Program-made: the position numbers and the translations under genes
Notes under the pieces: generated by a model
Seen by the model: the letters and a program-made list of their open reading frames with translations, nothing else
Databases searched by the model: none
What the model was told of the DNA's origin: nothing
In this document: positions 1 to 64,000 of the stretch, in pieces
How positions within the stretch are numbered: position 1 is the stretch's first letter
How the letters are laid out: the number at the start of each line of letters is the position of its first letter
DNA from: Gammaproteobacteria bacterium
Lineage (GTDB): Bacteria > Pseudomonadota > Gammaproteobacteria > JAADJB01
Direction of reading: 5' to 3'
Length of the DNA: 64,000 nucleotides
Assembly (NCBI GenBank): GCA_013151035.1
Contig: JAADJB010000008.1
Span: forward strand, 11,466 to 75,465

Positions 1-80
1 TATTTATGTTAACCGCAGAGCAACTGGACCAATATCAGGATCAGTTTGATAAGAAAGTAAGTGAGGTTGAGTAAGATAAT

Positions 81-401
81 ATGATGTTAAAACGACCTAA
101 AACAGCCAAAGAATATGTTTATCTGGTGGATCAGGCGATTGATGAGGTGAATGATCTCAAGATGTCGGCAGAATATGACATGGACTCCCTTGGTGAGTCA
201 CTGAAGTTCATCCCTGATCTGGAAGAGCAGTTGCGTGAGTTACGGGAGTCTATGACCGATGGTAGTTATACCTTTGCCAATGAGGATCTACAGTTTATGC
301 GTATTGTTGAGCATGAGGATGACCGGTTGCTACCTTTCAAGTATCTGTTTCTGGTGATTAATGAGACCCATAAAAAGGGTCTTGATGTTGATGATGAATA
401 A
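81..401 (+). CDS. hypothetical protein (106 aa, acidic), upstream of hemN
   Basis: Intact ORF with coding-like codon usage. No recognisable motif. The tail of another + strand ORF ends at about nt 75. Confidence 0.45.
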   Translation: MMLKRPKTAKEYVYLVDQAIDEVNDLKMSAEYDMDSLGESLKFIPDLEEQLRELRESMTDGSYTFANEDLQFMRIVEHEDDRLLPFKYLFLVINETHKKGLDVDDE

Positions 402-410
402 CAAGAGTTA

Positions 411-1805
411 TTGAATATGGATCAAACACTGGTTTTTGATAGTGAGTTAATCAAGCGTTACGATGTCAGCGGGCCACGTTACACCTCGTATCCTACCGCT
501 GTGCAGTTCCATGAGGGCTTTGGTACACAGCAGTATCGTGAGATTGCATTAGCAAGTAATAATGCAGAAGAAGGTGTTACACCGTTATCGTTGTATTTTC
601 ATCTGCCGTTTTGCGACACGGTATGTTTTTTCTGTGGTTGTAACAAAGTGGTGACCAAGGATAGAAACCGTGCTGCACCTTATCTTGAACGTCTGCACCG
701 TGAGATTGAGATGCAGGCTCAATTATTCGATAATAATCGACCAGTGAATCAGTTGCATTGGGGAGGTGGTACGCCGACCTTTATCAGTCATGATCAGATG
801 ATTGAGTTGATGCGGGTAACCGGTGAGCATTTTCAATTACTGGATAATGATGAAGGTGAATACTCGCTGGAGGTTGATCCACGTGAGATCCGAACTGAGA
901 CCATAGCCTGTTTGCGTAGTATTGGTTTTAATCGAATCAGTATGGGGGTGCAGGATTTTGATCCTGCGGTGCAAAAGGCGGTTAATCGTATTCAGTCAGA
1001 GAAGGAGACTGAGGCCGTTATTGTGACTGCGCGTGAGGAAGGCTTTAAATCAGTCAGTATGGATCTGATGTATGGTCTGCCGATGCAGACGGTGCAGACC
1101 TTTTCACAGACATTGGAACGGGTGATTGATCTATCACCAGACCGACTTTCGGTGTTTAATTATGCCCATCTGCCTGAGTTATTTAAACCTCAGCGCAGGA
1201 TCAACGAGGTTGATCTTCCGGTTCCAGGCGAGAAGCTTGAGATATTGCAGTTAACGATAGAACGTCTATTAGCTGCCGGTTATGTTTATATCGGCATGGA
1301 TCATTTTGCCCGCCCGGATGATGAAATGGCGATTGCCCAGCGGGAAGGAACCTTATATCGTAATTTCCAGGGTTATTCGACTCATGCAGATTGTGACATG
1401 GTGTCGATGGGGGTTACGGCTATTAGCAAGGTCGGTTCCAGCTATTCACAAAATCAGCGTGTGATGGATCAATATATTGCTGATATCGATGCCGATCAAT
1501 TGGCAATATTTCGTGGTGTGGAGTTAGATAGTGATGATCTGCTGCGACGTGAGGTGATTAATCAGCTGATTTGTCATTTTGAACTGGATATCAAGGTGAT
1601 TGAACAGCAATATCAAATTGTCTTTGCGCAATACTTTGCAACTGCATTAAAGGCATTGGTTGATATGGAGCGAGATGGATTATTACAACTAAGTGAGACA
1701 CGCATTGTAGTACAGCCTGCAGGCAGGTTGCTGATTCGGAATATCTGTATGGTGTTTGATCGTTACATGGAGAATAGTGGTAAACGTTTCTCCAAAGTGA
1801 TTTAA
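411..1805 (+). CDS. hemN: oxygen-independent coproporphyrinogen III oxidase (radical SAM)
   Basis: 464 aa. Radical-SAM CxxxCxxC cluster (CDTVCFFCGC). HemN-like length and C-terminal HemN_C region. Conserved GGGTPT motif. Confidence 0.9.
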   Translation: MNMDQTLVFDSELIKRYDVSGPRYTSYPTAVQFHEGFGTQQYREIALASNNAEEGVTPLSLYFHLPFCDTVCFFCGCNKVVTKDRNRAAPYLERLHREIEMQAQLFDNNRPVNQLHWGGGTPTFISHDQMIELMRVTGEHFQLLDNDEGEYSLEVDPREIRTETIACLRSIGFNRISMGVQDFDPAVQKAVNRIQSEKETEAVIVTAREEGFKSVSMDLMYGLPMQTVQTFSQTLERVIDLSPDRLSVFNYAHLPELFKPQRRINEVDLPVPGEKLEILQLTIERLLAAGYVYIGMDHFARPDDEMAIAQREGTLYRNFQGYSTHADCDMVSMGVTAISKVGSSYSQNQRVMDQYIADIDADQLAIFRGVELDSDDLLRREVINQLICHFELDIKVIEQQYQIVFAQYFATALKALVDMERDGLLQLSETRIVVQPAGRLLIRNICMVFDRYMENSGKRFSKVI

Positions 1806-1888
1806 ATTTGGTGACCTAAGAAGCCCCAATGTATCTGCATAGCGACTTGTTCTGCAGATGCATCAAGGGCCTCCTTGATCATTGATCG

Positions 1889-2101
1889 TTAAATAGCGCG
1901 GTGATAAATAAGTCCGGGCTCAAGTAGTATTTCAGATTTGCCCAGTTGTGATAGCGGGTAACCGTCATCAATGTACTCGGCGATACGGTCAAATTCATAC
2001 GTTGCCTGGGCCTTTTTTACTTTAGCAAAAATAGGTTTTCCCATATAATTTCCCAGGGTCTTGGCGTGTTGTGTGTTATGTTGTCCCATGTCGTGTCTCA
2101 T
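1889..2101 (-). CDS. small hypothetical protein (70 aa)
   Basis: Only open frame in the hemN-aroC intergenic region. Weak ribosome-binding site. No motif. Confidence 0.3.
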   Translation of the reverse strand: MRHDMGQHNTQHAKTLGNYMGKPIFAKVKKAQATYEFDRIAEYIDDGYPLSQLGKSEILLEPGLIYHRAI

Positions 2102-2189
2102 TCCAGTTTAAGTATCGTAAGAGTGCTTCAGTGAAAAAGGTAACGGCTTTTGCCTAGCGAACTTTAGTTTTTTAGATAGAGAATTCAAG

Positions 2190-3287
2190 ATGTCAGGAAA
2201 TTCATTTGGAAAGTTATTTACCGTAACCGGCTTTGGTGAAAGTCATGGTCCGGCTTTAGGGTGTATTGTGGATGGTTGTCCACCCGGTTTACCTTTGATT
2301 GAGGCTGACCTGCAAAGTGATCTGGATAGGCGTAAACCAGGGCAGAGTCGTCATACGACTCAGCGTCGTGAGGGTGATGAGGTTAAGATCCTGTCCGGTG
2401 TTTTTGAAGGTGTTACTACAGGCACACCCATTGCTTTGCTGATTGAGAATACGGATCAGCGTTCAAAAGATTACGGCAATATTATGGATCGTTTTCGTCC
2501 CGGTCATGCTGATTACACCTATCAGCAAAAATATGGCATTCGTGATTATCGGGGTGGTGGTCGATCCTCGGCGCGTGAGACGGCGATGCGTGTAGCCGCC
2601 GGTGCCATTGCCAAAAAATATTTGTATCGGCAACAGGGTATACAGATACGGGGTTATCTGGCTCAGTTGGGGCCATTGAAGCCACAGGTATTTGACTGGG
2701 ATGTGGTTGAGAAAAACCCGTTCTTTTTCCCGGACGAGGCGATGGTGCCTGAGCTTGAAACCTATATGGATGCCTTGCGTAAAGAAGGCGATTCCATTGG
2801 TGCGCGGGTGAACGTGGTTGCCAGTGGTATGCCTGTGGGTCTGGGTGAACCCATCTTTGACCGACTAGATGCTGATGTGGCACATGCCATGATGAGTATT
2901 AATGCCGTTAAGGGTGTTGAGATCGGTGCTGGTTTTGATTGTGTCGAGCAGAAGGGTACGCTGCATCGGGATGAGATTACGCCGGATGGTTTTTTAACCA
3001 ATCATGCGGGTGGTGTGTTGGGGGGTATCTCGTCGGGTCAGGATTTGTTGGCAAGTATTGCGCTCAAGCCAACCTCCAGCTTGCGTATCCCTGGGCGTAG
3101 TATTAATCGTGCAGGTGAGGCTGTTGAGGTCATTACCGAGGGTCGCCATGATCCCTGTGTCGGGATTCGTGCCACACCGATTGCCGAGGCGATGTTGGCG
3201 ATTGTGTTGATGGATCATTATCTGCGGCATCGGGCGCAGAATGCGGGGGTTGAGTCGGGTGTGCCTGTGGTGCCGGCTCAGGCTTAG
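2190..3287 (+). CDS. aroC: chorismate synthase
   Basis: 365 aa. N-terminus [33 protein letters not shown] is canonical AroC. Full-length similarity pattern. Confidence 0.93.
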
Positions 3288-3311
3288 TTGTTTTTTTGAG
3301 TTCGAGGTATG

Positions 3312-3434
3312 AGCTGTTGGTCTCTATTCGAGACACGCCGTGAATACATCCATGTAGGCTCGATGCCCGCGTCCATGCGGGCAACGGTCTCGAATAGAGA
3401 TCAACAACTCGTACCTCTTGTGGCTAACTGAAAG
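3312..3434. repeat. structured palindromic repeat (REP-2 family), copy 1
   Basis: Outer inverted repeat tctctattcgagac / gtctcgaatagaga encloses an inner hairpin gcccgcgtccatgcgggc. A second copy lies at 25222-25325. Confidence 0.7.
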
Positions 3435-3453
3435 CTTATGATTTGGCGAGATA

Positions 3454-4623
3454 GTGGTAAGAATGAGTAAGTCCTCCCCCGTAGCTATTCCTTATTGGCG
3501 TCTATCCGGTTTCTACTTTGTCTATTTTGCGACCATTGGTGCGCTGATACCCTATTGGAGCATCTATCTCAAGGATCTGGGTTTTAATGCCGCCGAGATT
3601 GGTGAGCTGGTCGCGATTATTATGGCGACCAAACTGGTGGCGCCGAATCTGTGGGGGTGGATTGCGGATCATACCAATCAGGGTATGCGTATTATTCGCC
3701 TGACCTCGTTACTGGCTGCGATTAGTTTTGCGGGTGTCTTTTTTACTGAAAGCTATCTTTGGTTAGCCGTTGTTATGGTGACTTTCAGCTTCTTCTGGAA
3801 TGCCGCACTGCCTCAGTTTGAAGTGACGACGATGAATCACCTGGGTGAATCCACCCATCGTTACAGTTCGATCCGTTTGTGGGGATCGATTGGTTTTGTC
3901 GTTACCGTAGCAATGATTGGCCCGATGTTGGATGTGTATGGTGTGCGTCTGCTACTACCGGTATCGTTATTGTTATTTTTTCTGATCTGGGTGTTTAGCC
4001 TATTAGTGCCTGAAGGACGGCAGCCACAATCCCATGCCAATAATAATGAGCGTTTCCATTGGGTGTTACGCAAACCAGAGGTATTGGCATTATTATTAAT
4101 CTGTTTCCTGATGCAGATGAGTCATGGTCCTTATTACACCTTTTTCTCTATCTATATGGAAGAGCATGGTTATTCCCATACCGCTATTGGTCAGTTGTGG
4201 GCATTAGGTGTCATTGCCGAGGTGATTGTGTTTATGGTGATGCACCGCTGGATACCCCGTTTCGGTGCGCGTTATCTGATGATTGCCAGCCTGTTATTAA
4301 CCACCTTGCGCTGGTTGTTGACCGCCTTTTTCCCTGATTATGTCGCCGTAATTATCTTTTCCCAGACACTCCATGCTGCTAGCTTTGGTATCTATCATGC
4401 CGTAGCGATTGATCTTATCCATAAGATGTTTGTGGGTCGACTACAAGGTCGTGGTCAGGCCTTGTATAGCAGTGTCAGTTTTGGTGCTGGTGGTGCTATC
4501 GGTAGTCTATTGAGTGGTTATCTCTGGTCAGGCATAGGCGCACAATGGATGTATGTATTGGCAGCATTGACCAGTGGCATTGCCGTGATGGTAGCTATGT
4601 GGGGTTTGAAGCCATCCCAATAA
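3454..4623 (+). CDS. MFS transporter (12 TM), HcaT/YhhS-like
   Basis: 389 aa with about 12 hydrophobic segments. The N-terminal motif resembles the 3-phenylpropionate-type MFS_1 family. Confidence 0.7.
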   Translation: MVRMSKSSPVAIPYWRLSGFYFVYFATIGALIPYWSIYLKDLGFNAAEIGELVAIIMATKLVAPNLWGWIADHTNQGMRIIRLTSLLAAISFAGVFFTESYLWLAVVMVTFSFFWNAALPQFEVTTMNHLGESTHRYSSIRLWGSIGFVVTVAMIGPMLDVYGVRLLLPVSLLLFFLIWVFSLLVPEGRQPQSHANNNERFHWVLRKPEVLALLLICFLMQMSHGPYYTFFSIYMEEHGYSHTAIGQLWALGVIAEVIVFMVMHRWIPRFGARYLMIASLLLTTLRWLLTAFFPDYVAVIIFSQTLHAASFGIYHAVAIDLIHKMFVGRLQGRGQALYSSVSFGAGGAIGSLLSGYLWSGIGAQWMYVLAALTSGIAVMVAMWGLKPSQ

Positions 4624-4741
4624 CCATTTGTTTATAAGGGCTTATTGTACTATTCTAACCTTGATATTGTAGTGCTACATCTTATCTATGTTTTTACGGG
4701 TATAATTTATCGCTATTCACTCCCTTTGAGTTGACATTAGT

Positions 4742-5188
4742 ATGAGCAATGAGATCAATTACAAGAACAACCCCTTACACGGTGTTAGTTTAAAAAGCTT
4801 GTTGATTGAAATAGTAGATCAGTATGATTTTGAGATACTCTTTGCCTATTTAAATATCAATTGTTTTAAGACCAATCCAAGCATTGATTCCAGTGTTAAG
4901 TTTTTAAAAAAAACGGATTGGGCGCGTGAAAAAGTTGAAGTCTTCTATTTGTATGAGTTTAAAAACTTACCTGGAGCATCTTCTGAACAGTTTTCATTGC
5001 CTCCAAGGGGGAGGGTTATTCCAGAAGACCAAGCGCCGGGTGATCCTAAAGAACTGAGTTTAGAAGATGCTGAACGGTTGCGCGAAAAGCGTGCAAATAA
5101 GTCAACTGCACGAGAGCAGTCGGCTGGGCAGCGCTCGGGAATGAATGTCGATCTATGGGCGAATCGAAAAAATAAATATAAGCGATGA
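4742..5188 (+). CDS. DUF2132 (VF530-like) domain protein with a long basic C-terminal tail
   Basis: N-terminal [33 protein letters not shown]...[14 protein letters not shown] recalled as DUF2132. AT-rich gene. Confidence 0.45.
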
Positions 5189-5594
5189 CGGAACGAATAG
5201 ATGCCTAACAAATAAAGAATACGATAGGTAGCCCAATCTGTGACGGGCTAACCTACCTTAAAAACGCATCAGCCTATAGTGATTACAGGGAAAAGAGGTA
5301 ATGCTGTTTTGGTTTATGAAGAAGAAAAGGTTATAAAGATCATCCGGCTATGGACTCATTATGCATAATAGTAGAAAAGCAGGCTATTGGTTAGAACGTA
5401 CTATTATGTAGAGTGTGCCAGCTATCCAGCACCCGATCAATAGTTGTCAGACTTTAAGGTTAGGAAGTAATATGGAATATTTTCATGAGAGTGAATGCTC
5501 ACCTTTATCAGTGACTTATGCTATATTTTGCATTGATTTTGAACTCTGAAAATTGAGTTGAAATATGAATCCTGGAATTTGAGTTATAGAGAGA

Positions 5595-6340
5595 TTGATT
5601 ATGCCCTGGTATCACCTTGAACGGCACCGTCACGGCCTTGCTTCCATTGCAGTCTTGTCACTAATTGCCACTAATAGTTACTCGGCAGAAGAAGTTTTTC
5701 GTCTGGATAATCGAACTGATTTTGTTAACTATGATCTTAGTGGGCCAGGTAAGGGAAAAAGTTTCTACGATGAGGGTGCGCATTATCTACAAGAGAGTGA
5801 TTTGACTTATAAGACCACCTTATTCTACAACGGCTAAGGGTATTGCTAAAACCCACAAATCGGGGCAGGCTAATCGCATAACGCTACGTACTTATTTCAA
5901 AGGCACCCGGATTAATGCCAAACTGGAACGTGTTAGTACTGATTTTAAAGCCTTGGCAGGGAGCGCAACACCGGATCGTCAAATGGGTCTATATCAAAGT
6001 CAGCAAAAAAATTGCCAGGCGTTGGAAGTTGACGGGTAGCTATGATTATTACTCGAATAATCTGGATGGCAGGAATGCCAGTGGCACGACAAAGAATCAG
6101 CTCGGTTCATTCGGCCTTAAACGCACTCGTCTATTTGATCGCAAGAGCCTCGTTGTGTCGACCTCGTTACGTCAAAAACGAACACGTAACAATACCTATC
6201 GTGCTTCCATGTTACTGAATCGCGGTAAGGCACATCGATTCAACTTTCTGCTTGAGAAAAATCTATCGGATACTTATGCATCTGGTGGCAATGACTCTCT
6301 GAGATTATTGAGGTGGTTGGTTTGGAAAATGGTGAATTGA
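5595..6340 (+). pseudogene. frameshifted outer-membrane beta-barrel-like gene remnant
   Basis: A signal-peptide ORF (5595-5837) is followed by at least two frame changes, one near an A7 tract at 6003-6009. The continuing frames show the alternating polar/hydrophobic pattern typical of OMP strands. Confidence 0.35.
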
Positions 6341-6396
6341 AGATACTAGAAACCAGGACTGGTAGGTTTTGGCAGTAGCATCAGCAGAATAATATA

Positions 6397-6750
6397 ATGC
6401 AAATAAATACAACAAGAAGATTGGTGGATGTGGTTATCCTGTTTATCGCGGGAAATTACCTGTATAACTTTATGGGTGATTTATCATCCTCGATTATTGG
6501 GTTCTTTGCTTCGTTGGCCTATATATTCTTTTATCGCTTGGCGAGAAAGGCATTAGGTAGTCCGCCATTTTCATATTACTTTTTTATGTGGGTTCCTACG
6601 GTGGTATTTGTGTTTGCCCCTGTCGGGTATGATTTTTATCAGGCGGATTCTGCCGGGCTCATTTCCTGGGCTGTTGGGGGGCTTCCGTGGTTCCAACTGA
6701 TACTGCCGATTGTATTGCTTTACATTGTTCGCGAAGAGTTAAAAAAGTAA
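6397..6750 (+). CDS. small integral membrane protein (3-4 TM)
   Basis: 117 aa with hydrophobic segments. Lies directly upstream of the giant lipoprotein gene. Confidence 0.4.
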   Translation: MQINTTRRLVDVVILFIAGNYLYNFMGDLSSSIIGFFASLAYIFFYRLARKALGSPPFSYYFFMWVPTVVFVFAPVGYDFYQADSAGLISWAVGGLPWFQLILPIVLLYIVREELKK

Positions 6751-6836
6751 CGGGTTGGAACTGTGGTATTATGAAATTTCGTGCAATGTTGACTATAAAA
6801 CCGTGAGAAAATTTTAATCAATCAGGTGGATAAAGG

Positions 6837-9800
6837 ATGTCTCGTTTTTTATTACAGAAAGCAACACCGAAAGCTTTTATAGCGCTGCTCCTTGTCTTTT
6901 TATTATCTCTGCTATCGGGTTGTGGTGGCGGTTCAGCGTCATCTAATGGCAACAATGCCAGTGTAACGATCAATATTGGCAGCTCTCAAAATGTTGTGTC
7001 GGTTAATTCGGGGCAATGGCTTCTTAATCAAATCATCACTCAGGCTTATGCCGCCTCATTGTTGACGGAATATAGTTATCTATCACGGATCACTCTGGAA
7101 ATATGGGAGGGTGACAATAATATAACGGGTCAAATTAACGAGAGATATAATAAGGGCACTTTTGGTGCGCTTGTCGCTGCTGAGGGCAATGATGCCTTGT
7201 TGTTGCTGGATACGAGTACCCGTATTAGTGTGCCGGCAGATGTGGCGTTGAGATATGTCGTTAAGGCCTTCCAGACGGTGGATGGTGAGTTAGTCCGGTT
7301 TTTTCAGACTGAGGCGAGCTACACGGCAGGGCTTGATAGTGCCGATTTTTCGGGTAATCTCAATATGTCACTTCGTGTGAATATAAACGACTCGATGATC
7401 CAGCAAATGGATACGCCTTCATTGCCCTGTGTTGATGAAGATATTGACCCGATCACTAATGCTGTTGTGGGCGATGGTATTTGTGATACCTATGAAAACC
7501 TGTTTGTGGTTATTGATACTCGAACGGGTTCAGTCACTGAAGGTCAGTATATCCCTGATGTTGATCTGGACGGTATACCTAACGGTATTGATACAGACTC
7601 GGATGGTGATGGTGTTGATGATGCGAATGAGGATGCATCGCAGAATTCAAATAATGGCTATCCAAATTTTGTACATACTAACAATAACCCGACATCGACC
7701 CGTGCCGAGATTACGCTTGCTCAAGGGGCCACGCAAACATTTAGTCCTGATGTCGATGATGATGATGAGGGTGATACCTTTACGGTTATTTCGGTAATAC
7801 AGCCATTACTAGGCGCGGTGTCTATCGTGGGTGGTGCATTGCACTATGAGGCACCACGAGACCAGTCAGGTGATACTCAGTTTAGTTATACGGTGGTAGA
7901 TTATGCTGCACAGACACCGATTAGCGGGATAGCACTCATACACATTACAGCCGCTACGCCACCGAATAGTGCCCCGGACGTTTATTCGCTAGCAAGTCTT
8001 GAAACCAATGAAGATACAGCAATAAGTAATATCGATGTTGTCAGCGAGACTGATGCTCAAGACCCTGATGGTGATAACATCAGTGTCACTGCCTTTGATA
8101 CTGTTTCAAACTGGGGTGGAGTTGTTACCCAAAATCTGGATGGTACGCTGAATTACACACCCGCTGCAAATTACAACGGTAGTGATAGTTTTGCGTTTAC
8201 TATTAGTGATGACTTTGGTGGATCTATAGCAGGGGTGTTCGGCTTCGATGTGTTGGCCGTCAATGATGCGCCTGTTATTAGTGGTGCTCCGGTTATCACT
8301 GTGGAGGAGAATAGTACCTACAGTTTTATGCCAACAGCTAATGACGTTGATGCGGGTGATATCCTGGTCTTTAGTCTCACTAATCAACCTGCCTGGGCAA
8401 GTTTTAACACAATAACAGGTGAGTTGAGTGGTATACCGGCGAGAGATGATGCTGGGGTTACTCTGAATATTGTAATCACTGTAACCGATAATGAGGGTTT
8501 AACCGATTCTCTACCTGCTTTTGATCTAACGGTGACAACAAATAATGTGCCGCCTGTTTATCAATCACAGATCTATGAGCACTTTTCTGGCGGTGAAAAT
8601 CATACGCTGGCACTGAGGAGTGATGGTACGGTTTGGGCGTGGGGGGGCAATAATTATGGTCAACTGGGTAATGGTGATTTTGGTGGCGGCTCCACGCCTG
8701 TTCAGGCACTGGGGCTGAGTAATATTATCGATCTGGCTGCGGGTGACTTTCACTCTGTGGCCTTACGGAGTGATCGAACAGTCTGGCTTTGGGGGCATAA
8801 TAATAATGGTCAACTGGGAAAGGACTCTGCTGAACATGAATCGAGCATACCTTCGCAGCTTGTCGGACTAACAGCGGTTGATGCGGTTGCTGCTGGTCGT
8901 CAGTACACGGTCGCATTGAAAACGGATGGTACCGTCTGGAGTTGGGGTAGAAACAGTTATGGTCAGTTGGGGAACGATTCAACCACTAGCACAGAGATAC
9001 CTCAGCAAGCTGTTGGCTTAAGCAATATTATTGCGATTAGTGCGGGTCGTTACCACGCCCTTGCACTCAAGGGTGATGGCACCGTCTGGGCGTGGGGTAG
9101 AAATAATTATGGCCAACTGGGTGATGGTAGTGATACTCAGAGGACTATACCGGTTCAGGTGAGTGGTTTGACGGGTGTTGTTAGTATTGCGTCGGGTGGC
9201 AGTCATAATATTGCGATGAAATCCGATGGTACGCTGTGGCTGTGGGGCTGGAATCTTTATGGCCAATTGGGTGATGGCACGATGACTGATTCCGCCATAC
9301 CAGTTCAAATTGCAGGTCTAACAGGGGTCGATAGTATGGCTGCCGGTCGTTACCACACCCTTGTTTCCCGATCTGATGGTACGGTCTGGAGTTGGGGCAG
9401 GAACCTTGAAGGTCAGTTAGGGGGTAACACAACGAGTGGTTCAACAAGCCCTGTTTTGATGACATCTCTATCGGATATTACCGCGGTTTCTGCCGGTTAT
9501 AAACATTCGTTGGCACGTGCTTCTGATAACACGCTATGGGCATGGGGACGTAATGGTTATGGTCAATTGGGCGATGGTGCCGACCTGGTTCTGACGACCC
9601 CTCGAACAATGAGTGAGATAAGGTCTGTGTTGGCTATTACCGCTGGACGTAAGCATTCTGCGGCTATTTTAGACGATGGTCGTGTGTGGTCGTGGGGTGA
9701 TGGCGATGATGGCGAGTTGGGTAATGCTGCAACTGTTGATGTCAGTGTGCCAGTGCCGGTGGCAGGGCTTAAATCTGTACGTCAAGTTACATTGGGTATT

Positions 9801-12212
9801 GGGTTTAGTGTGGCCTTGAAGGAAGACGGCACGGTGTGGTCATGGGGCAGTAATGGCTATGGTCGATTAGGGGATGGCACAACCAATGATTCCTCAGTGC
9901 CGGTACAAGTGTCGTCATTGAGTGATGTGTCCGATATATCCGCTGGTCGTTATCACGTGCTTGCCTTGATGTCTGATGGCAGCGTCCAGTCCTGGGGCAG
10001 AAACAGTGATGGTCAGCTGGGTGATGGGTCGAATACACATCGACATACACCGGTACAGGTGGGTGGTTTAAGTGGTGTTATTGCTATTGCAGCGGGTGGT
10101 TATCATTCATTTGCGCTGCGGAATGATGGTACCGTCTGGGCCTGGGGTCGAAACACTAATGGCCAACTGGGTGATAATAGTTTTGTGGATAGCGCTGTGC
10201 CAGTGCAAGTATCCGGGCTCAGTGCTATCACTGCTATTGCGGGTGGTGGTTATCATGGTTTTGCCCTGAAGGATGATGATAGTCTCTGGGTGTGGGGTCG
10301 AAATGATAGGGGGCAGGTGGGTAATGGTTCTCTATCGGATTTGGCTACACCCGTTTCTATCTTGACGAATGTGGCTGATTTTTCTGCTGGGGATTATCAT
10401 TCACTGGCAATCAGGAATGATGGCACGTTATGGTCCTGGGGTTGGAATGATAATGGACAGCTGGGTAATGGTGATACGTTCAATTCTTCCACACCGGTTC
10501 AGATGCAAAACGCGGGTAATGTCATTGCTATTGCCGCGGGTTATTATCATTCCATGATGTTGCGTACTGATGGAACAGTCGCTACATGGGGTTATGATAA
10601 TAATGGGCAATTGGGTACTGGTCGCTCATTGATCTCCACAGTGCCTTTGCGTGTGGCTGATGGTGTGTCGTTGCATGCCTGGGAAGATGTCAGCGCGACC
10701 ACTATTGATGTATTGGGTTATTTTACCGATGCCGATGGTGATCTACCTTCTGTTATTTCAGTCGATGCTAATAGTGCAGAGGGTGGCAGCGTTATTGATA
10801 ATAACGATGGTAGCTTTAACTATACACCTGCGCCTGGTTTTAACGGGATTGATTTCTTTGCTTATACGGTGTCGGATGGGGTTGAATCAGTATCGGTAAC
10901 AGTGACGGTTAATGTGGGTTCGGTTAATGACAGGCCGTTAGCTGTTGATGACAGTTATACCTTTTCCATTGGTGATACAGCGCTTATGGTGGTCGCCAAT
11001 AGCGGTGTCCTGTCGAATGATAGTGATAGTGATTTCGATGCCATGACAGTAATGGTTGATACCTTGCCTGCCAATGGCACACTGGTGCTTAACATTGATG
11101 GTAGCTTTGTTTATACCCCTACCGGCGCACTGACGACCGATAGCTTTACCTATATGGTCAGTGATGGTCAGGGTGGCGTTGATACAGGGCTAGTTAGTAT
11201 TTCGGCAGACTGGATTACCTCTATCCAGTATTTCAATTTCTCGGACCTGTCGGCCTTTACTCTTAATGGTCAGGCATCCACCTTGAATCCGGTTGCGGGT
11301 GAGTCGGTTCTACGTTTGACAGCAACGGGTATTGGAGGCGGGGGCAGTGTATTCCTTAACCAGACTATTCCGCTACAGGATAATAGTGGCTTTAATGCCT
11401 CATTCAGTAGTTTCTTCAAATTCCGTATCAGTAATCCGGCAGGTATCTCTGACAGTGATGGACAGGGTGCCGATGGTCTGGTATTTGTCGTGCAGACGGC
11501 GGCAGATAGTGTCGGTGGTTTAGGCGGAGGTATAGGCTATTCGGGTATTAATAATAGTGTTGGTGTTGAGATTGATACCTACAATAATGGCGGTGGGGAT
11601 GGCAATAGTGGTAACCACGTTGGTATTAACACCAATGGTAATCTGTCCTCCATTGCATTGGCACCGTATCCTGATCGTTTCAATGACGGTGATACGTTCT
11701 TTGCCTGGGTGGATTATCAGGGCTCCAGCCAGAATCTGGAGGTGCGTATTTCAGCCGATGGGGTGCGTCCTGCGCTGGCGATGGTTTCAGCAACGATTGA
11801 TCTGGTAACAACCCTCGGTGTCTCTGATGCCTATATTGGTTTTACCTCAGGCAGTGCAGCGGCTACTAATAATCATGACATTCTGGCTTGGGAGTTTGTT
11901 AATGCCTACGCACCGATACAGGCTATGGGTACGGCACCGGTTGCCGTTGATGATGCCGAGGTAACGGGTCAAGATATTATTCTCGTTACCGGGAATGTCT
12001 TGTTGAATGACACGGATGTTGATGATGATGTGCTTAGTGTCAGTAATTACCAGACGACAAGTGCGCAGGGTGGGACTGTTGTTGATAATGGTGATGGAAC
12101 CTTTGCTTATATGCCTCCACCAGGCTTTTTGGGTGTTGATAATTTCGAATATACCGTGACAGATGACTTTGGTGGTTTTGATGTGGGTGTCGTTGGTATC
12201 AATGTGATGTAG
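6837..12212 (+). CDS. giant surface lipoprotein: TSP3-like Ca-binding repeats, VNDAP cadherin-like modules, 14 RCC1 blades, C-terminal L-type (legume-like) lectin domain
   Basis: Lipobox LLSGC. DxDxDGxxDxxD TSP3-like motifs at aa 240-265. VNDAPV / VNDRPL cadherin-like signatures. Fourteen W(S/A)WGxNxxGQLGxG RCC1 repeats, enough for two 7-blade propellers. The C-terminus (GADGLVFVVQ..VGVEIDTYNN..GNHVGINTNG..AWVDYQ) is a ConA-like lectin fold. Confidence 0.8.
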   Translation: MSRFLLQKATPKAFIALLLVFLLSLLSGCGGGSASSNGNNASVTINIGSSQNVVSVNSGQWLLNQIITQAYAASLLTEYSYLSRITLEIWEGDNNITGQINERYNKGTFGALVAAEGNDALLLLDTSTRISVPADVALRYVVKAFQTVDGELVRFFQTEASYTAGLDSADFSGNLNMSLRVNINDSMIQQMDTPSLPCVDEDIDPITNAVVGDGICDTYENLFVVIDTRTGSVTEGQYIPDVDLDGIPNGIDTDSDGDGVDDANEDASQNSNNGYPNFVHTNNNPTSTRAEITLAQGATQTFSPDVDDDDEGDTFTVISVIQPLLGAVSIVGGALHYEAPRDQSGDTQFSYTVVDYAAQTPISGIALIHITAATPPNSAPDVYSLASLETNEDTAISNIDVVSETDAQDPDGDNISVTAFDTVSNWGGVVTQNLDGTLNYTPAANYNGSDSFAFTISDDFGGSIAGVFGFDVLAVNDAPVISGAPVITVEENSTYSFMPTANDVDAGDILVFSLTNQPAWASFNTITGELSGIPARDDAGVTLNIVITVTDNEGLTDSLPAFDLTVTTNNVPPVYQSQIYEHFSGGENHTLALRSDGTVWAWGGNNYGQLGNGDFGGGSTPVQALGLSNIIDLAAGDFHSVALRSDRTVWLWGHNNNGQLGKDSAEHESSIPSQLVGLTAVDAVAAGRQYTVALKTDGTVWSWGRNSYGQLGNDSTTSTEIPQQAVGLSNIIAISAGRYHALALKGDGTVWAWGRNNYGQLGDGSDTQRTIPVQVSGLTGVVSIASGGSHNIAMKSDGTLWLWGWNLYGQLGDGTMTDSAIPVQIAGLTGVDSMAAGRYHTLVSRSDGTVWSWGRNLEGQLGGNTTSGSTSPVLMTSLSDITAVSAGYKHSLARASDNTLWAWGRNGYGQLGDGADLVLTTPRTMSEIRSVLAITAGRKHSAAILDDGRVWSWGDGDDGELGNAATVDVSVPVPVAGLKSVRQVTLGIGFSVALKEDGTVWSWGSNGYGRLGDGTTNDSSVPVQVSSLSDVSDISAGRYHVLALMSDGSVQSWGRNSDGQLGDGSNTHRHTPVQVGGLSGVIAIAAGGYHSFALRNDGTVWAWGRNTNGQLGDNSFVDSAVPVQVSGLSAITAIAGGGYHGFALKDDDSLWVWGRNDRGQVGNGSLSDLATPVSILTNVADFSAGDYHSLAIRNDGTLWSWGWNDNGQLGNGDTFNSSTPVQMQNAGNVIAIAAGYYHSMMLRTDGTVATWGYDNNGQLGTGRSLISTVPLRVADGVSLHAWEDVSATTIDVLGYFTDADGDLPSVISVDANSAEGGSVIDNNDGSFNYTPAPGFNGIDFFAYTVSDGVESVSVTVTVNVGSVNDRPLAVDDSYTFSIGDTALMVVANSGVLSNDSDSDFDAMTVMVDTLPANGTLVLNIDGSFVYTPTGALTTDSFTYMVSDGQGGVDTGLVSISADWITSIQYFNFSDLSAFTLNGQASTLNPVAGESVLRLTATGIGGGGSVFLNQTIPLQDNSGFNASFSSFFKFRISNPAGISDSDGQGADGLVFVVQTAADSVGGLGGGIGYSGINNSVGVEIDTYNNGGGDGNSGNHVGINTNGNLSSIALAPYPDRFNDGDTFFAWVDYQGSSQNLEVRISADGVRPALAMVSATIDLVTTLGVSDAYIGFTSGSAAATNNHDILAWEFVNAYAPIQAMGTAPVAVDDAEVTGQDIILVTGNVLLNDTDVDDDVLSVSNYQTTSAQGGTVVDNGDGTFAYMPPPGFLGVDNFEYTVTDDFGGFDVGVVGINVM

Positions 12213-12362
12213 TGAACCTTAATGTCGATAAGGGTGGTCAGCTCTCGATTTCATTGTATTCAGTCTGTTGTATCCGTATTTAAGTCTTATTTTCTCGTGT
12301 CTTTCTGGTATGATAAGGGGGTTGTGCAGGGGCTCCGATAAATAACGAGAAAAACATTCTAA

Positions 12363-14906
12363 ATGACTGAATTAGCAAAAGAATTACAATCCGTTAATCT
12401 CGAAGATGAGATGAAGCAATCCTATCTCGATTACGCCATGAGTGTGATCGTCGGGCGCGCCTTGCCGGATGTGCGCGATGGTCTTAAACCTGTTCACCGG
12501 CGCGTACTCTATGCGATGAATGTACTGGGTAATGACTGGAATAAGTCGTATAAGAAATCAGCCCGTGTCGTTGGTGACGTGATTGGTAAATATCATCCAC
12601 ATGGTGATACTGCGGTCTATGACACTATTGTGCGTATGGCACAGCCCTTCTCTTTACGTTATATGCTGGTGGATGGTCAGGGTAACTTTGGTTCCGTCGA
12701 TGGGGATGCCCCGGCTGCGATGCGTTATACCGAAGTGCGTATGGCGAAGATTGCCCATGAATTGATGGCGGATCTGGATAAAGAGACCGTTGATTTTATC
12801 CCTAACTACGATGAGTCCGAGAGTGAACCCTCAGTCTTTCCCACTCGTTTACCTAATCTATTGATTAATGGATCGACCGGTATTGCGGTTGGTATGGCAA
12901 CCAATATTCCACCGCATAATCTGGGTGAGGTTATTGATGCCTGCCTGGCACTGATTGATGATGAAGCGTTAGATATTAAGGGGCTGATGGAATATCTGCC
13001 GGGTCCTGACTTCCCAACGGCCGGTATCATTAACGGGGTCAGTGGTATCCATGAGGCCTATCATACCGGCCGTGGACGGGTGCATATTCGTGCGCGTAGT
13101 CACTTTGAGGAGAGCAGTACCGGGCGTATTAGTATTATTGTCGATGAACTACCTTATCAGGTGAACAAGGCGCGTCTACTGGAGAAGATTGCCGAGCTGG
13201 TGCGTGACAAGAGGCTGGAAGGTATCAGTAACCTGCGTGATGAATCCGATAAGGATGGTATGCGTATGGTGGTTGAGCTGAAACGCGGTGAGGTGGGTGA
13301 GGTGGTATTGAACAACCTCTACAAGCATACTCAGATGCAGGTGGTGTTTGGTATCAATATGGTGGCTCTATCCGATGGGCAGCCACAGTTGATGAATCTC
13401 AAGCAGATCATACAGGCCTTTGTTCGTCATCGCCGTGAAGTAGTAACACGGCGCACGGTGTTTGATCTGCGTAAGGCGCGTGAGCGCGCCCATATCCTGG
13501 AAGGTCTGGCGATTGCGCTGGCCAATATTGATGAAGTTATTGCCTTGATCAAGGCCTCCAAGACACGTCCCGAGGCACGTGAACAATTAATGACGAGGGT
13601 CTGGGAACCGGGCATGGTGAGTGGCATGCTGGAACGTGCCGATGTCGCGCGGCCAGAAGGCGTTGATCCTGCCCTGGGTTTGTCGGAACAGGGTTATCGT
13701 CTGACTGAGGCGCAAACCAAGGCGATTCTGGAGCTGCGTTTGCATCAGTTGACGGGGCTTGAGCAGGACAAGATTGTTAATGAATTCAAGGAATTGCTAG
13801 TTGTTATTAATGATTTACTTGACATTCTATGTTCCATGGATCGTCTGATGCAGGTGATCCGTGAGGAACTGGTTGAAATCCGTGATGAATACAATGATGA
13901 ACGTCGCACCGAGCTGTTGACCGATCATCTGGATCTGACCCTGGAAGATCTGATTACCGAAGAAGATATGGTCGTCACCTTGTCGCATACCGGTTATGCC
14001 AAGTCACAGCCGCTAACCGAATATACCGCTCAGCGTCGTGGAGGCAAGGGCAAGAGTGCGACTAATGTTAAAGATGAAGACTTTATCGACAAGCTGTTTG
14101 TAGCAAGCACGCATGATACCATTCTGTGCTTTTCCAGTCGGGGTAAGGTTTACTGGCTCAAGGTCTATCAATTACCGCAGGCCAGTCGCGCCGCGCGTGG
14201 CAAGCCGATTGTAAACCTGTTGCCAATGGAAGACGGTGAACGTATTAATGCTGTATTGCCAGTACGTGAATATACCGATAATCATTATATCTTTATGGCC
14301 ACAGCACAAGGTACGGTTAAAAAGACCCCATTAACGGCCTTCTCGCGTCCGCGTGCTTCGGGGATTATTGCGCTGGATCTGCGTGAGGATGATCAACTAG
14401 TCGGTGTCGAGATTACGGATGGTAGTAATGATGTCATGTTGTTCTCGGATGCCGGACGCGCGATTCGCTTTAAGGAAGCCGATGTGCGTGAGATGGGACG
14501 AACAGCTTGTGGTGTGCGTGGTATTCGTCTACAACCTGGGCAAAAGGTGATCTCTCTGGTGATTGCTGATGCCGGCTGTGTGCTGACAGCAACCATTAAT
14601 GGCTATGGTAAGCGGACGGCACTGGAAAACTATCCAACCTATGGACGTGGTGGTCAGGGTGTGATCTCGATACAGGTCTCTGAGCGCAATGGTGAAGTTG
14701 TCGGTGCGGTGCTGACCGATGACAATGATGAAATTATGTTAATAACGGATGCGGGTACGCTGGTGCGTACGCGTGTTAATGAGGTCTCGGTGGTGGGGCG
14801 TAATACGCAGGGGGTTCGTTTGATCTCTTTGTCCAGTAATGAGGCGTTGGTTGGTTTGGAGCGTATTGTTGAGCCGGAAGATGAGATGGATGAGGGTGAT
14901 GAATAA
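12363..14906 (+). CDS. gyrA: DNA gyrase subunit A
   Basis: 847 aa. N-terminus [39 protein letters not shown] with the active-site Tyr region. Acidic C-terminal tail. Confidence 0.95.
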
Positions 14907-14912
14907 AATGAT

Positions 14913-15022
14913 GGTGCGTAGTACGCACCCTACCTGGGATGTATATCTGCATTGTGAACCAATGAATATATGGTAGGGTGCGCACTGCGCACCAAATGTT
15001 TTTTTTGATAATGAGAGTGAAT
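14913..15022. repeat. inverted pair of REP elements plus T-tract (likely gyrA terminator)
   Basis: ggtgcgtagtacgcaccctacc (14913-14934) and ggtagggtgcgcactgcgcacc (14972-14993) lie in opposite orientation and are followed by T8. The 3' 50 nt are nearly identical to 47857-47905. Confidence 0.75.
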
Positions 15023-15024
15023 TA

Positions 15025-16107
15025 ATGTCGAAGATTTATAATTTTAGTGCGGGGCCTGCGATGTTGCCGCAGGAAGTTCTGGAGCAGGCACAGAAGGAGT
15101 TGGTTGACTGGAAAGACAGTCATATGTCGGTGATGGAAATGAGCCATCGTGGTAAGGATTTCATGTCGATTGCGGGCCAGGCGGAGAAAGATCTGTGTGA
15201 GCTGATGGCGATCCCTGATAACTATAAGGTGTTATTCCTGCAAGGTGGTGCTAGCAGTCAGTTTGCCATGATTCCACTCAACCTGTTGCGTGGTAAGACT
15301 ACCGCAGATTACTTTAATACCGGTGCGTGGTCGAAGAAGGCGATTGCTGAGGCAAAGCGTTTCTGTGATGTGAATATTGTCGCAAGTGGTGAGGCGGGCA
15401 ATTTCTCCAGTGTGCCGGCACGCGCTGAATGGCAGTTAAACCCGGATGCGGCCTATGTGCATTACACCCCGAATGAAACCATTGGTGGTGTTGAATTTGC
15501 TGATATCCCTGATGTGGGCGATGTGCCGCTGATTGCGGATATGTCTTCGACTATACTTTCTCGCCCAATTGATGTGTCTCGTTTTGGTGTGATCTATGCG
15601 GGTGCGCAGAAGAATGTGGGGCCTGCTGGACTGACTATTGTCATTATCAGGGAAGACCTGATCGGTGGTGCAGCGGAATCGACTCCGGCGATGTTTGATT
15701 ATGCGATTCATGCCAAAAATGATTCGATGTATAACACGCCGCCCACTTATTCCTGGTATCTTTCCGGGCTGGTTTTTCAGTGGTTATTGCGTAATGGTGG
15801 TTTGCAGGCGATGGGTGAGCAGAATCAACGTAAGGCGGATAAATTGTATGCGGCGATTGATGGTTCGGACTTTTACCAGAACCCTGTGGCGATAGAAAAT
15901 CGTTCATGGATGAATGTGCCTTTTACTCTGCCGGATGCTGAGTTGGATAAGGTCTTTCTTGAACAAGCTGCGGCTAAAGGTCTGGTGACATTAAAGGGGC
16001 ATCGTTCGGTGGGTGGTATGCGTGCCAGTATTTATAATGCGATGCCGGAAGAAGGTGTTGATGCCTTGATTTCACTGATGGCTGATTTTAAGTCTCAACA
16101 TAAATAA
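15025..16107 (+). CDS. serC: phosphoserine aminotransferase
   Basis: 360 aa. [15 protein letters not shown] start and full-length SerC pattern. Confidence 0.93.
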
Positions 16108-16123
16108 TTTCTGGAAATAAACT

Positions 16124-17287
16124 ATGTATAAGATATTAACCTTGAATAACATCTCGGTCGCGGGTCTTGAGAAATTGCCGCGTGAGAGCTATGAAGTTGC
16201 CTCTGAGATACAGCACCCTGATGGCATTTTATTACGTTCCTTCAAGATGCACGATATGGAGCTTCCTCCCTCTGTAAAGGCCATTGGTCGTGCGGGTGCT
16301 GGGGTAAATAATATCCCGGTTGAAGCAATGACAGGAAAGGGTGTTGCTGTTTTTAACGCACCAGGTGCCAATGCCAATGCAGTGAAGGAACTGGTTTTAG
16401 CGGGGATGTTAATGGCGGCAAGAAATATCTGTCAGTCGCGTGATTTTGCCCGTTCACTGCAAGGTGAAGATGCCGAGATCAACAAGAATGTTGAGGCAGG
16501 CAAGAAAAACTTTGTTGGCTTTGAATTGCCAGGACGCACCCTGGGTGTGATTGGTCTGGGTGCGATTGGTGTCAAGGTGGCGAATGCAGCGTTGGCACTG
16601 GGTATGAATGTTATTGGTTATGACCCCGATATTACAGTGGAACGTGCCTGGCAGTTATCATCGGATGTGCAACAGGCAACAAGTGTTGATGATCTGTTGA
16701 CGCGTATTGATTTTGTTACTTTCCATGTGCCGTTAATTGATGCCACTAAAAATCTGATTAATGAAGAACGTCTTAAAAGTATGCGTGATAATGTGGTGCT
16801 GTTGAACTTTTCACGCAATGGTATTCTGGATGATGATGCGGTTTGTGCAGCGATTGAATCGGGTAAGGTCTATGCCTATGTGTGTGACTTCCCGAGTAAC
16901 CTGTTAAAGGATAATCCACGGGTTATTACCTTGCCACATCTGGGCGCATCAACGCGTGAGGCGGAAGAGAACTGCGCTATTATGGTGGCTGACCAGATAA
17001 AGGATTTCCTGGAAAACGGGAATGTGAAAAATTCGGTTAATTTCCCCGCTATGAAGATGACGCGTAATGAGGGTTATCGTTTGGCCGTTGCGAATGCGAA
17101 TGTGCCGAATATGCTGGGGCAGATATCGACGGCATTGGCCAATGCCGGTTTGAACATTATTGATATGTTGAATAAGTCGCGTGGTGATCTGGCGTATACA
17201 TTGGTCGATGTAGATGCTCCCATATCGGATGGCTGTGTTGCAGAGTTAAGTGCTATTGAAGGCGTGTTAAACGTAAGAATTTTGTGA
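16124..17287 (+). CDS. serA: D-3-phosphoglycerate dehydrogenase (short form with C-terminal ACT)
   Basis: 387 aa. NAD-binding GxGxxG motif (GVIGLGAIG). 2-hydroxyacid dehydrogenase catalytic region. C-terminal ACT-like domain. Position next to serC. Confidence 0.7.
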   Translation: MYKILTLNNISVAGLEKLPRESYEVASEIQHPDGILLRSFKMHDMELPPSVKAIGRAGAGVNNIPVEAMTGKGVAVFNAPGANANAVKELVLAGMLMAARNICQSRDFARSLQGEDAEINKNVEAGKKNFVGFELPGRTLGVIGLGAIGVKVANAALALGMNVIGYDPDITVERAWQLSSDVQQATSVDDLLTRIDFVTFHVPLIDATKNLINEERLKSMRDNVVLLNFSRNGILDDDAVCAAIESGKVYAYVCDFPSNLLKDNPRVITLPHLGASTREAEENCAIMVADQIKDFLENGNVKNSVNFPAMKMTRNEGYRLAVANANVPNMLGQISTALANAGLNIIDMLNKSRGDLAYTLVDVDAPISDGCVAELSAIEGVLNVRIL

Positions 17288-17306
17288 TCTGGAGAAGTTA
17301 ATCGGC

Positions 17307-18389
17307 ATGTCTGGTGAAGAAAAACTTTCAGGGATACGTGTTCGTATCGATTCGATTGATCAGCAGATTCAACAGCTGATCAATGATCGTGCCCGTTGTG
17401 CCCAGGAGGTTGCCGCGGTCAAGATGGCAGCGGGTGAGAGTGAGGATTTTTATCGCCCGGAACGTGAGGCTCAGGTGTTGCGCCAGGTCTATGAACGTAA
17501 TAGTGGTCCCTTATCCAGTACCGAGATAACGCGTTTATTCAGGGAGATTATGTCGACCTGTCTGGCGCTGGAATATCCGTTGAAGACGGCTTATCTTGGC
17601 CCGGAAGGAACCTATACCCAGCAGGCTTTACTGAAGCACTTTGGTTCCTCGGTCGAGACGCAGGCACTGGCATCAATCCCTGATATCTTTCATGCTGTTG
17701 AGTGTGGTGATGTGCAATACGGTGTGGTTCCGGTTGAGAATTCAACCGCGGGAACCATTAACCATACCCTCGATATGTTTATGCAGTCGACACTCAGGAT
17801 TTGTGGTGAAGTTGATCTTAGAGTGCAACATAGTCTGTTATCCAATGGTGATATGGTCGGCTTAAAGCAGGTCTATGCGCATCCTCAGGCACTGGCGCAA
17901 TGTCAACAATGGCTGGATCGGAATTTACCGGATGTCAAGAGGGTGCCTATGTCGAGTAATGCAGAGGCGGCTCGATGTGTGATTAATAAGAGGGATTCAG
18001 CGGCTATTGCAGCCGAATCAGCCAGTTTAATCTATGACCTTGATGTCTTGTCGCGAAGTATTGAAGATGAACAGAGTAATACCACGCGTTTTCTTATTTT
18101 GGGTAACAAGGATATTGCGGCCAGTGGCAAGGATAAGACATCGATACTGGTGTCTTTGAAGAATGAACCCGGCGCCTTGAATAATCTGCTGGAGCCTATT
18201 GCCAGAAATAACCTGAGTATGACACGCATTGAATCCCGACCATCCGGTCAGGGAATGTGGGACTACGTGTTTTTTATTGATATTGAAGGTCATCGCAATG
18301 ATGAACGGGTCGCATCGGCATTAAAGGATCTGAAAGCCAGGGCGAGCTTGCTCAAAATTTTGGGCTCCTACCCGCTGGCAGTGATTTAA
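17307..18389 (+). CDS. pheA: bifunctional chorismate mutase / prephenate dehydratase (P-protein)
   Basis: 360 aa. N-terminal chorismate-mutase helix region, PDT domain and C-terminal ACT domain. Confidence 0.9.
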   Translation: MSGEEKLSGIRVRIDSIDQQIQQLINDRARCAQEVAAVKMAAGESEDFYRPEREAQVLRQVYERNSGPLSSTEITRLFREIMSTCLALEYPLKTAYLGPEGTYTQQALLKHFGSSVETQALASIPDIFHAVECGDVQYGVVPVENSTAGTINHTLDMFMQSTLRICGEVDLRVQHSLLSNGDMVGLKQVYAHPQALAQCQQWLDRNLPDVKRVPMSSNAEAARCVINKRDSAAIAAESASLIYDLDVLSRSIEDEQSNTTRFLILGNKDIAASGKDKTSILVSLKNEPGALNNLLEPIARNNLSMTRIESRPSGQGMWDYVFFIDIEGHRNDERVASALKDLKARASLLKILGSYPLAVI

Positions 18390-18402
18390 GGACGTATTGA
18401 TC

Positions 18403-19494
18403 ATGACAGTTTCATCGCGAGTTGCGCCAGGTATTGCTGGTTTAAAACCTTATCAGCCCGGCAAGCCCTTGTCTGAACTAGAGCGCGAGTATCATATTCA
18501 GGATGCCGTTAAACTGGCATCGAATGAAAACCCTCTGGGGCCTGGTCTGCTGGTTCAGGATGCAATGAAGTCAGCAATCTCACAACAAGCGCGTTATCCC
18601 GATGGTAACAGCTTTGAGTTAAAGCAGGCACTGGCGCAACGTCATGCCGTGGAGATGAATCAGATTACCCTGGGTAACGGTTCTAATGATGTGCTGGAAT
18701 TGGTTGCGCGAGTCTTCTTGTTTCCTGGTACCGAGGCGATTTTTTCAGAGCATGCCTTTGCCGTCTACCCGATTGCAACCCAGGCGGTGGGAGCTGATGC
18801 AGTGGTGACCCCGGCGAAGGATTATGGCTATGACCTGGATGCGATTCTTGCCGCTATTACGGATAAGACTGCTGTCATCTTTATTGCCAACCCCAATAAT
18901 CCAACAGGAACATGGCTGAATGAATCCAGTCTAAAGGCCTTTATGGACAAGGTGCCTGAGCGGATTATGGTGGTTGTGGATGAAGCCTATTTTGAATATG
19001 TGCAAAAAGAGGATTACCCTGATACCACGCAATGGTTGAGTGAGTATAACAACCTGATTGTTACCCGTACCTTTTCCAAGGCCTATGGTCTGGCAGGTCT
19101 GCGTATTGGCTATTCTGTATCACATACAGATATTGCTGATCTACTTAATCGGGTTCGGCAACCCTTTAATGTGAATGCTATGGCACAGGTGGCTGCACTG
19201 ACGGCATTACAAGATAATGCGCATATACAACAAAGTCTGCAGATGAATATTAATGGTATGCAACAGTTAACGCGTGCCTTTTCTGATATGGGTTTTGGCT
19301 GGATCCCATCGGTGGGTAATTTTGTTTGTCTGGATGTGAATACTGATGGCACTGAGGTTTATGAGCGACTATTGCATGAAGGCATTATTGTTCGGCCAGT
19401 GGCGAACTACGCCTTACCCAGGCACTTGCGTATTACCATTGGCAATCACTTTGAGAATGATCGTTTGATTGCATCCCTGAATCGAGTGTTATAG
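18403..19494 (+). CDS. hisC: histidinol-phosphate aminotransferase
   Basis: Class-II aminotransferase with the PLP-binding lysine region (SKAYGLAGLRIGY). ATG at 18403 is preferred over the TTG at 18397 in the ORF track. Confidence 0.88.
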   Translation: MTVSSRVAPGIAGLKPYQPGKPLSELEREYHIQDAVKLASNENPLGPGLLVQDAMKSAISQQARYPDGNSFELKQALAQRHAVEMNQITLGNGSNDVLELVARVFLFPGTEAIFSEHAFAVYPIATQAVGADAVVTPAKDYGYDLDAILAAITDKTAVIFIANPNNPTGTWLNESSLKAFMDKVPERIMVVVDEAYFEYVQKEDYPDTTQWLSEYNNLIVTRTFSKAYGLAGLRIGYSVSHTDIADLLNRVRQPFNVNAMAQVAALTALQDNAHIQQSLQMNINGMQQLTRAFSDMGFGWIPSVGNFVCLDVNTDGTEVYERLLHEGIIVRPVANYALPRHLRITIGNHFENDRLIASLNRVL

Positions 19495-20385
19495 ATGACA
19501 CCCTTGCGCGTATGTGTCATTGGTGTCGGCTTGATTGGCGGCTCGTTTGCCCGTGCCCTGCGTTTGTCGGTGCCTGATCTGGAAATTATTGGTTGTGGTC
19601 GTAGTGAAGACAATCTACAGCGTGCGCTGGATCTGGGTGTGATTGATCGCTATCACACCGATGTTGGTAAAGCGGTATCCGCTGTTGATGTCATCCTGGT
19701 TGCTGTGCCTTTGGGTGCGATGAAAACAGTGTTTCTGGATATTGCACAATATGCCAGTGAGCAGGTGGTTATAACAGATGTGGGTAGCTCGAAGCAGAGT
19801 GTGTTGGCTGATGCGGTTACAGCATTGGGGGCATTGACCTGTCGTTTTGTTGCCGGGCATCCTATCGCTGGAACAGAACATAGTGGTGTTGATGCCTCAT
19901 TCCCGGAATTGTTTCGTGACCGGCAGGTGGTGTTAACTCCGCTACCGGATACGGATAAAGATGCCGTGAATATAGTGCGTGAGTTATGGCAAAAAACCGG
20001 GGCTGAGGTCAATATTATGGATGCCGAGCATCATGATACGATCTTGGCGGCAACCAGTCATATGCCGCATATACTGGCCTTTAATTTGGTGAATACCTTA
20101 TCCGATATTGATACATCCGGTGAGGTGTTTCGTTATGCTGCAGGGGGCTTTCAGGACTTTTCACGGATAGCCTCAAGTGATCCAGTGGTATGGCGTGATA
20201 TCTGCCTATCTAATGGTGCAGCAATGCTGGATGTATTGAATCACTTTTCACAGGATCTTGAGCAGTTGCAAGGACATATTGCCAATGCAGACGGAGATGC
20301 GCTGCTGGCATTATTTACACGGGCAAAGCAGACCCGTGATGATTATCTGAAAAAGCAGAAACAGAATAAAAGAGGTGTTGATTAA
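19495..20385 (+). CDS. tyrA: prephenate / cyclohexadienyl dehydrogenase
   Basis: 296 aa. N-terminal Rossmann GxGxxG (IGVGLIGGS). TyrA-like fold. Start overlaps the hisC stop (TAGATG). Confidence 0.85.
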   Translation: MTPLRVCVIGVGLIGGSFARALRLSVPDLEIIGCGRSEDNLQRALDLGVIDRYHTDVGKAVSAVDVILVAVPLGAMKTVFLDIAQYASEQVVITDVGSSKQSVLADAVTALGALTCRFVAGHPIAGTEHSGVDASFPELFRDRQVVLTPLPDTDKDAVNIVRELWQKTGAEVNIMDAEHHDTILAATSHMPHILAFNLVNTLSDIDTSGEVFRYAAGGFQDFSRIASSDPVVWRDICLSNGAAMLDVLNHFSQDLEQLQGHIANADGDALLALFTRAKQTRDDYLKKQKQNKRGVD

Positions 20386-21698
20386 TGAGCAAGGTGAAAT
20401 TTTTGCTACAACCTGGAGGCGTGCTGCAAGGTGAGTTGCGGGTGCCGGGTGATAAATCAATATCCCATCGCTCCATCATGTTGGGTGCGCTGGCGCAGGG
20501 TACAACGCAGGTGAAGGGTTTTTTACAAGGTGAGGATAGCCTGGCAACGCTGGCAGCCTTTCGGGCTATGGGTGTTACTATTAGCGGGCCGGATGAACAA
20601 GGTGATGTCATTATTGAAGGTGTAGGACTGAATGGTTTAACTGCGCCGAAGGATGATCTCTATCTGGGTAATTCAGGAACCTCTATGCGTTTGTTAAGTG
20701 GTCTGCTAGCAGGGCAGTCCTTTGATGTGACGTTGACTGGTGATGCCTCCCTGTCAGGCCGTCCAATGATGCGGGTGATTAATCCCTTGCAACAGATGGG
20801 CGCATCCATTGAAAGTGATGATGGCAAGGCACCGCTGAAAATACATGGTGGACAAACCCTGCGTGGGATTGACTATGAGTTACCTGTCGCCAGTGCGCAG
20901 GTAAAATCCTGTGTTTTATTGGCAGGTCTGTATGCCCGTGGTCAAACCTGTACTACCGAACCGGCACCCACGCGTGATCATACCGAACGCATGTTGAATG
21001 GTATGGGTTATGAGGTCAGGGTCGAAGGCGCTCGTGCTTGTTTGCAGTCAGGTGGTGAACTGACAGCAGGCGAGATTGATGTGCCAGCGGATATCTCATC
21101 AGCGGCGTTTTTTATGGTTGGGGCAAGCATTGCAGAGGGTTCCGATGTCACCTTGCGGCATGTGGGTATGAATCCTACGCGCACGGGTGTCATTGATATC
21201 CTGCGCTTGATGGGGGCGGATATTAGCGTGTTGAATGAACGTGTGGTGGGTGGGGAACCGGTTGCTGACCTGCGTATCTGTTCGGCAGTTCTGCATGGTA
21301 TTGATATCCCGGTAGCATTGGTGCCATTGGCGATTGATGAATTCCCAGCAATCTTTGTTGCTGCTGCCTGCGCCACTGGTAAGACCGTGTTGACGGGTGC
21401 CGAGGAGTTGCGGGTTAAAGAGAGTGACCGGATTCAGGTGATGGCCGATGGTCTGGTAGCGCTGGGTATTGATGCTATGGCGACAGCGGATGGTATAGAA
21501 ATAACCGGTGGCAAGCTGGGTTCTGCTACGGTGGATAGTCATGGCGATCACCGTATCGCGATGTCTTTTTCGATGGCAGCATTACGTGCCAGTGGTCCGA
21601 TACAAATTACTGATTGTAGTAATGTGGATACCTCTTTTCCTGGTTTTGTGGGGCATGCTGCTGCGATGGGTTTGAAAATTAGTTTGGGCGATGCCTGA
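20385..21698 (+). CDS. aroA: 3-phosphoshikimate 1-carboxyvinyltransferase (EPSP synthase)
   Basis: 437 aa. LPGDKSISHR and LGNSGTSMRLL motifs. Start overlaps the tyrA stop (TAATG). Confidence 0.93.
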   Translation: MSKVKFLLQPGGVLQGELRVPGDKSISHRSIMLGALAQGTTQVKGFLQGEDSLATLAAFRAMGVTISGPDEQGDVIIEGVGLNGLTAPKDDLYLGNSGTSMRLLSGLLAGQSFDVTLTGDASLSGRPMMRVINPLQQMGASIESDDGKAPLKIHGGQTLRGIDYELPVASAQVKSCVLLAGLYARGQTCTTEPAPTRDHTERMLNGMGYEVRVEGARACLQSGGELTAGEIDVPADISSAAFFMVGASIAEGSDVTLRHVGMNPTRTGVIDILRLMGADISVLNERVVGGEPVADLRICSAVLHGIDIPVALVPLAIDEFPAIFVAAACATGKTVLTGAEELRVKESDRIQVMADGLVALGIDAMATADGIEITGGKLGSATVDSHGDHRIAMSFSMAALRASGPIQITDCSNVDTSFPGFVGHAAAMGLKISLGDA

Positions 21699-21710
21699 TA
21701 GAATTGTTGT

Positions 21711-21880
21711 GGTGCGCAATGCGCACCCTACGGGATAGGTGTATGCCTCTTGGGTAGGGTGCGTACCACGCACCAGTGTATGCATTCCCACGCAGAGCGT
21801 GGGAACGAGAAAAACAATAATAGTATGCATTCCCACGCAGAGCATGGGAACGAGAAAAGGTAGGGTGCGTACTACGCACC
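21711..21880. repeat. composite repeat block: REP, REP, a 45-bp hairpin unit twice in tandem, REP
   Basis: REPs at 21711-21731, 21753-21774 and 21859-21880. Two near-identical units gtatgcattcccacgcagagc(g/a)tgggaacgagaaaa at 21778-21814 and 21823-21858, each with an internal 6-bp stem cccacg/cgtggg. Confidence 0.8.
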
Positions 21881-21892
21881 AGGTAACTGTAT

Positions 21893-22567
21893 ATGAGTGA
21901 AGATATGATAATTCCGGTAATTACAATCGATGGCCCGAGCGGGTCTGGCAAGGGTGCAATCAGTGCCCGTATTGCAGCGACTATGGGTTACCACATGTTG
22001 GATAGTGGTGCGCTGTATCGTTTGTTGGGTCTGGCTGCCAGACAGGCGGCATTGGCACTGGATGATGAGCCCGCCTTGGCAGAACTGGCCTTGCATCTGG
22101 ATGTGACATTTAAAGGTGGCGATCATATCCTGCTCAACGGGGTTGATGTGGGTGTGGAAATTCGTACCGAAGAGAGCGGCATGGCGGCATCAAAAGTGGC
22201 GGTTTTCCCCCAGGTACGCGCGGCTCTATTACAACGTCAGCGTGATTTTCGGGTCAGCCCCGGCCTGATCGCGGATGGACGTGACATGGGGACGGTGGTG
22301 TTTCCTGATGCTGTCGCCAAGATTTTTCTCACCGCAAGTGCGGAAGAACGTGCTAAAAGACGTTATAAGCAGTTGAAAGAGAAAGGATTGGATGCTAAAC
22401 TCTCGCGCCTTATCAAGGATATTTCCGAACGGGATCAACGTGATTCGGAACGTTCTGTTGCACCCTTGTTGGCTGCACAGGATGCCATCACTATTGATAC
22501 CAGTGATATTGACCTTGAGGCGAGTATAGATCAGGTACAGGCTGCCATTAATAAGTGCCTCTCCTGA
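21893..22567 (+). CDS. cmk: cytidylate kinase
   Basis: P-loop ITIDGPSGSGKG and full-length Cmk pattern. The true start may be the ATG at 21905. Confidence 0.9.
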   Translation: MSEDMIIPVITIDGPSGSGKGAISARIAATMGYHMLDSGALYRLLGLAARQAALALDDEPALAELALHLDVTFKGGDHILLNGVDVGVEIRTEESGMAASKVAVFPQVRAALLQRQRDFRVSPGLIADGRDMGTVVFPDAVAKIFLTASAEERAKRRYKQLKEKGLDAKLSRLIKDISERDQRDSERSVAPLLAAQDAITIDTSDIDLEASIDQVQAAINKCLS

Positions 22568-22736
22568 TCGGGCCGTTAGAGTGAAATAAATTGATAAGTG
22601 ACGTATAATGTTGTTTTTTATAAGGTCTCTGGAATCTTTATTGGGTTTTCAGGGTTTTTTTAACAAGCCATGAATTGATCTGGCTTATAACAAGTGAACC
22701 TTTCAAGTTGTTTCGGGTTCAAGGAAAGTGGTTAAC

Positions 22737-24413
22737 ATGAGCGAAAGCTTTGCAGAATTATTTGAAGAGAGTCTTGCCAAACAGGAGATGCGTCCTGGTT
22801 CCATCATGACCGGTATTGTGATGGATATACGTGGCGATGTTGTTATCGTTAATGCAGGACTGAAATCGGAAGGTGTGATTCCGGTTGAGGAATTTTACAA
22901 TGATCAAGGGCAACTGGAACTGGCGATTGGTGACAGTGTTGAAGTTGCTCTGGATTCCGTCGAGGATGGCTATGGTGAAACCAAGTTGTCTCGTGAAAAG
23001 GCGAAACGTGCGCGTGCATGGATCGTATTACAGGAAGCCTTTGATAAGGAAGAAATCGTTAAGGGTGTTATCAGTGGCAAGGTTAAGGGTGGCTTCACGG
23101 TTGATGTGAGTGATATTCGTGCCTTCCTGCCGGGTTCACTGGTTGATGTGCGTCCTGTTCGTGATACTTCTTATCTTGAAGGCAAGGAACTTGAATTTAA
23201 AGTTATTAAGCTGGATCAGAAACGTAATAACGTGGTTGTTTCCCGTCGTGCCGTTGTTGAGTCAGAATACAGTGCTGATCGTGAAGAGCTGCTGAATAGT
23301 CTGCAAGAAGGTATTGTTGTTAAGGGTATCGTCAAGAACCTGACCGAATACGGTGTATTCGTTGATCTGGGTGGTATTGATGGTCTGTTACATATTACCG
23401 ATATGGCATGGAAGCGCGTTAAACATCCTTCCGAGATTGTTAATGTCGGCGATGAGATTGACGTTAAGGTGCTCAAGTTTGATCGTGAGAAGGTTCGCGT
23501 ATCACTGGGTCTGAAACAGCTGGGTCAGGATCCATGGTCTGATCTGATGCGTCGTTATCCTGAGAATACACGTCTGTTCGGTAAGGTAACCAATATTGCT
23601 GATTATGGTTGCTTTGTTGAAATCGAAGAGGGTGTTGAAGGCCTGGTTCACGTCTCAGAAATGGATTGGACAAACAAGAATATCAACCCGGCTAAACTGG
23701 TTCATATTAGCCAGGAAGTCGAAGTTATGGTGTTGGATATCGACGAAGAACGTCGTCGTATCTCTCTGGGTATGAAGCAATGTTATGCTAACCCATGGGA
23801 AGAATTCTCAGCAACTCATAATAAGGGTGACGCGGTATCCGGTGTTATTAAGTCAATCACCGATTTTGGTATCTTTGTTGGTCTGAATGGTGGCATTGAT
23901 GGTCTGGTTCATCTGTCTGACATCTCCTGGGATGTGGAAGGTGAAGATGCGGTAAGAGATTACAAGAAGGGTGACACGGTTGAAGCCGTTGTGCTGGCAG
24001 TTGATCCAGAACGTGAACGTATCTCCCTGGGTGTTAAACAGTTGGGTAAAGATCCATTCTCTGATTTTGTTGCCGCGAATGCTAAGGGTGCCATTGTTAA
24101 GGGTACCGTTAAAGAGGTTGATGCCAAGGCCGCTATTATTGATCTGGGTGATGGTATCGACGGTATATTACGTGCCTCGGAACTTGCCCGTGATCGTGTT
24201 GAAGATGCACGCACTGTACTGACCGTGGGTGATGAGATTGAGGCTCGCTTTATGGGTGTTGATCGCAAGAATCGTTCAATCAGTCTCTCGGTTAAGGCTA
24301 AAGAGAATGCTGAGGAAGCGAAGGCTGTTGAAGATTATGGCCGTGCAGCGAGCAATGCGACCGCAACTTTGGGTGATATCTTTAAAGAACAGATGGAAGG
24401 TAACGATAAGTAA
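22737..24413 (+). CDS. rpsA: 30S ribosomal protein S1
   Basis: N-terminus [13 protein letters not shown] and six S1 domains. RBS aaggaaag upstream. Confidence 0.95.
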
Positions 24414-24464
24414 CCGTTATTTGTTTTTTTAATTAAGATTGATTATATATTCAGGATGTAAGGA

Positions 24465-24767
24465 ATGACAAAGTCAGAACTGATTGAAATGCTTGCAAGC
24501 AAGAATACACATCTTAATTGCAAGGATGTTGAATTGGCTGTTAAAGGTTTGTTAGAGCAGATGAGTCAGGCTTTAGCAACGGGTGACCGGATAGAGATAC
24601 GAGGGTTTGGTAGCTTTTCATTACACTACCGTCCTCCTCGGATAGGACGTAATCCGAAGTCCGGTGATTCGGTTTCATTGCCTGCCAAGTATGTCCCTCA
24701 CTTTAAGCCAGGTAAGGAATTGCGTGAACGTGTCAATGCAGGCATGCATGAAAAACCTGTTTCCTGA
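24465..24767 (+). CDS. ihfB: integration host factor beta subunit
   Basis: 100 aa. [28 protein letters not shown] is the canonical IHF-beta arm. Confidence 0.93.
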
Positions 24768-24783
24768 ATATAATAATGTGAAT

Positions 24784-24813
24784 ACTCCGAACCCTGGTTC
24801 GGAGTATTTTTTT
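24784..24813 (+). terminator. rho-independent terminator after ihfB
   Basis: Hairpin tactccgaacc-ctg-ggttcggagta followed by T7. Confidence 0.75.
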
Positions 24814-24824
24814 GTGCGTGAATT

Positions 24825-25118
24825 ATGATGCGTATTATTGGTAATATAATCCTCTTTGTTTTAATGATTGTGGCCGCTGCCTTTGCAATTATTAATGCCG
24901 ATTTAATTCAATTAAATTATTTTATTGGTCATATCAAGGTGCCACTGGCGCTGGTTTTAATTATCACTTTTATTGCCGGTGCGCTAATGGCGGTATTATT
25001 TAACCTGTCTGGCATGATTAGGCTGAAACGTGAAAACAAGCGTCTACAGAAAAAGACCGTCAAGCACCAGCAGGAACAACAGCATCTGTTGACTTCACAA
25101 GACCCAAAGTTGCCTTAG
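24825..25118 (+). CDS. lapA: lipopolysaccharide assembly protein A (DUF1049, YciS-like)
   Basis: 97 aa with two TM helices and a basic tail. Conserved position before lapB. Confidence 0.8.
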   Translation: MMRIIGNIILFVLMIVAAAFAIINADLIQLNYFIGHIKVPLALVLIITFIAGALMAVLFNLSGMIRLKRENKRLQKKTVKHQQEQQHLLTSQDPKLP

Positions 25119-25221
25119 GTAATGAATCACTGCTGTTCCGTTAAGGGTTTATTTGCTTGCTGTAATCACATGATATTCATCGAAAAAAACATGCCTGGAA
25201 AGTTTGAGCCATGAATCACGT

Positions 25222-25325
25222 TTCTCTACCAGAGACACGCCGTGAAACCATCCATGGTGGCTCCACGCCCGCGTTCATGCGGGCAAGGGTCTCTGATAGA
25301 GAAGCGCAATCCCTGTCTCTTGAGT
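25222..25325. repeat. structured palindromic repeat (REP-2 family), copy 2
   Basis: tctctaccagagac ... gcccgcgttcatgcgggc ... gtctctgatagaga. Same architecture as 3333-3417, with compensatory changes in the outer stem. The tail cctgtctcttgagtt is shared with 34386-34400. Confidence 0.7.
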
Positions 25326-25337
25326 TGACGGGCAGTA

Positions 25338-26498
25338 ATGGTAATGAATGATCTGTTATGGTTGCTCTTGCCCCTGGCAGCCGCTTCGGGTTGGCTTGCT
25401 GCACGACGTTCTGCCAAGCTTAAAATTAAAACAGAAAAACTGGGAAGCGATTATTTTCAGGGTCTGAATTTCCTGTTAAATGAGCAAGCCGATAAGGCAA
25501 TTGATGCCTTTGTGAATATGATGGCGGTGGACGAAGATACCTTTGAAACCCATCTGGCTCTGGGGAGTATTTATCGTCGTAGAGGTGAAGTCGACCGGGC
25601 AATCCGGATTCATCAGAATCTGATTGCCAGAATATCACTTAGTGCTGAACAGCGCAGTGCAGCAATACTTGAGTTGGGACGTGATTATATGCGTGCCGGG
25701 TTGCTTGATCGTGCCGAGGTGCTGTTTCAGGAACTGGTTGAAAATGATTTTCATGTGTTAGCGGCATTACAATATTTACTGGATATTTATCAGCAGGAGA
25801 AGGATTGGAATAGGGCGATTGATGTTGCCAGAGGTGTTGATCTGGCAGCCGGCCCGGATATGCGAAAGGTTATTGCTCAATTGTATTGTGAGCAGGCAGA
25901 ACAGGCCTTGCAGCAGGGGCAACTTGAAAAGGCACACTATCTTCTGGATAAGGCCTTGCTCAAGGATAAGTCCTGTGTTCGCGCTAGTTTACTTGAGGCG
26001 AAAATTGCAGTGCGAGAGGGTGATCACAAGATGGCTATTGTTGCCTGGCAACGTATTGAGTCACAGGATATTGATTTTATCCCTGAGGTCTTGCCTGGTT
26101 TACGAAGCAGTTATCAGGCAATGGGTGATGAGATGGCTGTTTACCCTTTTCTGGAAAGGGTGATGCAGAACTATCAGGGTGTATCTCCTGTTATTCTTAT
26201 GGCCGAGCTGATTGAAAAGAAAGAGGGTATTGATGCTGCGATTGACTTTATTACCCAGCGATTACAACAACGCGCCTCCGTTCGAGGTCTGGAACATCTG
26301 CTAAAATTAGGTCAGCAACGTCAACAGGATTCAGGTCAGTTGCTGATACTACAACAATTGGTAGAAAAGATATTGCTGGATAAACCAACCTTCAGGTGTA
26401 ATCAGTGTGGCTTTAGCGGCAAGACATTACATTGGCAGTGTCCGGGTTGCAGAGAATGGAATACGGTTAAGCCGATTTATGGTGTTGAGGGTGAATAA
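25338..26498 (+). CDS. lapB: lipopolysaccharide assembly protein B (TPR plus C-terminal rubredoxin-like metal site)
   Basis: N-terminal TM helix, TPR repeats, and C-terminal [17 protein letters not shown]. Confidence 0.88.
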
Positions 26499-26499
26499 A

Positions 26500-27204
26500 A
26501 TGGTAGAGATTGAGGGTTCGAAAATAATTGTTGCATTGGATTATGCGGATCCAGTCAGGGCGCAGACTCTGGTTCAACAATTAACACCAGCGATGTGTCG
26601 ATTGAAGATCGGTAAGGAATTGTTTACCCGGGGTGGCCCTGATTTTGTCAGGGATCTGGTGGCACAGGGCTATGATGTATTTCTGGATCTCAAGTTTCAT
26701 GATATCCCGAATACAGTTGCCAGGGCTTGTGAGGCAGCGGCAGAGCTCGGTGTGTGGATGATGAACGTCCATGCCCTGGGAGGTAGAAAAATGATGCAGG
26801 CGGCTCAGGAGGCATTGCGTAATACATCAGGCAAGCGTCCTCGCTTGATTGCGGTGACGATATTGACCAGTATGTCTGATGATGATCTGGGTCTGATAGG
26901 TCTTTCTGGTAGTGCCTCGGATAATGTCTCCCGTCTGGCAGCTCTGGCACAACAAGCAGATCTTGATGGCGTTGTTTGTTCGCCTCGGGAAGCGGCCATG
27001 TTACGTCAGCAGACCGGGGATGATTTTCTTCTGGTGACCCCCGGTGTACGCCCTGTGGGAGCAAGTATGGACGATCAACATCGAGTGTTGACCCCGGAAC
27101 AGGCGATTGCCCAGGGTTCCAGTTATCTGGTGATGGGTCGACCCATCACCCAGGCGGATGACCCCCTGGCTCGTTTGCAGGAGATTAACCATAGTCTAGA
27201 ATAA
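26500..27204 (+). CDS. pyrF: orotidine 5'-phosphate decarboxylase
   Basis: [17 protein letters not shown] motifs. ATG at 26500 follows directly after the lapB stop. Confidence 0.9.
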
Positions 27205-27206
27205 AG

Positions 27207-27223
27207 GTGCGCAATGCGCACCA
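27207..27223. repeat. REP core (ggtgcgcaatgcgcacc), solo copy after pyrF
   Basis: Perfect 6-bp palindrome arms around caatg. Lacks the CTACC tail. Confidence 0.6.
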
Positions 27224-27337
27224 ATAAATCGAATGGACGCAACTTGACATAATTATATTAACTGTTAGTCTGACCTTGAGTCTTTCACTAAAGAACAGGC
27301 TCAATATCAAATCGCAAACACTGACAAGGAGGTCATT

Positions 27338-27622
27338 ATGCGTACATTTAAGCTGGTTTTATTCTCTATTTTTCTTTTTGTTTCTTCATGGGCCCATGCA
27401 CTGGAACCACTGGACATTAATGTCGCCAGTGTTAAACAGATGATGAATGTACTGAATGGTATTGGTCCTTACCGGGCAGCTGCCATTGTTGCTTACCGCG
27501 ATAGTAATGGTCCATTTGAATCAATAGAGGATCTGAGTAAAGTAAAGGGTGTGGGTTCTGCTATTATGGAACGAAATCGGGCGCGTATTATCGTTAAAGA
27601 AAAGAGAATATCATCCGATTAA
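27338..27622 (+). CDS. ComEA-like helix-hairpin-helix DNA-binding protein (secreted)
   Basis: Signal peptide, then LDINVASVKQ..NGIGPYRAAAIVAYR..DLSKVKGVGSAIMERN, the HhH motif of ComEA. Confidence 0.8.
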   Translation: MRTFKLVLFSIFLFVSSWAHALEPLDINVASVKQMMNVLNGIGPYRAAAIVAYRDSNGPFESIEDLSKVKGVGSAIMERNRARIIVKEKRISSD

Positions 27623-27712
27623 TAGCAATGCTTATATGACCCTCAGGTGGTTTTGACTGCCTGGGGGCTCAATGAAAAAATTAATGTTATCTCCATTCTC
27701 AAGAGAAATGAA

Positions 27713-28585
27713 ATGATAAAAAAAGTAAGAACAGCGGTTTTTCCTGTTGCCGGTTTAGGCACTCGTTTTTTGCCTGCGACTAAGGCGAATCCAAAAGAGA
27801 TGTTGCCAGTTGTTGATAAGCCTCTTATTCAATATGCTGCTGAGGAAGCTGTTGCCGCAGGGATTGAACAACTGGTGTTTGTTACCAGTAGTAGCAAACG
27901 TGCGATTGAGGATCATTTTGATAAGAACTACGAGATGGAGATGGAACTTGAGAAACGAGGCAAGGATAAGCTTCTTGCGGTTGTGCGTGATATTGTGCCA
28001 GCAGGTGTATCTTGTATTTATGTGCGGCAGGCTGAGGCGTTAGGGCTAGGTCATGCTGTTTTATGTGCAAAACCTGTGGTGGGGGATGAACCCTTTGCGG
28101 TTATTCTGGCCGATGACCTGATTGATAACCAGGGCCCCTCCTGTATGAGTCAAATGGTTGAGGTCTTTGAAGAACGAGGTTGTAGTGTCCTGGGTGTTGA
28201 AGAAGTTCCGGCAGATGAAACCGATCGTTATGGTATTGTTGCCGCTGATTCATTGTCCGCACGTCTGGAGCATGTTAAAGAAATAGTAGAAAAGCCCGCC
28301 CCTGATGTGGCACCGTCTAATCTTGCTGTGGTGGGGCGTTATATTCTGACCCCCAGGATATTTGATTTGCTGGAAAACACACAAAGAGGTGCTGGCAATG
28401 AAATACAGCTGACCGATGCCATTGCTGCCCTGTTGGAATATGAGAAGGTAATGGCCTATCGCTTTGAAGGGGATCGTTATGATTGTGGTAGTAAATTGGG
28501 CTATTTAATGGCAACGGTTGAATATGCGATCAAGCATCATGAGCTAGGGGCTGATTTCAAGGCTTACCTGGAGAGTCGTTGCTGA
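27713..28585 (+). CDS. galU: UTP--glucose-1-phosphate uridylyltransferase
   Basis: [41 protein letters not shown] is the canonical GalU N-terminus. The ORF-track start at 27647 is an upstream in-frame extension. Confidence 0.92.
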
Positions 28586-28860
28586 TTACGACCAATATCC
28601 ACTAATAAAATAGCAAGCTCTCAATTAAGAAACCTACATTCAATAAAGTTTTACACATTCATAGGGTGGTTTTTATATAAAAAGCATAACTGTTCTGGTC
28701 AAGTCATACCGGACACTTTCATTCACCAACATCATGATCTGGACAAGGTTGAAAATATTGCTGCATAGGGCAGGACATTGATGAGATCCAATGCTTCTTA
28801 TCCCTTGATTTCTGATGAATCTTCAAGCTATACTTGTTTTGGTGTTACTGAGGTATTACC

Positions 28861-29094
28861 ATGAAGACAATCACTATAAAGGCTGATAATGAATTTGATG
28901 CCATATTGAATCAGTTATCATCGCGTTTGCATACTACTCGTAGCGGTGTTATTCGAGATGCGGTAAGGAATTATTCAAAATTTCTTGATAGAGAAGCACT
29001 TCGACAACAGATTAGGGCGGCTTCACTTAAAACAAGAGAGCAGGCCGATCAGTCCATTGTGGATTTTGAAGCGGCAAATGGCGATGCTCTTTAA
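28861..29094 (+). CDS. type II antitoxin (ribbon-helix-helix, CopG/MazE-like)
   Basis: 77 aa. Overlaps the downstream MazF/PemK toxin by 17 nt. RHH-like N-terminus. Confidence 0.6.
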   Translation: MKTITIKADNEFDAILNQLSSRLHTTRSGVIRDAVRNYSKFLDREALRQQIRAASLKTREQADQSIVDFEAANGDAL

Positions 29095-29431
29095 ACGGGG
29101 CGCAATATATCTGGCCAACTTTAATCCTTCAAAGGGTACTGAAGCTGGGAAGATTCGTCCCTGTATTGTTATGCAAAGTGACTTGCTTAATGAAGCGAAT
29201 CACCCTAGTACCACCGTGCTTCCCTTAACGACACAATTAATTGATGATGCGGCACCCTTGCGGTATCGAATCAAATCGCGTGATAATCTGAAAATGGATT
29301 CGGATATTATGCTGGATCAGACAAGAACGATTGATAATCGTCGAATGACAAATGATGTCCTAACGACCCTCAGCAAGGTTGAGATGATGGAGGTTGATGT
29401 ATTGTGGCAAACTGTGTTGGGGCTTGATTAA
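29078..29431 (+). CDS. type II toxin, MazF/PemK family endoribonuclease
   Basis: MAMLFKRGAIYLANFNPSKGTEAGKIRPCIVMQSDLLN is the MazF/PemK signature. ATG at 29078 preferred. Confidence 0.75.
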   Translation: MAMLFKRGAIYLANFNPSKGTEAGKIRPCIVMQSDLLNEANHPSTTVLPLTTQLIDDAAPLRYRIKSRDNLKMDSDIMLDQTRTIDNRRMTNDVLTTLSKVEMMEVDVLWQTVLGLD

Positions 29432-29441
29432 GTGAGAATGA

Positions 29442-29511
29442 GGTGCGTCCCCGCCTGATATCACTCCGAAGCGGGGACAGACTTAAGTCTGTCCCCAAGG
29501 CAGTACGCACC
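29442..29511. repeat. REP-like arms (ggtgcgt ... acgcacc) enclosing nested hairpins
   Basis: Inner hairpins tccccgc/gcgggga and gacagactt-aagtctgtc between the REP half-sites. Confidence 0.5.
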
Positions 29512-29789
29512 ACAGACCTTAGAATACATCTCTTGTTAATCTGTCAGATTTATCGACAAGTACATAAATCTCGATTGAAGATATAACTCATTGATAATAA
29601 AGTAAAATACCAGGGTATCAGATTCCTTTACGGTAATTCATTACATTGCTATATTACACTCTTGTTTTCAATTCACCCTATTTTATTTATAACTATTTGT
29701 TTTTTAACATGTATTGTTTAATGGCACGGTTGTTGCCCTTATTTTATTGTGAGTTGATAAAAAATAATAGTCCATAGGAGGATACGGAA

Positions 29790-30461
29790 ATGAAGATATT
29801 CAAGACACTGGCAGGTCCTGCCTTATTAATGACCACCATGGTTATTTCATCGATGGCGAATGCCTCATCACTCTCAGGTCGTCTACCTGCTACGTCAGGT
29901 GGAACTGATTATCAGGCTTATTACGATGATAATGCCGATCTGACCTGGTTGGCGGATGCCAATGCGGCTGTGAATTCTACTTATGATACTTATACTCCTG
30001 GTTCAGGCCTGATGACCTGGTTTAATGCTACCGATTGGGTCGCGAGCCTGGATGTGGCGGGTGTAACCGGTTGGCGACTACCGGTTACTGTGCAACCTGA
30101 TGCAAGCTGTAGTGTTCAAAATAGTACTTTTGGTGATTATGGCCAGGGTTGTATTGGTGGTGAGCTGGGCAATATTTTTTATAATGTATTAGGGGATACA
30201 GCTGGCTCCTTGAGTAATGTGGGTCCATTCAGCAATATTCAGTCTGGCTCCCCCTATTGGTCGACGGAGTCCGTGTCTATCCCAAGCTATGCGTGGTACT
30301 TTAGTATGGACAATGGTAGCCAGGATGCTACCGGTAAGTACGCCAAGTACTCTGGATGGGCTGTGCAGTCGGGTGATGTTAGTGCAGTGCCTGTACCTGC
30401 AGCAGTATGGTTGTTTGGCTCGGGTCTGTTGGGTCTGATGGGTGTAGCGAGACGTAAGTAG
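29790..30461 (+). CDS. PEP-CTERM sorting-domain protein with DUF1566 (Lcl C-terminal-like) domain
   Basis: Signal peptide. DUF1566-like block (TWLADANAA..WRLPVT..YWSTE..AWYFSMDNG). C-terminal VPVPAAVWLFGSGLLGLMGVARRK is a PEP-CTERM motif with TM and basic tail. Confidence 0.8.
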   Translation: MKIFKTLAGPALLMTTMVISSMANASSLSGRLPATSGGTDYQAYYDDNADLTWLADANAAVNSTYDTYTPGSGLMTWFNATDWVASLDVAGVTGWRLPVTVQPDASCSVQNSTFGDYGQGCIGGELGNIFYNVLGDTAGSLSNVGPFSNIQSGSPYWSTESVSIPSYAWYFSMDNGSQDATGKYAKYSGWAVQSGDVSAVPVPAAVWLFGSGLLGLMGVARRK

Positions 30462-30504
30462 GGTTTTCTTTTTCAAGCCTCGAGCACGTACCCCAAGCCT
30501 TATT

Positions 30505-30619
30505 GGTAGGGTGCGTACTACGCACTAAAGCTATCGGTGCTACCGTGTAAATAAAAGTCCCCCTTATCGGTAGTGCGTACTACGCACCAAAACCGTTGGT
30601 GCGTACTACGCACCCTACC
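30505..30619. repeat. cluster of three REP elements
   Basis: REPs at 30505-30525, 30569-30588 and 30598-30619. Same family as elsewhere in the window. Confidence 0.8.
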
Positions 30620-30697
30620 GATGTCGTTTTGACCCCATCGAGCACGAAATAGTGTAAAATACCCGCCTGTTTTTGAGTTATCTAAAGGTATAACACC

Positions 30698-31546
30698 ATG
30701 TCAGCAATTATTCTTGATGGGAAGGCGCTTGCCGTTTCCTATGAGCAGGATCTTTCTCAGCGGGTTGAGCTTATTAAATCGAAGATGGGTGGCAAGACGC
30801 CGGTACTGGCGACCATCCTGGTCGGTGATGATCCTTCCTCGGCAACCTATGTGAAGATGAAGGGCAATGCCTGTCAACGTATTGGTATGGAGTCGATCAA
30901 GGTGTTGCTGGGTAAGGATACAACAACCGAGCAGTTGATGGTGCAGATTCAGACGTTGAATAATAACCCGGATGTGCATGGCATCCTGTTGCAACACCCG
31001 GTACCGGAACAGATCAATGAGCGTCTGTGTTTTGATGCCATTAGTGCCACCAAGGATGTGGATGGTGTGACATCATTAGGCTTCGGTCGTATGGTGATGC
31101 AGGAATTTGCCTATGGTTCGGCAACACCCGCTGGGATTATGAGTCTGTTACAACACCACGATATTCCGCTGGAAGGCCAACATGCTGTGGTAGTCGGACG
31201 TAGTGCGATTCTTGGCAAGCCGATGGCAATGATGTTGTTGAATGCCGATGCCACGGTAACGATCTGTCATTCCCGCACTCAGGGTCTGGCGGATATTATT
31301 CGTCAGGCGGATATTGTCGTTGGTGCTGTGGGACGACCTGAATTTATCAAGGGTAGCTGGATCAAGCTGGGTGCCGTTGTCGTGGATGCAGGATATCACC
31401 CAGGGGGTGTTGGTGATGTCGAGTTGTCTGCGGTGATGGATCATTGTTCAGCCTATACACCGGTACCCGGTGGTGTCGGGCCGATGACGATTGCGACCTT
31501 GATTCGACAGACAGTTGAGTCAGCAGAAAATACCTTATCAATATAA
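30698..31546 (+). CDS. folD: bifunctional methylenetetrahydrofolate dehydrogenase / methenyl-THF cyclohydrolase
   Basis: 282 aa. [13 protein letters not shown].. and [15 protein letters not shown] motifs. Confidence 0.93.
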
Positions 31547-31561
31547 ATTCAGGAGTATACG

Positions 31562-32257
31562 GTGAATAGAATAGTTATCGCCTTGTTGGCGTTGGCCCCG
31601 GTGTGTGTGTCTGCAGCGGAATGGAAGGGTGAAGGTGAGCTGGGTTACACCTCGACGGCAGGTAACTCGGATGCTGAAACATTGAATGCAAAATTGGCTG
31701 TAACAGTTGAGTATGATCAGTGGAAGCATGTGCTGGGTTTGAGTGCATTGCAGGCATCTTCGAATAAGGTGAGGAGTGCCGAACGTTATGAGTTTACCCA
31801 TAAATCCAATTATGCCTATTCGGACAAGAGCTATGTCTTTGCTAGTCTGCGTTATGATAATGATCAGTTTAGTGGCTATGACTACCAGTCCTCGCTGGCA
31901 GCGGGTATTGGTTCACAACTGATAAAGACGGCTGTTCATAGTCTGGATGTGGCGGTTGGTCCTGGTTATCGCTCCATGCAGGATAGCGTTACCGGTCAGG
32001 TGGATAATCGGGTTATTCTAAAACTTGATGCCCAGTATGCTTATCAAATTAGTGAATATGCCTCTCTGAGTGAAGTTTTGACGGTGGAGTCGGGTAGTGA
32101 TAATACCTATACTGAATCAATTACCTCATTGAAGATGAAGATTAATGGCAATCTATCCTCAAAGATCAGTTATACCATTAAACAGAACTCAGTCGTGCCG
32201 GTCGGTACGGAGAGAACCGATACCCTGACCTCAGTTTCCCTGGTGTATGGTTTCTAG
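31562..32257 (+). CDS. DUF481 (YdiY-like) outer membrane beta-barrel protein
   Basis: Signal peptide, then AEWKGEGELGYTSTAGNSDAETLNAKL, which is the DUF481 signature. Ends in an aromatic residue. Confidence 0.75.
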   Translation: MNRIVIALLALAPVCVSAAEWKGEGELGYTSTAGNSDAETLNAKLAVTVEYDQWKHVLGLSALQASSNKVRSAERYEFTHKSNYAYSDKSYVFASLRYDNDQFSGYDYQSSLAAGIGSQLIKTAVHSLDVAVGPGYRSMQDSVTGQVDNRVILKLDAQYAYQISEYASLSEVLTVESGSDNTYTESITSLKMKINGNLSSKISYTIKQNSVVPVGTERTDTLTSVSLVYGF

Positions 32258-32315
32258 CTCTGTTATTCGATATAATCTCTCGTTTCCATATTTTTGATTG
32301 ATTGAGACTGGTTTT

Positions 32316-33710
32316 ATGATGGGCAAGACGCTTTATGACAAACTTTGGGATGCGCATATCGTTCGTGAGGATGAGGGTGCTACCTTGTTATATATAGATC
32401 GCCATTTGGTGCATGAGGTGACTTCACCACAGGCCTTTGAGGGGCTGCGCCTGGCAAAGCGTGACCTGTGGCGTAAGCAGAGTGTATTGGCGGTACCGGA
32501 TCATAATGTTCCTACGGATGATCGTTCAGCGGGTATTACCGATCCTGTGGCGCGGTTACAGGTTGAGACCCTGGATCAGAACTGCCAGGAGTTTGGTCTG
32601 ACCGAGTTTGATATGTCGGATCCAAGGCAGGGTATTGTGCATGTGGTAGGTCCTGAACAAGGAGCTACTCTGCCGGGTATGACGGTGGTCTGTGGTGATT
32701 CACATACCGCGACACACGGTGCCTTTGGTGCGCTGGCGTTTGGTATTGGCACCTCTGAGGTAGAGCATGTGCTGGCAACACAATGTCTGATCCAGAAAAA
32801 GTCCGCTAATTTGTTGGTGCAGGTCGATGGGCGGCTTCAGTCCGGGGTGAGTGCCAAGGATATTGTATTGGCAATTATTGGCGAACTGGGGACCGCAGGG
32901 GGTACTGGTTATACTATTGAGTTTGCCGGTGAAGCGATTCGTGATCTATCGATGGAAGGACGTATGACGGTCTGTAATATGGCGATTGAGGCAGGGGCTC
33001 GCGCGGGTTTAATTGCAGTGGATGAGGTGACCACAGACTACCTGAAAGGCAGACCTTATGCACCGGATGAAACCTTATGGGAGCAGGCGGTTGCTGCCTG
33101 GCAGGATTTGCATACGGATGAGGGTGCGGTATTCGATAAGGTGGTCACAATTGACGTAAGCACCTTGCAGCCACAGGTGACCTGGGGTACATCACCGGAG
33201 ATGGTGGTAGCTGTAACTGCTGAGGTTCCTGATCCACAACAAGAGACGGATGCGGTACGACGTAGTGCGATGCAACATGCGCTTGATTATATGGGCTTAA
33301 CGTCTGGTACTATGATCACTGATATCAATCTGGATCGAGTGTTTATTGGTTCTTGTACTAATGCCCGTATTGAGGATTTGAGGGCGGCTGCCGAGGTTGC
33401 AAAGGGCAACAAGGTCGCCAGCTCAATTACCCAGGCACTGGTGGTTCCCGGTTCAGGACTGGTGAAGCAACAGGCGGAGGCCGAGGGTCTGGATAAAATC
33501 TTTATGGATGCCGGTTTTGAGTGGCGCGAGCCGGGTTGTTCGATGTGTCTGGCGATGAATGCGGATCGTTTATTACCGCAAGAGCGTTGCGCCTCAACCT
33601 CGAATAGAAATTTTGAGGGTCGTCAGGGTACGGGTAGTCGAACCCATCTGGTGAGCCCTGCGATGGCGGCGGCGGCTGCGATTGCTGGTCATTTTGTGGA
33701 TATACGATGA
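32316..33710 (+). CDS. leuC: 3-isopropylmalate dehydratase large subunit
   Basis: [16 protein letters not shown], compared with E. coli MAKTLYEKLFDAHVV. Aconitase-family Cys ligands (GSCTN..CSMCL). The ORF-track start at 32298 is a TTG extension. Confidence 0.93.
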
Positions 33711-34351
33711 TGGAAAAATTTACTCAATTTAAGGCGGTAGTGGTACCATTGGATCGAGCTAATGTTGATACTGATGCGATTATCCCTAAACAATTTCTGA
33801 AATCAATTAAGCGCACTGGTTTTGGTCCTAACCTGTTTGATGCATGGCGTTATCGGGATCACGGTGAGCCGGGTATTGATCCACTAACGCGTGAGAAGAA
33901 CCCTGATTTTGTGTTAAATCAACCGGCTTATGAGCAGGCTGGCATCTTGTTGGGGCGTGATAATTTTGGTTGTGGCTCTTCGCGTGAACATGCCGTCTGG
34001 GCACTGGAGGATTTTGGTATTCGGGTGGTGATTGCCCCGAGTTTTGCCGATATATTCTTTAATAATTGTTTTAAAAATGGTGTCTTGCCTATTGCGCTGT
34101 CAACAACGGAGGTTGATGCGTTGTTTGTTGAGGTTGATGTGGATACCGGGTGTTGTTTTGCGGTGGATCTGGAACAACAAATTATTGTGACGGCCAGTGG
34201 ACGGGAAATTTCATTTACGGTGGATGGGTTCAGAAAACATTGTCTGTTGAATGGGCTGGATGATATTGCGTTGACGTTGCAACATCAGGATGATATTCGG
34301 GCGTATGAAGAGAAGCGTGGTGGGCAGGTGCCTTGGTTGTTTGTTGATTAA
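33707..34351 (+). CDS. leuD: 3-isopropylmalate dehydratase small subunit
   Basis: 214 aa. ATGA overlap with leuC. LeuD swivel-domain pattern. Confidence 0.9.
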
Positions 34352-34385
34352 GAATATAACTTGGTGAGTTCGAAGCAGAGTAACG

Positions 34386-34439
34386 CCTGTCTCTTGAGTT
34401 AGCGAGGCAAGTGTCGCGGTAGGGTGCGTATTACGCACC
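34386..34439. repeat. REP-2 tail motif (cctgtctcttgagtt) plus REP (ggtagggtgcgtattacgcacc)
   Basis: Shares the cctgtctcttgagtt motif with 25311-25325. REP at 34418-34439. Confidence 0.6.
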
Positions 34440-34471
34440 ATGGTTTGATTATTTAAGTTTTAGGAACTGGA

Positions 34472-35560
34472 ATGACGAAAAAGATTGCGATATTAGCGGG
34501 TGATGGTATTGGCCCGGAGATTGTCAATGAGGCGATCAAGGTATTGGGTTGTCTGCGAACAGATTTTGGTTTGCAGGTGGAGATGAGTGAAGGCCTGATT
34601 GGTGGCTGTGCCTATGATGCCAAGGGGACTCCGTTGCCGGATGAGACACTGGATCTGGTACGGGATGCTGATGCTATTTTGCTGGGTGCAGTGGGTGGTG
34701 TGCAGTGGGAGTCACTGGATATTGCGGTGCGTCCGGAAAAGGGCTTGTTGGGTTTGCGCTCTGAGTTGGAGCTATTTGCCAATCTGCGTCCGGCTATTCT
34801 CTATCCACAACTGGCGGATGCCTCAACTCTGAAACCGGAGCTGGTGGCGGGTCTGGATATTATGATCGTGCGTGAGCTGACCGGGGGTATCTACTTTGGT
34901 CAGCCAAGGGGTATACGACAACTGGACAATGGTGAGCGTGAGGGTTACAACACCCTGGTCTATTCGGAATCCGAGATTCGTCGCATTGCCCATGTCGCCT
35001 TTGAGACGGCACGTAAACGGGATTCTCGCCTCTGTTCGGTGGATAAGGCAAATGTGCTCGAGTGCACAGAATTGTGGCGTGAGATCATGGAAGATGTCGC
35101 TAAAGAATATAGTGATGTCAGTCTGTCTCATCTGTATGTGGATAATGCGGCAATGCAGTTAATTCGGGAACCGAAGCAGTTTGATGTGATGGTAACAACC
35201 AATATGTTCGGCGATATCCTGTCCGATGCGGCAGCGATGCTAACCGGTTCTATTGGTATGCTGCCTTCTGCCTCACTGGACAAGAATGGTAAGGGTATGT
35301 ATGAGCCTATTCATGGTTCAGCCCCGGATATTGCCGGGCAGGGTGTGGCGAACCCATTGGCAACGATACTATCGGTGTCGATGATGCTCAAACATAGCCT
35401 GGGTGAACTTGAGATGGCAGCACATATTGATGCTGCTGTGGGTGCGGTACTGGATCGTGGTCTGCGTACGGCTGATATTTATAGTGAAGGCATGCAGCAG
35501 GTGGGTACCACCGAGATGGGTGATGCTGTCGTTAATGAATTGCAGGAATTAAAAGGTTAA
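34472..35560 (+). CDS. leuB: 3-isopropylmalate dehydrogenase
   Basis: 362 aa. [17 protein letters not shown] start and the NLFGDILSD motif. Confidence 0.93.
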
Positions 35561-35561
35561 G

Positions 35562-36590
35562 GTGAACATGAGTAAGCAAGTCGATGTGGCAGTAGTTGGG
35601 GCAACGGGTGCAGTGGGTGAAACCATGTTGGAGATCCTGGCGCAAAGAAATTTTCCGATAGGCAAGGTCTATCCTCTGGCGAGTAGTCGTTCTGCGGGTA
35701 AGCGGGTTGCCTTTGGTGACAAGATGCTGGTGGTGGAAGATCTGGATACCTTTGATTTTAGCAAAGTGCAGATAGGTCTGTTTTCAGCGGGCGGCTCAAT
35801 TTCAGAAAAATATGCCCCCAGAGCCGCTGAGGCGGGTTGTGTGGTTATTGATAATACCGCGCATTATCGTTATGACGATGATATTCCGCTGGTGATCCCT
35901 GAGGTAAACCCTGAGGCTATTGCCGGTTATAAAAATCGTGGCATTATTGCCAACCCGAATTGCTCAACCATACAAATGCTGGTGGCATTAAAGCCTATCT
36001 ATGATGCCGTGGGGATTGAGCGCATTAATGTTTGTACCTATCAGGCGGTTTCCGGTACCGGTAAAGATGCCATTGAAGAATTAGCGGGGCAGACGGCACA
36101 ACTATTAAATGGAAAGGATGCCGAGGCTAAGGTCTATCCAAAACAGATCGCTTTTAATGTGTTACCGCATATTGATGTCTTTCAGGATAACGGCTACACC
36201 AAGGAAGAAATGAAGATGTTCTGGGAGACGCGCAAGATCTTTGCCGATGACAAGATCCTGGTGAATCCGACGGCTGTGCGGGTGCCGGTATTCTTTGGTC
36301 ATTCAGAGGCCTTGCATATCGAAACGGCTGAGAAGATCAGTGTGGCCGATGCCCAAGCTTTGCTGGCCAAGGCCGATGGTGTGGTGTTGATGGATGAGCA
36401 TGAAGATGGCGGTTATCCCACAGCGGTAACCGAAGGCACGGGCCATGATCCCGTTTATGTTGGGCGAGTGCGTGAGGATATCAGCCATCCTCGTGGACTC
36501 AATATGTGGGTGGTGGCGGATAATGTGCGCAAGGGCGCGGCTCTTAATAGCGTACAGATTGCCGAAGTCTTGCTGAGAGATTACTTGTAA
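35562..36590 (+). CDS. asd: aspartate-semialdehyde dehydrogenase
   Basis: VAVVGATGAVG NAD(P) motif, the active-site Cys region (NPNCSTIQM), and a length of about 340 aa. Confidence 0.9.
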   Translation: MNMSKQVDVAVVGATGAVGETMLEILAQRNFPIGKVYPLASSRSAGKRVAFGDKMLVVEDLDTFDFSKVQIGLFSAGGSISEKYAPRAAEAGCVVIDNTAHYRYDDDIPLVIPEVNPEAIAGYKNRGIIANPNCSTIQMLVALKPIYDAVGIERINVCTYQAVSGTGKDAIEELAGQTAQLLNGKDAEAKVYPKQIAFNVLPHIDVFQDNGYTKEEMKMFWETRKIFADDKILVNPTAVRVPVFFGHSEALHIETAEKISVADAQALLAKADGVVLMDEHEDGGYPTAVTEGTGHDPVYVGRVREDISHPRGLNMWVVADNVRKGAALNSVQIAEVLLRDYL

Positions 36591-36655
36591 ATTGTGTCTG
36601 TTTGTCTTAACTTAGCGTTAAATCATGCTAACTAGCATTAAGAGGATCAATCTGG

Positions 36656-38944
36656 ATGAGGAGATCTATGTATAGTCAGGTGGCATTGTGTTCATTTCTG
36701 CTGATGTTGGTTACATCACCGCTTTATGCCCTGGGTTTGGGGCAGATCAAGCTGAATTCATATTTGAATCAACCTCTTGATGCAGAGATCCCTCTGATAT
36801 CGGTGCGTGCGAATGAATTGGATACAGTCAGGGTGGAACTCGCCAGTGATGAACAGTTCAAGCGTGCAGGGATTGAAGTCAACGCTTTTCTTCGCTCTAT
36901 TGAATTCAAGCTGGATCGTAGTAATCAAGTCTCTCCCCGTGTCTACATTAGTAGTCATCGTCCGGTACGCGATCCCTTTCTTGATTTTCTGGTTAAATTA
37001 AGCTGGTCTGACGGTCAATTGGTACGTGAGTACACTGTATTGTTGGATCCCCCTATCCTGATGCCAGTAACCTCTAAACCAATGGCCAAGGCACTTGCTG
37101 TCGCTGCGCCGACTCGTAATGAACGTGTGGTTAATACTCCTGTTAAGCAACAAAAGACAGTTCCTGTGCGTAAGCAATCAAGGCTTGTTGCGAGAATAGA
37201 GAATGGTCGTTATGGCCCGACCAGTCGTGTGGATACCCTGTGGGATTTAAGTAAGTCGTTACGCCCTGATGATAGTATCAGTATGGAACAGATGATGGTT
37301 GCCATGTGGCGGGAAAATCCGCGTGCTTTTTCCAGAAAAAACATGAATGGGTTGATGGCAGGCTATACCCTGCGCATACCGACAAAAAAAAACATCCTGT
37401 CATTGAACCGAGGTGAGGCCTCGCAAGAAATTGCCTTGCAGAATAAGGAATGGCGTGAAGATCGCTCAATGACAGCAAAGCGTCTGCGTGCTATGTCGCG
37501 ACCTGTTGCTCAATTGAAGTTATTAACTCCAACCCCTGAACCTGAAGTGAAAGTAGAATCTCTGGTGAAGGATGAGGAAGCGACACCTCAGGTCGATGTG
37601 GGCAGTGAGACAACTGATGCCCATTTTAGTAAAGATTTACAACAGGTCAAGGAAGATATTGCTATTGCTGTTGAAGAGACCGAGACACAAAAACAGCAGA
37701 CTGAAGATCTGCAAATGCGATTTGCGGCAATGGAAGAACAAATTGCCTCTCTACATCGACTCATTCGTTTAAAAGATACCGAATTGGCTCAACTGCAGGA
37801 ACAGGCCAGTCGTCCTCCTGTTGTTGATTCTGTGTTACCACAAACACCTCCGCGTGAGGAGTCTTCCTGGTTGGATGATCCCATGATACAGGCACTGATC
37901 CTGGCATTACTGGTCGTGTTGGTGGTTATTTCTATTGTGATGAAACGTAAGGCCACAGTGGTTGATCGTGTTGCAGAGGGTACTGCGAGCAAGGATCATT
38001 CGGATGATGAAGATTCTGTCACCGCTGGTGAGTCGGGTGATCAGCCTGAGACACTTGTTGCAGGCGAAGATGTTGCGTCAAAAGAGACTTTGAACGAAGC
38101 GGGTGTTACCCCTGTGGTAGGTGCTACTGTTACAGAAGAAGCTGCACCAATGGTTGAACAGGATACACTTGATGATGCTCTATTGGCCGAGATTGATGTC
38201 TATATGGCCTATGGTCATTATCAACAGGTGGAACAGTTGCTTGAGAAGGCCTTGTCTGAAGATGTCGGGAATAATGCATTAAGGATGAAATTATTAGAGG
38301 TTTACTCGACAAAGCAGGATAAGGTTGCATTTGTGCGTCAGGCACGAGAGATACTGGCACAATTGAAGCAACAAAAAGATCATCCATTGTGGCAGAAGGT
38401 AAGCGAGATGGGACAGGCGTTGGCACTGAATGATGCCGCGTATGAAGGGGATCAGGATCTGGATGAGTTGGCTGCTGATATGGATGCTAGCCCTGAAGAA
38501 ATCTTAGCCGAACCTGATGCGCAAGAAACACCTGTTGTGCAGCCTGATGTTGATGTTAAGCCTGATCCTGTTGTTAATGATATAGCGCGTTTTAATGTTG
38601 ATGATGGTGTTGATCAGTCACAGAATGAATATCTTGAAGCAGGACTTGAACCTCCTCGAGTGGTTGAAGAGGAAGCGGTTCTGGAATTTAAGCTGGACAG
38701 CTCGGTCGAGAAGGTTGGGTCAGAGGATTTATCAACAAGCCCGCTGGAGGTCGAACAGGAAGCTTCTGAGGAGCCCTTGTTGTCTTCTGCTGAGGATGAA
38801 TCAGCAACAAAGCTGGATCTGGCTCGCGCCTATCTTGATATGGAAGATTTTCAGGGCGCCATAACATTGTTGAAAGAGGTACTGGAAAAAGGCAATGATA
38901 CCCAGCAACAAGAAGCAAAAAATATGCTGGATGAGGTGAAGTAA
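36656..38944 (+). CDS. fimV: FimV-like motility / pilus assembly protein (LysM, TM, acidic linker, C-terminal TPR-like FimV domain)
   Basis: Signal peptide. LysM-like segment (RYGPTSRVDTLWDL..MAGYTLRIP). Single TM at about aa 415-435. Long acidic region. C-terminal LDLARAYLDMEDFQGAITLLKEVL. Position after asd as in Pseudomonas. Confidence 0.8.
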   Translation: MRRSMYSQVALCSFLLMLVTSPLYALGLGQIKLNSYLNQPLDAEIPLISVRANELDTVRVELASDEQFKRAGIEVNAFLRSIEFKLDRSNQVSPRVYISSHRPVRDPFLDFLVKLSWSDGQLVREYTVLLDPPILMPVTSKPMAKALAVAAPTRNERVVNTPVKQQKTVPVRKQSRLVARIENGRYGPTSRVDTLWDLSKSLRPDDSISMEQMMVAMWRENPRAFSRKNMNGLMAGYTLRIPTKKNILSLNRGEASQEIALQNKEWREDRSMTAKRLRAMSRPVAQLKLLTPTPEPEVKVESLVKDEEATPQVDVGSETTDAHFSKDLQQVKEDIAIAVEETETQKQQTEDLQMRFAAMEEQIASLHRLIRLKDTELAQLQEQASRPPVVDSVLPQTPPREESSWLDDPMIQALILALLVVLVVISIVMKRKATVVDRVAEGTASKDHSDDEDSVTAGESGDQPETLVAGEDVASKETLNEAGVTPVVGATVTEEAAPMVEQDTLDDALLAEIDVYMAYGHYQQVEQLLEKALSEDVGNNALRMKLLEVYSTKQDKVAFVRQAREILAQLKQQKDHPLWQKVSEMGQALALNDAAYEGDQDLDELAADMDASPEEILAEPDAQETPVVQPDVDVKPDPVVNDIARFNVDDGVDQSQNEYLEAGLEPPRVVEEEAVLEFKLDSSVEKVGSEDLSTSPLEVEQEASEEPLLSSAEDESATKLDLARAYLDMEDFQGAITLLKEVLEKGNDTQQQEAKNMLDEVK

Positions 38945-38954
38945 GCATAGCATC

Positions 38955-39635
38955 ATGCATGCGGTTATTCGTATACTCTGTTTATTGGTGTTTGCGGTTT
39001 CTGTGGTTTACGGCAATGTTGCCAGTTTATTATTGGCTTTTTTAATCTTATTATCTTTATATCGACCCAATAAAAATTTGAGCTGGAAAACAGCCTGGCA
39101 TTATCTACGCCAGATTCGTTGGCTGTTGTTAACTATTATATTACTGTATTCCTGGGCCACACCGGGTCAGCCCCTGTTTCTTCAGTATGCCAGTTATTCA
39201 CCTTCACAAGAGGGTGTCCTGTTGGGGGTTGAACGAGGTATCAGTCTGATATTTCTATTGGCTGCTGTTTATTGGGTGTTGAATAGTATGTCTCGTCAGG
39301 AGCTTCTGGCAGCACTTCTTTTTTTATTGCGTGTTCTGCCCTTGTCGGTAGAGACAAGAACCCGAATTGCTGTCAGGGTCATGTTGAGCCTTGAATTATT
39401 ACCGCAGGTTCGAGATTATGTGAGTGACGCAATGCAAAAAATATCCGCTGCTAAAAAAAGTCGCTGGTATCAGGCTTCCTGGTTAGCGGATGTTTTTGAA
39501 AAATTATTACTGGAAATGGAACAAAAAGAACCAACATGGATTGAATTACCGGGGCAACAGGCAATTCCTTTGATACAATGGGGTTATCCTCTGCTACTGG
39601 GCGTTCTGTTCTGGATGTTGAGGTCTTATTTATAG
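38955..39635 (+). CDS. integral membrane protein (5-6 TM), possibly CbiQ/EcfT-like
   Basis: 226 aa and hydrophobic throughout. Weak resemblance to ECF-transporter T components. Otherwise uncharacterised. Confidence 0.35.
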   Translation: MHAVIRILCLLVFAVSVVYGNVASLLLAFLILLSLYRPNKNLSWKTAWHYLRQIRWLLLTIILLYSWATPGQPLFLQYASYSPSQEGVLLGVERGISLIFLLAAVYWVLNSMSRQELLAALLFLLRVLPLSVETRTRIAVRVMLSLELLPQVRDYVSDAMQKISAAKKSRWYQASWLADVFEKLLLEMEQKEPTWIELPGQQAIPLIQWGYPLLLGVLFWMLRSYL

Positions 39636-39646
39636 AGGATATTGAT

Positions 39647-41290
39647 ATGTCTTTATTGACACAGTCCGGTTCGTGGCAGGCCCTTGCGGATCATTACTAT
39701 GAAGTTCGCAATATTCATATGCGGGATCTTTTTGCGCAGGATAGTTCTCGTTTTGATCAATTCTCCCTTACTGTTAATGATATTCTTCTGGATTATTCCA
39801 AAAACCTGATTACTGCAGAAACGTTGGCATTACTGATGGATCTGGCGCACGAACAAGGCATTTTAGAGTCCGTGAAAGAGTTGTTTGAGGGAGGTGAGGT
39901 CAATAAAACAGAACATCGTCCTGCGCTTCATACCGCCTTGCGTAACCGTTCTAATTACCCTGTTAAGGTGAATGGCAAGGATGTAATGCCTGATGTTAAT
40001 CGGGTTCTTGAACAAATGCGGGGTTTTACCGAACAACTGCGTAACGGTCAGTGGTGTGGTTATACGGGCAAGCCAATCAGGGATGTGGTTAATATTGGTA
40101 TCGGTGGCTCTGATCTTGGGCCATTAATGGCAACGGAGGCACTGCGTGCCTATGGTCATAAGAATTTGAATGTACACTTTGTTTCCAGTGTGGATAGTGA
40201 AGATATTGCTCAGGTATTTCAGTATCTGAATCCAGAGACGACACTCTTTATTGTCTCATCCAAGACCTTTACTACGATGGAAACCATGACCAATGCCCGA
40301 ACAGCACGCGCCTGGATGCTTGAACAGTCGGGTGGCAAGGAGTTTTATCGTCGGCATTTTGTGGCGGTGACTACCGAAGCTGAGGCGGCAATGGCATTTG
40401 GTATTCATGAAGAAAATATTTTTGAATTCTGGGATTGGGTCGGGGGACGTTATTCACTTTGTTCAGCTATTGGTCTGTCGTTGGCTATCTTTATAGGGAT
40501 GGATCAGTTTGAAGAGATGTTGATGGGGGCGCATGAGATGGATGAGCATTTTCGTAATGCCCCATTGGCTGAGAATATCCCCGTTATTCTGGCAATGATC
40601 GGGGTCTGGTATACCAACTTTTTGGGGATGCAGACTCATGTCGTGTTACCTTATGACCAATGCCTGCACCGTTTCCCCGCTTTTCTGCAACAGGGTGATA
40701 TGGAGAGTAATGGTAAGCGGGTGAGTGCCGATGGAAAAGTACTGGATTATGATACCGGTCCGATTATCTGGGGTGAATTAGGTACCAGTGGTCAGCATGC
40801 CTTTTATCAATTGATTCATCAGGGTACGCGCCTGATTTCTGCTGATCTTATGGCAGCCTGTCATAGTCATAATGACCTGGGAGAGCACCACAAGGTTCTT
40901 TTATCTAATTTCTTTGCTCAGGGTGAGGCCTTGATGCGAGGTAAGACAGAAGCAGAGGCACGCAGCGAGATGGAACAGGCAGGGTTGGATGAGGTGCGTA
41001 TTGAGGAGTTGTTGCCACATAAAGTTTTTCCCGGTAATCGACCGTGTAATATGTTTATGTATGATCGCCTGACACCGCGTATCCTGGGTAATCTTGTTGC
41101 CCTGTACGAACACAAGGTATTTGTTCAGGGCAGGATATGGGGTGTGGATTCGTTTGATCAGTGGGGTGTTGAGTTAGGCAAGCAATTAGCAACCACCATC
41201 CTCGGTGAACTGGATCAAAATGTGGCGGATAATGTTCATGATAGTTCGACTAATGGACTCATGCAGTTTTATCGTTCACAATTAAGCTAA
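39647..41290 (+). CDS. pgi: glucose-6-phosphate isomerase
   Basis: 547 aa from the ATG at 39647. Conserved IGIGGSDLGP, SKTFTT.ET and GxWGELGTSGQHAF motifs. Confidence 0.93.
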   Translation: MSLLTQSGSWQALADHYYEVRNIHMRDLFAQDSSRFDQFSLTVNDILLDYSKNLITAETLALLMDLAHEQGILESVKELFEGGEVNKTEHRPALHTALRNRSNYPVKVNGKDVMPDVNRVLEQMRGFTEQLRNGQWCGYTGKPIRDVVNIGIGGSDLGPLMATEALRAYGHKNLNVHFVSSVDSEDIAQVFQYLNPETTLFIVSSKTFTTMETMTNARTARAWMLEQSGGKEFYRRHFVAVTTEAEAAMAFGIHEENIFEFWDWVGGRYSLCSAIGLSLAIFIGMDQFEEMLMGAHEMDEHFRNAPLAENIPVILAMIGVWYTNFLGMQTHVVLPYDQCLHRFPAFLQQGDMESNGKRVSADGKVLDYDTGPIIWGELGTSGQHAFYQLIHQGTRLISADLMAACHSHNDLGEHHKVLLSNFFAQGEALMRGKTEAEARSEMEQAGLDEVRIEELLPHKVFPGNRPCNMFMYDRLTPRILGNLVALYEHKVFVQGRIWGVDSFDQWGVELGKQLATTILGELDQNVADNVHDSSTNGLMQFYRSQLS

Positions 41291-41333
41291 AGGACGGGCA
41301 GGATGCCCGTTTGATATTAACAAGGAGGTATCG

Positions 41334-41816
41334 ATGAAACCCTGGCCTATCGTTGATCAAAGTCAGTTGCTGCAAGAAGATTTCTTTCAGGGACTTAAAT
41401 ATTTTCATAGTCAGGACTGGCTCACAGCCCTGTCCTATTTTCGTTCTATCTACCACCTGGTATCAAAGGATGACACTTTTCGTTGTCGTTATATGTCGTA
41501 TTATGGTCTGGTGCAAATCTATCTGGGTAATATCGAGGGGATACAGCTCTGTCGTCGTGCAGCCTGCGGGGAAATGATGGATGCTGGGGTATTTTGTAAT
41601 CTTGTTATGGCCGAGCTCGAGTTAGACCATCGACATAATGCCTATAAGGCCTTATGCCAAGGGCTGGATATTGATCAACGCCATCCTGGGTTGAATCGTA
41701 TGCAGTTAAAGATGGGAATGCGCAGGTCAGTTGTTGTTCCCTTTTTGAAGAGGCGGCACTGGATTAACCGTTTACTGGGGCGGTTAATGTACAGGTTATT
41801 TAATAATCGCTTTTGA
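41334..41816 (+). CDS. hypothetical protein (160 aa, TPR-like helical)
   Basis: Intact ORF with RBS aaggagg upstream. No recognisable catalytic motif. Confidence 0.4.
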   Translation: MKPWPIVDQSQLLQEDFFQGLKYFHSQDWLTALSYFRSIYHLVSKDDTFRCRYMSYYGLVQIYLGNIEGIQLCRRAACGEMMDAGVFCNLVMAELELDHRHNAYKALCQGLDIDQRHPGLNRMQLKMGMRRSVVVPFLKRRHWINRLLGRLMYRLFNNRF

Positions 41817-44474
41817 TTACTCTTTGTTGAGTAATTCACTGATTGTTTGTAATAAAATATCTGAGTTATAAGGTTTGGATAATAAACTGTTTTTAAGTGT
41901 TTCATCTACTGTAGATGGATGATGATTATCTGCAAAGCCACTGGCTAACTGAATTATAATATCCGGGTATTTTTCTTTAACTATAGCGGCGAGTTGATAG
42001 CCATCTTTTTCAGGCATGATAATGTCGCTTAATAATAAATCAACTTTATTATGTTCAAGGATATGGAGTGCATTTTTAACGCTATTAGCTGATAAGACAT
42101 TAAAGCCATGCTTGTTCAATAGGGTGCTACAAAACTCAAGTAAGTCGGGTTCATCGTCTACCACGAGAATTGTTTCACTACCGATAATTTCTGAGGCGGT
42201 GTCTCTTTTGATTGATACGGGGGGTTTATTGCCTTCATGATGGCGTGGAAAATATAGCATCTGTCGTGTACCGTGCCCTAATTCGGAATAGAGTTTGATT
42301 ACGCCATGGCTGCGCCGCACAAAACCATAAACCTGACTTAATCCTAAGCCCGTTCCTTTTTCCCCTTTAGTTGAAAAAAACGGGTCATATATTTTATTTT
42401 TTATTTGTGGGTCGATGCCGCAGCCCGTATCGCTAATGCTCAGTGAAACATAGTCACCAGCTGTCATTTTCAGGGTGTTTGCATCTATGGTATCAATTTT
42501 TTCATTACGGGTACGAATAATTAGATGACCGCTCTCTTTCATTGCATGCATTGCATTTATGCTGATATTTAGAATGGCATCTATTGTGTCGCCTTCATTC
42601 AGACGAACTGACCATAAGTCTTCTCCCAGATCAAATTCCAGATTAATACGTGCAGTTAACGTTTTTTGTAACATTAGCTGTTGATTAAGTAAAATATTAT
42701 TGAGGTTTAACAGGGTGATGTCAGACTTTTTGTGACGTGAGAAATCCAGTAATTTTTTAGTTAGTGCTGCTCCACGTTCGGCAGAGTGTTTTATTGTATC
42801 GACAAATTTTAAAAGTTTAGGTTGATCCTTTAATTCATCTTTTAATAAGTCGCTATATCCAATAATAACGCCGAGCATATTGTTATAATCATGTGCAACA
42901 CCACCTGTAAGTTTGCCTAAAGCATCCATTTTCATTGCCTGGCGATATTGTTCTTCTGCTAATTTGCGTTTGGTGACATCGCTAAAAATGAGTATCATGC
43001 CAAGGATAATATCGTCTTCATTGAGTATTGCTGCTGCCGAATCTTCTATCTTGTATTCAATGCCATCTTTGGATATTAGCGTGGTGAGGTTATTGAGATA
43101 AATGGTTTGGCCTGTTGCCAGCACCTTGTCTACCGGATTTTCAATGAGTTTTCGGCTCAATTCATCAATAATAATAAATATATTTCTTATCGGTTGACCA
43201 TGGGCTTCTTTAAAGTTCCAACCGGTTAATTTTTGTGCGGCTGGATTCATGCGTGTGATATTGCCTTTCTCATCTGTTGCAATAACCCCATCACCAATAC
43301 TGTTGAGCGTAATATCTAACCTTTTCTCGCGATCTTTTAATTCATCTGTTATCCGCTTAATATTGGTTTTCATTTGATTGAATGCAATAACAAGTGTGTT
43401 GAACGCACCTTGCCTTTTGCTTTCTGCTAATGGTGGCCCCGAATAAATGCCTTGTGATATTGCATCAGCCTGAGTTGCTATTTTTGATAAGTTTCGGGTA
43501 AAGATGATAACAATCCGGTAAGCGATGAATGTAGATAGTGCCGCAATAATGGTACCAATAACTAATAATAGTTGTTTTAGATCGGTTACAGGGGCTGTTA
43601 TTTTATCTACGGGTGCGATGGCAATAATACCCCAATCGAGTGCTTGATTTATACCAAATTCAGGCATGTCTGAATAACCGGCGATAATCTTTGTACCTGT
43701 TATATCGGTATAAGTGATATTTTCTCTATACTCCTGAGTGGCAAAGGTGTCGAGTAATTCGGGTCGCACTGTTAAATCAGGTAAGTTGTCAAGAAATTCT
43801 ACTGAGGGGTCATCGGATATAATGACCTTGCCATTATTATTAACGATATAGATATATTTTTTACCGGCAATGCTATTGTTAAATGAGGAAAGCATCCGAG
43901 CTATATTTTTCAGATTTATTTCCAGTGTTAGTAGACCGATTAATTGAGTATTCGAGTCATCAGTAATAGGTGTGATAACGAGGATGCCGGGGCCAGCATC
44001 TAAAATAGTTGCCTCTGAAATATAAACGTCTCCTTGAGAACCTTTACTCGATAAAGTGTATAGGGTTTCAAATATATGGTGTGTTTTCCAGAATAACTGC
44101 CCCTGTTCATTTTGCATCCCTGAACTGGCAATGATTTTCCCGTCTGGATTTAATATATCTATATCATTAATCCATTTATTTGCTGCTACTATTTCAGTTG
44201 CATACTGAATTTTAGCAGTGATGTCACCACTTTCCAGGACATCTGCTTGAGAAATTATTTTTGCATCAGTTATTCGTTCAATAATGAAAGTATTAATATC
44301 GTAAGCAATAAGGGCTGATTTCTCCTCTAATTGATTTCTAATAATTTCTGTTAATGCGTGAGATGAACTGTATAGACTTATTGTTGCAAATATAGCAAGA
44401 GGAATAATTACTGCTAGTACCGCCGTAATAGCGATTATTGACTCCTGTGATAGGGTTTTGACTTTATTTTCCAT
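41817..44474 (-). CDS. hybrid sensor histidine kinase / response regulator (TM, periplasmic Cache-like, HAMP, PAS, HisKA, HATPase_c, REC)
   Basis: 885 aa. N-terminal TM and a second TM around aa 300. PAS (GDGVIATDEKGNITRMNPAAQKLTGW). H-box (GGVAHDYNNMLGVIIGYSDLL). G-boxes (DTGCGID, GTGLGL). C-terminal receiver with the D of LLSDIIMP. AT-rich relative to neighbours. Confidence 0.88.
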   Translation of the reverse strand: MENKVKTLSQESIIAITAVLAVIIPLAIFATISLYSSSHALTEIIRNQLEEKSALIAYDINTFIIERITDAKIISQADVLESGDITAKIQYATEIVAANKWINDIDILNPDGKIIASSGMQNEQGQLFWKTHHIFETLYTLSSKGSQGDVYISEATILDAGPGILVITPITDDSNTQLIGLLTLEINLKNIARMLSSFNNSIAGKKYIYIVNNNGKVIISDDPSVEFLDNLPDLTVRPELLDTFATQEYRENITYTDITGTKIIAGYSDMPEFGINQALDWGIIAIAPVDKITAPVTDLKQLLLVIGTIIAALSTFIAYRIVIIFTRNLSKIATQADAISQGIYSGPPLAESKRQGAFNTLVIAFNQMKTNIKRITDELKDREKRLDITLNSIGDGVIATDEKGNITRMNPAAQKLTGWNFKEAHGQPIRNIFIIIDELSRKLIENPVDKVLATGQTIYLNNLTTLISKDGIEYKIEDSAAAILNEDDIILGMILIFSDVTKRKLAEEQYRQAMKMDALGKLTGGVAHDYNNMLGVIIGYSDLLKDELKDQPKLLKFVDTIKHSAERGAALTKKLLDFSRHKKSDITLLNLNNILLNQQLMLQKTLTARINLEFDLGEDLWSVRLNEGDTIDAILNISINAMHAMKESGHLIIRTRNEKIDTIDANTLKMTAGDYVSLSISDTGCGIDPQIKNKIYDPFFSTKGEKGTGLGLSQVYGFVRRSHGVIKLYSELGHGTRQMLYFPRHHEGNKPPVSIKRDTASEIIGSETILVVDDEPDLLEFCSTLLNKHGFNVLSANSVKNALHILEHNKVDLLLSDIIMPEKDGYQLAAIVKEKYPDIIIQLASGFADNHHPSTVDETLKNSLLSKPYNSDILLQTISELLNKE

Positions 44475-44640
44475 GACAGAGTTGCTCCATGATAGGCGTT
44501 ACTGACAGTAACATGATTTTTAAGGTAATTAAACCATCGTGCTGTGCTTATACCGGGTAATGTTTTTCATTATGTTTTTTATGAGCTTACATTGGTTCGA
44601 ATACACTTCATGTAATGTTATTCATGTTACAATGGCACCC

Positions 44641-45016
44641 GAAGAGTTAGCTGGACAATCGCGCTGTGACTATGATTTAGTGGCAGGGAGGAAAGTCCGG
44701 GCTCCAATGGGCAGGGTGCCAGGTAACGCCTGGGAGGCGAAAGTCTACGGAAAGTGCAGCAGAAAATAAACCGCCAGCCTGTTTTACAGGCGGGTAAGGG
44801 TGAAATGGTGCGGTAAGAGCGCACCGCATGGGTGGTAACATTCCATGGTATGGTAAACCCCACCTGGAGCAAGACCAAATAGGGGGGCAGAGATACCTCG
44901 GTATTTCAGATATGGCCCGTATCGTCCCCGGGTAGGTCGCTTGAGGAATACGGTGACGTATATCCCAGATGAATGATTGTCCTCGACAAAACCCGGCTTA
45001 CAGGCTGGCTCTTCAC
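44641..45016 (+). ncRNA. rnpB: RNase P RNA, bacterial type A (M1 RNA)
   Basis: Near-identity to the E. coli M1 RNA conserved cores (GGAGGAAAGUCCGGGCUCCA, GGGCAGGGUGCCAGGUAACGCCUGGG, AGGGUGAAA, GGUGCGGUAAGAGCGCACC, GGUAAACCCCACCUGGAGCAAG.CCAAAUAGG, ACAAAACCCGGCUUA). The P1 stem is closed by gaagagttagctgg / caggctggctcttc. Confidence 0.92.
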
Positions 45017-45045
45017 TTAATTTTTATTGAGAGATTGATTGTTAT

Positions 45046-46410
45046 ATGAGCGGAAAGTTATTTATTAAGACCTTTGGTTGTCAGATGAATGAGTATGATT
45101 CAGCCAAAATCTCTGATGTATTGCTGGAATCACATGGACTACAGTTGACCCGGGATGAAATGGATGCGGATGTATTGTTGTTAAATACCTGTTCCATTCG
45201 GGAAAAGGCTCAGGAAAAGGTGTTCTCTCAATTGGGTCAGTGGCGTGAACTTAAAGAAAAACGTCCTGAACTGGTGCTCGGTGTCGGTGGTTGTGTCGCC
45301 AGTCAGGAAGGTGATGCCTTGCGCCTGCGTGCCCCCTATGTTGATATCATTTTTGGCCCACAGACTCTGCATCGCCTGCCGGAGATGCTCAAGCAGGTCT
45401 ATGCACAGAAAAAGCCGGTAACGGATGTCTCCTTTCCCGAGATTGAGAAGTTTGATTCTTTGCCTGCCCCGAAGGCCGATGGCCCCAGTGCCTTTTTGTC
45501 GATCATGGAGGGTTGCAGTAAATACTGTAGTTTCTGTGTCGTTCCTTACACTCGTGGTGAAGAAGTTAGTCGTCCTTTTGATGATATTATTGCCGAGGCC
45601 GTTGCCTTGTCAGAACAGGGGGTGCGTGAAATTAACCTGCTGGGACAGAATGTAAATGCCTATCGTGGCATTATGCATGATGATGAAGAGGCTGATCTGG
45701 CATTACTGATTCGTTATGTTGCCGCTATTGATGGCATTGATCGTGTGCGTTATACCACCTCACATCCAATGGAAATGACGGATAGTTTGATTCAAGCCTA
45801 TGAGGATGTGCCGGAGCTGGTGAGTCATCTGCATCTTCCAGTACAGAGTGGTTCTGATCGTATCCTCGCTGCCATGAAGCGTAATCATACCTGTCTGGAA
45901 TATAAGTCCTTAATTCGTCGCCTGCGTGCAGCAAGACCGGGTATTAGTCTATCGAGTGATTTTATTATTGGTTTTCCAGGCGAGACGGAACAAGACTTTA
46001 ATGACACCATGAAATTGATCGATGAGATGGGTTTTGATCACTCCTTTAGTTTTATCTATAGTGCTCGTCCGGGTACACCGGCTGCGGCATTGGATGATGA
46101 TATATCGTTGCCGACCAAGAAGGCACGTCTGGCACAGCTACAAACCCGTATTAGTGAATCGTCCGCAGCAATTAGTAAGGCGATGATTGGTTCGGTGCAA
46201 CGTGTATTAGTGGAAAGGCTGTCACGCAAGAATATTGCTGAAATGGCGGGTCGAACCGAGAATAACCGGGTGGTCAATTTTGCCGCAGAGCAGGGTATCA
46301 AGGGCTTGTTTGCCGAGGTGCGTATCACTGAAGCACTACCTAATTCTTTGCGTGGTGAGTTGATCTCGGTTGAACAGGCAACGACAAACAAGACGGTTCA
46401 TTATGCCTGA
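45046..46410 (+). CDS. miaB: tRNA-i6A37 methylthiotransferase
   Basis: 454 aa. N-terminal MTTase Cys cluster ([17 protein letters not shown]). Radical-SAM CSKYCSFC. C-terminal TRAM domain. Confidence 0.93.
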
Positions 46411-47377
46411 ACAGGTATCGGTTGATTTTGTACTGGAACCAAACGACACCCGTCGTTTAGCGAGTCTTTGTGGCCATCTGGATGATCACATTCGGCAGAT
46501 CGAGACCCGCCTGGGTATCGAGATCAATAATCGGGGTAATCAGTTCCGGGTGATTGGTGATGAAGGTATTATCCATGAGGCAGTGAGTCTGTTGAAGTCG
46601 CTTTATAATGAGACTGCTTCTCATGAATTGAATGCGGAAAAGATCCATCTGTCATTACAGCAGTCCAGTTTTGAGGCATTGACGGATGAGGATGATGACA
46701 AGGATGCGGCACAATGGACGGTGACTACCCGTCGAGGCAAGGTACAGGGACGTGGCCCGAATCAAAAGGCCTATGTGCGTAAGATACTCACCCATGATAT
46801 TAATTTTGGTGTTGGCCCTGCCGGAACGGGCAAGACCTATCTTGCCGTTGCTTGTGCTGTGCAAGCTTTGGAAAGGGAAGAAGTCGGACGCATTATGTTG
46901 GTACGGCCTGCGGTTGAGGCGGGTGAACGACTGGGCTTTTTACCGGGTGATCTGAGCCAAAAGGTTGATCCCTATCTACGACCTTTATACGATGCGCTGT
47001 ATGAGATGATGGGCTTTGAACGGGTTGAGCGGTTACTGGAAAAACAGGTGATCGAAATCGCGCCATTAGCTTTTATGCGTGGTCGAACACTGAATGATTC
47101 GTTTATCATCCTGGATGAAGCGCAAAATACTACGCACGAACAGATGAAAATGTTTTTAACCCGTATTGGCTTTGGTTCTACTGCGGTTATTACCGGTGAT
47201 ATTACCCAGATTGATCTTCCTCGTGCCTCGGATTCGGGGCTTGAACAGGCGACACATATCCTGAGTGGTGTAGAGGGTATCAGCTTTACCTTTTTTAATA
47301 GTCGGGATGTGGTGCGGCACCCTCTGGTTCAGCGTATTGTGCGCGCGTATGCCAGCTATGATCTACCGGCTAAATAG
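46403..47377 (+). CDS. ybeZ: PhoH-family ATPase (YbeZ)
   Basis: Walker [13 protein letters not shown]. PhoH pattern. The ATG at 46403 overlaps the miaB stop. Conserved miaB-ybeZ-ybeY-corC order. Confidence 0.9.
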
Positions 47378-47380
47378 CTT

Positions 47381-47833
47381 ATGTCATCTGATATTGTGGT
47401 TGAGGTTCAGCGTGTGCTGGACGCTATTGATCTGCCATCGGATGAACAGTTAAAGGTTTGGGTGGATGCGGGAGTTGATCAAAAATATTCTGGTTATGAG
47501 ATGGTGATTCGTATTGTCGATGAAACAGAGAGCGCCTCACTGAATGATCGTTATCGTCATAAGTCAGGTGCAACCAATGTATTGAGCTTTACGGCTGATA
47601 TACCCGAAGGAGTTGATCTACCCTTGTTAGGTGATCTGGTAATCTGTGCGCCGGTGGTTGCTCAGGAAGCAAAGGAACAGATGAAAGGTTTATCGGCACA
47701 CTGGGCGCACATGGTGGTTCATGGTGCCTTACATTTACAGGGTTATGATCATCAGGATGAGGAAGAGGCTCAAGTCATGGAATTGATTGAACGAGAGGTT
47801 TTGGAGGGTTTGGGTTTTGCTGATCCTTATTGA
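47381..47833 (+). CDS. ybeY: rRNA maturation endoribonuclease YbeY
   Basis: 150 aa with the HGALHLQGYDH zinc-binding motif. Confidence 0.93.
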   Translation: MSSDIVVEVQRVLDAIDLPSDEQLKVWVDAGVDQKYSGYEMVIRIVDETESASLNDRYRHKSGATNVLSFTADIPEGVDLPLLGDLVICAPVVAQEAKEQMKGLSAHWAHMVVHGALHLQGYDHQDEEEAQVMELIEREVLEGLGFADPY

Positions 47834-47855
47834 TGCAGAATATGGATGCATCCAT

Positions 47856-47905
47856 GTAGGGTGCGCACTGCGCACCAGATGTTTTTTTGATAATGAGAGT
47901 GAAGT
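47856..47905. repeat. REP plus T7 plus conserved 25-nt leader; duplicate of 14972-15022
   Basis: gtagggtgcgcactgcgcaccagatgtttttttgataatgagagtgaa differs from the gyrA-serC copy by only two positions. Preceded by the palindrome atggatgcatccat. Confidence 0.75.
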
Positions 47906-47955
47906 CTGGTCATGGGTAGAACAGTAATGATTACAGGTCAACCGTTAGAGGGGTT

Positions 47956-48798
47956 ATGAAGAAACATCGAAGTAGGCAGGCAGTATCAAAAATCAGATTG
48001 TGGATTGAACGCTTGATCCAGGTGTTGCTGGGAGGCCCCGGCAGTCGTGAAAGTCTGTTATCGATACTGCGTAGCGCACACCATAAAGATTTGTTTGATG
48101 CCGATGCATTAGCCATGATCGAAGGCGTATTGCAGGTATCCGAGATGCAGGTGCGGGATATTATGATTCCCCGATCACAGATGATTGTGGTTTTGCGTGA
48201 TGATGACATCAAGGAGTCTTTGCCACAGATTATTGAATCAGGTCATTCACGTTTTCCAGTGATAGGGGATAGTCGTGACAAGGTGGTGGGAATTTTACTG
48301 GCGAAAGATCTGTTACATGAATATGCAGAGAACGAGACCCGTTTTGATATGCATGATGTTTTGCGTCCTGCTGTTTTTGTACCCGAGAGTAAACGCCTGA
48401 ATGTGTTGTTGAAAGAATTCAGGGTGAGTCGGAACCATATCGCTATTGTGGTGGATGAGTATGGTGGTGTTGCTGGCATGGTGACGATTGAAGATGTGCT
48501 GGAGCAGATTGTTGGTGAGATCGAGGATGAGCATGATGTTGAAGATGTGAACTCAATCTTCAAACATAGTGATAGCAATTACACGCTGAAGGCATTAACC
48601 ACGATTGAAGATTTTAATGCCTATTTCGAGACCGATTTTGTCGATGATGAGTACGACACCATTGCCGGTATGATGATGCGAGAGCTGGGTTGCCTACCTA
48701 AGCGTGGGGATACCGTGACTAAAGGCAAGTATAGCTTTAAGGTGTTACGTGCTGATAATCGTAGAGTGCATGTGGTGCGGTTGACGTTGGGGGTTTGA
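47956..48798 (+). CDS. corC: CBS-domain Mg/Co efflux-associated protein CorC (YbeX)
   Basis: Two CBS domains plus a C-terminal CorC_HlyC domain. Conserved operon position after ybeY. Confidence 0.88.
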   Translation: MKKHRSRQAVSKIRLWIERLIQVLLGGPGSRESLLSILRSAHHKDLFDADALAMIEGVLQVSEMQVRDIMIPRSQMIVVLRDDDIKESLPQIIESGHSRFPVIGDSRDKVVGILLAKDLLHEYAENETRFDMHDVLRPAVFVPESKRLNVLLKEFRVSRNHIAIVVDEYGGVAGMVTIEDVLEQIVGEIEDEHDVEDVNSIFKHSDSNYTLKALTTIEDFNAYFETDFVDDEYDTIAGMMMRELGCLPKRGDTVTKGKYSFKVLRADNRRVHVVRLTLGV

Positions 48799-48987
48799 GT
48801 ATGCGACTGGAAAGACAAGAGATAACGATGACGAGCTCTCAAAATACTTGCTCTATCTGTGGTGAAGGATCTTTGTGCCTACCAAGGGTGGGTATATGAT
48901 GTAGCATGTTTGAATAGCAGATATAAATGCAGGATGAATTAGAGGAAGTATGATATTTGGTTATGTGACTGTTAGTATTAAAAAATT

Positions 48988-49410
48988 ATGATGAAAAATT
49001 GTTTAAACTGTCATTTCTTATGCGATTCATACCGTGAAGAAAATTCAGGGTGTGAATTAAAATTTTCTTTGAAGCAAGAATTGCGTGAATCACTAAAAAA
49101 CAATCCAGTAGGTTATGATAGAGGATGGCATACATTACAATGTCACATGGGAGTATGGGACGAAGGAGTCTCTCCTGTAGCTAAAGGTGAAGATACGATA
49201 CTTTTTTCCCAAGATCGAGGCTATAGTTGTTTTTTTATTCCATATCGTAAATCTATGCTTTTTCCGGCTGCAATTGAAATTCAAAAACGAGAAGAAGAAA
49301 ATAGGTGGCTCAAAAGAACCAGTACTTATACAGTAATAGGTTTATGGTTAGCGGGTATAGGGTTGATACTCAATGCTCTCGTCGCAATATACCAGGCAAT
49401 AAAATGCTAA
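48988..49410 (+). CDS. hypothetical Cys-rich protein with C-terminal TM anchor (140 aa)
   Basis: N-terminal CLNCHFLCD...GCE..LQCH possible metal-binding Cys/His cluster. C-terminal hydrophobic helix. AT-rich. Confidence 0.4.
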   Translation: MMKNCLNCHFLCDSYREENSGCELKFSLKQELRESLKNNPVGYDRGWHTLQCHMGVWDEGVSPVAKGEDTILFSQDRGYSCFFIPYRKSMLFPAAIEIQKREEENRWLKRTSTYTVIGLWLAGIGLILNALVAIYQAIKC

Positions 49411-49519
49411 CAAGAAGTTCCAGGCGGACAATTGACATCGAGGTTCGTTTGGCTACGCCAAGCCTCCCTCTCTGTCAATTCCCGCTGAGCTAGTCGTTAG
49501 GCTACAAAAGGAAAATGAA

Positions 49520-49771
49520 ATGGGTGAAAAAATAGATTATCAAAATATATCTGAAGTCGCTTATACAGATAGCAAGGAAAAAGCAAATGCCTACTTACAA
49601 TTAAGTTGGGTAATGCTTAATATAGAAAGTACGCAATATTCCGAGCATGGCTGGAACACTTCATTTGTTTTTGGTTGGTTAAAAAATAATGGTGAAATAA
49701 AATATCCAGAAAAAAGTAAATGGGAAAAAAATATGGAAGAAGAAAAAGAAGATGAGTCCATACCATTTTAA
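49520..49771 (+). CDS. hypothetical small protein (83 aa)
   Basis: Intact ORF with RBS aaaggaaaatgaaatg. Lys/Glu-rich. No motif. Confidence 0.35.
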   Translation: MGEKIDYQNISEVAYTDSKEKANAYLQLSWVMLNIESTQYSEHGWNTSFVFGWLKNNGEIKYPEKSKWEKNMEEEKEDESIPF

Positions 49772-49893
49772 AATAATTCAAAGATTTAACAAGAAAAATC
49801 AACTTCGCTTGTTCCACACGCCAGTCGTGCAAAAAGTCACGTGCTGCCTATTAAAAATATTATGTTTCTAGTGGGTTTTGACGTAGGTAAATA

Positions 49894-50502
49894 ATGAATA
49901 ACGTAACTTCTGATTTTCAAATAGGTATTAGTTACACAACGGATATACCTGAAGAAATGGTCGCTGGTTTTGAATCAGCAATTGCGATCACAGGTTTAGA
50001 TATAAAATCAGAAGCTAGAGAAGTAGATTCATATGCAGGAGTTGAATGGCTGGTGCCTACAGCAGTAATTGTTTTTATCGGGAAATCATATTTCGACGGG
50101 TTTCTAAAGGAGATGGGGAAGGAACATTACCACCTTTTTAAAAAATATATAGTTACACTGTGGGAACACTTTTTTGGTCAAGATAGAGCCGTTAAATATA
50201 ATCGGGTAAGCACCAAAGGAAAAATATTGTCACTAGATAAATATTCTCCAATATTCTCAATAATGACGGACTTGCTGCCGGGTTACCGAATTAAATATTT
50301 ATTACAAGATGATATATCACAAGCAGAATACCAAAATGCGATCGAGGAATTCTTCTCATTTCTTGAAGAGCTTGATTTTGGGGTGCTAAATAAAAATATA
50401 AAAGGGCAACTTGAAAACGCAAGATCACTTGGTGGTATTATTCTTCTTACATATGAAGAAGGTGCGTTAAAAGTGCTAAATCCAGTATCAAGAAATGAGT
50501 AA
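49894..50502 (+). CDS. hypothetical protein (202 aa)
   Basis: Intact ORF in the AT-rich island. No recognisable motif. Confidence 0.4.
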   Translation: MNNVTSDFQIGISYTTDIPEEMVAGFESAIAITGLDIKSEAREVDSYAGVEWLVPTAVIVFIGKSYFDGFLKEMGKEHYHLFKKYIVTLWEHFFGQDRAVKYNRVSTKGKILSLDKYSPIFSIMTDLLPGYRIKYLLQDDISQAEYQNAIEEFFSFLEELDFGVLNKNIKGQLENARSLGGIILLTYEEGALKVLNPVSRNE

Positions 50503-50616
50503 GATAAAGAAGCATCAAAAATACGTGGATGCGATTGTTTTAGTAATCTTGAAAAGACAATGTCCAGGATGCCATGAAAAATATAACAGCCTGATAATAA
50601 TCTATAAAGGAATACA

Positions 50617-52803
50617 ATGAAGCTGACTGATAACGAGATCAGGGATATCAATCGTCATCTTGAGACGGGTAAGCCGTTGCCGGAGAAGTATCGGTTTTTG
50701 CTGTTCGAGGACAAGAAAGAAGTCGAGCTGGTGTGGAATGGCAAGAGTGGTGATGTCTGTAATGTGGTGTTACCGTTCCAGGTGATTGAGCAGGTGGATG
50801 AGCCTCGGGCGGAAGCGGTTGTTGAATTGCAATCGGATTTGTTTGATATACAGACAGGTCGGCAGGTTACTGGCTGGAACAACAAGTTAATCTGGGGTGA
50901 TAACAAGTTGATCTTGTCGTCCCTGAAAAATGGGCCGTTGCGAGAGGAGATTGAGGCGCAGGGTGGTATTAAGCTGATCTACATTGACCCACCGTTTGAT
51001 GTGGGGGCGGATTTCAGTATGGATATTGAGATCGGTGGTGAGACGCTGACCAAAAAACCCAATGTACTGGAGGAGATTGCCTATCGGGATACCTGGGGCA
51101 AGGGGGCGGATTCATTTATTAGTATGATCTATGAACGGCTAGTGTTGATGCGCGATCTATTGGCAGAGGATGGCAGTATCTATGTGCATTGTGATTGGCG
51201 GGTGAATAGTTATATTCGATTGGTCTTGGATGAGGTGTTTGGGAAGAAATATTTTAGGAATGAGGTTGTTTGGAAAAGGCAATCACCTAGTAGCAGTAAA
51301 GCAAGAGCAAAAAAATTCAGTGCGGATCACGATACAATTTTGGTTTTTTCTAAAAATGAAAGCCCATTATTTCATCCAATATATGGGGAATATCCAAAAG
51401 AAGAAATAGAAAAAAGATTTCGTCAATCTGATCAACGAGGAAGATACAAGGATGCCGAGTTAGCCACATATTCAAAAGAAACATTTGAAAGATTAAAGAA
51501 AGAAGGTAGATTGATTGTTACAAAAGGGGGGAAATATCGATATAAAATTTATCTTCGTGATATCAAAGGTGTATTGATTGATACTTTATGGATAAATATA
51601 CCACCAGTCAATTCTCAGGCAATAGAGTCTACTGGTTATGCAACCCAAAAACCCGAAGCTCTGTTAGAACGCATCATCAAAGCCTCCTCTAATGAAGGCG
51701 ACATCATTGCTGATTTCTTTTGTGGCTCTGGTACCACTGCCGCCGTTGCCGAAAAGCTGGGTCGCAAATGGATCGTCTCCGATCTCGGAAAATTCGCCAT
51801 CCATACCACCCGTAAGCGTATGATCGGCGTACAGCGTCAACTAAAGGCTGAGGACAAAAGCTGGCGCGCTTTCGAGATTCTTAATCTGGGTAAATATGAA
51901 CGCCAGCACTATATTGGCATTAATCCTGATCTGCGCGAAGAGGAAAAGCAACAACAACTGGAGGCCAAAGAGAAGGATTTCCTGAATCTTATCCTCCATG
52001 CCTATCGTGCTGAGGCAGTAAATCAGTTTAATAGCTTTCAGGGTAAGAAGGCAGGCAGACTGGTGGCAGTGGGGCCGGTTAATCTGCCGGTGACGCGTTT
52101 GTTTGTCGAAGAGGTTATTCTGGAGTGTCGACAGAAGCATATTACCAAGGTGGATATCCTGGGTTTTGAGTTTGAGATGGGGCTGTTTCCCAATATTCAG
52201 GAAGAGGCGAAGGGTAAGGGAATCGATCTTGCGATGAAATACATCCCACGTGATGTATTTGATAAGCGGGCAATCGAGAAGAACCAGGTGGTATTCCATG
52301 ATGTGTCGTTTATTGAGGTGAAGCCGCACCTGGGTAAGGGCAAGAATAAGCACCAGATTGCCATTGAACTAACTGATTTCTCAGTATTTTATTCCCAGGA
52401 TGCAGCAAGTGCCGATACCAGCCTGAAAAACAGGAAATCGAAGGTGATTGTGGATCAGGGTCTGGTGGTCAAGATCAGCAAGGATAAGGATGGTATTATC
52501 ACTCGTGAGGTCTTGACCAAGGTATGGACGGACTGGATTGATTACTGGTCGGTGGATTTTGATTTTGAATCCAAGCAAGAGATTCTTCGGGTCAGGAATG
52601 AGGAGAGTGGTGAGACCGAGGCAGTCTGGACGGGTGATTATGTGTTTGAGAATGAGTGGCAATCCTTCCGTACCAAAAAAGACCGCTCGCTGGAACTGAA
52701 AAGTGCGTTTATGGAGTGTATGCCGGGTCGTCGGAAGGTGGCTGTGAAGGTGGTGGATATCTTTGGTAATGATACGATGAAGATTATTGAGGTGACAATA
52801 TGA
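50617..52803 (+). CDS. mod: Type III restriction-modification Mod subunit (beta-class N6-adenine DNA methyltransferase)
   Basis: Characteristic Type III Mod N-terminus (..[32 protein letters not shown]). Motif IV DPPF (LIYIDPPFD) precedes motif I FCGSGTT, the beta-class order. The region between them is the expected target-recognition domain. Confidence 0.8.
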
Positions 52804-53696
52804 CAGCGCTAAAGACTCCTAAATTCTATCGACAGCGTTTTTTGTTGTTATTGTTGGAAATGGCAGGAGGTTGCTTGTCGAAAATGGATTTTCAGAAATT
52901 ACTATTTTTGTCACAAAAAGAAGCAGGGTTTTCGTATTACGATTTTGTTCCCTACCACTATGGCTGTTATTCTTTTCAGGCACAGTCTGATATTGAGTTG
53001 CTGGGATCATTGGGTTGGTTGGAGGAGAATTCAAAGAGTATTAATTTACTTGCGAAACCAGGTGATTGTTTAAAAAGTGGTGAGCTGGATGTGATTAATC
53101 AATTTACAAAACAATTTAAAGAATACCGTGGTCGAAAACTGGTTACTTATGTATATGAACGCTATCCTTATTATGCTACGCGTAGCAAGATTGCTACTGA
53201 GATACTGGATGAAATATCATACAGGAAGGTTAGTGCAGAAAGAAATAAGTTAATTGGTAAAGATAAAGTCATTTATACCATTGGTTATGAGGGGCTTTCG
53301 TTTGAGTCTTATGTTAATCAATTGCTTAAAAGTGATGTGCGCTTATTATGTGATGTTCGTAAAAATCCGTTAAGTCGGAAGTTTGGTTTTTCCAAGGGTG
53401 TCCTTAGCCGGCTACTGCCAAAATTGGGTGTTAATTATTTACACATACCTGATCTTGGAATACGGTCGGATATGCGTCAGGAATTAAATTCGGAAGAGGA
53501 TTACAAAAAACTTTTCAGGGCTTATGTGCGGACATTGCCTCAAAAGATGGGGAGTTTGCAATTACTGAAAAGTTTACTCAATGAGCATCAAAGAATTGCA
53601 CTGACCTGTTATGAAAAGGAACATCATTCTTGTCACCGTCACTGTGTTACTGACTATTTGGAGAATAAGAGTAATATCAGGGTGCGTCATATATGA
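52800..53696 (+). CDS. two-domain protein: N-terminal Panacea-like (DUF4065/SocA-like) domain fused to C-terminal DUF488
   Basis: ATGA overlap with mod. N-terminal [40 protein letters not shown] resembles the Panacea consensus (KLqKLlY...GPy). C-terminal [36 protein letters not shown] matches the DUF488 signature (TIGhs..DVR..P.S...GI.Y.h...LG). Confidence 0.5.
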
Positions 53697-54523
53697 GCAG
53701 GATGCGAAAAGTATTTATAACTGTTAAAACATACCCAACACTTTCAAAAAAATATGCCGAACTGGTTTGTACAGCAGGTATCCTTGATGATGGAAGTTGG
53801 GTTCGTATTTATCCATTGCCATTTAGAAAGCTGGATTATGAAAAAAGATACAAAAAATATCAATGGATGGAATTGCCGCTTATTAAAAATGAGAGTGATC
53901 CTCGTCCAGAAAGTTACAGGGTAATTGATATTGATCAAGTAAAAATAGTCGGTGATCCTGTAGATACAAAACAGGGATGGCTCGAACGAAAAAATATAGT
54001 CTTTGGCAAGAATAAGACTTATTTAGATTTGGATGATCTTATTGAGAAGGCTAGTAATAATGAGCTTTCAATGGCTGTTTTCAAGCCAACTAAAATACTG
54101 GATTTGGTGATAGAAGAAGTTGACCGTGAATGGAGTAGTGAAAGTTTGGATCTTCTTAAAGCCAAAGCTAAGCAATTATCCTTGTTTCAGACAGAAGAGG
54201 AGTTAAAAAAAGAATTTTTAATTGTTGATAAATTGCCGTACAAGTTTTCATATCGATTTGAGGATTGCAAGGGAAAGCAAAGTAAATTGATGATTGAAGA
54301 CTGGGAAATAGGCATGTTGTACTGGAATTGTTTGAAACAGACAGGAAATAATGAAAGTGAAGCACTAGAACTGGTGCGAAAAAAATATATCGATGAGTTT
54401 TCTAATAAGGATTTGTTTTTATTTTTGGGTACAACCAGGCAATTCCATGGTTGGGCTAAAAATCCGTTTGTAATTATCGGGGTATTTTACCCTCCGATTG
54501 ATAATCAGATTTCTTTTTTATAG
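53693..54523 (+). CDS. hypothetical protein (276 aa) translationally coupled between the DUF488 fusion gene and res
   Basis: ATGA overlap upstream. Ends 11 nt before the res RBS. No recognisable domain. Confidence 0.45.
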   Translation: MSRMRKVFITVKTYPTLSKKYAELVCTAGILDDGSWVRIYPLPFRKLDYEKRYKKYQWMELPLIKNESDPRPESYRVIDIDQVKIVGDPVDTKQGWLERKNIVFGKNKTYLDLDDLIEKASNNELSMAVFKPTKILDLVIEEVDREWSSESLDLLKAKAKQLSLFQTEEELKKEFLIVDKLPYKFSYRFEDCKGKQSKLMIEDWEIGMLYWNCLKQTGNNESEALELVRKKYIDEFSNKDLFLFLGTTRQFHGWAKNPFVIIGVFYPPIDNQISFL

Positions 54524-54534
54524 GGAGGTCAATA

Positions 54535-57219
54535 ATGGCTCTGCATCCTGATTTTCCGGATTCGCCCCATGTTATTCTTGAACCGGATATTCGCTGGTTT
54601 CCTGCTGATGAAGCCCTGCGTGAATCCTCTTATGAGAAATTATTACCACCACTGGTACATAAGTTACGCAGGAAGGTTCAGTTATGGCGTGAGACAGGTT
54701 ATGAGGGTGCGTCCCCTACTAGCATTCATCTTTTGAACTGGTGGTTTGAGCGTGAGCATCTAATGCCAAAGTCCGATGGTTCTATGTCCACGTTTCAGTA
54801 TTACTTTGCCCAACGCGAGGCAGTGGAAACGGTGGTTTATCTTTATGATGTGGTCAAGGTAAAGGATAAATATGATCTGATCCGGTTTGATTCATCCGGT
54901 GCGGTATCAGCGGGTATGTTTGATGAGGCATGGCGGCGCTTTGTAATCAAGATGGCTACAGGTTCGGGTAAGACCAAGGTAATGAGTTTGATCCTCGCAT
55001 GGAGTTATTTTCATAAGATGTATGAAGATGATTCTGAACTGGCGCGTAACTTTCTGTTGATTACTCCGAATATCATTGTGCTGGATCGTATTCGTACGGA
55101 TTTTGATGGCCTGCGTATCTTCTTCGAAGACCCTGTGCTGCCCGATAATGGTTATGAAGGTTACAACTGGCGTGATGATTTTCAACTGACCCTGCATATT
55201 CAGGATGAGGTCAATATTACCCGAAAGATTGGCAATATCTTCCTAACCAATATTCATCGGGTTTATTCAGGTAATGATATCGAACCATCGGCGGATGATG
55301 ACGATACCATGGATTACTTTTTAGGTAAGAGGCCGGTTGGAAAGACCACTGATTCAAAGGTTGATCTGGGGGATATTGTCAGGGATATTGATGAGCTGGT
55401 CGTGCTGAATGATGAGGCACATCATATCCATGACAGTCGTTTAGCCTGGTTTAAGTCAATTGAGGATATTCATCATCGTTTGCAGCATAAAGATCGTTCT
55501 CTTTCACTGCAAATTGATGTGACTGCAACACCCAAGCACAATAATGGGGCTATCTTTGTGCAGACAGTATCTGATTATCCCTTGGTTGAGGCCATTGCGC
55601 AGAATGTGGTGAAACACCCTGTGTTGCCTGATTCTGCCAGCCGTACTAAATTGTCTGAGCGACAAAGCTCGCGTTATACCGAGAAATACGCAGATTATTT
55701 GCATCTGGGGGTTGAGGAATGGCGTAAGGCATACGGTGAGCATAAAAAACTGGAGAAGAAGGCTATCCTCTTTGTGATGACAGATGACACCAAAAATTGT
55801 GATGATGTTGCTGAGTATCTTGAGACTACCTATCCTGAGCTAAAAGATGCAGTGCTGGTCATTCATACCAGGAATAATGGTGAGGTCAGCGAGGCTGCTA
55901 GTGGCAAGAAAAAAGAGGAGCTGGAACTATTACGCAAACAGTCCAATGCGATTGATAGCTGGGAGAGTCCCTACAAGGCTATCGTTTCCGTGCTGATGTT
56001 GAAAGAGGGTTGGGATGTCAGGAATGTCACCACCATTGTGGGTCTGCGTGCTTATGGAGCCAAAAGCAATATTCTGCCAGAGCAGACCTTGGGACGCGGG
56101 CTGCGCAGAATGTATCCCGGCAATGAGGTGGAAGAATATGTCAGTGTCGTCGGTACCGATGCCTTTATGGACTTTGTTGAGTCTATTCAGTCTGAAGGTG
56201 TGGAACTTGAGCATAAGGCTATGGGTGAGGGCACTAAACCAAAAACACCGATTATTGTTGAGGTGGATAATGAAAATACCAGTAAGGATATTGAACTGCT
56301 TGATATTGAGATTCCGGTATTAACAGCAAGAATCTATCGAGAGTACAAAAACCTTGAGGATCTGGATGTCAGTTGCTTTGACTACAAGAAGGTGAAATAT
56401 AGATCCTTTAGTGAAGAAGATATGCGAGAGATTGTGTTCAAGTATGTGACCAGTAATGAGATCAGTCATACGACCTTGCTGGATTCCTGTGTGGTGACGG
56501 ATTATCGCTCTGTTATTGGTTATTTTGCTCAAATTATCATGAAGGATTTACGCCTGGTCAGTGGTTATGATGCGTTATATGGAAGGGTGAAATCCTTTAT
56601 TCAGAATGACTTGTTCGAAACAGAGATTGATCTTGATAGTATGAACACCCTGCGTAATCTATCGGAGTTAGAGGCGAGCAAAACACTGGTTGAGACCTTT
56701 AAGAAGCAGATTAATGCGCTTACGGTTCGAGATAAAGGTGATGCGGAGATCAAGGATTATATCAAGTTAAGGAAGACCCGCCCATTTGTGGTTAAGGAAC
56801 AGGGCTACCTTATTCCTAACAAAAGTATCTTTAACAAGATTATCGGTGATAGTCATCTGGAGCTGCAATTTGCCGCCTTTCTTGAAGGTTGTGAAGATAT
56901 TATTTCTTACGTAAAAAACTATCTGGCTGTACATTTTCAGATTGATTACGTTAATGCCGATGGCAATATTTCAAATTATTATCCTGACTTTATTGTTAAG
57001 TGCTCTTCAAGCTCAGTAATTATTGTAGAAACCAAGGGGCTTGAGGATCTTGATGTACCCCTTAAGATGGAGCGATTACGCGAGTGGTGTGTCGATGTTA
57101 ACAAAGCACAATCGGTTATTCATTATGATTATGTATTTGTTGATGAGGAAGGTTTTAATCAATATCAGCCTAAAACCTTTCAGACATTGATGTCAGGTTT
57201 CAGGGGATATAAGGCTTAA
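54535..57219 (+). CDS. res: Type III restriction enzyme Res subunit (SF2 helicase plus C-terminal PD-(D/E)xK nuclease)
   Basis: RBS gggagg. Helicase motif I MATGSGKTKV, motif II LNDEAHHI, motif VI QTLGRGLRR. C-terminal nuclease motif YYPDF...IIVETKG. Confidence 0.8.
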   Translation: MALHPDFPDSPHVILEPDIRWFPADEALRESSYEKLLPPLVHKLRRKVQLWRETGYEGASPTSIHLLNWWFEREHLMPKSDGSMSTFQYYFAQREAVETVVYLYDVVKVKDKYDLIRFDSSGAVSAGMFDEAWRRFVIKMATGSGKTKVMSLILAWSYFHKMYEDDSELARNFLLITPNIIVLDRIRTDFDGLRIFFEDPVLPDNGYEGYNWRDDFQLTLHIQDEVNITRKIGNIFLTNIHRVYSGNDIEPSADDDDTMDYFLGKRPVGKTTDSKVDLGDIVRDIDELVVLNDEAHHIHDSRLAWFKSIEDIHHRLQHKDRSLSLQIDVTATPKHNNGAIFVQTVSDYPLVEAIAQNVVKHPVLPDSASRTKLSERQSSRYTEKYADYLHLGVEEWRKAYGEHKKLEKKAILFVMTDDTKNCDDVAEYLETTYPELKDAVLVIHTRNNGEVSEAASGKKKEELELLRKQSNAIDSWESPYKAIVSVLMLKEGWDVRNVTTIVGLRAYGAKSNILPEQTLGRGLRRMYPGNEVEEYVSVVGTDAFMDFVESIQSEGVELEHKAMGEGTKPKTPIIVEVDNENTSKDIELLDIEIPVLTARIYREYKNLEDLDVSCFDYKKVKYRSFSEEDMREIVFKYVTSNEISHTTLLDSCVVTDYRSVIGYFAQIIMKDLRLVSGYDALYGRVKSFIQNDLFETEIDLDSMNTLRNLSELEASKTLVETFKKQINALTVRDKGDAEIKDYIKLRKTRPFVVKEQGYLIPNKSIFNKIIGDSHLELQFAAFLEGCEDIISYVKNYLAVHFQIDYVNADGNISNYYPDFIVKCSSSSVIIVETKGLEDLDVPLKMERLREWCVDVNKAQSVIHYDYVFVDEEGFNQYQPKTFQTLMSGFRGYKA

Positions 57220-57285
57220 TATCGGTATTTTGTATTTATGTAGCAATATGCTACAATATAGGTCGTATTGTAGCGAGGTGTACTG

Positions 57286-57678
57286 ATGTCGACTCCACTC
57301 AGGGTAAATGACCGTCTTTTTAAGGATGCCGAGGCGGAGGGTTCTTTAATGAATCGCTCAACAGCCAAGCAGGTTGAGTTTTGGGCCGAGCTAGGCAGAC
57401 GTGTAGCTCCTTCGGTATCACCCGCAAATATGCTGGCATTGATGCAGGGGATTGCACAGGTGCATATTGAGATACCTGACTTACAGCCGGTAAATCCTGA
57501 TCATGTTTTCGATGTGGTTGATAAAGCCAGTGCATCGGGTTTACTGGGTCAGCAGATTACACAGGGTGGCTTGTATTATGAGGTGAGTAAAACCCAACCA
57601 GGGTTGCTGGATCAGGTTATGCCCGATGGGCAACGCCTTGCGGGACGTTTCAATAGTGGTTTATTTATCCCTGAATGA
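57286..57678 (+). CDS. ParD-like (PF11903-type) RHH antitoxin
   Basis: MSTPLRVNDRLFKDAEAEGSLMNRSTAKQVEFWAELGR N-terminus. ATGA overlap with the downstream zeta-like toxin. Confidence 0.6.
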   Translation: MSTPLRVNDRLFKDAEAEGSLMNRSTAKQVEFWAELGRRVAPSVSPANMLALMQGIAQVHIEIPDLQPVNPDHVFDVVDKASASGLLGQQITQGGLYYEVSKTQPGLLDQVMPDGQRLAGRFNSGLFIPE

Positions 57679-58259
57679 ATGTGGATAAACAGCTTTGGTT
57701 ATTAGCGGGTGGTAACGGAGCAGGTAAATCAACCTTCTACCAACAGTTTTTGGCAACAACGGAATTACCCTTTATCAATGCCGATATACTTGCCCGGCAA
57801 CTTGATGCTGAGAATAGCGAAGCGATTAGTTATAAGGCAGCAAGGCTAGCTGAAAAACTACGAACGGATTTATTACAATCAGGTGTCAGTTTTTGTTTTG
57901 AAACGGTTTTCTCTCATCCATCAAAGATTGATTTTTTAGCACAAGCAAAATCATTGGGCTATGAGATTATTTTGGTTTATATCCATCTACAAACAGATGA
58001 ATTGAACCAGGCGCGTGTTATGCAACGTGTGAAACAGGGTGGGCATAATGTGCCTATGGATAAGATTATTAGTCGTATCCCAAGAACAATGTCCTATGTT
58101 AGTGATGCATTGCCTCTGGTTAACCGGGCGGTATTTTATGATAATTCATTACACAGCCAGCCATTTTTATCCGTGGCATCGCTGTTTGCAGGGCAGTTGC
58201 AGAAGCATGTGAAGCCATTACCTGATTGGGCGGAGAAGATGTTGGTGAATTACATTTGA
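57675..58259 (+). CDS. zeta-toxin-like P-loop kinase (AAA/zeta family) toxin
   Basis: Walker A LLAGGNGAGKST and zeta/PezT-like fold length (194 aa). Paired with the upstream ParD-like gene. Confidence 0.7.
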   Translation: MNVDKQLWLLAGGNGAGKSTFYQQFLATTELPFINADILARQLDAENSEAISYKAARLAEKLRTDLLQSGVSFCFETVFSHPSKIDFLAQAKSLGYEIILVYIHLQTDELNQARVMQRVKQGGHNVPMDKIISRIPRTMSYVSDALPLVNRAVFYDNSLHSQPFLSVASLFAGQLQKHVKPLPDWAEKMLVNYI

Positions 58260-58933
58260 TTGCGGTTTTTTCTGATTCCAAACAGCCCGATTAAACCCGA
58301 GATCAAAAGCCAGGCGCTTGCGGGCAGGGGTACAATTGCTAAACCATATTGTATGTGATCAACTTCTATGTTGTTGACGCTCCCTCTATCCGAAATGAAT
58401 ATCTTTGATATACCGCCTGCATTGCTTACGCCGAGAAAGCGATCCTCAGCTGTCGTTCCATTAAAACTGTAATCACCTAAAGTAGCTGTCAAGACACCCA
58501 GAGAGGCTCCATTTTGATCAAATGCCTCAAAATCAACCAGGCTATTCGGTGTGCCATCGGTCCATACCAGGCCGGCTCGGGTTGGAAAACCACCAAGAAT
58601 ATTGGTGTCAAATGTAAAGGTCATACTCGTTGGGTCGTAAATACTGGTGGCATTGCCACCGTTACCGTTAATGACGCCATTGTCTATATCGACTGAATCA
58701 CCGGAAGGCCCTTTATAAATGATACCTTGATTAACGCTGAGCCCAGGGGTGTTCAGTTGCTGGTCTTCGAAGTCTTCCAGATAAAACCAGGAGAAAGTCT
58801 CTCCGGAAAAGGGGCTGTCACCTGAACTCAGATAGGGCGATGGCCCGAGTAATGCCGCTGATGTGACTGTGGACAAGATAAAAAGACAGAAACCTGTAAC
58901 GGTATTTATTAGGTGATGATATTTGCGTGTCAT
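58250..58933 (-). CDS. PEP-CTERM sorting-domain secreted protein
   Basis: Signal peptide. Gly/Asn-rich body. C-terminal VPLPASAWLLISGLIGLFGIRKNRNQM PEP-CTERM motif. Confidence 0.8.
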   Translation of the reverse strand: MTRKYHHLINTVTGFCLFILSTVTSAALLGPSPYLSSGDSPFSGETFSWFYLEDFEDQQLNTPGLSVNQGIIYKGPSGDSVDIDNGVINGNGGNATSIYDPTSMTFTFDTNILGGFPTRAGLVWTDGTPNSLVDFEAFDQNGASLGVLTATLGDYSFNGTTAEDRFLGVSNAGGISKIFISDRGSVNNIEVDHIQYGLAIVPLPASAWLLISGLIGLFGIRKNRNQM

Positions 58934-59020
58934 TGGGATATCCCCTTGATTATTCGTTTTTTATATGAGATCCATCTTCCAGTAAAAGTCTAGCTGATAT
59001 CGATTGTTTGTCAATTTCGC

Positions 59021-60568
59021 GTGGGTCTGTCATATAATTGTGTGATGGATATCCTTTTGTCTCAGCGTGAACCTGTAAAAAACCTGTTGGCACTGTTTAG
59101 CGGCCTGCTAATCCCATTGGCCTTTGCGCCTTATTCATACGGTCTGCTGGTGTTGCCTGCGCTGGCACTGTTTTTCTATCTGTTGGAGTCATGCTCGGCT
59201 CGGCAGGCTTTTGTGCGCGGTTGGTGTTTTGGTCTGGGTCTGTTTGGTGCCGGTCTGTACTGGGTTTATATCAGTATCCATTTTTATGGACATGTCGGTA
59301 TCTTTCTCAGTGTGGCAGTGACCTTTGCCATGGCGGCTCTGTTGGCATTATATCCGGCTATCTTTGCCTGGTTGGTGGTACGTTTCAAGCCGGTTATGCC
59401 CGGCCTTCGACTGGTACTGTTGATGCCGGCTGTCTGGTTATTAATGGAGTGGACTAAGGGCTGGTTGTTTACTGGTTTCCCCTGGTTGACCCTGGGTTAT
59501 ACGCAGATTGATACCGCGCTAGCGATGTATGCACCGATTGTCGGGGTCTATGGTCTGTCTCTTTTATTGGTGATGCAGGCAGGGGTGTTGACCTGGGTGC
59601 TGGTGGTGGGTCGTCGTGCTGTGTTAATGGGCGGGCTGATTTTCGCCTTGATTTGGCTGCCTGCCTTATTGTTCGATGAAGTGCAATGGACGCAGGCCTT
59701 GGGTGAACCGATAGCGGTGAGTCTGGTGCAGGGCAATGTTGATCAGAATGATAAATGGAATCCATCATTACGTGGGGAATTTATCAATCAATATCTTGAG
59801 ATGAGTCTGGGACATCTGGATAGTGACATTATCGTATGGCCAGAGACTGCCATCCCGGCCTTTTATCATCAGCTTGAATCTTCAGTGATTGCTGAACTGG
59901 ATCGTCTCGGCAAGAACTCTGGTACCAGTTTTCTAGTGGGTGTCCCGGTGCTGGATCAACAACGATGGGACTATTTTAATGCCGTTGTGGCACTGGGTCA
60001 GGGGCAAGGCACTTACTACAAAAATCATCTAGTGCCCTTTGGTGAATATCTACCTCTGCGGCAATGGCTTGGCACCTTATTACATTTTATGGATATCGAG
60101 ATGGGAGACTTCAGTCGGGGCGGGGTCTCACAACCATTGATTCAGGCCGCAGGTTTACCGGTGAGTGTGTCGATTTGTTACGAAGCGATCTTTGAAACGG
60201 AACGTCTGAGCGATCTGCCCGAGGCGGCCTTGTTAGTGAATGTGAGTAATGATGCCTGGTTTGCAGATTCATCTGCCCCGCATCAACATCTGGAGATGGT
60301 GCGTATGCGTGCGCTGGAGGCGGGACGTTGGGTGTTGCGTGCAACCAATACCGGGATTACGGCGATTATTGATGAACGGGGCAGGGTTGTAGCGCGTGCG
60401 CCACAGTTTGAGGTCTATGTGTTGGATGGACAGTTACAGCCGCGCAGTGGGGCAACCCCCTTTGTTATCTGGGGGAATATCCCTGTGTTGGTGTTGGTGG
60501 GGCTGATTTTGTTGGGTTGCGCGACAAGCCCACTGTTCAGGCTTTTCGGCATGAAGAAGGTTAGGTGA
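59021..60568 (+). CDS. lnt: apolipoprotein N-acyltransferase
   Basis: 515 aa. N-terminal multi-TM region plus a C-N hydrolase domain (E..K..C triad region ICYEAIF). Follows corC in gene order. Confidence 0.9.
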   Translation: MGLSYNCVMDILLSQREPVKNLLALFSGLLIPLAFAPYSYGLLVLPALALFFYLLESCSARQAFVRGWCFGLGLFGAGLYWVYISIHFYGHVGIFLSVAVTFAMAALLALYPAIFAWLVVRFKPVMPGLRLVLLMPAVWLLMEWTKGWLFTGFPWLTLGYTQIDTALAMYAPIVGVYGLSLLLVMQAGVLTWVLVVGRRAVLMGGLIFALIWLPALLFDEVQWTQALGEPIAVSLVQGNVDQNDKWNPSLRGEFINQYLEMSLGHLDSDIIVWPETAIPAFYHQLESSVIAELDRLGKNSGTSFLVGVPVLDQQRWDYFNAVVALGQGQGTYYKNHLVPFGEYLPLRQWLGTLLHFMDIEMGDFSRGGVSQPLIQAAGLPVSVSICYEAIFETERLSDLPEAALLVNVSNDAWFADSSAPHQHLEMVRMRALEAGRWVLRATNTGITAIIDERGRVVARAPQFEVYVLDGQLQPRSGATPFVIWGNIPVLVLVGLILLGCATSPLFRLFGMKKVR

Positions 60569-60574
60569 CAGACG

Positions 60575-60596
60575 GTAGGGTGTGTACCACGCACCA
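60575..60596. repeat. REP element (ggtagggtgtgtaccacgcacc)
   Basis: Same family. Lies between the convergent lnt and the YbeL-like gene. Confidence 0.7.
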
Positions 60597-60607
60597 TTGA
60601 GGAGACC

Positions 60608-61135
60608 TTACCCCGTTTGTTTACGCACAAACTCGGTGTGGTGACAAGCTGGGCAAGGTGGGATATGTCCGGCCTTATGAAAGTGCATCTCTTTACCACA
60701 GGAGTGACAGATCAGCACGCCGGGACCAGTGATCTCACCCGTGTGATAAGGGGTGCCCATCTTGATATCCTGTTTGAACTGCATCAGTTCCAGGCGGCTC
60801 TTGTCGGCGACAGACAGGAACAGGTCGAGCAGGTGTTGTTCGATCAGGGCGACATCCAGGCTGAACCAGTCATCAATCTCCTTGCCGGTCTCGACCAGAA
60901 AGCTCCCAACTTCCTGAAAATCACGCTTTAGATAGCCGGCAATCTTGTCCGCCTCTTCTTGAGTTAATTCGCCCAGCTCAACCATTTTTTCCCGTGCCTG
61001 GTCGATATGCTCCTCAATCCGGGGCAGGGTGTGTTCTTCGGTCTCGTTGATCAGCTTATGAACGCGCTTCATCATTTGCTCATAGGCGTGGATCAGTTTA
61101 TTACTATGGCTGGATTCGGTGTTTTTATCATTCAT
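60608..61135 (-). CDS. DUF1451 zinc-ribbon protein (YbeL-like)
   Basis: 175 aa. C-terminal CHSCGKEMHF...CPACHH zinc ribbon. E. coli ybeL lies in the same neighbourhood. Confidence 0.5.
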   Translation of the reverse strand: MNDKNTESSHSNKLIHAYEQMMKRVHKLINETEEHTLPRIEEHIDQAREKMVELGELTQEEADKIAGYLKRDFQEVGSFLVETGKEIDDWFSLDVALIEQHLLDLFLSVADKSRLELMQFKQDIKMGTPYHTGEITGPGVLICHSCGKEMHFHKAGHIPPCPACHHTEFVRKQTG

Positions 61136-61279
61136 GGCGATCCTCCTTGTTTAATATGTCTATGTGTTCAGTTTGGTCTATTTTTTGTCACTTGTGAAGT
61201 GCTATTTTGCTGTTATAGAGGGTCGCAGTACGGTATCCTTGCCTTTCCTTTTTTCTTTGACTAGATACGAGTACGAATT

Positions 61280-63745
61280 TTGATGGATGAGCAATACCTG
61301 CCTGCTGAAATTGAACAGGCGGCACAAAAATACTGGCTGGACAATGCGACCTTTAGTAGTGTTGAGGATGATCGCGAGAAGTTTTATTGTCTCTCCATGT
61401 TTCCTTATCCCAGTGGTCGCTTGCACATGGGGCATGTGCGTAATTATACCATTGGTGATGTGATCTCCCGTTATCAACGTATGCTGGGTAAGAACGTGAT
61501 GCAGCCGATGGGCTGGGATGCCTTTGGGCTACCCGCTGAGAATGCGGCGATCAAGAATAATGTGCCCCCTGCCAAATGGACCTACGAGAATATTGATTAT
61601 ATGCGTGGGCAGTTACAACGGCTGGGTTTTGGTTATGACTGGAGCCGTGAGATTGCGACCTGTAATCCACAATATTATCGTTGGGAACAGTGGCTATTCA
61701 CACGTTTATTTAAAAAGGGTCTGGTTTATAAAAAAACGGCACCGGTAAACTGGTGTGCACATGATATGACAGTGCTGGCGAATGAGCAGGTTATTGATGG
61801 TTGTTGCTGGCGTTGTGATAACAAGGTGGAGCGTCGTGAGATCCCGCAGTGGTTTATGAAGATCACGGATTATGCCGAGGAGTTGTTGGCCGGGCTGGAT
61901 CATCTACCCGACTGGCCCGAGCGTGTGCGGACTATGCAGAAGAACTGGATCGGGCGTTCTGAGGGCATGGAAGTGCATTTCTCTATTGCGGGCAGTGATG
62001 TGCCACTGAAGGTCTTTACCACACGTCCGGATACCTTGATGGGTGTGAGCTATGTGGCGGTGGCTCCGCAACATCCTCTGGCCATAGAAGCAGCAACGAC
62101 AAGACCTGTATTAAAGACGTTTGTTGAGGAATGCCGATGTATGGATACGACTGAGGCGGCGATGGAAAAGGCGGAGAAAAAAGGCGTGGATACCGGTCTG
62201 CTGGCAATACATCCGGTGACGGGTAATCGCGTGCCAATCTATGCCGCTAATTTTGTTCTGATGGGTTATGGTGAGGGTGCGGTGATGGCTGTGCCCGCAC
62301 ACGATCAACGTGACTGGGAATTTGCCAAAGAATACAAAATTCCTGTGCAGCAGGTGATCCAGGCTGAGAACGACGATGAGGTTGACCTTAAAAAGGCCGC
62401 CTATACGGGTAAGGGTATTCTGATCAACTCGGGTGAGTTTAATGGTCTGGGGTTTGATCAGGCTTTTGCCGCACTGGATAGCTATTTACAGGAGCAGGGC
62501 AAGGGTGGTAAGACGGTCAATTATCGTCTGCGTGACTGGGGGGTATCGAGGCAGCGTTACTGGGGCGCACCGATCCCGATTATTAATTGCCCGGATTGTG
62601 GTTCGGTTCCTGTACCGGAGGCGGATCTGCCTGTGATTCTACCGGAACAGGTTGAGCTTAACGGTATTAGCTCTCCACTCAATGGACACTCTGATTTTAT
62701 CCATGTCGCCTGTCCCTCCTGTGGTGCTGATGCGGCACGCGAGACTGATACCTTCGATACCTTTATGGAGTCTTCCTGGTATTACGCGCGTTATGCCTGT
62801 AAGGATAATGCCGATGCGATGCTGGATGAACGGGCGAACCACTGGTTGCCAGTAGATCAATATGTTGGTGGGATTGAACATGCCATCCTGCACCTGCTAT
62901 ACGCGCGTTTTTATCACAAATTATTGCGTGATGAAGGTTTGCTCGATAGTGATGAGCCGTTCAAAAGCCTGTTGACCCAAGGTATGGTATTGAAGGATGG
63001 TGTCAAGATGTCCAAGTCCAAGGGCAATACGGTTGATCCTCAGGACTTGATCAAACAGTATGGTGCCGATACGGTGCGTCTGTTTACCATGTTTGCAGCA
63101 CCACCAGAACAGTCACTGGAATGGCATGATGCGGGCGTAGAAGGGGCCTCTCGTTTTTTGAAAAAAGTTTGGGCCTTTGCACATCAGTACCAGTCCGGGA
63201 TTGTTGCACAGAATAAAGCGGGTAGTCATCCTGACTGGAATGAGCTGGATACACAGCAGACGGATTTACGCCGTGATATTCATGTTACTTTGCAACAGGC
63301 GCGATTTGATTTTGATAAGTATCATTTCAATACCGTAGTCTCTGCCTGTATGAAGATGATGAATGCGCTGGCGAAGATCAAAACTGATTCATCGGCCGCG
63401 GATGTTGCGCTTGCCAAAGAAGGTTTGGGTATATTGATTACCTTGTTGTCCCCGATCACCCCGCATCTGGCACACCAGCTATGGGGGCAACTAGCCTATG
63501 GTGATGATGTACTTGCCGCTGTCTGGCCTGAGGTGGATGAGTCGGCATTGGTGCAAGATACGATAGAGATGGTGGTACAAGTGAATGGTAAAGTGCGTGC
63601 CAGGGTCTCGGTGGCGGCGGATGCATCAAAACAGGTAGTCGAGGAGATTGCCCTGGCGGATGTTAATGTGCAACGCTTTGTTGAGGATAAAACGATTCGT
63701 AAGTTGATTGTGGTGCCGGGTCGTCTGGTTAATATTGTAGTGTAA
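61280..63745 (+). CDS. leuS: leucine--tRNA ligase
   Basis: 821 aa. HMGH and KMSKS class I motifs. [19 protein letters not shown], compared with E. coli MQEQYRPEEIES. Confidence 0.95.
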
Positions 63746-63762
63746 AGATGGGTGGGTAGATA

Positions 63763-64000
63763 ATGAAGCCAACTATAAATACGATATCTCACTGGTTGCT
63801 ATGGGGACTGGTGATGAGTCTGATCACAGCCTGTAGTTATCACCTGCGCGGTAAGGTTGATCTCTCTGAACGTATTAATGATATCTATATTCAGGCCGCT
63901 GATCAGCGTGCTCCGATGGTGCTGGGTCTGCGTTCCATATTACAGCGGAATGGTGTGCGCGTGGTCACCGACAGGGCGCAGGCGCGAGTGATATTTAATC
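63763..64000 (+). CDS. lptE: LPS-assembly lipoprotein LptE (5' partial, runs off the window)
   Basis: Lipobox LITAC. Conserved position after leuS. Confidence 0.7.
   Translation, partial: MKPTINTISHWLLWGLVMSLITACSYHLRGKVDLSERINDIYIQAADQRAPMVLGLRSILQRNGVRVVTDRAQARVIFN

What the first reader, a model, noticed from the sequence alone, without database searches (positions are those of the whole stretch)
50617..57219. Type III restriction-modification operon with two extra, translationally coupled genes between mod and res, one a Panacea-like/DUF488 fusion
Canonical Type III systems are mod-res pairs. Here mod (50617-52803) and res (54535-57219) are separated by two ORFs whose starts overlap the preceding stops (ATGA at 52800 and at 53693), so all four genes form one tight operon. 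The first inserted ORF joins an N-terminal Panacea/DUF4065-like domain to a full DUF488 domain. Panacea is a hyperpromiscuous antitoxin domain, and DUF488 has no established function. The second inserted ORF (276 aa) has no recognisable domain. I do not recognise this four-gene arrangement as a described system. It could be an RM-embedded addiction or abortive-infection module, or a new accessory pair that alters Type III restriction.
Basis: partly seen in the sequence, partly recalled or inferred. Interest (0 to 1): 0.85.

Follow-up and report, generated by a model that had tools for sequence, protein, structure and literature searches.

The report
Defence-candidate gene pair inserted in restriction operon
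A normal two-gene Type III restriction-modification operon has had a self-contained, already catalogued but untested two-gene cassette (a DUF488 enzyme plus a double OB-fold DNA-binding protein) inserted exactly between its genes, at a spot where related operons carry other unrelated cargo.

Summary
The interpretation as a new four-gene system does not hold. A and B match PADLOC's candidate models PDC-M19A and PDC-M19B (E 1e-101 and 9e-114), which came from a 'guilt-by-embedding' screen and were never tested. A-B is an autonomous pair. A lies directly upstream of B in 74 of 78 genomic loci across many phyla, and only about 10 of those loci have this mod/res around the pair. Of 69 close relatives of this mod-res operon, 37 have mod abutting res and 3 carry A-B. 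The other 25 carry different cargo at the same junction, mostly KilA-N, HepT/MNT, SLFN-AlbA_2, ImmA+DUF4411, an AAA ATPase pair or DUF3800. A-B is also compositionally foreign (GC 0.34-0.37, against 0.43-0.45 for mod and res). A combines a winged-helix domain, closest to the DarT-binding domain of DarG and weakly Panacea-like, with a DUF488 domain that keeps its conserved catalytic-type residues. B is a tandem OB-fold protein resembling Teb1, RPA and POT1. DUF488 plus B is the conserved core, including on phages and plasmids. The likely function is a separate module acting on ssDNA or DNA ends, for defence or toxin-antitoxin activity. That mechanism is inferred.

The parts
50617..52803 (+). 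mod: Type III-like beta-class DNA methyltransferase (728 aa)
   Evidence: Pfam N6_N4_Mtase E 8e-47. PADLOC MTase_III E 1.7e-111. The translation shows DPPF (motif IV) ahead of FCGSG (motif I). GC 0.449.
52800..53696 (+). A: PDC-M19A, a fusion of a winged-helix (Panacea/DarG-CTD-like) domain and DUF488 (298 aa)
   Evidence: PADLOC PDC-M19A E 1.3e-101. phrog_14939 E 9e-57. AF2 model pLDDT 90.4. GC 0.371. Start overlaps the mod stop (ATGA).
52800..53264 (+). A N-terminal domain (about residues 1-155): winged helix plus helical extension
53304..53660 (+). A C-terminal DUF488 domain (residues 169-287)
53693..54523 (+). B: PDC-M19B, tandem OB-fold protein (276 aa)
54524..54534 (+). B-res spacer with a GGAGG ribosome-binding site, retained from the ancestral mod-res junction
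   Evidence: Sequence. Cargo-free relatives have the same GGAGG-N7-AATA|ATG ahead of res.
54535..57219 (+). res: Type III-like restriction subunit, SF2 helicase plus C-terminal PD-ExK nuclease (894 aa)
   Evidence: Pfam ResIII E 8e-15 and RE_endonuc E 2.5e-4. PADLOC REase_III E 1.8e-18. NCBIfam BPTD_3080 restriction endonuclease family E 1e-79, below its cut-off. The translation shows GSGKT, DEAH and PD...ETK motifs. GC 0.429.

Best explanation
Shown: the region is an ordinary mod-res Type III restriction-modification operon with an autonomous two-gene cassette (A-B, PADLOC candidate PDC-M19) inserted at the mod|res junction. The insertion cut off the last few codons of mod and kept the ribosome-binding site and start of res, so all four genes are read as one coupled transcript. 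In this RM lineage the junction is a recurrent cargo slot. Relatives carry nothing there, or carry KilA-N, HepT/MNT, SLFN-AlbA_2, ImmA+DUF4411, an AAA ATPase pair or DUF3800. A-B does not depend on the RM, because most copies in nature stand alone.

Inferred: A-B is a separate module of defence or toxin-antitoxin type that acts on single-stranded DNA or DNA ends.
- B, a tandem OB-fold protein resembling Teb1, RPA and POT1, binds ssDNA or an end, for example phage replication intermediates or restriction-generated ends.
- The DUF488 domain of A belongs to the rhodanese-phosphatase superfamily and keeps its conserved Cys, His and Arg residues. It would process a terminal phosphate or sugar-phosphate on that substrate.
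- The N-terminal domain of A resembles the DarG C-terminal domain and Panacea. It would dock on B or restrain it, possibly by occupying its ssDNA groove as DarG does with DarT.

My estimate is about 0.9 for the shown part and about 0.4 for the inferred mechanism.
For: Catalogued candidate:
- PADLOC PDC-M19A and PDC-M19B hit A and B at E 1e-101 and 9e-114.
- The source is a guilt-by-embedding screen. The cassette is listed with a count of 174, which I read as RefSeq v209 occurrences, and was not tested.

Autonomy of the pair:
- A lies immediately upstream of B in 74 of 78 non-redundant genomic loci from many phyla. Only about 10 of them have this mod/res.
- Solo pairs sit among housekeeping genes.

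The junction is a cargo slot:
- Of 69 Res-related loci, 37 have mod abutting res, 28 have an insert longer than 300 nt, and only 3 of those inserts are A-B.
- The other cargos were identified by Pfam.
- The closest Res relatives (84-87% identity) carry KilA-N; A-B carriers lie at 73-83%.
- In the B tree, embedded and solo copies are interleaved.

Signs of insertion:
- GC is 0.371 for A and 0.343 for B, against 0.449 for mod and 0.429 for res.
- The junction alignment shows a precise slot.

Folds.

The DUF488-B core:
- B is adjacent to a DUF488 gene in 45 of 47 phage, plasmid and viral loci, in four different arrangements.
- DUF488 catalytic-type residues are invariant.
- The conserved polar and aromatic residues of B appear, from the predicted strand positions only, to lie in the L12 and L45 loops and strands beta2-beta3 of the first OB fold. 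This placement was not checked on the model's coordinates.

Weak support for B being the costly partner: B is inactivated while A stays intact in L020, L025 and L144, with no reverse case.
Against: - No experiment exists for PDC-M19 or for any DUF488 protein.
- B shows no recognisable catalytic fold.
- The Panacea-like domain is absent from about 17 of 45 phage and plasmid variants, so it cannot be essential to the core function.
- Only about 6 of 29 solo loci have RM genes within two genes; the rest look like housekeeping surroundings. Defence-island association is therefore modest.
- B is unusually well conserved for a defence or toxin protein, with 73% mean column identity across phyla.
- Synergy with the flanking RM is neither shown nor excluded.
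Confidence: 0.6

Rival explanations
1. A-B is a toxin-antitoxin (addiction) pair built like DarTG. B is a toxic ssDNA-binding effector. A neutralises it in two ways: the Panacea/DarG-CTD-like domain sequesters B, and DUF488 reverses or prevents its effect on DNA. Its position inside the RM only stabilises the locus.
For: - SocA_Panacea gives recurrent sub-threshold hits.
- The gene order is antitoxin first, with an ATGA overlap.
- The same slot holds TA-like cargo: HepT/MNT and ImmA+DUF4411.
- B is inactivated or lost while A stays intact in 3 loci, with no reverse case.
- A ParD/zeta-like pair lies next door.
Against: - B has no toxin-like catalytic domain and is very strongly conserved.
- Many variants lack the N-domain, and some are convergent rather than co-transcribed. 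That fits poorly with a labile-antitoxin operon.
- The 3-to-0 asymmetry is not statistically meaningful.
Confidence: 0.25
2. A and B are accessory subunits of a four-component Type III enzyme, for example end processing or target sensing that modifies restriction.
For: All four genes are tightly translationally coupled. The mod-A-B-res arrangement recurs in several phyla (L006-L011, L019, L022, L023, L052, L135, L158).
Against: - About 68 of 78 A-B pairs have no such RM nearby.
- 66 of 69 related mod-res operons lack A-B, and 37 have no insert at all.
- The same junction holds at least six unrelated cargos.
- A-B differs in composition from mod and res.
- Embedded and solo copies interleave in the B tree.
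Confidence: 0.05
3. A-B is a DNA repair or end-healing module of mobile elements with no defence or toxin role, for example protecting or processing element ssDNA during transfer, integration or replication. It landed in the RM slot by chance.
For: - Distant DUF488+B pairs lie next to tyrosine recombinases or immunity genes on a Gordonia prophage-type phage, Sulfolobus conjugative plasmids and a Burkholderia IncP plasmid.
- Sequence conservation is high.
- Many solo chromosomal copies sit among housekeeping genes.
Against: - The pair is repeatedly embedded in defence operons: this Type III lineage here, and BREX, DISARM or Type I RM in the PADLOC screen.
- It shares the slot with defence and TA cargo.
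- Its distribution is patchy and horizontally transferred.
Confidence: 0.15

Closest known systems
PADLOC phage-defence candidate PDC-M19 (Payne, Hughes, Fineran and Jackson, bioRxiv 10.1101/2024.01.29.577857)
   Same: The same two protein families in the same order: A matches PDC-M19A and B matches PDC-M19B, both full length. The same logic applies, a cassette found nested inside another defence operon.
   Different: [quoted passage not shown] PDC-M19 is only a candidate. No phenotype, domain analysis or mechanism for it was found in the text or supplements searched.
Defence genes embedded in other defence operons ('guilt by embedding'), such as PrrC in Type I RM
   Same: A conserved operon junction repeatedly receives unrelated defence or TA cargo while the flanking genes stay intact.
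   Different: In the material I could read, a Type III mod|res junction was not described as such a slot. The slot here is precise to a few nucleotides and keeps translational coupling.
DarTG toxin-antitoxin and defence system
   Same: The N-domain of A is structurally closest to the C-terminal DarT-binding domain of DarG. The logic of an enzyme domain plus a binding domain in one protein, with a partner that handles ssDNA, is the same.
   Different: There is no macrodomain and no DarT-type ADP-ribosyltransferase. The enzyme is DUF488 and the partner is a tandem OB-fold protein. Sequence similarity is marginal (E 0.37).
PanAT (Panacea/DUF4065) toxin-antitoxin pairs (Kurata et al., PNAS 2022, PMC8832971)
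   Same: A Panacea-like domain is encoded upstream of, and overlapping, a partner gene. The domain is known for swapping partners.
   Different: The Pfam gathering score is not reached. The domain is fused to an enzyme domain. DUF488 and OB-fold partners are not mentioned in that paper. The domain is dispensable in many DUF488+B variants.
[quoted passage not shown] Recalled from memory; the paper could not be retrieved here.
   Same: The DUF488 fold matches PTP phosphatases and diphthine/tetrapyrrole methylase N-domains, as that classification states. Pfam DUF488-N3a ('active' subclade) is hit weakly. As I recall the abstract, it predicts DNA-end processing in conflict systems.
   Different: I could not check whether this exact DUF488 plus tandem-OB pairing is described there. 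Pfam DuOB (PF22557) is not hit by the window protein and is hit only sub-threshold by 2 of 92 relatives.
Canonical Type III RM (EcoP15I/EcoP1I type)
   Same: Order mod then res; beta-class methyltransferase; Res with an SF2 helicase and a C-terminal PD-(D/E)xK nuclease.
   Different: Res is divergent: it is weak against the PADLOC and NCBIfam Type III models and nearer the 'BPTD_3080 family'. Two foreign genes lie between mod and res.

Membership tests
Type III restriction-modification system | Mod is a beta-class N6/N4 DNA methyltransferase (motif IV DPPY/F ahead of motif I FxGxG) | tested here: met
   N6_N4_Mtase E 8e-47. MTase_III E 1.7e-111. DPPF precedes FCGSG in the translation.
Type III restriction-modification system | Res has SF2 helicase motifs and a C-terminal PD-(D/E)xK nuclease | tested here: met
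   ResIII E 8e-15 and RE_endonuc E 2.5e-4. GSGKT, DEAH and PD..ETK motifs in the translation. The PADLOC REase_III match is only E 1.8e-18.
Type III restriction-modification system | mod and res are adjacent and co-transcribed as a two-gene unit | tested here: not met
   1.7 kb of foreign genes lie between them in the window. 37 of 69 relatives do have mod abutting res, so the ancestral state meets the feature.
Type III restriction-modification system | ATP-dependent cleavage that needs two inversely oriented unmethylated sites | not testable with these tools
   Biochemical property.
PADLOC PDC-M19 candidate | Both protein HMMs matched, genes adjacent and on the same strand in the order A then B | tested here: met
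   PDC-M19A E 1.3e-101 over residues 9-296. PDC-M19B E 9.2e-114 over residues 4-275. 4-nt overlap.
PADLOC PDC-M19 candidate | Anti-phage activity | not testable with these tools
   I found no report of a test. The paper says seven systems were confirmed and PDC-M19 is listed only as a candidate.
DUF488 (PF04343) | Pfam gathering score reached and family-invariant motifs present (GYEG, DxR, CxE, CHR) | tested here: met
   88.3 bits against a cut-off of 22.2. The motifs are conserved in 76-77 of 77 homologues. The fold is PTP/rhodanese-like.
Panacea / SocA-like antitoxin domain (PF13274, DUF4065) | Pfam gathering score reached | tested here: not met
   14.6 bits against a cut-off of 25.7, E 0.067, covering only model positions 68-109.
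Panacea / SocA-like antitoxin domain (PF13274, DUF4065) | Remote homology supported by family-wide signal and fold | tested here: inconclusive
   It is the top Pfam family for 24 of 74 diverse N-domains at E<=0.1, best 3.5e-4. The fold is a winged helix closest to DarG-CTD. No profile-profile test against a Panacea alignment was possible.
Panacea / SocA-like antitoxin domain (PF13274, DUF4065) | Neutralises an adjacent toxin | not testable with these tools
   Needs toxicity and rescue assays.
DarTG | DarT ADP-ribosyltransferase and DarG macrodomain | tested here: not met
   No such domains were found in A or B. B is a tandem OB. Only the DarG C-terminal domain has a counterpart.
DuOB (PF22557, dual OB-containing domain) | Pfam model matched | tested here: not met
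   No hit for the window protein even at E<=10. Two of 92 relatives hit at E about 0.002, below the cut-off. The tandem-OB architecture itself is supported.

The most novel reading that the evidence does not exclude
A-B would be the first functional assignment for DUF488. In this reading it is a DarTG-like, two-pronged immune or toxin-antitoxin module. A telomere-protein-like tandem-OB effector seizes ssDNA or DNA ends. It is controlled by a fused protein whose Panacea/DarG-CTD-like domain mimics ssDNA and whose DUF488 domain chemically processes the DNA terminus. The Type III mod|res junction would be a dedicated, exchangeable slot that co-expresses such modules with restriction so that they act on restriction-generated ends.
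Probability: 0.2. Interest if true: 0.75.

Novelty: new member of a known kind. Interest (0 to 1): 0.4.

Why it matters
As a 'new four-gene RM system' the finding does not stand. It is one more case of a defence candidate nested in a defence operon, and the pair is already in PADLOC.

Three things remain of value:
A is paired with B in nearly every locus examined. The pair is found across many bacterial phyla and on phages and plasmids. B relatives, without a detected DUF488 partner, are also on Sulfolobus plasmids. The pair is completely uncharacterised. DUF488 has no known function, and B has no Pfam family.
- The fold assignments give concrete, cheap experiments: a tandem OB like Teb1, RPA and POT1, and a DarG-CTD-like domain fused to a PTP/rhodanese-type enzyme.
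- The mod|res junction of this Type III lineage behaves as a precise cargo slot with at least seven different cargos. This extends guilt-by-embedding to Type III systems and offers a small, clean hunting ground for further candidates, such as the 193-aa partner of the AAA ATPase.

Tried and rejected
- Four-component Type III enzyme: rejected on distribution.
- B as a member of Pfam DuOB: only 2 of 92 relatives hit, and below threshold.
- Gordonia phage gp44 (immunity repressor) as an A homologue: rejected (BLASTP E 1.6). The DUF488 partner there is gp42.
- Flanking direct or inverted repeats, or an integrase, that could explain the island or the insertion: nothing convincing.
- Promoter and terminator scans: not above shuffled expectation.
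- Retrieving Burroughs and Aravind 2023 (lqad029): failed by DOI, a guessed PMC id and a PubMed id. 'DuOB' and 'PDC-M19' do not occur in the searchable main texts.
- NCBIfam gives no name for A or B.


Full report
**Observation.** The six-frame ORF list gives mod at 50617-52803 (728 aa), ORF A at 52800-53696 (298 aa), ORF B at 53693-54523 (276 aa) and res at 54535-57219 (894 aa), all on the + strand. The raw sequence shows ATGA at 52800-52803 and at 53693-53696. B ends with TAG at 54521-54523, followed by GGAGG and the res ATG at 54535. Pfam gives N6_N4_Mtase for mod (E 8e-47), ResIII plus a weak RE_endonuc for res, and DUF488 for A residues 169-287 (E 8e-25). It gives nothing for B. The translation shows DPPF ahead of FCGSG in Mod, and GSGKT, DEAH and PD...ETK in Res, so both look intact. 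The Panacea label rests on a sub-threshold hit of 14.6 bits against a cut-off of 25.7.

**The pair is already catalogued.** Against PADLOC-DB v2, A matches PDC-M19A (E 1.3e-101, full length) and B matches PDC-M19B (E 9.2e-114, full length). The PDC models come from Payne, Hughes, Fineran and Jackson (bioRxiv 10.1101/2024.01.29.577857). I read the count as occurrences in RefSeq v209; the column header was not seen. The abstract says seven systems were confirmed, and PDC-M19 appears only as a candidate. Both proteins also match phage protein families of unknown function, phrog_14939 and phrog_25907.

**The pair is autonomous.**
- A and B each have thousands of homologues. A profile of B finds 2,438 clusters at 50% identity. 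The listed full-length matches are about 260-290 aa, and none of the 150 best is longer than 330 aa.
They span Pseudomonadota, Nitrospirota, Planctomycetota, Bacteroidota, Verrucomicrobiota, Chloroflexota, Cyanobacteriota, Bacillota and Deinococcota.
- In the 78 non-redundant loci retrieved, A lies immediately upstream of B on the same strand in 74. The exceptions include loci cut at contig ends.
- Only about 10 loci (L006-L011, L019, L022, L023, L052) have homologues of this mod and/or res around the pair.
- The other loci show no recurrent neighbour family. Examples sit between housekeeping genes.
- Among 116 genes within two positions of 29 solo pairs, a few are Type IIG or Type I RM genes. 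Most are ordinary metabolism genes.

**The mod|res junction is a cargo slot.**
- I retrieved 80 metagenome loci encoding the closest Res relatives (72-87% identity). Of these, 69 had both mod and res on the contig.
- In 37 of the 69, mod abuts or overlaps res. In 4 there is a short gap. In 28 there is an insert of more than 300 nt. Only 3 of these inserts are A-B (L135, L158, and L144 with B deleted).
- The other identified inserts are listed below. A few inserts held only unclassified or doubtful ORFs.
  - a 275-aa KilA-N protein (12 loci; in L093 it sits together with DUF3800, and in L144 together with the A-B remnant)
  - HepT, in three loci with its MNT nucleotidyltransferase partner (4 loci)
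  - a SLFN_AlbA_2/HATPase_c_4 protein (3)
  - an ImmA/IrrE-HTH protein with DUF4411 (2; these two loci also hold HepT and MNT)
  - an AAA_15/21 ATPase with a 193-aa partner (2)
  - DUF3800 (1)
- The window's nearest Res relatives (84-87%) carry KilA-N, and the next nearest (83%) carry nothing. A-B carriers are scattered from 73 to 83%.
- In a neighbour-joining tree of B, embedded and solo copies interleave within one clade.
- Cargo-free relatives end mod with ...VE(I/V)T(I/V)GG..* and run GGAGG-N7-AATA straight into the res ATG. The window, a KilA-N carrier and another A-B carrier all truncate mod at ...EVTI*/EVSV* with ATGA onto the cargo start, and all keep AATA|ATG at res.
- GC content falls from 0.449 (mod) and 0.429 (res) to 0.371 (A) and 0.343 (B), with GC3 of 0.49 and 0.44 against 0.34 and 0.31.
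- Together these results show an insertion into a pre-existing two-gene operon. They argue against a dedicated four-component enzyme.

**What A is.**
- The AF2 model is confident (pLDDT 90.4).
- A sequence profile also picks up DarG weakly (E 0.37), with the shared motif [11 protein letters not shown]...DF-P--YG-YS.
- That DarG domain inhibits DarT by mimicking ssDNA (Deep et al., Structure 2023, as cited in PMC12170906).
- SocA_Panacea is the top Pfam family for 24 of 74 diverse N-domains (best E 3.5e-4), but none reaches the gathering score. 'Panacea-like' is a reasonable remote-homology label, not an established membership.
- G162-Y163, D185, R187, C270-x-E272 and C278-H279-R280 are each identical in all 77 diverse homologues, and E164 and G165 in 76 of them. 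C270 ends strand 265-270, and the CHR motif opens helix 279-290. This is the strand-loop-helix position of the catalytic loop in this superfamily, so the domain looks active.

**What B is.**
- The AF2 model is acceptable (pLDDT 77.6, pTM 0.77).
- Foldseek's only hit with E below 0.001 is the tandem OB pair Teb1 AB (E 4.4e-4, probability 0.99). It is followed by RPA and POT1. B is therefore a tandem OB-fold protein.
- In 92 diverse members, R38, D69, R71 and W204 are invariant. P15, S18, E23, C26-T-A-G29, K55, E73, S74, W96, R99, D203 and E205 are conserved in at least 90%.
- Judged from the predicted strand positions only, not from the model's coordinates, the N-terminal set falls in loops L12 and L45 and strands beta2-beta3 of the first OB. 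This is the usual nucleic-acid-binding face, and it is rich in aromatic residues.
- No catalytic fold was recognised. Pfam DuOB is hit only below threshold, by two distant relatives.

**The conserved core is DUF488 plus B.**
- In Gordonia phages (Nymphadora gp43), the B homologue lies beside the immunity repressor and two genes from the integrase. It converges on gp42, which is annotated 'HipA toxin?' but is in fact a 150-aa DUF488 protein.
- The same convergent B/DUF488 pair is on Rhizobium pRL8, Burkholderia pYS1 and a Streptomyces plasmid.
- Across 47 phage, plasmid and IMG/VR loci, B is adjacent to a DUF488 gene in 45:
  - 28 have the window's architecture
  - 10 are co-directional with a DUF488-only gene
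  - 5 are convergent
  - 2 have DUF488 downstream
- The enzyme-OB partnership is therefore obligatory, and the Panacea-like domain is an optional addition.

**Mechanism (inferred).** The best-supported reading is that A-B is a separate module that works on ssDNA or DNA ends. B binds the nucleic acid. DUF488 processes a terminal phosphate or sugar-phosphate. The N-domain docks on or restrains B.

A DarTG-like toxin-antitoxin variant of this idea gains some support:
- the match to DarG-CTD;
- the antitoxin-first, overlapping gene order;
- the TA-type cargo in the same slot;
- three loci where B is inactivated or deleted while A stays intact: in-frame stops in L020 and L025, and a deletion in L144, with no reverse case.

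These points count against it:
- the strong conservation of B;
- the lack of a toxin-like domain in B;
- the variants without the N-domain or with convergent genes.

A pure repair or mobile-element maintenance role cannot be excluded. Whether co-transcription with mod and res gives synergy, for instance by acting on restriction-generated ends, is open.

**Verdict.**
- The proposed novelty, an undescribed four-gene Type III system, is not supported.
- The locus is a new example of a known phenomenon, a defence candidate embedded in a defence operon, and the candidate is already in PADLOC.
- Residual interest lies in three things: the complete lack of functional data for a widespread DUF488/tandem-OB pair, the testable structural hypotheses obtained here, and the finding that this Type III junction is a precise, frequently exchanged cargo slot.

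Noticed in passing
window 57286-58259 (+): A second coupled pair lies directly downstream of res: a ParD-like antitoxin (PF11903, E 6e-7, 130 aa) and a Zeta_toxin/AAA_33 P-loop kinase (E 7e-13, 194 aa). The second ORF starts (57675) four bases before the first ends (57678). It is probably an independent toxin-antitoxin module in the same island.
   Followed up: partly
window 48800-59020: The whole block between corC (47956-48798) and lnt (59021-60568) looks like an inserted island of about 10 kb. It begins with three very low-GC ORFs (48988-49410, 49520-49771, 49894-50502; GC 0.30-0.36) that match no confident family in Pfam, PADLOC or NCBIfam (two of the three were scanned against NCBIfam). 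No integrase or convincing flanking repeats were found.
   Followed up: partly
window 58250-58933 (-): This 227-aa ORF ends in VPLPASAWLLISGLIGLFGIRKNR, which looks like a PEP-CTERM-type sorting tail. It has no Pfam hit. Its 3' end overlaps the end of the zeta-like gene.
   Followed up: no
L086-L165 (metagenome relatives of res), mod|res junction: The junction holds at least seven different cargos: KilA-N (12 loci), HepT with or without MNT (4), SLFN_AlbA_2+HATPase_c_4 (3), ImmA/IrrE-HTH + DUF4411 (2), an AAA_15/21 ATPase plus an unannotated 193-aa protein (2), DUF3800 (1) and A-B (3). The 193-aa partner (L116:6420-7001) has no Pfam hit and may be another unexplored candidate.
   Followed up: partly
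L166 (Gordonia phage Nymphadora NC_031061.1), locus 4968-6265: gp42, annotated 'HipA toxin, toxin-antitoxin system?', is a DUF488 protein (E 1e-29). It converges on gp43, a B-family homologue, beside the immunity repressor gp44 and two genes from the integrase. The same arrangement is in seven records of Gordonia phages.
   Followed up: yes
L020:10001-10804, L025:3644-4471, L144:1128-2101: B carries one in-frame stop in two MAG loci. In L144 it is deleted down to 25 residues and a KilA-N gene sits downstream of the remnant. A stays intact in all three. No locus was seen with B intact and the DUF488 domain lost. The numbers are small and assembly errors are possible.
   Followed up: partly
window 53693-54523 (protein B, residues 26-143): A profile of B gives a weak hit to the Spl DnaX mini-intein (7cfv_A, E 0.034). 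The intein's catalytic Cys does not align, and the fold searches give OB folds instead. Probably chance.
   Followed up: partly
L167 (Sulfolobus islandicus pSOG2 NC_010598.1) 5004-6364; also NC_010597.1 and Saccharolobus shibatae NZ_CP077714.1: B-family homologues occur on archaeal plasmids. On pSOG2, a conjugative plasmid, the gene is next to a tyrosine recombinase and is followed by an overlapping 168-aa ORF with no Pfam hit. No DUF488 partner was detected there.
   Followed up: partly
window 53693 vs 53702: The public annotation of this MAG (protein P0121, 273 aa) starts B three codons later, which would remove the ATGA overlap. Homologues keep the longer N-terminus (MS..RK), which favours the start at 53693.
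   Followed up: partly

Follow-up and report, generated by a model that had tools for sequence, protein, structure and literature searches.

Does the AT-rich stretch in the middle of the methyltransferase gene at positions 50,617 to 52,803 represent a specificity domain that is exchanged between alleles, and, if so, does its low GC content tell when the exchange took place? The question goes back to a preliminary description of this DNA, which had read the stretch as a swapped target-recognition domain (TRD) and had proposed two homopolymers within it as switches of the gene. It is addressed here within the window, i.e., the whole 64,000-nucleotide stretch that was analysed, and by comparison with related genes and loci elsewhere.

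The mod gene and its AT-rich block

The features that define the gene are the following:

50617..52803, forward strand: mod, a 728-codon ORF for a 728-aa predicted beta-class N6-adenine DNA methyltransferase of Type III restriction-modification
50986..50997, forward strand: catalytic motif IV, DPPF, codons 124-127, read from the translation and invariant across 41 homologues
51235..51636, forward strand: AT-rich hypervariable block (putative cassette), aa 207-340, about 400 bases, with edges that differ by estimator
51637..51738, forward strand: motif X region (aa 341-354) through motif I, FCGSGTT (aa 368-374), where the conserved backbone resumes

By its sequence and its modelled fold, the encoded protein is a predicted Mod subunit of a Type III restriction-modification system and a beta-class N6-adenine methyltransferase. 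It matches Pfam N6_N4_Mtase at aa 118-397 (E 8e-47) and PADLOC MTase_III (E 1.7e-111), and a profile of its family matches the EcoP15I Mod chain 4zcf_A (E 2.7e-23, profile positions 115-384), with 6k0w and 7dsu also among the matched structures. The motifs follow the beta-class order, DPPF coming first, then the variable block, then motif X and then motif I, and both DPPF and FCGSGTT were found where they had previously been placed (near 50990 and 51720), the latter at codons 368-374 (51718-51738) and preceded by YATQKPE at aa 341-347. The C-terminal 330 residues (aa 400-728) form a conserved region without a Pfam match.

The AT-rich mosaic that had been described inside this gene at 51240-51650 is borne out, the limits obtained here differing from it by no more than a few tens of bases. 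Fitted to the mod ORF by maximum likelihood, a two-changepoint model delimits a low-GC segment at 51205-51600 (GC 0.32, vs 0.478 elsewhere), a scan of GC3 alone delimits codons 211-348, or 51247-51660 (LLR 30.7, against a maximum of 10.1 in 200 codon shuffles), and nucleotide identity to homologues delimits a stretch from 51248 to 51633 or 51672. Taken as codons 207-340, the block has a GC of 0.33 and a GC3 of 0.21, compared with 0.48 and 0.56 for the remaining mod sequence. GC at codon positions 1, 2 and 3 is 0.39, 0.34 and 0.23 in the low-GC segment, and 0.55, 0.32 and 0.60, or 0.56, 0.33 and 0.53, in the two flanks, so that the drop is mostly synonymous, with GC3 carrying most of it and GC2 not lowered at all. 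The accompanying description of the block as rich in Lys, Glu and Ile stands for Lys (12.7% vs 8.8%) but not for Glu (8.2% vs 9.3%) or Ile (7.5% vs 8.1%); Arg, Tyr, Ser and Pro are enriched as well.

Only 0.14% of the 396-base stretches of the window are equally AT-rich; apart from those in the block, they all come from three small ORFs that directly precede mod in the same island (49486-50047). The 26 long ORFs of the window have a mean GC3 of 0.45 (sd 0.05, maximum 0.54), a range under which the block (0.21-0.22) falls by far, while the mod flanks (0.59 and 0.54) reach or exceed its upper end. The block was also considered as an intragenic promoter, an idea that was rejected because the excess of promoter-like matches in 50300-53000 (11, vs 5.6 ± 2.5 expected) is what AT-rich DNA yields by itself.

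Identity profile, recognition domain and cassette exchange

The expectation that identity to homologues should drop in this region only was confirmed, alignment showing a fall confined to the stretch from about 51248 to 51633-51672 rather than a uniform identity along the protein. Averaged over 40 homologues, protein identity is 0.86 in the N flank (aa 1-196), 0.56 in the block (here aa 197-328) and 0.81 in the C flank (aa 329-728), and for the homologues P0005, P0007 and P0010 the corresponding values are about 0.92-0.93, 0.44-0.46 and 0.87. Nucleotide identity to the loci L081 and L083 is 0.95 at aa 187-206, only about 0.5 from aa 207 onwards, and rises again around aa 340, with maximum-likelihood low-identity segments at 51248-51672 and 51248-51633 (LLR 60 and 52, respectively). 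The edges are sharp in the alignments, near-identity extending through ...DEVFGK, giving way to divergence, and resuming at Y(A/P)....

A full-length model built from 41 near-identical homologues was unusable (pLDDT 46). Restricted to aa 85-410 and based on a diverse alignment, modelling gave a confident structure (pLDDT 92, pTM 0.89), for which a Foldseek search returned EcoP15I Mod (4zcf) first (E 1e-20), followed by other Type III Mods and beta-class enzymes. In EcoP15I Mod the methyltransferase (MTase) domain comprises residues 62-262 and 390-516, and the TRD residues 263-384 (PMC4490356). The profile alignment maps this TRD inside the block, in keeping with the previously suggested coincidence of the two:

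51391..51564, forward strand: TRD proper, about aa 259-316, from the HMM alignment to 4zcf_A (EcoP15I TRD aa 263-384)

According to the secondary structure of the pLDDT-92 model, the TRD module is a compact helix-strand-strand-helix-strand-strand unit. The AT-rich block (aa 207-340) is wider than the TRD proper, adding the preceding MTase strands, which carry the recognisable motifs NEvvWKR and HDTIlvFSK, and the linker to motif X. It also includes a stretch aligned with the EcoP15I MTase-domain region around Asn232/Asn233, two residues through which that enzyme contacts the DNA at its flipped base pair (PMC4490356).

Exchange was assessed on a family set of 197 sequences, made up of 119 database proteins, 77 genomic loci and the Mod of this window, and spanning many bacterial phyla and some archaea. 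At an identity of at least 60% the blocks of these sequences fall into 105 alleles, and the similarity of the flanks is almost uncorrelated with that of the blocks (Spearman 0.22). Among pairs with at least 90% flank identity, 78% have blocks less than 50% identical; likewise, the backbones nearest to that of this Mod (flank identity 0.89-0.92) bear at least eight other alleles, whose identity to its block is only 25-39%, and its own allele belongs to a cluster of 44 members found mostly on backbones that are 76-81% identical. This decoupling of flank and block across the 197 members bears out, at the level of the family, the earlier suggestion that specificity domains are exchanged between alleles. 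The closest full-length relative, P0002/L085, has flank and block identities of 0.88 and 0.86, a comparison that would require no recombination if taken alone. At conserved residues, identical codons are shared with L085 at 80/109 positions in the block and at 250/485 in the flanks (Fisher p = 3e-5), implying a more recent ancestry for the cassette than for the arms.

All of these comparisons are between species, and their synonymous sites are near saturation. Flanks reach a nucleotide identity of about 0.80-0.82 at best (0.4-0.5 at fourfold sites), which lies below the >90% flank identity that is the criterion of allelic mod series. As no conspecific sequences were found, the exchange is established for the family, and not as a recent event in the source species. 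An exact look-up of this Mod likewise found no entry on record. Within the family, selection keeps the backbone at 72-93% protein identity despite saturated synonymous sites. Its members are mostly chromosomal, with full-length relatives in two plasmid records and none in phage records. With the cassette alone as query, a word-indexed search returned one match, and an exhaustive search of cluster representatives returned 1275 relatives, in methyltransferases of 290-670 aa; among the more distant families the cassette (41-47% identity) is roughly as similar as the backbone (34-45%).

Taken together, the block at about 51235-51636 is very probably an exchangeable specificity cassette of a Type III Mod, with its edges serving as homology arms, with an AT-rich pool of its own, and with the G6 and A7 runs inside it incidental. 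Besides the TRD proper (about aa 259-316), the cassette would take in the MTase-domain strands and loop that immediately precede it and the linker that leads to motif X. If the system works like EcoP15I, a Mod dimer would read a short asymmetric site through the TRD of one of its protomers and methylate an adenine with the other, while Res, having no DNA-reading domain of its own, would cleave following recognition by Mod. A different cassette would then be expected, by analogy with EcoP15I and modA, to mean a different target, and its replacement would re-target modification and restriction together. The sharp identity breakpoints suggest that the two nearly invariant block edges may act as homology arms for recombination with incoming DNA, a proposal that fits the dip in GC3 described below, which reaches about 20 codons into each conserved edge. 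In-place shuffling by a shufflon or from silent cassettes was ruled out, as neither a further copy of mod nor a silent cassette is present in the 64-kb window, and none of the repeats in or around mod resembles a shuffling substrate. Since there is no machinery for shuffling in place, the exchange must draw on incoming DNA. The cassettes would thereby constitute an AT-rich gene pool, with a history and a composition separate from those of the backbones, and such a separate pool is why the gene would appear as a compositional mosaic.

What the low GC content reflects

A low GC content of the recognition domain has precedents in modA, in which conserved 5' and 3' ends enclose a variable central TRD of lower GC (PMC3311624; PMC5909438), and for the recognition domain of modA12 a compositional history of its own has likewise been reported (PMC3311624). 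In the present family the contrast extends over 77 loci from many phyla, in which block GC3 is on average 0.20 under flank GC3, the difference exceeding 0.1 in 61 of them. For the 63 loci with enough neighbouring genes, flank GC3 follows that of the neighbours closely and lies slightly over it (slope 1.11, r 0.85, +0.04, p = 0.003), whereas block GC3 is 0.17 lower than that of the neighbours, being lower in 56/63 loci, and follows it with a slope of 0.64. Where the flanks are GC-rich (61 loci), positions outside the block have a GC3 of 0.71-0.74 in all conservation classes from 0.3 to 1.0, against 0.46-0.47 for positions inside it, even those in columns that are 70-90% conserved. The dip runs some 20 codons into each conserved arm. 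The query allele and its counterparts in L085 and L087 have GC3 values of 0.21, 0.27 and 0.29 on backbones of 0.56, 0.64 and 0.71, and yet identity at fourfold sites of the block (0.38 between the query and L087, 0.25 between L085 and L087) corresponds to saturation. The AT-richness has outlasted synonymous saturation between copies of the same allele, and so it is no sign of recent import and cannot date the event. The earlier reading of low GC as the sign of a swap is thus upheld in one respect, that of a cassette with its own compositional history, and not in another, since a contrast that is family-wide and survives saturation is no proof of a recent swap here.

It is tentatively proposed that the AT-richness of the cassettes is a steady state, in which a separate pool possibly stays AT-rich whatever the GC of the host or the conservation of the residues, even after saturation. 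This would fit a passage of cassettes through an AT-rich mobile reservoir at a rate that outpaces their drift towards host composition, or else a shielding of diverged cassettes, in which the GC-biased repair that goes with recombination between the conserved arms would not reach them.

An unlikely, though conventional, alternative is that the cassette arrived from a donor of low GC too recently to have drifted to the composition of its host. Recognition domains of low GC are usually read in this way (PMC3311624), and the reading agrees with the distance of the block (GC3 0.21-0.22) from the 26 long ORFs of the window (0.45, sd 0.05) and with the larger share of identical codons that the cassette has in common with L085 than the flanks have. 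It is countered by L085 and L087 themselves, where the same allele keeps a GC3 of 0.27 and 0.29 on backbones of 0.64 and 0.71 although the fourfold sites of the block are saturated, and by the recurrence of the contrast in 56/63 family loci.

In bacteria, homologous recombination is accompanied by GC-biased repair, the process known as GC-biased gene conversion. Shielding from this process could also be the whole explanation, an account that we similarly regard as improbable: the cassette alleles would be too diverged to pair and would decay to the AT-biased mutational equilibrium, with the repair acting on the flanks. This would suit the step-like profile, which is a property of the block as a whole and has its edges inside the conserved arms, the presence of the effect whatever the host GC (slope 0.64 vs neighbouring genes), and the slight excess of flank GC3 over neighbouring genes (+0.04, p = 0.003), here over every long host ORF. 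That excess is nevertheless small, and an AT-rich mobile reservoir accounts for the same pattern. Should shielding prove true, biased gene conversion in prokaryotes could naturally be probed with the hypervariable cassettes of defence genes.

Far less probable than either is that no exchange took place, the block having become AT-rich through weak constraint, be it amino-acid composition, relaxed codon selection or site-by-site drift to an AT-biased equilibrium. The block is indeed the least conserved stretch of Mod and somewhat Lys-rich, but GC2 is unchanged while GC3 bears most of the drop, GC3 is independent of column conservation inside and outside the block, and the similarities of flank and block are decoupled.

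The two homopolymers that had been put forward as slip-strand candidates lie a few bases downstream of the positions originally given for them (51524-51529 for G6 and about 51303-51309 for A7):

51309..51315, forward strand: A7 run in GCA AAA AAA (Ala-Lys-Lys), the same in L085 and interrupted (CGA AAA) in L087; probably incidental
51526..51531, forward strand: G6 run, GGG GGG, encoding Gly304-Gly305 in a hairpin turn of the TRD; probably incidental

They are the longest runs in mod, and not unusual in the 64-kb window, which has 7 runs of at least six G and 13 runs of at least seven A. A phase-variable mod is recognised by mononucleotide repeats of at least 9, dinucleotide repeats of at least 5 units or longer repeats of at least 3 units (PMC5909438), and both runs here are shorter than 9 bases. 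Tandem Repeats Finder returned nothing relevant in or upstream of mod (48800-57300). In homologues with the same allele the glycine pair is written GGG GGT (L085) or GGT GGG (L087), with the frame kept, and Gly305 is nearly invariant in the family. These homologues are full-length, with no frameshifted ones among the matches listed. A pattern scan of public metagenomes for the G-tract gave 14 matches: two belong to other mod alleles, which lack a G run, and the remaining twelve arose by chance in AT-rich DNA. No length variant of the G-tract was seen in these contigs, in which the query allele itself had no other copy. That the runs switch mod on and off as a phasevarion is hardly credible: although both lie in the reading frame, where a one-base change in length would truncate Mod, they fall short of the 9-base threshold (PMC5909438), the G6 run is a pair of glycine codons interrupted in same-allele homologues, such runs are common in the window, and neither tandem repeats nor frameshifted homologues were encountered. 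Judged from the sequences, phase variation is not supported, and the G6 and A7 runs appear to be ordinary codons with no switching role.

The restriction partner, the island and comparison with known systems

The mod gene belongs to an island, about 10 kb in size, that is bordered by corC (47956-48798) and lnt (59021-60568) and holds three AT-rich orphan ORFs, mod, a PDC-M19 pair, res and a ParD-like/zeta toxin pair:

52800-53696, forward strand: PDC-M19A, a DUF488 protein (Pfam DUF488), member of a PADLOC candidate defence pair
53693-54523, forward strand: PDC-M19B, the other member of the PADLOC candidate defence pair
54535..57219, forward strand: res, an 894-aa SF2 helicase-like ATPase with a C-terminal PD-(D/E)xK nuclease (Pfam ResIII; PADLOC REase_III, E 1.8e-18)

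Res carries GSGKT at aa 143, DEAH at aa 293 and PD...ETK at aa 817-834, and by analogy with EcoP15I it would be a partner that depends on Mod for site recognition. Its gene stands beside mod in 76/87 family loci. Its score against the NCBIfam type III endonuclease model (24.5 bits, cut-off 564) is so weak as to point to a divergent Res lineage; the BPTD_3080 endonuclease model also scored below cut-off, and a sequence search of Res against the PDB gave no match. PDC-M19A and PDC-M19B were assigned with PADLOC E-values of 1e-101 and 9e-114 and have GC contents of 0.37 and 0.34, and a literature search on DUF488 returned nothing bearing on function. The gap between mod and res (52800..54523), with its AT-rich cargo of two genes, looks like a slot for other defence genes.

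The mosaic as such is of a well-known kind, the exchangeable recognition domain being an already known feature of Type III systems. With some 105 cassettes on a conserved backbone, the family is a very clean example of the modular re-targeting of a restriction system. In practical terms, the target sequence of this Mod is not to be inferred from its closest full-length relatives, but only from the P0002/P0004 group that shares its cassette, and a low-GC recognition domain is unreliable evidence for recent transfer.

Among characterised systems, EcoP15I (Mod2Res1; PDB 4ZCF) is the best match of this Mod by both sequence profile and fold. The two share the beta-class motif order, with DPPF/Y ahead of FxGxG, the insertion of the TRD between motif VIII and motif X, and a Res partner that combines a helicase-like ATPase with a PD-(D/E)xK nuclease. 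They differ in the size of the TRD, which at about 58 aa is roughly half that of EcoP15I (122 aa), in aa 400-728, which show no sequence match to the EcoP15I C-terminal domain, in a Res that has no PDB sequence match, and in the separation of mod and res by two unrelated genes.

The movement of recognition domains in Helicobacter pylori (PMC3467074) offers a parallel of another kind, as there too the domain travels as a block of DNA via conserved flanking sequence. That movement, however, is between non-orthologous genes of one genome, whereas the window analysed here contains a single mod and no silent cassette.

Another comparable system is the modA/modB/modH series of Neisseria, Haemophilus and Helicobacter, which likewise has conserved 5' and 3' ends and a hypervariable centre, many alleles on one backbone with the same domain occurring in different contexts, and a domain GC below that of the flanks (PMC3311624; PMC5909438). 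Their alleles are found within species or between sister species, with flanks of >90% nucleotide identity and a repeat tract for phase variation, while the mod described here has no such tract and its family spans phyla, including archaea, with flanks of about 80% nucleotide identity and saturated synonymous sites. A further difference is that in the present family the AT bias of the block is seen family-wide and is independent of residue conservation.

The island between corC and lnt

The entire restriction-modification locus forms an island (48800-58950) inserted between corC and lnt, in a conserved neighbourhood of the order phoH-ybeY-corC-lnt-leuS, and no tRNA gene was found within the 64-kb window. 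From its corC-lnt setting inward, the island carries the following features:

48988-50502, three small ORFs upstream of mod (140, 83 and 202 aa), GC 0.30-0.36
50617-52803, + strand, mod, beta-class Type III methyltransferase
52800-54523, + strand, two overlapping, AT-rich genes with mod on one side and res on the other
54535-57219, + strand, res
57286-58259, ParD-like antitoxin and zeta-toxin pair, at the end of the island
58250-58933, opposite strand, VPLPA-CTERM protein, at the end of the island

The three small ORFs gave no match to either Pfam or PADLOC profiles; a segment within the stretch they occupy (49486-50047) and the exchangeable specificity cassette of mod (~51235-51636) are the most AT-rich DNA of the window. 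Four sigma-70-like promoter matches, two per strand, were observed inside this AT-rich block of mod or at its edge (51189-51622). Over the whole region (50300-53000) the count of such matches was 11, against an expectation of 5.6 ± 2.5, and they are probably a mere consequence of AT-richness.

The mod-res junction

One of the two genes filling the gap between mod and res encodes a DUF488 protein and the second is without a Pfam family, and their PADLOC matches to PDC-M19A (E 1e-101) and PDC-M19B (E 9e-114), respectively, mark them by sequence as the candidate defence pair PDC-M19. The same four-gene order, mod followed by the PDC-M19 pair and res, is also present in L004 and L081/L082, and a survey of the junction among the family loci L001-L087, 52 of which have mod and then res, places it in a broader setting. 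Mod and res are separated by 2-23 bases in 20 of these 52; in the remaining 32, unrelated cargo 0.3-4 kb long lies between them, including KilA-N/PDC-S22 (8 loci), Schlafen AlbA_2 with HATPase_c_4 (5 loci), HepT/nucleotidyltransferase toxin-antitoxin pairs and OLD/AAA_15 ATPases (3 loci each), as well as SIR2, Fic and YhcG nucleases. The junction behaves as a slot for further defence genes.

In L081, the closest backbone relative, the island is flanked by genes encoding gyrase B/topoisomerase IV-type domains, read from these product domains as parE and parC. Here the cargo appears to be decaying, since the PDC-M19B homologue (L081 11104-11932) is broken into three small called ORFs of 62, 166 and 52 aa.

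Conservation of the Mod/Res backbone

The C-terminal 330 residues of Mod (aa 400-728, 51814-52800) are conserved within the family. They contain no Pfam domain, and by sequence they do not match the EcoP15I Mod C-terminal domain; a role in contacting Res would be no more than a guess. Protein identity of Mod and Res amounts to 55-87% among very distant hosts, archaea included (ANME-1, Methanofollis, Pacearchaeota), and fourfold synonymous sites are near saturation for the closest sequences. For a restriction system, the backbone is under unusually strong purifying selection.
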